In this document: in pieces, positions 1 through 20,961 of the stretch
Numbering within the stretch: the first letter of the stretch is position 1
How the letters are laid out: each line of letters begins with the position of its first letter
Origin: Candidatus Thalassarchaeaceae archaeon
GTDB lineage: Archaea > Thermoplasmatota > Poseidoniia > Poseidoniales > Thalassarchaeaceae
DNA length: 20,961 nt
Reading direction: 5' to 3'
Assembly (NCBI GenBank): GCA_030747675.1
Contig: JASLKH010000024.1
Location: 1-20,961 of the forward strand
Translations under genes and position numbers: made by a program
The notes under the pieces: generated by a model
Seen by the model: the letters and a program-made list of their open reading frames with translations, nothing else
Database searches by the model: none
Told to the model about the DNA's origin: nothing

Positions 1-346
1 CATGTGTATTTTATTTAGAAAACAAGATGAAAATAGTCCAAAGCCCCAGTAGGCCTTACTTTCTAGAATAATAGTTAATTCAGAATCTTTGATAATCATC
101 TTCCAACATTGCTGATCAAACCTCGGTTCTTCAACTATAATTGGAGGCTCATGTGCCCCAAACCCACGTAATAGAGCATCACCAACATCGCCAAGATAAA
201 GCGAGCCGCCCCCTCCTTTGAAATGCAAATGACGTAGAGATCCTTCTGAATCAATTTTCATTTCTGGATTTCCAGATTTAACTTGTGCATGAAGTATAGA
301 TTCACTTGGGTTCAGAATATCCTTTGATTCGGCGTCGATTTAACAT
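1..346 (-). CDS. Hypothetical protein, runs off the left edge; probable 1-nt frameshift near its 5' end
   Basis: The minus-strand frame is open from 339 to 1 (IDAESKDILNPSESILHAQVKSGNPEMKIDSEGSLRHLHFKGGGGSLYLGDVGDALLRGFG...CFLNKIHM) and closed upstream by an in-frame TAA at 340-342. An ATG at 346 preceded by a G7 run lies in another frame (MLNRRRIKGYSEPK*). Deleting one base of the GGG at 308-310 joins the two frames. An in-frame ATG at 261 is the alternative start. The ORF track does not list it. Confidence 0.6.
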
Positions 347-426
347 CCCCCCCTTTGGCAGTTATCACATGCCATGAAGAACAACTTGATTAGTTTGGCC
401 GCTAGTTCAGGTATGGAGCGGGTCAC

Positions 427-936
427 ATGGCAAAGAAGAAACCGTCGGCGGATGAGAAAGCAGTAGAGCGATTAACAAGTTTACCTGGCGTGGGGGCAAA
501 GACTGCGTGGAAGTTAGTTTCTGCGAACATCAAAACATCTGCAGCGATTGCTAGAGTTGGCTCCAAAGGTTTAGCTAAAGCAGGAATAACTGGAGCTCTA
601 GCCACCCGAATTATTGCGGGAGCAGCCAAATCTGCAGGGGCCAAAGCATCCACCAAAGCCAAGAAAGCTGCAACAAAAGTCAAATCTACTGCAAAAGCAG
701 TTTCAGCAAAAACTAGCAAAACTACAAAGACAATCAAAATGTCTGCTAAAACAGCAGCAGCCAAGGGGAAAAGCAAAGCCACTAAGGCTGTAAAGAAAGT
801 GAGTGCTAAGAAACCTCGGGCTAAGAAGAAAGCTGCAGTGACGAAGAAGTCTAACAAGACCGTTGAGGTCAGTAGTCGAACCCTCAAGACACCTTCTTTG
901 AAGGACCTCCTCAAAAAAATTAAGAAACCAGATTGA
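427..936 (+). CDS. Helix-hairpin-helix domain protein with a long Lys/Ala-rich (histone H1-like) tail
   Basis: The N-terminal LTSLPGVGAKTAWKL...GITGALATRII matches the tandem HhH pattern (LPGVGxxTA). The rest is low-complexity K/A/T/S sequence (KAKKAATKVK, KAVKKVSAKKPRAKKKAA) with almost no acidic residues. Confidence 0.8.
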   Translation: MAKKKPSADEKAVERLTSLPGVGAKTAWKLVSANIKTSAAIARVGSKGLAKAGITGALATRIIAGAAKSAGAKASTKAKKAATKVKSTAKAVSAKTSKTTKTIKMSAKTAAAKGKSKATKAVKKVSAKKPRAKKKAAVTKKSNKTVEVSSRTLKTPSLKDLLKKIKKPD

Positions 937-942
937 TAATTT

Positions 943-2022
943 TTAATCGATTTCGGTTTGTTCAGATCCCATGGCAGATTGGGCTCTGTGATATATTTGA
1001 CGAAGACTTTGGTCACTTATTTCCAAATAAATTCTTGTTGCAGAAATATTTGCATGCCCCAATAGCCTCTGTATACTGACTAAATCAGCCCCTCTTTCCA
1101 ATAATCCTGTTGCAAAATTATGTCTTAGGGTATGTGGACTTAATTTTGAGCGAGGTATATCTGCTGAATCAGCCATTGAATCCATAAGTTTCTGAACAGC
1201 GCGAGGTGTTAATCTACGTCCTCGACGATTGAGAATAAGGGCATCCCTGTGCTCATCTGTGGGGGGATGCCTTACCACAATTTCATTTCTGATAGACTGA
1301 TATGCCTCAATAGAATCAACAGTTGAATTTGTGAATAAAATCAATCTATCCTTTGAGCCTTTACCTTCGACTACAGTGGCCGAAAAATCATCAATATCAA
1401 CATCTGCTCGATTTAATGCACATAATTCTGAAACACGCATTCCTGTATCTAGAAGTAAAGTAATTACTAGATGTGCAAATGGATTTTCAGATGTTGCAGC
1501 TGCTTCTTTCAAGCGCTCAATTTCTTTTTTAGCGAGAGTTTTCGGTAGACTTCTTCCTTTCTTAGGCCGTGTTATCCAATCGGGCACTCTGTGACCAATC
1601 CAAGCCATCAAATGCCCAATTGCTGCCATTCTAGCATTAATTGTTGCTGGAGATAAATTTGAAATTGATTGAACCCAAAAATCAAGGCGACCGTTGTTAG
1701 GATCGATCCATCTTGCTAATTCTTTCACAGTCATATTTTGTAAAGCATCGTAAGATGCTGGCATTTCTCCAGGCAATACTGTAGTAATGAACTGTTTCAG
1801 TGATGTACGATAAGAACGAAGTGTGTGCTTAGATTTTTTTTCACTGGCTAATTGCATTTCATAACAATTGAACCAGGGTAATTCAGCCAATCTGTTTAAC
1901 CTGCTGGGTAGTCCAAAAGAAACTCCAAGAGATTCCTCTGAGAATGGTGTTGCAAAATGCCCCCCGCTCTGGGATTCAGCCCAAGGTAAATTTTCTCGTG
2001 TATTCTCATTCTTCTTGCGCAT
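943..2022 (-). CDS. xerA: Tyrosine recombinase, XerC/D family (probable archaeal XerA)
   Basis: All catalytic residues are present: R (DTGMRVSEL), K (GKGSKDR), HxxR (PHTLRH), H (LLGH) and Y (TRIY). The N-terminal core-binding region has SKHTLRSY and SPATINARMAAI. No phage or IS cargo is adjacent. Confidence 0.88.
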   Translation of the reverse strand: MRKKNENTRENLPWAESQSGGHFATPFSEESLGVSFGLPSRLNRLAELPWFNCYEMQLASEKKSKHTLRSYRTSLKQFITTVLPGEMPASYDALQNMTVKELARWIDPNNGRLDFWVQSISNLSPATINARMAAIGHLMAWIGHRVPDWITRPKKGRSLPKTLAKKEIERLKEAAATSENPFAHLVITLLLDTGMRVSELCALNRADVDIDDFSATVVEGKGSKDRLILFTNSTVDSIEAYQSIRNEIVVRHPPTDEHRDALILNRRGRRLTPRAVQKLMDSMADSADIPRSKLSPHTLRHNFATGLLERGADLVSIQRLLGHANISATRIYLEISDQSLRQIYHRAQSAMGSEQTEID

Positions 2023-2038
2023 TCGCTATACCATCCCG

Positions 2039-2080
2039 GGGCCGTTGGCCCGTGCAATCCCATCCCCGAAGGGACATCGC
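2039..2080 (-). other. Two tandem RNA hairpins upstream of xerA, one with a cUUCGg tetraloop
   Basis: The minus strand reads GCGAU-G-UCCC-UUCG-GGGA-UGGG-AUUGC (2080-2054) and then GGGCC-AAC-GGCCC (2051-2039), ending 17 nt before the xerA ATG. Confidence 0.45.
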
Positions 2081-2165
2081 AGTAGGAGGGTGAATGTATC
2101 AATGCTACGCATGGTGCAATGGATTATCCGCCCTTCTAATGAGTGGTTTGAAATCTCCGATGGAA

Positions 2166-3434
2166 TCAGCGGCGTCGATTTCTCCATGACACGTTTTGGT
2201 CACTTATTGCCCATGCAGCGGGATCTTCTGCAACCTCTATATTCCAAGGATAAGGTTCTGGTGGTGAAGAGTTTCGTGCATCAATCGTTCGTTGGATAAG
2301 GGGTCGAATACGTTGTTGTAAAATATCGAGTATACCATAGAAAATTAATTCATCAGCTTCTCTTAGAATTAGATTATCATCCGGTTGCCAAACATGTGCA
2401 CCTGCTCTAGAAACTGCCACGATAGTGGCATCATCATCGTATACTATCAGGTCACCAAGCCTTTTTCCAACAAGTTCAGGATACCTTCTAATTTTCAGAG
2501 AAAGTGTACCATTTCCTTCTTTAGTTGTTAATAATTGATTTAGGTCAACATTAGTGAAGGCATGTGCATCAATAATATGATTCACAATATGACCAGCAAC
2601 ATTTACCCCTGTTGCTTTTTCAATACCCTCAAGTCCAGGACTTGAATTTACTTCAAGTAGAAGAGGTCCCCGATTTGACTCAAGTAAATCTACTCCTGCA
2701 ATATCAAGGTCTAGAAGTCTAGCAGCCTTACGAGCAATTCTGGCAAAATCCTCGGGTAAATCAATTCCTTCTACACTGCCACCTAGGTGGAAATTAGATC
2801 TAAATTCTCGACCGTGCGCCTTACGCCTCATTGCTGCAACAACTTCCCCTCCAACAACTAAAACACGGATATCCCGGCCATGACTTTCTTGAATATATTC
2901 TTGAACGAGAACTTGAATCCCTTTCTCTAGAAGTTCCCATGCTAATTCGCTTGCCTCTCTTTCAGTATGAGCTAGGAATACCCCACTGCCTTGGGTGCCT
3001 TCAGCAGCTTTGATCACGCAGGGAACGCCCCCTACTTGACGAATAGCCCTCTCTACATCACGCCAGTCGCGAACATATGCAGTTGTAGGCACTGGGATAT
3101 GGTTTGATGAGAGAATTTGTGTGGCATGTAACTTATCCCGACTCTGATGAATTCCCGAACTACTGTTTGCAGCGTAAATGCCCATCCGTTCAAACTGGCG
3201 AACAATCGCAACACCATGACGCGTAATTGAATAACCAATTCTTGGTAATATGGCATCAACTTCAACATTCCAACCTTCATTCAGAATCCTTCGCCCCTCA
3301 TTTCCGATAGTCAATGACAATTTCATTGGGTCAAGAACATCTACTGAACACCCAAGTGCATTTGCTTCTTCAACTAGGCGTCTCGTACTGTAAAGTCGCG
3401 GCCCCCGGGAAAGGATTGCGACACGGAGAGTCAT
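2166..3434 (-). CDS. rimK: RimK-family ATP-grasp alpha-L-glutamate ligase fused to a C-terminal TrkA_C (RCK_C) domain
   Basis: VAILSRGPRLYSTRRL resembles the bacterial RimK N-terminus. ATP-grasp motifs are SRDKL, VIK...GTQGSGV, VQEYI, GRDIRVLVVGG, FRSNFHLGG, AGVDL and LEVNSSPGLEGIE. The C-terminal ELVGKRLGDL...TIVAVSRAG...QPDDNLILREADELIFYG is TrkA_C-like. Confidence 0.88.
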   Translation of the reverse strand: MTLRVAILSRGPRLYSTRRLVEEANALGCSVDVLDPMKLSLTIGNEGRRILNEGWNVEVDAILPRIGYSITRHGVAIVRQFERMGIYAANSSSGIHQSRDKLHATQILSSNHIPVPTTAYVRDWRDVERAIRQVGGVPCVIKAAEGTQGSGVFLAHTEREASELAWELLEKGIQVLVQEYIQESHGRDIRVLVVGGEVVAAMRRKAHGREFRSNFHLGGSVEGIDLPEDFARIARKAARLLDLDIAGVDLLESNRGPLLLEVNSSPGLEGIEKATGVNVAGHIVNHIIDAHAFTNVDLNQLLTTKEGNGTLSLKIRRYPELVGKRLGDLIVYDDDATIVAVSRAGAHVWQPDDNLILREADELIFYGILDILQQRIRPLIQRTIDARNSSPPEPYPWNIEVAEDPAAWAISDQNVSWRNRRR

Positions 3435-3479
3435 GAACCTCCCGCCCCTCTCTCATTTTTGAGTCCTACGGCTGAAAAC

Positions 3480-3543
3480 CGCTTGAACGCGCCTGCGAGC
3501 GTACGCTCACACGCGCGCGTGAGGGACCCGAGCCTTTCAAGCG
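3480..3543. promoter_or_regulatory. Divergent promoter region with an inverted repeat enclosing two GC-rich palindromes
   Basis: CGCTTGAA (3480-3487) and TTCAAGCG (3536-3543) are exact reverse complements. Between them lie the perfect 12-bp palindromes GAGCGTACGCTC and CACGCGCGCGTG. The region separates the divergent starts at 3434 (-) and 3565 (+). Confidence 0.4.
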
Positions 3544-3564
3544 TCAAACGGTCCTCGGGTGTAC

Positions 3565-4731
3565 ATGCAGGCACCAGCAGGACCCTCTGGTCCACCGGTT
3601 GGGGGTCCCTCTGGCCCTCCAGTAGTATCAGGTCCATCAGGACCACCACTCACTGGGCCAAGTGGAACCTCGAATGAATCAGGAATTGGTAACTCAGATA
3701 CACCTTCTGCAGTGAATCCAGCACAATTTGATCCCCTTGCGGAAATTGAAGAAGCACGTGCCCGAAGAAAAAATCGAGAAGAATCTCTTGAAAGATTGCA
3801 GAAGAGGCGAAATAGCGCACGGGTTAATGTGTACCTTTTCTTGGCCCTGACAATTGTTTTTGCAGGTTTTTCATTTTTCCCTGTTACTTACGGAGATACT
3901 GATTTGACAGCATTCCCAGTAGGCCAAAATCAGCAACAGCATAATCAGTGGATTGACGATGGCAATTGGAATGAAGGTGGTTATGAAGAGAAGATATGGG
4001 ATGGATCTGATCCAGGTTCATCTTTGAAAGCTACATGGGAGGGATATATTCCCCCTCCAGTTCCAGATTTTGGTAGTGTCACATCGGTCCGAATTGATGT
4101 GGAAATCGCATCCTATCGCACAACTGGAAATACTTCCTTCACAGTAGGAATTTTTGACGGTGATTGTAAAGGTAAGTGGTTTGAAGATTTACCTGAAGAA
4201 TCATGGCATCATTTCAATGATTCAGTAGCACCCGGAAAAACCGTAGAAATCACTCTCTACACTCAACCAGGGGAGAAGTGCTTTTTGTTTGAATGGGACG
4301 AACGACCTACTGCTGGAGCATTACCAACAGTTGATATTGAGTTAGCGGTATATTGGCCGAGGATATTATCGGTTCCTGCTGCAAGCATCACATTTTTATT
4401 AGCAGGATTTGCATTTATTGGTGCACAAAAAACTGGACGAGAATTCAAACAATTGAAATATCCAGAAGGAAAACCAGAATCTAAAGTTGAGGATGAAGTA
4501 TTAGAAGCAGCAGAGGCTGAACAGCGTGAGCAAATTGATGCAGTTGTAGTTGAAGACCCCGAGAATTCAGATTCAATCAATCAACCTAGCCCAAATCTAG
4601 CACAAGTGGTATCTAGTGGTGATTCAGAACCCAAAGATGAACCTGAAAATTCTGCAGCAGCATACACTGATGAAGAATTACTTGGAGTGGGCTGGTCACA
4701 AGAACAAATTGACGCTATGCGCAATTCGTAA
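3565..4731 (+). CDS. Hypothetical membrane protein (Pro/Gly-rich N-terminus, two TM helices, acidic C-terminal tail)
   Basis: The ATG at 3565 is preferred over the GTG at 3559. TM1 is VYLFLALTIVFAGFSFF and TM2 is ILSVPAASITFLLAGFAFIGA, with a loop of roughly 155 aa between them. The tail ends YTDEELLGVGWSQEQIDAMRNS. Confidence 0.75.
   Translation: MQAPAGPSGPPVGGPSGPPVVSGPSGPPLTGPSGTSNESGIGNSDTPSAVNPAQFDPLAEIEEARARRKNREESLERLQKRRNSARVNVYLFLALTIVFAGFSFFPVTYGDTDLTAFPVGQNQQQHNQWIDDGNWNEGGYEEKIWDGSDPGSSLKATWEGYIPPPVPDFGSVTSVRIDVEIASYRTTGNTSFTVGIFDGDCKGKWFEDLPEESWHHFNDSVAPGKTVEITLYTQPGEKCFLFEWDERPTAGALPTVDIELAVYWPRILSVPAASITFLLAGFAFIGAQKTGREFKQLKYPEGKPESKVEDEVLEAAEAEQREQIDAVVVEDPENSDSINQPSPNLAQVVSSGDSEPKDEPENSAAAYTDEELLGVGWSQEQIDAMRNS
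3580..3666 (+). repeat. Coding tandem repeat (GPSGPP)x3 plus GPSG
   Basis: The translation is GPSGPP-VG-GPSGPP-VVS-GPSGPP-LT-GPSG. Synonymous codons differ between copies, so the repeat is conserved at protein level rather than being a recent DNA duplication. Confidence 0.85.
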
Positions 4732-4814
4732 TTGTAAGATAACATCACATTAGCATGCTCTGGAAGCGAAGAGGTTGAAAGCGTCAGGCATTGCCATCCT
4801 CTCTGAGGATGGCC

Positions 4815-6890
4815 ATGGCTAAGGACGAACTATCTGCCTTAACCGTAGCCGAACTGAAAGTTCGCTTGAAAGAATTAGGTCTCAAGATTACAGGAAAGAA
4901 GGCAGATTTAATCTCTAGAATTGAAGATGAAATTTCAAATGAAACTAGTGAAGAGGTTATTTTAATCGATGACGATGGCGATGCATTACTCGTTGAAGAT
5001 GTAAATCTTGAACCCTTAGATGAGCCTGAATTTTTTGAAGCCGAATTGATTGAAGATTCTGTTGAAGAGATTATTGAGGCAGAGGTATTGGAAGCAGTAA
5101 TCCCTGAAGAAAAGGCATCGCCAGCAAAAATTGCCCGAGTATCAACCACGTCGAACCCTTGGTACAAAGATGGAACTAATATTGCTACAATATTGGTTGT
5201 AATGTTGATTGTCGCAGGTGGCGGTTGGTGGTATTTTTCCACTCAAGAAGTAGTTTTCCAAGCATCCCCATCGCATTATGGTGACAAATTTGATTTTGAA
5301 GTCAAAAATGGGCAAGTTGAAATTAATGGCGATGAAATGGTCAAGTATATTCGTGATCAAATGCCGAGTGACTCACTTGGTTATCCCTGCGACTTGGTCA
5401 CCATTGATTTCGCAGGTACTGGAACGGCCTCGATTACTGAAGGGACGATTGAAGATTTGACTAGCCCGGTTGATAGTAAAATATTGGGCGCAATAAAAAT
5501 GAAAGATGGATATGGTAGAGAATGGAATACTGTAGAAGAAGTACTTTCTTACGATCTCAATGCAGACATTCGAGGCCACACTCAAATCGAAGATTTCTGT
5601 AGTTCAAATACACCATTTACAAGATTGAATAATGAAATCGATATTTCTATGACTCTCTGGACAGAGATTTTTGAAAAACGATCTTTGCGTAGCAACACAG
5701 TTCTTGACTTCCGGGACTCCGATGGTAAGCATTCGGCAACAGACACTACTACCTTTGGAGCCATTTCAAACTCTGAGAAATTGACAGAAATGCTTGATGT
5801 GGTCCTCCTCCCCATGCATCCAGTTGATATCTATGATATGTTTCAAGTTCAAATCTTGAGTGAAGGTATGACTGGCCAATATAATGGATGGGACTGGAGA
5901 GTTGGTGGCGAGTCTACAGTAAATGGTGACGATGCAATCATGGTGTACATGGAACATTTGGAAACAAAGGAGTGTCTTGGCAATGCAGCAGTTACATTGT
6001 GGGTAGTTCCTGACCGACCATGGCCTGCGAAACAAAGTGTAGAGGTGATGTTAGATGGAGATGGAAACGGACAATGTGGTGCATTGAATGAGGCAGCAAT
6101 TGATTATGCATTCCCTGAAGGAACACTACGAATTCAATACACATTGGAAGAATCTAATTTTATTCGTGGGTCAGATATATTGGATTGGAATGAACCATAT
6201 TCATCAATGCCACAGGCAGGTGAGGGACTTGGTTTCCAAGATGAAAAACTTTCTTGGAACACTGGGACACATATGTGGGATGACCCTAGTAATCAATCTA
6301 GCTCAACTCGTACATTTACTTTGGAGAAAGCCGTGGCTTGTGTAATTGCAGAACCCGCCACCTTTGGTGATGCAACTTCTGCATTATCTGGTGATGGATA
6401 TGTGTTTGGTGCTAAGGACGACCGCTCAGGGTCGGTACCTGTTTGGAATTTATCTTGGGTCAGTTCAACAGGTGCCGGATGGGTACGTGTGTCATGGCCT
6501 GGGGGTGATGGTTGTTTGAATTCTGGTGATGGATTTTTAGAGGGTGATGATCGACCTGAACATGGTCGTGATAAGATTCCTGAAACTTTAGAATTGCATT
6601 TACTGGAATCTCGTATGACAAACCCATCTTTTTATTCAGAATTGAATTCTCAAATCATGAATGGCGAATCATTGCGAAGTGATACACATTTAGCATATAG
6701 ACTTGTAATCCCAGAAGATAATGCTCTTACTGATTTACTACCTGACGATTTGATGAATGGAAAGGTTACCACCTACATAGATCGTTCTTGGACAATAAAT
6801 GGTGAAGAACATACTCTTCAAGCAGGGATGGATGCTGAAAATGGACGAATGGCAGGATGGGTTTTGACCACAAGACCTTCTGAGAGTTAA
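4815..6890 (+). CDS. SAP-domain single-pass membrane protein with a large extracytoplasmic domain
   Basis: LSALTVAELKVRLKELGLKITGKKADLISRI matches the SAP consensus. It is followed by an acidic linker, one hydrophobic helix (IATILVVMLIVAGGGWWYF, about 5181-5237), and more than 500 aa of acidic beta-rich sequence with six Cys. The start is ATG 4815 (GAGG upstream) or 4809; the ORF-track start at 4791 is a TTG. Confidence 0.8.
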   Translation: MAKDELSALTVAELKVRLKELGLKITGKKADLISRIEDEISNETSEEVILIDDDGDALLVEDVNLEPLDEPEFFEAELIEDSVEEIIEAEVLEAVIPEEKASPAKIARVSTTSNPWYKDGTNIATILVVMLIVAGGGWWYFSTQEVVFQASPSHYGDKFDFEVKNGQVEINGDEMVKYIRDQMPSDSLGYPCDLVTIDFAGTGTASITEGTIEDLTSPVDSKILGAIKMKDGYGREWNTVEEVLSYDLNADIRGHTQIEDFCSSNTPFTRLNNEIDISMTLWTEIFEKRSLRSNTVLDFRDSDGKHSATDTTTFGAISNSEKLTEMLDVVLLPMHPVDIYDMFQVQILSEGMTGQYNGWDWRVGGESTVNGDDAIMVYMEHLETKECLGNAAVTLWVVPDRPWPAKQSVEVMLDGDGNGQCGALNEAAIDYAFPEGTLRIQYTLEESNFIRGSDILDWNEPYSSMPQAGEGLGFQDEKLSWNTGTHMWDDPSNQSSSTRTFTLEKAVACVIAEPATFGDATSALSGDGYVFGAKDDRSGSVPVWNLSWVSSTGAGWVRVSWPGGDGCLNSGDGFLEGDDRPEHGRDKIPETLELHLLESRMTNPSFYSELNSQIMNGESLRSDTHLAYRLVIPEDNALTDLLPDDLMNGKVTTYIDRSWTINGEEHTLQAGMDAENGRMAGWVLTTRPSES

Positions 6891-6981
6891 TTTGGCCCAC
6901 AGAATATGGTCTGAAAACGGATTCTTTGGATTAATACCTCCCGTCAGCCTCAAGTGTGCAGGGGCTTCGGTAAGCCTCGGG

Positions 6982-7917
6982 ATGCATATGAAAGAAGAAG
7001 ATTTTCTCCCAGATGCGGTCCCTGCCCCTCTTGTTGTTGAATTCATAGAAGAGGAGTTTGAGCATGCTGATTTAGACTCTATTAGCTCTGCCGAACCTCG
7101 TACTCAGGTGGACTTACCTATTGCAGAACCTACTCCTAGTGGTCGAGCAAGAGTTGTGACGGTGATGAATCAAAAAGGTGGGGTAGGGAAAACCACCACG
7201 GTGATTAACGTAGCAACTCACCTTGCTTTAAATGGAGTTCGTGTTCTTGTGGTAGACTGTGATCAACAGGGGAATTGTGCTACAGGGCTTGGAATTGATA
7301 AAAGTCGAGTAAAACATACCACAAGAACGTTGTTTACAGAACCTGAATTAGCACCCGCTTGTCGTCATGCAACAGCAGTTCAAGGATTGCATTTAGTCGT
7401 AGGTGAACGCAGTTTGGTTGGGTTGGAACAAGATCTTTCAACGATGCTTGGTAGAGAAAGGTGTTTACATGAGGGCCTAGAATCTTTACTTCCTCATTAT
7501 GATATTGTATTCTTGGACACAGCACCGAGTCTAGGATTAGTGACAATTAATGCACTTGTTGCTAGTGATGCGGTATTGGTACCGGTTCAAACAGAATTTT
7601 TCGCATTGGAGGGCGTGGCGATGTTAGCCTCAACAATTCGAGAAGTACGCCGTCGATTAAATCCACGTTTAGGATTTGATGGAGTGATGATGACAATGCA
7701 CGCTCCAACCTTATTGAATAGTCAAGTTAAGAGCCAATTAGTCGAAACGTTTGGAGATTTGATTGTTGAACCCCCAATTCGAAGAAATATCAAACTCGCA
7801 GAAGCACCAAGTGAAGGTATTCCAATTCATATTCATGCACCTGAAAGTAATGGGGGACGAGATTATAGCGCCCTCGCACAAAATTTGGCCCTTCGATGGG
7901 GTTTGCAAATGAAGTGA
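6982..7917 (+). CDS. parA: ParA/Soj family ATPase with an acidic N-terminal extension
   Basis: It has the deviant Walker A NQKGGVGKTTT, Walker A' VDCDQQGN, Walker B FLDTAP, PVQTEFFALEG and IRRNIKLAEAPSEG. The start is ATG 6982 or 6988; the ORF-track start at 6892 is a TTG. Confidence 0.9.
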   Translation: MHMKEEDFLPDAVPAPLVVEFIEEEFEHADLDSISSAEPRTQVDLPIAEPTPSGRARVVTVMNQKGGVGKTTTVINVATHLALNGVRVLVVDCDQQGNCATGLGIDKSRVKHTTRTLFTEPELAPACRHATAVQGLHLVVGERSLVGLEQDLSTMLGRERCLHEGLESLLPHYDIVFLDTAPSLGLVTINALVASDAVLVPVQTEFFALEGVAMLASTIREVRRRLNPRLGFDGVMMTMHAPTLLNSQVKSQLVETFGDLIVEPPIRRNIKLAEAPSEGIPIHIHAPESNGGRDYSALAQNLALRWGLQMK

Positions 7918-7921
7918 TGTG

Positions 7922-8377
7922 ATGGTTAAGAAACGTAGCCTTGCTCGGGGGTTAGATGAGTTGTTAGCCCAACATGATCAGGATTTACCATTTCTTGATG
8001 CATATGGCCCAGTAATTTCAACTGAAGATGAATTAATTGCGCAGAACACCGATGGTTCAGGAGACCAATTACTTGAAGTAATTCTCCGATTATTGCGCTC
8101 GAAAGGTGAAAAAGTTTCAATCGAAGATGGTCTTCAAATTGGAGATTTTTTTTCAGCTAAGAAATCAGAAATCGGCGTCAAATTGATTGTCCAAAGTAAA
8201 CATTCAAGTTTACCTTTGGTCCCATCAGACCTTAATGCTCCCGGATTTGAATATGGTGAGTTATCAAAAGATAGAAACACAGTCAAATTAACAATTGTTC
8301 AATGGGGAATACCAGCTAGAAGATTCATTGAACGACTTTGTGAACATCGGTCTCTAGAGGATGATTCAAGCCAATGA
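7922..8377 (+). CDS. Small ParA-partner candidate with a ParB-like N-terminal peptide
   Basis: It starts 4 nt after the parA stop. The N-terminus MVKKRSLARGLDELL matches the ParB/Spo0J peptide pattern (KKxxLGRGLxALL). No ParB CTPase motif or HTH is evident in the remaining sequence. It overlaps the convergent pepC 3' end by 12 nt. Confidence 0.75.
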   Translation: MVKKRSLARGLDELLAQHDQDLPFLDAYGPVISTEDELIAQNTDGSGDQLLEVILRLLRSKGEKVSIEDGLQIGDFFSAKKSEIGVKLIVQSKHSSLPLVPSDLNAPGFEYGELSKDRNTVKLTIVQWGIPARRFIERLCEHRSLEDDSSQ

Positions 8378-9691
8378 GCCCATTGGATCCCAAGCAGGGA
8401 GGACGACTGGTTCAGAATCAAGTCCTTTTAGCATTTTTTCAGTCAGGTAATTTTTGGGTGCTGCGATTTCAAACATATATTCATCATACCATGAATCATT
8501 CATAGTGTAGTATCCCTTCTGTCCTGAATCATCACCCCATGAATTCTCAACACGCCATCGGCGTGGCTTCCCATCAACAACATCAACCCCTGTAAACAGC
8601 ATAGCATGTGTCATCATAGTTTGCCCATGACGCAAACGGTTTTCTTTGTCCATTCCATATTCAACACCATACAAATCACTCACATTGAACAAATTTGCAT
8701 CCCAATAGCCGCCTTTGCGGTCCATTTCCTTACCTACATCACAACCCATCCATACTGGAACACCATCTTCGAGAAGTCTTTGTGTAATCTTCTTCATTTC
8801 CTTACTTGGAACATTGAGATATACAACAGGGGGGCCCCCTGCAACATTTTGCAGATAGTCAACTGTATAGGTCCTGTAGTACTCATTTCGAGGGTCATTT
8901 ACTATACAGACATAGTTCCTCCAATCCACATCTACATACTCTGCAGCAAATTCTTGGGGTGTCATATCCCCTTTTCGATGGAATCCCCCATCTTTATCCC
9001 TCCATTGCCAATCAAAACTTGTTGGTGGTGTTCCTAAATGAATGCATAACATATCCCATATATCTGCAACACGTTTTTCTTTGTGTTTCCGAGCATCCTC
9101 GACCCTCCCACCTTTTTCGAGAATAGACCGAATTTCGCAGGCTGAACTTCTGAGGATATTCTTTAATTCCATATTCATCCATCGAGTTGCGCTACTAGTA
9201 TTAGATTCAGGATATGCAGATTTAGGCACAAGACCGTGCTTCTCAATTAGATTCATCGCCATGTTCCATTGGCCTCCATCACCAATTGGATCTGAAAGTA
9301 GAAAGTGGATTGTTCGGTCATCTACAGGCCGGTCAGCGGTATCAATAATTGCTTCTAGGAGATGGTTTGAACGTTCGAATTTATCCCAAAAGTGAATGTG
9401 TGCTTGGCTAAATTCAAAATTCTTAACATTCATTTTTTCCATCGCCCCAACTCTGAAAAGATTTAATGCGGCAAAAAGCCAACAACGGCCACTACTTTTT
9501 TGTGAAGTGACTTTCCATTCATCCAGCTTGGTGCTGAATGTGTTTTGTGTATCTTGAATGACATTCCGATTTAGGGCCAAACTGGGTAATTGAACGCTGG
9601 TCACGGCATTTTGTGCTACGATTTTTGAAGGTTTAGAATCAAATGCATTTCGAAGCTCAGTAATTTGCCCATTAGTAATTTCCACATCCAT
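8366..9691 (-). CDS. pepC: Aminopeptidase C / bleomycin hydrolase (peptidase family C1B)
   Basis: Catalytic motifs are QKSSGRCWLFAALN (Gln/Cys), MTHAM (His) and WRVENSWG (Asn), and the C-terminus is WDPMGSLA. ATG 9691 (GGTGA upstream) is preferred; ATG 9739 is the alternative. Confidence 0.92.
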   Translation of the reverse strand: MDVEITNGQITELRNAFDSKPSKIVAQNAVTSVQLPSLALNRNVIQDTQNTFSTKLDEWKVTSQKSSGRCWLFAALNLFRVGAMEKMNVKNFEFSQAHIHFWDKFERSNHLLEAIIDTADRPVDDRTIHFLLSDPIGDGGQWNMAMNLIEKHGLVPKSAYPESNTSSATRWMNMELKNILRSSACEIRSILEKGGRVEDARKHKEKRVADIWDMLCIHLGTPPTSFDWQWRDKDGGFHRKGDMTPQEFAAEYVDVDWRNYVCIVNDPRNEYYRTYTVDYLQNVAGGPPVVYLNVPSKEMKKITQRLLEDGVPVWMGCDVGKEMDRKGGYWDANLFNVSDLYGVEYGMDKENRLRHGQTMMTHAMLFTGVDVVDGKPRRWRVENSWGDDSGQKGYYTMNDSWYDEYMFEIAAPKNYLTEKMLKGLDSEPVVLPAWDPMGSLA

Positions 9692-9731
9692 AGTCTCACC
9701 TTGGTGAGATGTACCTCTCCATCGAAGATGC

Positions 9732-10277
9732 TTAGTCATCTCGCTTTGCAATTAAGGCTGCGGACAATCCAACAATAACAGTGAGCATCAGTGTAGGGGC
9801 CGGCAATCCACTAGATTCTTCAGAGCATTTTTCACCACCAGTTTCATCTCCATCGGTCCAACAATCAGACCAAATTTTTCCACCATTAGTGAATCCGTTT
9901 TCCGGGAATTTCTCAGATTCACCATCGGCATAATTCAAGATAATGTCATAGTTGACGTAAGAGTGATCATCTACAGGAGTAATTGTACCGATCCAATGAC
10001 TATCCGAACTACTATTTTCCATATTCAACACTTCAGGAGGGTTGCAAACACCGGTATTCAAGCACATTTGAACAGTCCATTGAACAGTAGTTCCATTTTC
10101 AGCATGAAGCGTTACTTCTACAGTTACACTCTCTCCATCACTCGATGAATTTGGAGAAGATATTGATGAAATAGGCGTATTTGAAACATCAATTGTTTGG
10201 TTCACTCCTGAATTTCCAGCAGTAGCAAATGGTACTGCCAAAAGTAAAGCAATGCATATTGCAAATATGCGCTTCAT
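9732..10277 (-). CDS. Secreted protein with a C-terminal membrane anchor / sorting-signal-like tail
   Basis: The signal peptide is MKRIFAICIALLLAVPFATA. The acidic mature domain has four Cys. The C-terminus is GLPAPT plus a hydrophobic helix plus KRDD. Confidence 0.72.
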   Translation of the reverse strand: MKRIFAICIALLLAVPFATAGNSGVNQTIDVSNTPISSISSPNSSSDGESVTVEVTLHAENGTTVQWTVQMCLNTGVCNPPEVLNMENSSSDSHWIGTITPVDDHSYVNYDIILNYADGESEKFPENGFTNGGKIWSDCWTDGDETGGEKCSEESSGLPAPTLMLTVIVGLSAALIAKRDD

Positions 10278-10325
10278 AAACCTGTTCAATCTGGTTTAGT
10301 ACAAAATACCTTTTCAGAAAGCCCG

Positions 10326-10853
10326 TCAAATACCCATGTCCCAAAGTTCATCTCCAACATGGTGGAGCATTTTGACAGCTTTCCCTTGTTTTGCATCAAC
10401 CATACTTTTTGAATTCATCATAGCCCAACCAATAGCAATTGGTTTCCTGTGCTCCTGTTCTCGTATCCAAATTAAGTCCCCCTCTTCTATACTGTCACAA
10501 GCAGAATGGATTCCTGCAGCCATACAGTCCGCCCCATTCATTAGAAATGGAATTGCACCTCTATCGACATCACACCATTTTGAGTTAGGTGACCAAGCGA
10601 GAATCCCTCGCAATGTTGGAAAAGCGATCAATTCACCATTTGGAGATTCGACTTCCATTCCAAGCGAAAGTTTGTCCACAATTAGCAAGGACCATGGCCC
10701 GAAAGTTGCCGTTTCTAAGAATGAATCAGAAAGATCAGTTTCAATGTCTAGAGGAACAGTTAACCTTTCGATTAATCCTCTGATTTTTTTATGCCGTACA
10801 GGTTTTCTGCCCTTTAACTTCCAATCCTTCTTAGCCACAAGTTCTCGAATCAT
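10326..10853 (-). CDS. PUA-domain RNA-binding protein (MCT-1/eIF2D-like archaeal family)
   Basis: FPTLRG...VDRGAIPFLMNGADCMAAGI...EEGDLIWI...KPIAIG...GKAVKMLHHVGDELW is the pre-PUA plus PUA pattern. The ATG is at 10853. Confidence 0.85.
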   Translation of the reverse strand: MIRELVAKKDWKLKGRKPVRHKKIRGLIERLTVPLDIETDLSDSFLETATFGPWSLLIVDKLSLGMEVESPNGELIAFPTLRGILAWSPNSKWCDVDRGAIPFLMNGADCMAAGIHSACDSIEEGDLIWIREQEHRKPIAIGWAMMNSKSMVDAKQGKAVKMLHHVGDELWDMGI

Positions 10854-10992
10854 AGCCACCCTTTCAACTATCGTATTTGATTAAACATAAGGATTGAATT
10901 AGAATCAAATCTCCTCCTCGTATTAAATCGAGGTGAAATATTCGTATATTCGCCCCCGCTCATTTGATGTTAAGCAACAGTGTCGGAATACC

Positions 10993-11592
10993 ATGCCGAG
11001 TATTTGGTGTGCCCTTCGAACCTTTGATGCACATGCGAGGGAAATGGGTGGTGCACCATTAGAATCACCGCGTTTTTTCCTCAAACCGTGGGCTGGACTA
11101 GCCCAACCCCCCATAGGCTGTGAATTGGAAATACCCTCTCATCTTGAAGAAGTCCATCATGAAATCGAACTAGTGCTAAAGTTGGATGAAAACAAGAGTC
11201 TTTCTCAAATTGGAGTTGGACTTGATTTGACAGATCGTCAAACCCAAAGTATAGCCAAAACCGAAGGCATGCCTTGGACACAATCAAAAGGATTCGCCAA
11301 TAGTGCAATTGTTGGCAATTTTTCCGAGCCACCAATAGGCCTTGCACATTTACAATTGGAATTAGCCGTTAATGGTGTACAGCGTCAAGATGCCTCTATT
11401 GGCCAAATGAGTTTCGCACCTCTTGATTTGCTTTCGCTACTTTCAGAATGGGCTCCACTAGAATCAGGAGATTTGTTGTTCTGTGGCACCCCTTCTGGTG
11501 TAGGCCCAATGAGGCGTGGCGACCATGTACAAGCACGTTTGTTAAGTGAGGATGGAACCCTCATTTCAGAACTCGATTTTATTCTTGTATAA
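10993..11592 (+). CDS. Fumarylacetoacetate hydrolase family protein
   Basis: Motifs are IWCALRTFDAHAREMG, FFLKP, HHEIEL, GLDLTDR, WTQSKGF and LESGDLLFCGTPSGVG. ATG 10993 is preferred over the GTG at 10933. Confidence 0.88.
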   Translation: MPSIWCALRTFDAHAREMGGAPLESPRFFLKPWAGLAQPPIGCELEIPSHLEEVHHEIELVLKLDENKSLSQIGVGLDLTDRQTQSIAKTEGMPWTQSKGFANSAIVGNFSEPPIGLAHLQLELAVNGVQRQDASIGQMSFAPLDLLSLLSEWAPLESGDLLFCGTPSGVGPMRRGDHVQARLLSEDGTLISELDFILV

Positions 11593-11991
11593 TCAAGGTG
11601 GAACCGACTCATGCATATTTAGAACTGCTCGAGCCTTATCCAAATCATCAACGGAAAATGCTAATTCTGTTGCACCTTGAATACGCGACAACACATAAAT
11701 TGAGGTAATACTGACCCCAGCATCCCCCAATCGTTCCGAGAATTCAGCGAGAGCACCGGGTTTGTCTGGCATGGATTGAGATAATAGGGTAGTTGTTGAA
11801 AATTCAATCCCCAGAGAATTCAATGCGATTCTAGCTTCTGTAGTTTGATCTGTTACGATTACTACATTTGTATCAATGGCACACATTGTTTCAATATTGA
11901 TTCCACAATTTGCGAATTCTCGACTGACCTTAGCCAACTGTCCAGCTTCATCTTGCAACTCTATTTTAAATTCCAAACGTCCCTCATACAT
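11593..11991 (-). CDS. Stand-alone tandem ACT-domain protein
   Basis: It has two ACT repeats, LQDEAGQLAKVSREFANCGINIE and MPDKPGALAEFSERLGDAGVSIT. Confidence 0.85.
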   Translation of the reverse strand: MYEGRLEFKIELQDEAGQLAKVSREFANCGINIETMCAIDTNVVIVTDQTTEARIALNSLGIEFSTTTLLSQSMPDKPGALAEFSERLGDAGVSITSIYVLSRIQGATELAFSVDDLDKARAVLNMHESVPP

Positions 11992-12110
11992 AGGTTATCG
12001 CCAATTCTGGCGCGTCGTATTTTGGCTATTTACCCACCGGATGGTGATCAACCCACCATCGCGGTCTTGAAATAAGGGAAGTAAGTCGGCCGATTCCCAG
12101 AGGGAACATT

Positions 12111-12500
12111 ATGGCACACTGGCACGGTATCTCACGTCGCAAGCCTACAGGGGGGCGCCTCAAGCGTCCAAACCGCTATCGCGGCAAGCGTCGAACGGAG
12201 ATTGCATCTGAAAAGCAATCAACAATGATCGGCGAACCAAATAGAAAATTGTACAGGAAGCGCTCAGGTGCTCAAACAGTACGAGTTCTCTATGAAAACC
12301 AAGTCAATGTTGCAGATAAAAAAACCGGTAAGGTAGTACAAGCAACTCTTCAATCAGTAAGTGAAAACAATGCAGATCCTAACTTTGTTCGGCGTAATAT
12401 TATGACAAAGGGAGCAGTTGTAGAGACAGATATGGGCCAAGTCAGAATTACCAGTCGTCCGGGCAGTCATGGCGTCATTAATGGCGTATTGCTCGAGTGA
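12111..12500 (+). CDS. rps8e: 30S ribosomal protein S8e (eS8)
   Basis: MAHWHGISRRKPTGGR...NPNF-like ADPNFVRRNIMTKGAVVETDMGQVRITSRPGSHGVINGVLL is the eS8 pattern. Confidence 0.95.
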   Translation: MAHWHGISRRKPTGGRLKRPNRYRGKRRTEIASEKQSTMIGEPNRKLYRKRSGAQTVRVLYENQVNVADKKTGKVVQATLQSVSENNADPNFVRRNIMTKGAVVETDMGQVRITSRPGSHGVINGVLLE

Positions 12501-12545
12501 AGGGTTCACATCTGATGACGGAGACGCTCACTCGGAGGTCCCGAG

Positions 12546-12992
12546 ATGGCGAACAACCCAGATAGGCTAATCATATGGCCTGGCTATTTTGATTCTAAGG
12601 CCAGCCGCCGTTCCGGTCGCCGAGTTTCTAAAGATCGAGCAGTTGCTAATCCAACATTAGATGGATTAGCATATGCAGCAAGAAGTGTTGGGATTCGGAA
12701 GATGAAACGCGAAGAAGGAATTTCACACCCATCCCGTCCTAGTGCCAGAGAAGGTAGGTTATGGATTTCAATAGCCGATGCCCTTTCTGCTACAGATTCC
12801 AATTCAAAAGAGGGAGTTCTCAAAATAATAGGAACTGCTTGGAAATCTCAGGATTCAAAATCACGTATTGCTGAAAAAGAAGCCAAGATAAGTGGCCCAA
12901 AAGCAGGAGATAAAAGAGGCCGATCACAAAGAAAATCATTCAAAGCAGCCAAAGGGAGTAAGCCCAGTGAACGCCGTCGCCGTAGAAAATAG
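12546..12992 (+). CDS. srp19: Signal recognition particle protein SRP19 with a basic C-terminal extension
   Basis: IIWPGYFDSKASRRSGRRVSK..AVANPTL, HPSRP..REGR and SKEGVLKII match SRP19. It follows rps8e, and the tail ends ERRRRRK. Confidence 0.88.
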   Translation: MANNPDRLIIWPGYFDSKASRRSGRRVSKDRAVANPTLDGLAYAARSVGIRKMKREEGISHPSRPSAREGRLWISIADALSATDSNSKEGVLKIIGTAWKSQDSKSRIAEKEAKISGPKAGDKRGRSQRKSFKAAKGSKPSERRRRRK

Positions 12993-12999
12993 GACAAGA

Positions 13000-14037
13000 T
13001 CAATCTATCTCGATTTGTGGTATTGGTACAGCTCGAATCCAACCAAATAAATCCGGTTCCACTTGGGTTTGAATTCCAGTCAAAGTATCATACAACTCTC
13101 TAGTAACTGCACCAACTTCATTGTTTGAATACATAGTACAGATGTCACCATGACAGATTGAACCGATGGGTGAAATAACTGCGGCCGTACCTGCACAGAA
13201 ACATTCGTCTGCTCGTAGAACAAATTCAATTTCCACTTTTTCTTCAATTACATCATAACCTTTTGAGCGTGCTAAATCAATGATACTTGATCTAGTGATT
13301 CCAGGTAAGATGGTTCCTGTTAATTCCGGTGTGTGAATTACGCCATCCTTGACACAGAAGAAATTCGCTGCTCCAACTTCTTCGATAAATTTATGTTCAA
13401 CAGCATCAAGATAGATAATTTCAGCAAAACCTTCTTTCTTGGCATTCTTGCTAGGCATCATCCCTGGTGCATAATTTCCAATTGCTTTCACACCACCACT
13501 GCCCCCTGGACAAGCCCGATGATAATTATCTGATACTTTTAGTGAAATGGGATGCATTCCACCTTTGAAATAAGGACCTACTGGACAGACATAAATCATG
13601 AATGTATATTCTGGAGCTGGTGATACACCAAGAATGGCCCCTGTCCCCCACAAGACTGGCCGAATATAGAGGGCCCCTTTTCCAGTTGGTGGAACCCAAC
13701 GAGCATTCGCGGCTACAACTTGTTCAATTGCTTCTAAGAACATCTCTTCAGGTACAGGTGGCATTCCAAGTCTCATTGCACCATCTGCTAAACGGGCAGC
13801 ATTCTTTTCTGGGCGGAAGAGAACAATTCCACCATTGACACTGCGTTGTGCTTTCATCCCCTCGAAGAGCCCTTGGCCATAATTCAGAACACCTGCAGCA
13901 GGTGAAATTGTGATATCACCATAAGGCATCATTTCTCCGTTTTGCCATTCATCTCCGAGTTTACATTTTGCGACATACATTACGTCAGTCGGTGTGAACG
14001 AAAAAGTCAATGAATCCCAATCAATTTGCTCATCCAA
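13000..14037 (-). CDS. ilvE: Branched-chain amino acid aminotransferase (PLP fold type IV)
   Basis: Motifs are LNYGQGLFEGMKA, LFRP, LYIRP, GGVKAIGNYA (PLP lysine), EEVGAANFF, ILPGITRSS and CAGTAAVISP. The TTG start has GGAGG upstream. Confidence 0.93.
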   Translation of the reverse strand: MDEQIDWDSLTFSFTPTDVMYVAKCKLGDEWQNGEMMPYGDITISPAAGVLNYGQGLFEGMKAQRSVNGGIVLFRPEKNAARLADGAMRLGMPPVPEEMFLEAIEQVVAANARWVPPTGKGALYIRPVLWGTGAILGVSPAPEYTFMIYVCPVGPYFKGGMHPISLKVSDNYHRACPGGSGGVKAIGNYAPGMMPSKNAKKEGFAEIIYLDAVEHKFIEEVGAANFFCVKDGVIHTPELTGTILPGITRSSIIDLARSKGYDVIEEKVEIEFVLRADECFCAGTAAVISPIGSICHGDICTMYSNNEVGAVTRELYDTLTGIQTQVEPDLFGWIRAVPIPQIEID

Positions 14038-14183
14038 AACAATTCCTCCACCGAATATGCTCGTCCCGATGTGCCTCCAACGAGAGGGGTGGTTCTCAAC
14101 CCTTGCGCATGGAAACGCTCTGATGTTCGATTTGCAAGATGTTCACCCATATAATTGAAAGACACCCGCTTCAATCAAGGCTT

Positions 14184-16700
14184 ATGGGCGTTGAAGAGGA
14201 TGCCTGTATCGTCGCGGCATCCTACCAGAGTTTTGGTACAGAAACTGTTGTTGAACTCTGGTTACGTGCACGTGAAGGCCACTCAACACTATTGTTGGTT
14301 CATGGTTTACGCCCTTTTCTCGAAATAGCAGTTGCCGGAAAAACAGCAAATTTACCATCGGATATTGAGGAAAAGTTGGAAAAAGTGCGTAGTATTAAAG
14401 GTGTAACTTCAATTCATAACCCCATAGAAAAGTGGACCGATTTGGGTATAAAACCTCATTGGAAAGTTGAGGTTAAGCAGCCTTGGATGATTACGAGTGG
14501 TCCAAAAATTCGTGACTCAATCAAAGCATTAGGTGGTTGGACAGTTACTAGTGCAGATATCATATTCCCCCAACGCTTGTTGTTAGATTTAGACCTCGGT
14601 CCGCACATTAGATGGAAAGGTGAATTGCTACCAAAGGATGGAGATGTTATTCGTGATGCAGGTGGGCGAGGGCAGTACCCCACAGATCGAGTTGCACGTT
14701 GTCATATTGATGACTTACGGGCAACCGAAGCATTTGCTGCACCGTTTGTGACATTTTCATTCGATTTGGAGACTAGTATTGAATCGGGACGAATATTGTG
14801 TGCTGCTGCGGTTGTTGAACAAAACGGGCAAAGTGAAACATATAGATTCCGAGGCGATGAACGTGAGATGTTGGAAGGCTTGACTCGCTTGGTTCGGGAA
14901 AGTGACCCCGACATCATCACGGGATACAATATTGATAATTTCGATTTACCTAAGATCAAAGAACGCATGAAAGCATTAGAATGTTCGAAAGACCAATTGA
15001 CCAAAGCATCACTTGCAGGTTGGGGGCGAATTCCAATCACAGAGGAGGCGTGTAAAGGGGGTGTTCGAGGTGCACCCATTCTGGCTAATCGGCAACAGAA
15101 TCGAAAATGGACACTTTCGGGGCGCTGTGTAATGGATGCATGGTGGGAGGCGCGAATGACATTACGTCCTAAGCGCGAGACTCTCAAGTTCGTCTCTGAA
15201 TTATTGTTCCCTGAGCGAGAAGAGCTTCGGAAGATGGATGTGGATGCTAGTCGTATGGATGAAGAATGGGCCTCACGCCCGGATGTCGTACTCGATTATT
15301 GTGCACAAGATGCACTTCTTCCCATTGAGATCCTGAATGCAATATCTGCGACGGCACGCAAGGAAGCCTTAGCTGCAGTGGGTAAGGTACCTTTGGAGAC
15401 TACAATTATTGGATCAACTAGTCAATGGTTGGATAGTTTGGTTATCCGATTAGCAGATCGTGAGAATATTGCCGTACCAATGACGCGACGTGGGGGGAAA
15501 TCAGATGCTATTACTGGTGGATATGTTCATGATATCGAAGGTGGTCGTTATCCATGGGTTGCAGTACTTGATTTCAAGTCGATGTATCCTTCGATTATGA
15601 TTACAAATAATATTTGTCACACCACTCGGGTTGACAATGTTGATGAATCCACTGAAGTCAATGAATCACCCAGTGGAACGAAATTTTTGAAGAAGGAAAT
15701 TCGAGAAGGTCTTGTACCACGATTGTTACAAGATTTAATGGCTCAACGGGATGAACATAAAAAACAGATGAAATGTGCAGAAGATGAATCAACACGTATG
15801 TTCCACAACCAGATGCAATCTGCAGTCAAAATCCTGATGAATACATTTTACGGAGTCTTCGCATCTGCATTTTATCGGTTTACACATCCAGATATCGGTT
15901 CAGCAATCACAGCTTGGGCTCGGTCGAATATTAAGAAAATAATTCACGCATTGGATCAAGAAGGCCACCCTGTTGTATATTCAGATACTGATTCAGTCTT
16001 TGTTTCTGCACCCGGAGAAGGCAAGGAAGCATTAGTTGAATTCGGTCAGGAATTAGCTAGTCGATTCACAAAGGAAGGCGCTGAATTAGAATTCGAGAAG
16101 GGGCTATCGGTCTTTTTCAGTCATGGTGCCAAAAAACGTTATGTTGGTCGTGTAGTTTGGCCTGAAGAGGATTTGTTAATTCGGGGATATGAGGTACGGA
16201 GAACAGATTCCTTCGAACTATTGAATAGAACTATGATGGGAACCTTTGAACGTATTCTCGATGGTGATGAGGAGGGTGCTTACAAGCATGTCATTGACTT
16301 GATTCGTTCAGTTAAAGCCGGCGAAGTAGGTGTTGAGGATCTTATCATCAGCCGTTCTTGCAAAGGAAAATGGGATTCAAAGAATAATGAATGGGAGTTC
16401 GATAGTGTATATGCTAACCCAGATGGTCTACCGTATGTTAAAGCAGCACGAAAACGCATAGCCCGTGGTCTTCAATTTACACCTGGGATGAAAGTGAGTT
16501 ACATAGTTACTGATGCCAAAAATGGGCAAACAGTTGAACCATGGTTGGTTGCGGAGACAGACGACCCCCCCCCAACGCCTGATTGGGCATTCTACGCTGA
16601 ACGATTAGCAAGAGCTATGGGGAGAATAACTGAAGTGTATGGCTGGAGTAAAGAGGATTTACTCAAAGGAAGTCGCCAATCAACATTATTTTCGTTCTGA
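14184..16700 (+). CDS. polB: Family B DNA polymerase with 3'-5' exonuclease
   Basis: ExoI is FDLET, ExoII GYNIDNFD and ExoIII YCAQDA. Polymerase motifs are DFKSMYPS, KILMNTFYG and YSDTDS. The C-terminus has a PIP-box-like QSTLFSF, and there is no intein-sized insertion. ATG 14184 is preferred over 14139. Confidence 0.95.
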   Translation: MGVEEDACIVAASYQSFGTETVVELWLRAREGHSTLLLVHGLRPFLEIAVAGKTANLPSDIEEKLEKVRSIKGVTSIHNPIEKWTDLGIKPHWKVEVKQPWMITSGPKIRDSIKALGGWTVTSADIIFPQRLLLDLDLGPHIRWKGELLPKDGDVIRDAGGRGQYPTDRVARCHIDDLRATEAFAAPFVTFSFDLETSIESGRILCAAAVVEQNGQSETYRFRGDEREMLEGLTRLVRESDPDIITGYNIDNFDLPKIKERMKALECSKDQLTKASLAGWGRIPITEEACKGGVRGAPILANRQQNRKWTLSGRCVMDAWWEARMTLRPKRETLKFVSELLFPEREELRKMDVDASRMDEEWASRPDVVLDYCAQDALLPIEILNAISATARKEALAAVGKVPLETTIIGSTSQWLDSLVIRLADRENIAVPMTRRGGKSDAITGGYVHDIEGGRYPWVAVLDFKSMYPSIMITNNICHTTRVDNVDESTEVNESPSGTKFLKKEIREGLVPRLLQDLMAQRDEHKKQMKCAEDESTRMFHNQMQSAVKILMNTFYGVFASAFYRFTHPDIGSAITAWARSNIKKIIHALDQEGHPVVYSDTDSVFVSAPGEGKEALVEFGQELASRFTKEGAELEFEKGLSVFFSHGAKKRYVGRVVWPEEDLLIRGYEVRRTDSFELLNRTMMGTFERILDGDEEGAYKHVIDLIRSVKAGEVGVEDLIISRSCKGKWDSKNNEWEFDSVYANPDGLPYVKAARKRIARGLQFTPGMKVSYIVTDAKNGQTVEPWLVAETDDPPPTPDWAFYAERLARAMGRITEVYGWSKEDLLKGSRQSTLFSF

Positions 16701-16759
16701 TGTCTATATCACTCACATCAGCGAATCATTGATGATGGAAGGGCTCCCCCTTACATCAT

Positions 16760-17908
16760 ATGCGCCGCGGCCTCGTGATGCTATGTATTGCCCTGATGAT
16801 GGTTACACCTTTGGCTGGGTGCTTAGATTCTGTAACGAGTAATTCAGGCCCCTCAGTTACCATGTCAATCAGCCCAACAGGCACTGTCAAAGTTGGAGAT
16901 GAAGTGACATTTGACGCAACAGGGTCTTCAGATCCTAATGGGGATCCACTTTCTTTTGATTGGGATTTTGGAGATGGTAATACTGGTAAGGGACAAACTG
17001 TCAAACATATTTACAATCAACCAGGTACCTTTACTACGGAACTTTGTGTAAGTGATTCTGACTACGATGCTTGTGAAGAAAAAGACATCATTGTTGCAGC
17101 AGCAGATGCAGCACTACCATCCGCAGATATTACATCGTACAAGGACGATGACTGTGAAGGAGATGGCCCTGGTGGTGGTACCCACACACTAGTATGGATT
17201 TGCGAAGTTGAATTAGATTCATCTGACGATACGGTAGATGCAACGACAACAGTTTATTTGGATGGAAGTGAATCAGCCGCAGGTGATTCAAGTTCATACC
17301 TCACAAAATATGAATGGGATTTGAATATCCAACTTGATAGTGACAATGATGGGGATCCAGAGAACGATGTCGATATTGAAGGAGAGTCTCCTGAATGGAC
17401 TAATGTTGCTCCCGGTGAATATGAAGTTAAATTGACAGTCACTGATAATCAAGGGTTTACATCATCAGATGAGATGGATGTTTATGTTAACTATCGAGGA
17501 GCATGGGCAGAATTTACTATTGCAGGAAACACTTCGAATAGCCCTGCTGAGATGACTTTTGGTTACCCGGTCGTCTATAATCAGGAAACAGGTCACAAAA
17601 TTCGCTATGTGAAGGTACAGGTAACTTACCCGATTGAAGACGATGATTGGGCTGTTGGTAGTGCTGACAATCGATTGGACCTTTTCGTATACAATGATAC
17701 TGAAGAGCACGTCGTGAACACAACATGGATGGCCGATGACGACCAATCATCGGGTGATTGCGCTTCAGATGACCGTTGTTTGGAACAACGGGTATCAACT
17801 GGTTTTTTCCGAGATTATTTGGACGGAAGTTGGACGGTTGATTTAGTTAATGAAAAATTTCATGACACCACGGTGAAATCGTTTGTCATAATTCTAGAAT
17901 ACAAGTGA
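16760..17908 (+). CDS. PKD-domain surface lipoprotein
   Basis: The signal peptide ends in a lipobox (PLAGC). A canonical PKD domain reads VTFDATGSSDPNG..FDWDFGDG. A second PKD-like domain (YEWD...GEYEVKLTVTDNQG) carries a DSDNDGD putative Ca-binding insertion. Confidence 0.85.
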   Translation: MRRGLVMLCIALMMVTPLAGCLDSVTSNSGPSVTMSISPTGTVKVGDEVTFDATGSSDPNGDPLSFDWDFGDGNTGKGQTVKHIYNQPGTFTTELCVSDSDYDACEEKDIIVAAADAALPSADITSYKDDDCEGDGPGGGTHTLVWICEVELDSSDDTVDATTTVYLDGSESAAGDSSSYLTKYEWDLNIQLDSDNDGDPENDVDIEGESPEWTNVAPGEYEVKLTVTDNQGFTSSDEMDVYVNYRGAWAEFTIAGNTSNSPAEMTFGYPVVYNQETGHKIRYVKVQVTYPIEDDDWAVGSADNRLDLFVYNDTEEHVVNTTWMADDDQSSGDCASDDRCLEQRVSTGFFRDYLDGSWTVDLVNEKFHDTTVKSFVIILEYK

Positions 17909-18024
17909 TCATCTAGAATGGTCTTCAGTAGGCCGATAATACGTATATGTCAAACGTTGTACTGGAGAGATGCATTCAAATATGGGAGGGGGGTCGGCGA
18001 GACGCTCAAAGGAGTCGAATCAAC

Positions 18025-19314
18025 ATGGGATCACAATGGGAAGATAAGAGCAAGCCACACCTAAACATCGTTTTCGTAGGTCACGTTGACCACGGAAAGT
18101 CAACAACAGTAGGTAGTCTGCTTTTGGAAACAGGACATATCGAAGCACACGTAATCGAGAAGAACGAAAAGCTAGCCTCCGAACAAGGTAAGGCTGGATT
18201 CGGTCTTGCATACGTGATGGACGGATTGAAGGAAGAGCGCGAGCGCGGTATTACAATCGACGTTGCGCACAAAGAATTCTTTACCCCTAATTATTACTTC
18301 ACAATTATCGATGCTCCAGGTCACCGTGATTTCGTAAAGAACATGATTACCGGTACCAGTCAAGCTGATGCAGCCGTCCTTTGTGTCGCTGCAAATGACG
18401 GTGTAAACGCTCAGACAAAGGAGCACGCATTCCTTGCGCGCGTACTTGGTGTGAAGCAACTTATTGTTAACGTAAACAAGATGGATATTTCTGGAGTAGA
18501 CTATTCTGAGGCAAAGTACAAGGAAGTAGTTGAAGAAGTCACAACTCTGTTGAAGATGGCAGGATTCAATCCGGCAGATGTCCCAATGATTCCTTGTGCT
18601 TCTTTGAAGGGAGAGAATCTCTACAAGAAGAGCGAGAACATGTCTTGGTACTCTGGTCCAACATTGTTCGACTGTATTGATGGTATACAGATGCCACCAA
18701 AGCCAACAGATCGCCCACTTCGCATGCCTATTCAGGATGTGTACAAAATTAGCGGTATTGGTACAGTACCTGTTGGCAAGATTGAAACAGGTATTCTACA
18801 CGCTGGCAAGACAGTTGTATTCAACCCAAGCCAGAAGAGTGCTGAAGTCAAGAGTATTGAGATGCACCACACTGAAGTCGCTAAGGCTGAACCTGGTGAC
18901 AACGTTGGGTTTAACGTTCGTGGTCTTGCAGCAACAGACATTCGTCGTGGTGACGTTGCAGGATATCAAGACAATGAACCAATGTTCGTACGACACGACG
19001 AGACTTTCGTCGGTCAAATTCAGTTGATGGACATACCTAAGGCAGTTGCAGCAGGATATACACCAGTATTCCACGCACACACAGCTCAGGTTGCAGTCCG
19101 CTTCGTCGAATTACTTGAGAAAACTCGTGGTGGCCAGAAGGAAGCAAACCCTGCATTCCTGACAACTGGAGACGCATGTCTGGTTCGCTTCATGCCAACC
19201 AAGCCTATGGCAATCGAGCAGATGGACAAATTCCCAGAACTTTCCCGCTTTGCAATCCGTGATATGGGTAAGACAGTTGCTGCTGGCGTTTGCATGAAGA
19301 TTGAGAAGAAGTGA
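18025..19314 (+). CDS. tuf: Translation elongation factor EF-1alpha
   Basis: Motifs are GHVDHGKST, ERERGITID, DAPGHRDFVKNMITG, NKMD, PGDNVGFNVRG and RFAIRDMGKTVAAG. ATG 18025 has AGGAG upstream; the ORF-track start at 17947 is unlikely. Confidence 0.97.
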   Translation: MGSQWEDKSKPHLNIVFVGHVDHGKSTTVGSLLLETGHIEAHVIEKNEKLASEQGKAGFGLAYVMDGLKEERERGITIDVAHKEFFTPNYYFTIIDAPGHRDFVKNMITGTSQADAAVLCVAANDGVNAQTKEHAFLARVLGVKQLIVNVNKMDISGVDYSEAKYKEVVEEVTTLLKMAGFNPADVPMIPCASLKGENLYKKSENMSWYSGPTLFDCIDGIQMPPKPTDRPLRMPIQDVYKISGIGTVPVGKIETGILHAGKTVVFNPSQKSAEVKSIEMHHTEVAKAEPGDNVGFNVRGLAATDIRRGDVAGYQDNEPMFVRHDETFVGQIQLMDIPKAVAAGYTPVFHAHTAQVAVRFVELLEKTRGGQKEANPAFLTTGDACLVRFMPTKPMAIEQMDKFPELSRFAIRDMGKTVAAGVCMKIEKK

Positions 19315-19325
19315 GTTAACTCACT
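19310..19325. promoter_or_regulatory. Perfect 16-bp palindrome over the tuf stop codon
   Basis: AGTGAGTTAACTCACT is its own reverse complement and includes the tuf TGA at 19312-19314. Confidence 0.5.
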
Positions 19326-19348
19326 AATATTCAAGTGAAGGGATTGTC

Positions 19349-19678
19349 ATGCCTGTGGTAACCACCATCAAACTAACTGGTGAAAACCATGCTGATGTTG
19401 ATGGTGTTTGCACTGCTATCCGCGATATCAGTTCAAAAAATGGTGTGAAACTACGAGGCCCAATTCCCTTACCAACTCGTCGGTTGGTAGTACCAACACG
19501 AAAAGCACCAGATGGTGAAGGTAGTGAAACTTGGGATCACTGGGAAATGCGAATCCACAAGCGTCTTCTTGAACTTGTGACTAATTCTGCAAAGGACGAA
19601 ACCGCACTTCGCCAAGTGTTAAGAATCCCAATTCCAGATACAGTTACCATTGAATTGAGTTTACGCACAGTTGCGTGA
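19349..19678 (+). CDS. rpsJ: 30S ribosomal protein S10 (uS10)
   Basis: RGPIPLPTRRL...RKAPDGEGSETWDHWEMRIHKRL is the archaeal uS10 pattern, and the gene follows tuf. Confidence 0.95.
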   Translation: MPVVTTIKLTGENHADVDGVCTAIRDISSKNGVKLRGPIPLPTRRLVVPTRKAPDGEGSETWDHWEMRIHKRLLELVTNSAKDETALRQVLRIPIPDTVTIELSLRTVA

Positions 19679-19680
19679 TT

Positions 19681-20577
19681 TTACAATTCAGCAGTTTCTG
19701 CCGCTTCCATTTCAATGAGCATATCAGCGATTATTGCTGGTAAGTTCAGAGTGTCTCCTTCAAAGAGTTCGATATCCTCCCCATCTTCGCCTAAAATGGA
19801 ATCCATGTCTTTCAAAACTCGGATTCTCTTTAAATTCGACGTGCTTTGATTGTCTAAGGTAGAATCAACCGCCGTTTCAGAATCAATTGAGATATTTTCT
19901 GTAACTTCAGGAGATTCTGGGAATTCTTCCACAAGTGCAATTCGATCTTCATCATCGATTTCAGGATCTTCCCACAATTCATCAGGGAGAGGTCTTTCAA
20001 TTGCTGGAGGTGCTTGACCAGTAAGCCCTCCAGGTTCATCAACAAATGCATCTAATTGGGCATTACCGGCTGGAGTCATTGGTGGTGGTGAACCTATGCT
20101 AAGAACACCTTTTTGTAAAACATCCCATGAAATATTATGTTTGTATTGCCTAATCAAATCTGCAACTCCTGCATGAAATGCACGTTCAGCCCCATCATGC
20201 CTTTGCCAATCAATTGCGATGACATTGGTTGATGATTCTGGTGCAGCATCTCCAAAAGCAGTACTTGATAAATTGCTTAGCGCTGCTTGATTAACAAAAG
20301 CAGCGAGTCGATGTCTTGTCAAATCAGATATTGTGTGTCGGAGATTTGCTTGTCTTCGTGATAATGTTTGAGCTCTGACAGACCATCCTTCACTTCGACC
20401 GATTTCAGCTAATTCCATCTCAATGGTTTGCAATAATTGGGAACACATGTGCCAAAAGTCCGCTCTAGGCAAATCTACTGGCACTGAGCGTTTTGCTTGT
20501 TGTCGAAGGAGGGCGTGGAGTTGTGCTTCAATTGAAGCCAATTGTGGTCCCTCTAATTTCTGAATTTCCCCCACCAT
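19681..20577 (-). CDS. GINS-family DNA replication protein (Gins15/51-like, A-domain/linker/B-domain)
   Basis: The C-terminal RIRVLKDMDSILGEDGEDIELFEGDTLNLPAIIADMLIEMEAAE matches the GINS B-domain pattern. The N-terminus is helical and there is a long acidic linker. ATG 20577 has GGTGGTGA upstream. Confidence 0.68.
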   Translation of the reverse strand: MVGEIQKLEGPQLASIEAQLHALLRQQAKRSVPVDLPRADFWHMCSQLLQTIEMELAEIGRSEGWSVRAQTLSRRQANLRHTISDLTRHRLAAFVNQAALSNLSSTAFGDAAPESSTNVIAIDWQRHDGAERAFHAGVADLIRQYKHNISWDVLQKGVLSIGSPPPMTPAGNAQLDAFVDEPGGLTGQAPPAIERPLPDELWEDPEIDDEDRIALVEEFPESPEVTENISIDSETAVDSTLDNQSTSNLKRIRVLKDMDSILGEDGEDIELFEGDTLNLPAIIADMLIEMEAAETAEL

Positions 20578-20617
20578 CGAAATCACCACCTGCTATCTGT
20601 TCTAATCCGGCACGGTT

Positions 20618-20679
20618 CTTGAACCAATGCTTGTGCAGGCGCCCTACGGGCGCCGAATCGTTGGAGCGGCGTGTTCAAA
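20618..20679. promoter_or_regulatory. Divergent promoter region: TTCAAG(-) ... GC hairpin ... TTCAAA(+)
   Basis: CTTGAA is at 20618-20623, GGCGCCC-TAC-GGGCGCC at 20638-20654 and TTCAAA at 20674-20679. These lie between the divergent ATGs at 20577 and 20717. Confidence 0.4.
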
Positions 20680-20716
20680 CAGAAAGAGGTGTGTGGGGAA
20701 TCAAAGGGGCGGTAGT

Positions 20717-20961
20717 ATGCGCAAGGCAATTTTACTTGTGATGCTAATGTTGACAGCCCCTTTTCTGTCATTCACGAATGCTGAAACAAGTCCTTACACC
20801 GGCTCAGCACAATTAATTGTAAGTCCAACTGGTACTACGACTTTGACAAATATATCTGAGGATTCTTTTCAAATTCCAGCCAATACTACAATTCTTGATG
20901 GTTGGGTAAATATTTCCACTGGTGCAAGTGGGGATGGAGGTACGGGTACACAATGGGTTGC
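20717..20961 (+). CDS. Secreted protein, N-terminal fragment (runs off the right edge)
   Basis: The frame is open from ATG 20717 to the window end: MRKAILLVMLMLTAPFLSFTNA (signal peptide) ETSPYTGSAQLIVSPTGTTTLTNISEDSFQIPANTTILDGWVNISTGASGDGGTGTQWV. The ORF track does not list it. Confidence 0.8.
   Translation, partial: MRKAILLVMLMLTAPFLSFTNAETSPYTGSAQLIVSPTGTTTLTNISEDSFQIPANTTILDGWVNISTGASGDGGTGTQWV

What the first reader, a model, noticed from the sequence alone, without database searches (positions are those of the whole stretch)
4815..8377. Candidate membrane-tethered chromosome segregation system: SAP-TM protein + ParA/Soj + ParB-peptide adaptor
Seen in sequence: three co-oriented genes. 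The first is a protein with an N-terminal SAP domain, acidic linker, one TM helix and a large outside domain. The second is an intact Soj-like ATPase. The third, 4 nt downstream, is a 151-aa protein that begins with a ParB-type peptide but has no ParB core. Established knowledge: ParB N-terminal peptides with a conserved Arg stimulate Soj/ParA ATPase, SAP domains bind DNA, related SAP/LEM folds tether chromatin to the eukaryotic inner nuclear membrane, and known archaeal systems are SegAB and AspA-ParB-ParA. Inference: DNA binding (SAP) and ParA activation (small protein) may be split between proteins, with DNA anchored to the envelope. This arrangement does not match ParABS or SegAB as I know them. 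Adjacency alone may be coincidental.
Basis: partly seen in the sequence, partly recalled or inferred. Interest (0 to 1): 0.8.

Follow-up and report, generated by a model that had tools for sequence, protein, structure and literature searches.

The report
ParB-less archaeal ParA–adaptor membrane module
In Marine Group II archaea a bacterial-type DNA-positioning ATPase (ParA) has no ParB; ParB's short ParA-docking peptide sits on a small lineage-specific protein (on a membrane transporter in a sister clade), beside a membrane protein with a cytoplasmic SAP domain, which suggests an untested link between nucleoid and cell membrane.

Summary
Window 4815-8377 encodes three co-oriented genes. The first is a single-pass membrane protein with a cytoplasmic SAP domain. 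The second is an intact Soj-type ParA (ParA1). The third, 4 nt downstream, is a 151-aa protein whose only resemblance to ParB is the N-terminal ParA-binding peptide.

The organism is a Thalassarchaeaceae (Poseidoniales, MGIIb) MAG. No ParB domain was found in it or in five near-complete relatives.

The ParA1-peptide link is well supported:
- In one Thalassarchaeaceae clade the small protein is replaced by a 10-TM EamA permease carrying the same peptide.
- Where ParA1 is lost (most Poseidoniaceae), the ParB-like half of the peptide (basic residues, Leu at -2) decays while the rest is kept.
- A profile of the archaeal peptides picks out bacterial ParB N-termini.

SAP-TM involvement rests on synteny alone, inside a 10-12-gene collinear block. 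SAP-TM and the small protein also persist without ParA1.

The small protein's body is an acidic alpha/beta domain. It is not ParB and not ribbon-helix-helix. No centromere-like repeats were found, and the cluster is not origin-proximal.

This is a new variant of ParA/adaptor systems; function untested. This scan had already found the same module in other MGII genomes, and my results agree.

The parts
3559..4731 (+). Possible part: two-TM membrane protein (TM390) with a GPSGPP-repeat N-terminus and an acidic C-terminal tail ending in a conserved YTDE-LLG-GW-QEQIDAMR motif. It is co-oriented and directly upstream of the SAP-TM gene.
   Evidence: TM segments at residues 86-112 and 268-290. No Pfam hit. 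Syntenic in Thalassarchaeaceae, and at 20-25% identity in Poseidoniaceae. Tail motif. Membership in the module rests on position only.
4815..6890 (+). SAP-TM protein. Cytoplasmic SAP domain (nt 4830-4928), acidic disordered linker (nt 4947-5159) with conserved hydrophobic-acidic short motifs, one TM helix (nt 5172-5240), and a large beta-rich outside domain (nt 5262-6887).
   Evidence: Pfam SAP E 2.4e-11; 25 of 25 orthologues. AF2 model m60202d50b2b2, pLDDT 77.5. Hydropathy and charge. Foldseek matches of the outside domain: DUF1849 6ntr (prob 0.99), LolA3, LprG, RseB/MucB. Atlas relatives occur only in Thermoplasmatota. Linker motifs.
6940..6954 (+). Conserved 15-mer CCCGTCAGCCTCAAG in the SAP-TM/parA1 spacer, 28 nt upstream of the parA1 ATG and preceded by an A/T-rich stretch. 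It is probably a promoter or 5'UTR element of parA1.
   Evidence: Conserved in about 24 same-genus species within an otherwise variable spacer. Single copy in the window and the genome. The function is inferred.
6982..7917 (+). ParA1: a Soj-type deviant Walker A ATPase. It has a roughly 55-aa lineage-specific N-terminal extension (LPEV..APL-IID-EF motif) and a C-terminal RWGL motif.
   Evidence: AAA_31 5e-51. T. thermophilus Soj 1wcv 5e-51. Monophyletic Poseidoniales clade with 100/100 support on a long stem, and a topology that follows taxonomy. Present in all Thalassarchaeaceae genera searched, in family f2, and in one Poseidoniaceae genus.
7922..8377 (+). Small adaptor protein. N-terminal ParB-type ParA-binding peptide (nt 7931-8005, KKRSLARGLDELL... 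with invariant Arg9), a disordered acidic linker, and a C-terminal alpha-beta3-alpha-beta2-alpha domain (nt 8054-8374).
   Evidence: Alignment A1. AF2 model m6255f0450bbd: residues 45-150 have pLDDT about 96, and the N-terminus has low confidence. Only 91 representatives in 1.8 billion proteins. All 80 loci kept from 224 confirmed relatives carry Poseidoniales, Thermoplasmatota or euryarchaeote MAG titles. Peptide tests. Acidic C-domain, pI 4.5-7.3, mostly below 6.

Best explanation
ParA1 and the gene that follows it form a ParB-less ParA/adaptor pair. The adaptor's disordered N-terminal peptide has the same motif that bacterial ParB uses to dock on the ParA dimer and raise its ATPase rate. 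The rest of the adaptor is the thing that is positioned or anchored. Here that is a small acidic alpha/beta domain, most likely a protein-binding module. In a sister clade it is a ten-helix EamA permease.

One version of the adaptor is an integral membrane protein, and the module always sits beside membrane proteins. I therefore infer that the pair couples nucleoid-bound ParA1-ATP to the cell membrane. It would either space a membrane-associated complex over the nucleoid or hold the nucleoid against the envelope.

The neighbouring SAP-TM protein would give a ParA-independent DNA-to-membrane tether in the same process, possibly as the partner of the small protein's body.

Shown: the domain anatomy, the absence of ParB, the identity of the peptide, and its evolutionary coupling to ParA1.

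Inferred: ATPase stimulation, DNA binding by ParA1 and by SAP, the membrane coupling, and any role of SAP-TM.

My confidence is about 0.8 for the ParA1-peptide pair, about 0.5 for membrane coupling, and about 0.35 for SAP-TM participation.
For: ParA1 is an intact Soj-type ATPase.

No ParB_N domain was found in G000 (78% complete) or in five relatives that are 91-98% complete. The positive controls did give hits.

Peptide consensus in ParA1 genomes is KRGLGRGLxDLL.
- The profile hits the H. pylori ParB N-terminus.
- It ranks bacterial ParB N-termini first among 36 CDS.
- hhalign aligns only the peptide.
- PMC12462528 describes the ParB motif, its central R/K, and shows the motif is sufficient for ParA binding and, together with DNA, for activation.

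Body swap: in genera g10 and g12-14 the gene after parA1 is an EamA permease that starts with MAKGGLGRGLDEI or MPKRGLGRGLGEI.
- The small protein is not found in those genomes.
- Their ParA1 sequences form one clade.

Covariation across 77 species loci: Leu at -2 occurs in 40 of 42 loci with ParA1 and in 1 of 35 without. The one exception, L069, still has a ParA1 fragment. Mean charge before the invariant Arg is +1.8 with ParA1 and -0.7 without. A Poseidoniaceae-type lineage that keeps ParA1 (L130) also keeps GLGRGL.

Another Thermoplasmatota family has a Soj-like ParA followed by a non-ParB protein that starts with MGKPALGKGMRDLI.

SAP-TM lies directly upstream of parA1 in every parA1 locus with enough flank.
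Against: Nothing is tested biochemically. No complex could be modelled.

The covariation rests on few independent events: essentially one ParA1 loss and one EamA swap.

The small protein and the second half of its peptide stay strongly conserved in lineages without ParA1. It must therefore have a ParA1-independent role or another partner, for example the universal paralogue ParA2.

Genus g11 keeps ParA1 and EamA but has lost the peptide.

SAP-TM linkage is positional only, within a collinear block. A conserved promoter-like element separates it from parA1.

The Arg that aligns with the DNA-binding Arg of Soj (R189 in B. subtilis, from memory) is Pro in ParA1 in the alignment. DNA binding by ParA1 is therefore not assured.
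Confidence: 0.5

Rival explanations
1. The small protein is itself a centromere-binding protein of a new fold. It would be a functional ParB analogue, as RHH proteins HpaB, SegB and ParG are. ParA1 plus the small protein would then be a two-gene chromosome partition system, and the SAP-TM gene would be only a neighbour.
For: The gene order is parA followed by a roughly 150-aa partner with 4-nt spacing, as in hpaAB (PMC13722703). The best structural matches of the C-domain are the 'double-wing' DNA-binding folds: YjbR 2fki Z 7.6, DR2400 Z 7.1, T4 MotA C-terminal domain Z 7.0, and Foldseek E 0.026.
Against: Those Z values are at the tool's stated noise level, and frataxin and T3SS-chaperone/YbjN folds score nearby. 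The domain is acidic in nearly all orthologues. No repeated or palindromic site was found in the locus, and the one conserved spacer element is single-copy. There is no exact canonical parS. The cluster lies 174-520 kb from the cdc6 genes. In one clade the body is replaced by a permease that cannot be a centromere binder.
Confidence: 0.15
2. The primary pair is SAP-TM plus the small protein, or the small protein plus the universal orphan paralogue ParA2. ParA1 would be an accessory that some lineages dispensed with.
For: In most Poseidoniaceae ParA1 is absent, and the small gene follows the SAP-TM gene directly with a gap of about 40 nt. The peptide's second half (LDHLMEQN..EL.FLSAYGG) is even more conserved there. 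ParA2 is present in all 61 genomes searched and has no partner gene beside it. The SAP-TM linker carries conserved short motifs typical of protein docking sites.
Against: In genus g4 the SAP-TM gene and the small gene are about 100 kb apart. Genomes with the EamA version keep SAP-TM without the small protein. The ParB-like half of the peptide tracks ParA1, not SAP-TM.
Confidence: 0.2
3. SAP-TM is unrelated to the ParA module. It would be an envelope protein, with a LolA/LprG/RseB-like outside domain, whose gene lies there only because the whole region is collinear. The ParA1/adaptor pair would position some other cargo.
For: The block XerA-RimK-TM390-SAP-TM-(ParA1)-small-(PepC)-o9732-PUA-FAH keeps its order across the order although it holds unrelated genes. 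parA1 has its own conserved upstream element. SAP-TM is present whether or not ParA1 is.
Against: The genes are co-oriented with short spacers. Adjacency is kept even after ParA1 loss. A cytoplasmic DNA-binding-type domain on a membrane protein next to a nucleoid ATPase whose alternative partner is a membrane protein is a coherent theme. ParA1's N-extension and the SAP-TM linker carry similar hydrophobic-acidic motifs. That similarity is weak evidence.
Confidence: 0.3

Closest known systems
Bacterial chromosomal ParABS (Soj/ParA, Spo0J/ParB, parS; e.g. T. thermophilus, M. xanthus, H. pylori)
   Same: ParA1 is a Soj-type ATPase; 1wcv is the best solved relative. The downstream gene begins with the ParB ParA-binding motif LGRGLxxL with a central Arg (PMC12462528).
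   Different: There is no ParB/Srx CTPase domain, HTH or dimerisation domain anywhere in the genomes searched. No parS array was found. The locus is not origin-proximal. The peptide is carried by a small alpha/beta protein or by a permease.
HpaAB of Haloferax volcanii (PMC13722703, 2026)
   Same: An archaeal ParA of bacterial type is followed at a few nucleotides by a roughly 150-aa non-ParB partner that engages ParA through its N-terminus.
   Different: HpaB binds DNA through a ribbon-helix-helix and forms foci on pHV3. The small protein here has no RHH and is acidic. It carries the canonical ParB motif and has a membrane-protein alternative.
ParA/MinD cargo-adaptor systems (McdAB, PomXYZ, PpfA-TlpT; reviews PMC11407121, PMC10241942)
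   Same: A ParA-family ATPase has an adjacent adaptor whose N-terminal peptide contacts the ATPase, while the body of the adaptor defines a non-DNA cargo.
   Different: Those adaptors do not carry the ParB consensus itself (my knowledge). The cargo here is unknown. The system is archaeal, and one adaptor version is a polytopic transporter-family protein.
SegAB and AspA-ParB-ParA of Sulfolobales
   Same: These are archaeal ParA-type ATPases with a dedicated partner encoded beside them.
   Different: SegB is an RHH site-specific DNA binder. The AspA system has a wHTH protein and a true ParB N-domain. None of these features is present here.
Eukaryotic HeH/LEM/SAP inner-nuclear-membrane proteins (Heh1/Src1, Heh2, MAN1, LEM2)
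   Same: The architecture is the same: an N-terminal helix-extension-helix DNA-binding-type domain on the nucleoplasmic or cytoplasmic side, a linker, and a membrane anchor.
   Different: There is a single TM, no MSC/winged-helix domain, and a large LolA/RseB-like outside domain. The similarity is of design. Common descent is not shown.

Membership tests
Bacterial ParABS | Soj/ParA deviant Walker A ATPase | tested here: met
   AAA_31 5e-51. KGGVGKT, the DxD and the Walker B are present. T. thermophilus Soj 5e-51.
Bacterial ParABS | ParB with ParB_N/Srx CTPase domain and HTH | tested here: not met
   No Pfam or NCBIfam hit on the small protein. PF02195 was not found in G000 or above cut-off in 5 near-complete relatives, with positive controls. 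hhalign against ParB aligns only the peptide.
Bacterial ParABS | N-terminal ParA-binding motif with central Arg/Lys on the partner | tested here: met
   Consensus KRGLGRGLxDLL. The profile ranks bacterial ParB N-termini first among 36 CDS. H. pylori ParB residues 3-14 are hit. The motif is described in PMC12462528.
Bacterial ParABS | parS centromere sites near the origin | tested here: not met
   No repeat family stands out in 3300-8600. There is no exact canonical parS in the genome; near-matches are scattered and none lies in the window. The cdc6 genes are 174-520 kb away in relatives. A non-canonical site cannot be excluded.
SegAB / HpaAB / type Ib-II partition (RHH partner) | Small partner with a ribbon-helix-helix DNA-binding fold | tested here: not met
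   The AF2 topology is alpha-beta3-alpha-beta2-alpha at pLDDT about 96, and the N-terminus is disordered. No RHH Pfam hit.
SegAB / HpaAB | parA followed closely by a roughly 100-150-aa partner gene | tested here: met
   The ParA1 stop is at 7917 and the small protein's ATG is at 7922.
AspA-ParB-ParA | wHTH AspA plus a ParB N-domain adaptor | tested here: not met
   Neither is present in the locus or the genome.
ParA/MinD cargo-adaptor systems | Adaptor N-terminus stimulates the ATPase; adaptor body binds a defined cargo | not testable with these tools
   Only sequence and evolutionary coupling are shown. There is no biochemistry and no multimer model.
SAP domain (PF02037) | Helix-extension-helix motif matching the Pfam model above cut-off | tested here: met
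   43.4 bits against a cut-off of 23.9. Found in 25 of 25 orthologues. AF2 helices at 11-21 and 29-44.
HeH/LEM inner-nuclear-membrane proteins | Two TM segments and a MAN1-Src1 C-terminal (MSC) domain | tested here: not met
   One TM. There is no MSC hit, and the outside domain is LolA/RseB-like.
Double-wing DNA-binding fold (YjbR / MotA C-terminal domain) | Structural match well above background | tested here: inconclusive
   Z 7.0-7.6 and Foldseek E 0.026, at the stated noise level. Frataxin and T3SS-chaperone/YbjN folds score Z 4.4-6.5.

The most novel reading that the evidence does not exclude
Poseidoniales may organise or segregate their nucleoid against the cell membrane rather than through a ParB/parS centromere. 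Membrane-anchored carriers of the ParB peptide (the EamA permease, or the small protein docked on the SAP-TM or TM390 tails) would locally switch off nucleoid-bound ParA1. The SAP domain would pin DNA to the envelope. This would be a prokaryotic counterpart of chromatin tethering by HeH/LEM proteins at the nuclear envelope, and a new class of ParA system in which the membrane is the 'cargo'.
Probability: 0.2. Interest if true: 0.85.

Novelty: new variant of a known kind. Interest (0 to 1): 0.62.

Why it matters
Marine Group II archaea are among the most abundant planktonic archaea, are uncultured, and nothing is known of how they handle their chromosome. This locus gives a concrete, testable module: a bacterial-type ParA that has kept only the 10-25-residue docking peptide of ParB. 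That peptide has been transplanted onto two unrelated carriers, one of them an integral membrane protein. It shows the ParB peptide behaving as a portable module in nature. A second Thermoplasmatota family carries it on yet another protein. The locus also extends the short list of archaeal ParA systems (SegAB, AspA-ParBA, HpaAB). If the SAP-TM protein takes part, it would be a prokaryotic example of a DNA-to-membrane tether built like eukaryotic inner-nuclear-membrane proteins.

Tried and rejected
- Centromere search. Repeats in 3300-8600 gave only chance-level families. The conserved spacer 15-mer is single-copy, so it is a promoter or UTR element and not a parS array. Canonical parS has no exact copy.
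- Origin proximity. The cdc6 genes lie 174-520 kb from the cluster in closed or large assemblies. This gives no support.
- Rosetta-stone fusion. Representative P0077 reads ParA's C-terminus in frame into the peptide. In the related genomes L079-L094 the two genes are in different frames. It is probably a frameshift, so I did not use it.
- The single 30-aa peptide against PDB sequences gave no hits. Only the profile gave the weak H. pylori ParB hit.
- Other peptide carriers in G000. A six-frame ORF scan with the peptide profile found only the small protein. The next hits are a conserved internal DinB motif and chance-level matches.
- EamA version in this genome and four other relatives: not found with that query.
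- Fold assignment of the small protein's body and of the SAP-TM outside domain. Only generic alpha/beta-sandwich and LolA/RseB-like matches were obtained. No function can be drawn from them.
- Literature. No paper in the library links Poseidoniales with a SAP domain or Soj.


Full report
**What is there.** The window comes from a Thalassarchaeaceae (Marine Group II b, Ca. Poseidoniales) MAG. Contig titles of related loci say so. The assembly is 78% complete.

On the plus strand, with short spacers, lie four genes:
- a two-TM protein (3559-4731);
- the SAP-TM protein (4815-6890, with an alternative ATG at 4809);
- ParA1 (6982-7917);
- a 151-aa protein (7922-8377).

On the minus strand, upstream, are RimK and a XerA-type recombinase. 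Downstream are a C1-like peptidase, an unknown protein, a PUA protein and a FAA hydrolase. Further on are S8e, SRP19, PolB and EF-1alpha.

**The three proteins.** SAP-TM:
- It has a Pfam SAP domain at residues 6-38 (E 2.4e-11), found in 25 of 25 orthologues.
- A disordered linker follows, with net charge -20, then one TM helix at 120-142.
- The roughly 540-residue beta-rich domain has six invariant cysteines.
- Its only structural neighbours are LolA/LprG/RseB/DUF1849-type half-barrels.
- Atlas relatives are confined to Thermoplasmatota.
- With no signal peptide and an N-terminal SAP domain, the SAP side is cytoplasmic. This is inferred.

ParA1:
- It is an intact Soj-type ATPase. The best solved relative is T. 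thermophilus Soj at 5e-51.
- It has a lineage-specific acidic N-terminal extension and a conserved C-terminal RWGL.

The small protein:
- It has no Pfam or NCBIfam family.
- Its family has only 91 representatives among 1.8 billion proteins.
- In the AF2 model the N-terminal 44 residues are of low confidence. Residues 45-150 form an alpha-beta3-alpha-beta2-alpha domain at pLDDT about 96.
- Structure searches give only noise-level matches: YjbR and T4 MotA C-terminal domain at Z about 7, and frataxin, T3SS chaperones and YbjN at Z 4-6.5.
- The domain is acidic.
- It is not ParB and not ribbon-helix-helix.

**Is the peptide really ParB-like?** Yes.
- In genomes with ParA1 the consensus is KRGLGRGLxDLLxQHDxDLPFLxAYG.
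- I fetched six bacterial soj-parB loci through the closest Soj homologues in the plasmid collection. Their ParBs begin with GLGRGLGALL, GLGKGINALF, LGRGLAALI and similar.
- The archaeal peptide profile ranks ParB N-termini first to fourth among 36 CDS, aligned at ParB residues 5-21. It misses Noc.
- A profile search of PDB sequences returns the H. pylori ParB N-terminus among five weak hits.
- hhalign of the small-protein family against the ParB alignment aligns only residues 3-25 with the ParB N-terminus.

**No ParB.** PF02195 is not found in G000. It is not found above cut-off in five relatives that are 91-98% complete, although it hits 9-11 of 14 control genomes.

**Evolutionary evidence for the ParA1-peptide pair.**
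1. Synteny. The block XerA-RimK-TM390-SAP-TM-ParA1-small recurs in Thalassarchaeaceae and in family f2.
2. Body swap. In genera g10, g12, g13 and g14 the gene after parA1 is a roughly 320-aa EamA permease.
   - Its N-terminus carries the same peptide, for example MAKGGLGRGLDEIYSKTEGPDLSSFV.
   - The small protein is not found in those genomes.
   - That permease is not found in G000 or four other relatives.
   - Their ParA1 sequences form one clade (99/93), so this was a single event.
3. Loss. Most Poseidoniaceae lack ParA1.
   - There the small gene follows SAP-TM directly, or in genus g4 lies about 100 kb away.
   - Its peptide has lost the basic residues and the Leu at -2, becoming D-G-RGLDHLMEQN or KQRDLDHLMEQN.
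   - Over 77 species loci, Leu at -2 is present in 40 of 42 with ParA1 and in 1 of 35 without. The exception retains a ParA1 fragment.
   - A Poseidoniaceae-type lineage that keeps ParA1 keeps GLGRGL (L130).
4. These are few independent events, so the counts are not statistics, but all point the same way.
5. ParA1 is monophyletic with a topology that follows taxonomy. It was therefore present in the ancestor of the order.

**What weakens the larger story.**
- The small protein, and the second half of its peptide, remain under strong constraint without ParA1. It therefore has another partner or role.
- A second Soj-like paralogue, ParA2 (Walker A KGGCAKT), is present in all 61 genomes searched, without a partner gene. 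It is a candidate.
- SAP-TM involvement rests on position only, and the whole block is collinear, including unrelated genes.
- The SAP-TM/parA1 spacer holds an A/T-rich stretch and a conserved single-copy 15-mer. It looks like parA1's own promoter or 5'UTR.
- No centromere-like repeats were found.
- The cluster is 174-520 kb from the cdc6 genes.
- Genus g11 keeps ParA1 and EamA without the peptide.

**Mechanism proposed.** ParA1-ATP dimers sit on the nucleoid. This is inferred from Soj, and one DNA-binding Arg of Soj is not conserved, so it needs a test. The adaptor peptide docks at the dimer interface and triggers hydrolysis. The adaptor body links this to something else. One natural body is a permease and the gene's neighbours are membrane proteins, so the most economical reading is a nucleoid-to-membrane coupling or positioning device. 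SAP-TM would be a possible DNA tether or docking site. Its linker carries conserved hydrophobic-acidic short motifs, as does ParA1's N-extension.

**Comparison with known systems.**
- It works like a ParA/adaptor system of the McdAB or HpaAB kind.
- It uses the ParB motif of bacterial ParABS, but it is not a member of ParABS because it lacks a ParB core and parS.
- It is not SegAB or HpaAB, because the partner has no RHH.
- HpaAB (PMC13722703) is the nearest experimentally studied archaeal case.
- I found no paper that describes this module.

**Earlier notes of this scan.** I read these after my own analysis. They describe the same module in other MGII genomes, both the EamA and small-protein versions, and reach the same verdicts. 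New here are:
- the peptide-state/ParA1 covariation;
- the ParA2 paralogue and the ParA tree;
- the folds of both proteins;
- the ParB-N-terminus recognition test;
- the spacer element;
- a third peptide carrier in another Thermoplasmatota family.

**Verdict.** This is a new variant of a known kind. Interest 0.62.

Noticed in passing
G000:C54 ~8900-9781 (cut by contig end); L032:7974-9056 in a relative: A second Soj-like paralogue (ParA2, about 40% identical to ParA1, Walker A KGGCAKT with an insertion after it) is present in all 61 Poseidoniales genomes searched. It lies next to MoxR/aIF5B, 25-60 kb from the cluster, with no partner gene downstream. It is a possible partner of the small protein where ParA1 is lost.
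   Followed up: partly
L140:1507-3490 (+), L138, L139; L159:182-2053 (-): In another Thermoplasmatota family a 253-aa Soj-like ParA is followed, with an 8-nt overlap, by a 409-aa helical/TPR protein that begins MGKPALGKGMRDLIAK. This is a ParB-like peptide on a third kind of non-ParB carrier. In two further families the ParA is fused to a long helical-repeat tail of similar make-up.
   Followed up: partly
window 6940-6954: The 15-mer CCCGTCAGCCTCAAG is conserved in about 24 congeneric species in an otherwise variable spacer and is single-copy in the genome. Together with GGGATGCA-ATG at the start codon, it may be a promoter, 5'UTR or small hairpin element of parA1.
   Followed up: partly
window 3559-4731: A two-TM protein with GPSGPP repeats at the N-terminus and a C-terminal motif YTDE(E/Q)LLGxGW(S/T)QEQIDAMR. 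The motif is conserved in Thalassarchaeaceae, duplicated in one genus, and replaced by a different tail in Poseidoniaceae.
   Followed up: partly
window 4947-5159 and 6982-7150: The SAP-TM linker has two conserved short motifs in a variable acidic region: (V/I)L(I/S)L(D/E)DDD and (V/I)LEAE(V/I)(F/L)EAE(I/V)(L/I). ParA1's N-terminal extension has a similar LPEV..APL(I/V)(I/V)D(V/A)EF(V/L)EE motif. These may be shared docking motifs.
   Followed up: partly
window 7870-7917: ParA1 orthologues end in a conserved RWGL motif that is absent from bacterial Soj and from the other Thermoplasmatota ParAs compared. A Methanosarcina plasmid ParA ends in KRWGM.
   Followed up: no
window 4786-4820: A 16-nt inverted repeat (88% complementary, 3-nt loop) spans the SAP-TM start codons at 4809 and 4815. 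It may be a translational control hairpin or the terminator of the upstream gene.
   Followed up: no
window 8366-9751 (-): A bleomycin-hydrolase-type C1 peptidase gene lies between the small gene and the next block gene only in some Thalassarchaeaceae genera. It overlaps the 3' end of the small gene by 12 nt, in convergent orientation.
   Followed up: no
window 427-2022 and 14139-16700: The neighbourhood is rich in chromosome-biology genes: an ORF at 427-936 (an HhH protein with a Lys/Ala-rich tail according to an earlier first-reader note, not checked here), a XerA-type recombinase, and family B DNA polymerase. It is nevertheless not close to either cdc6 gene in relatives.
   Followed up: partly
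G000:C7, minus strand ORF (about 232 aa): An acidic protein with the N-terminus MAKKGGFGRFLGGL is a weak look-alike of the ParB-type peptide (E 5 in the genome scan). It is probably chance.
   Followed up: no
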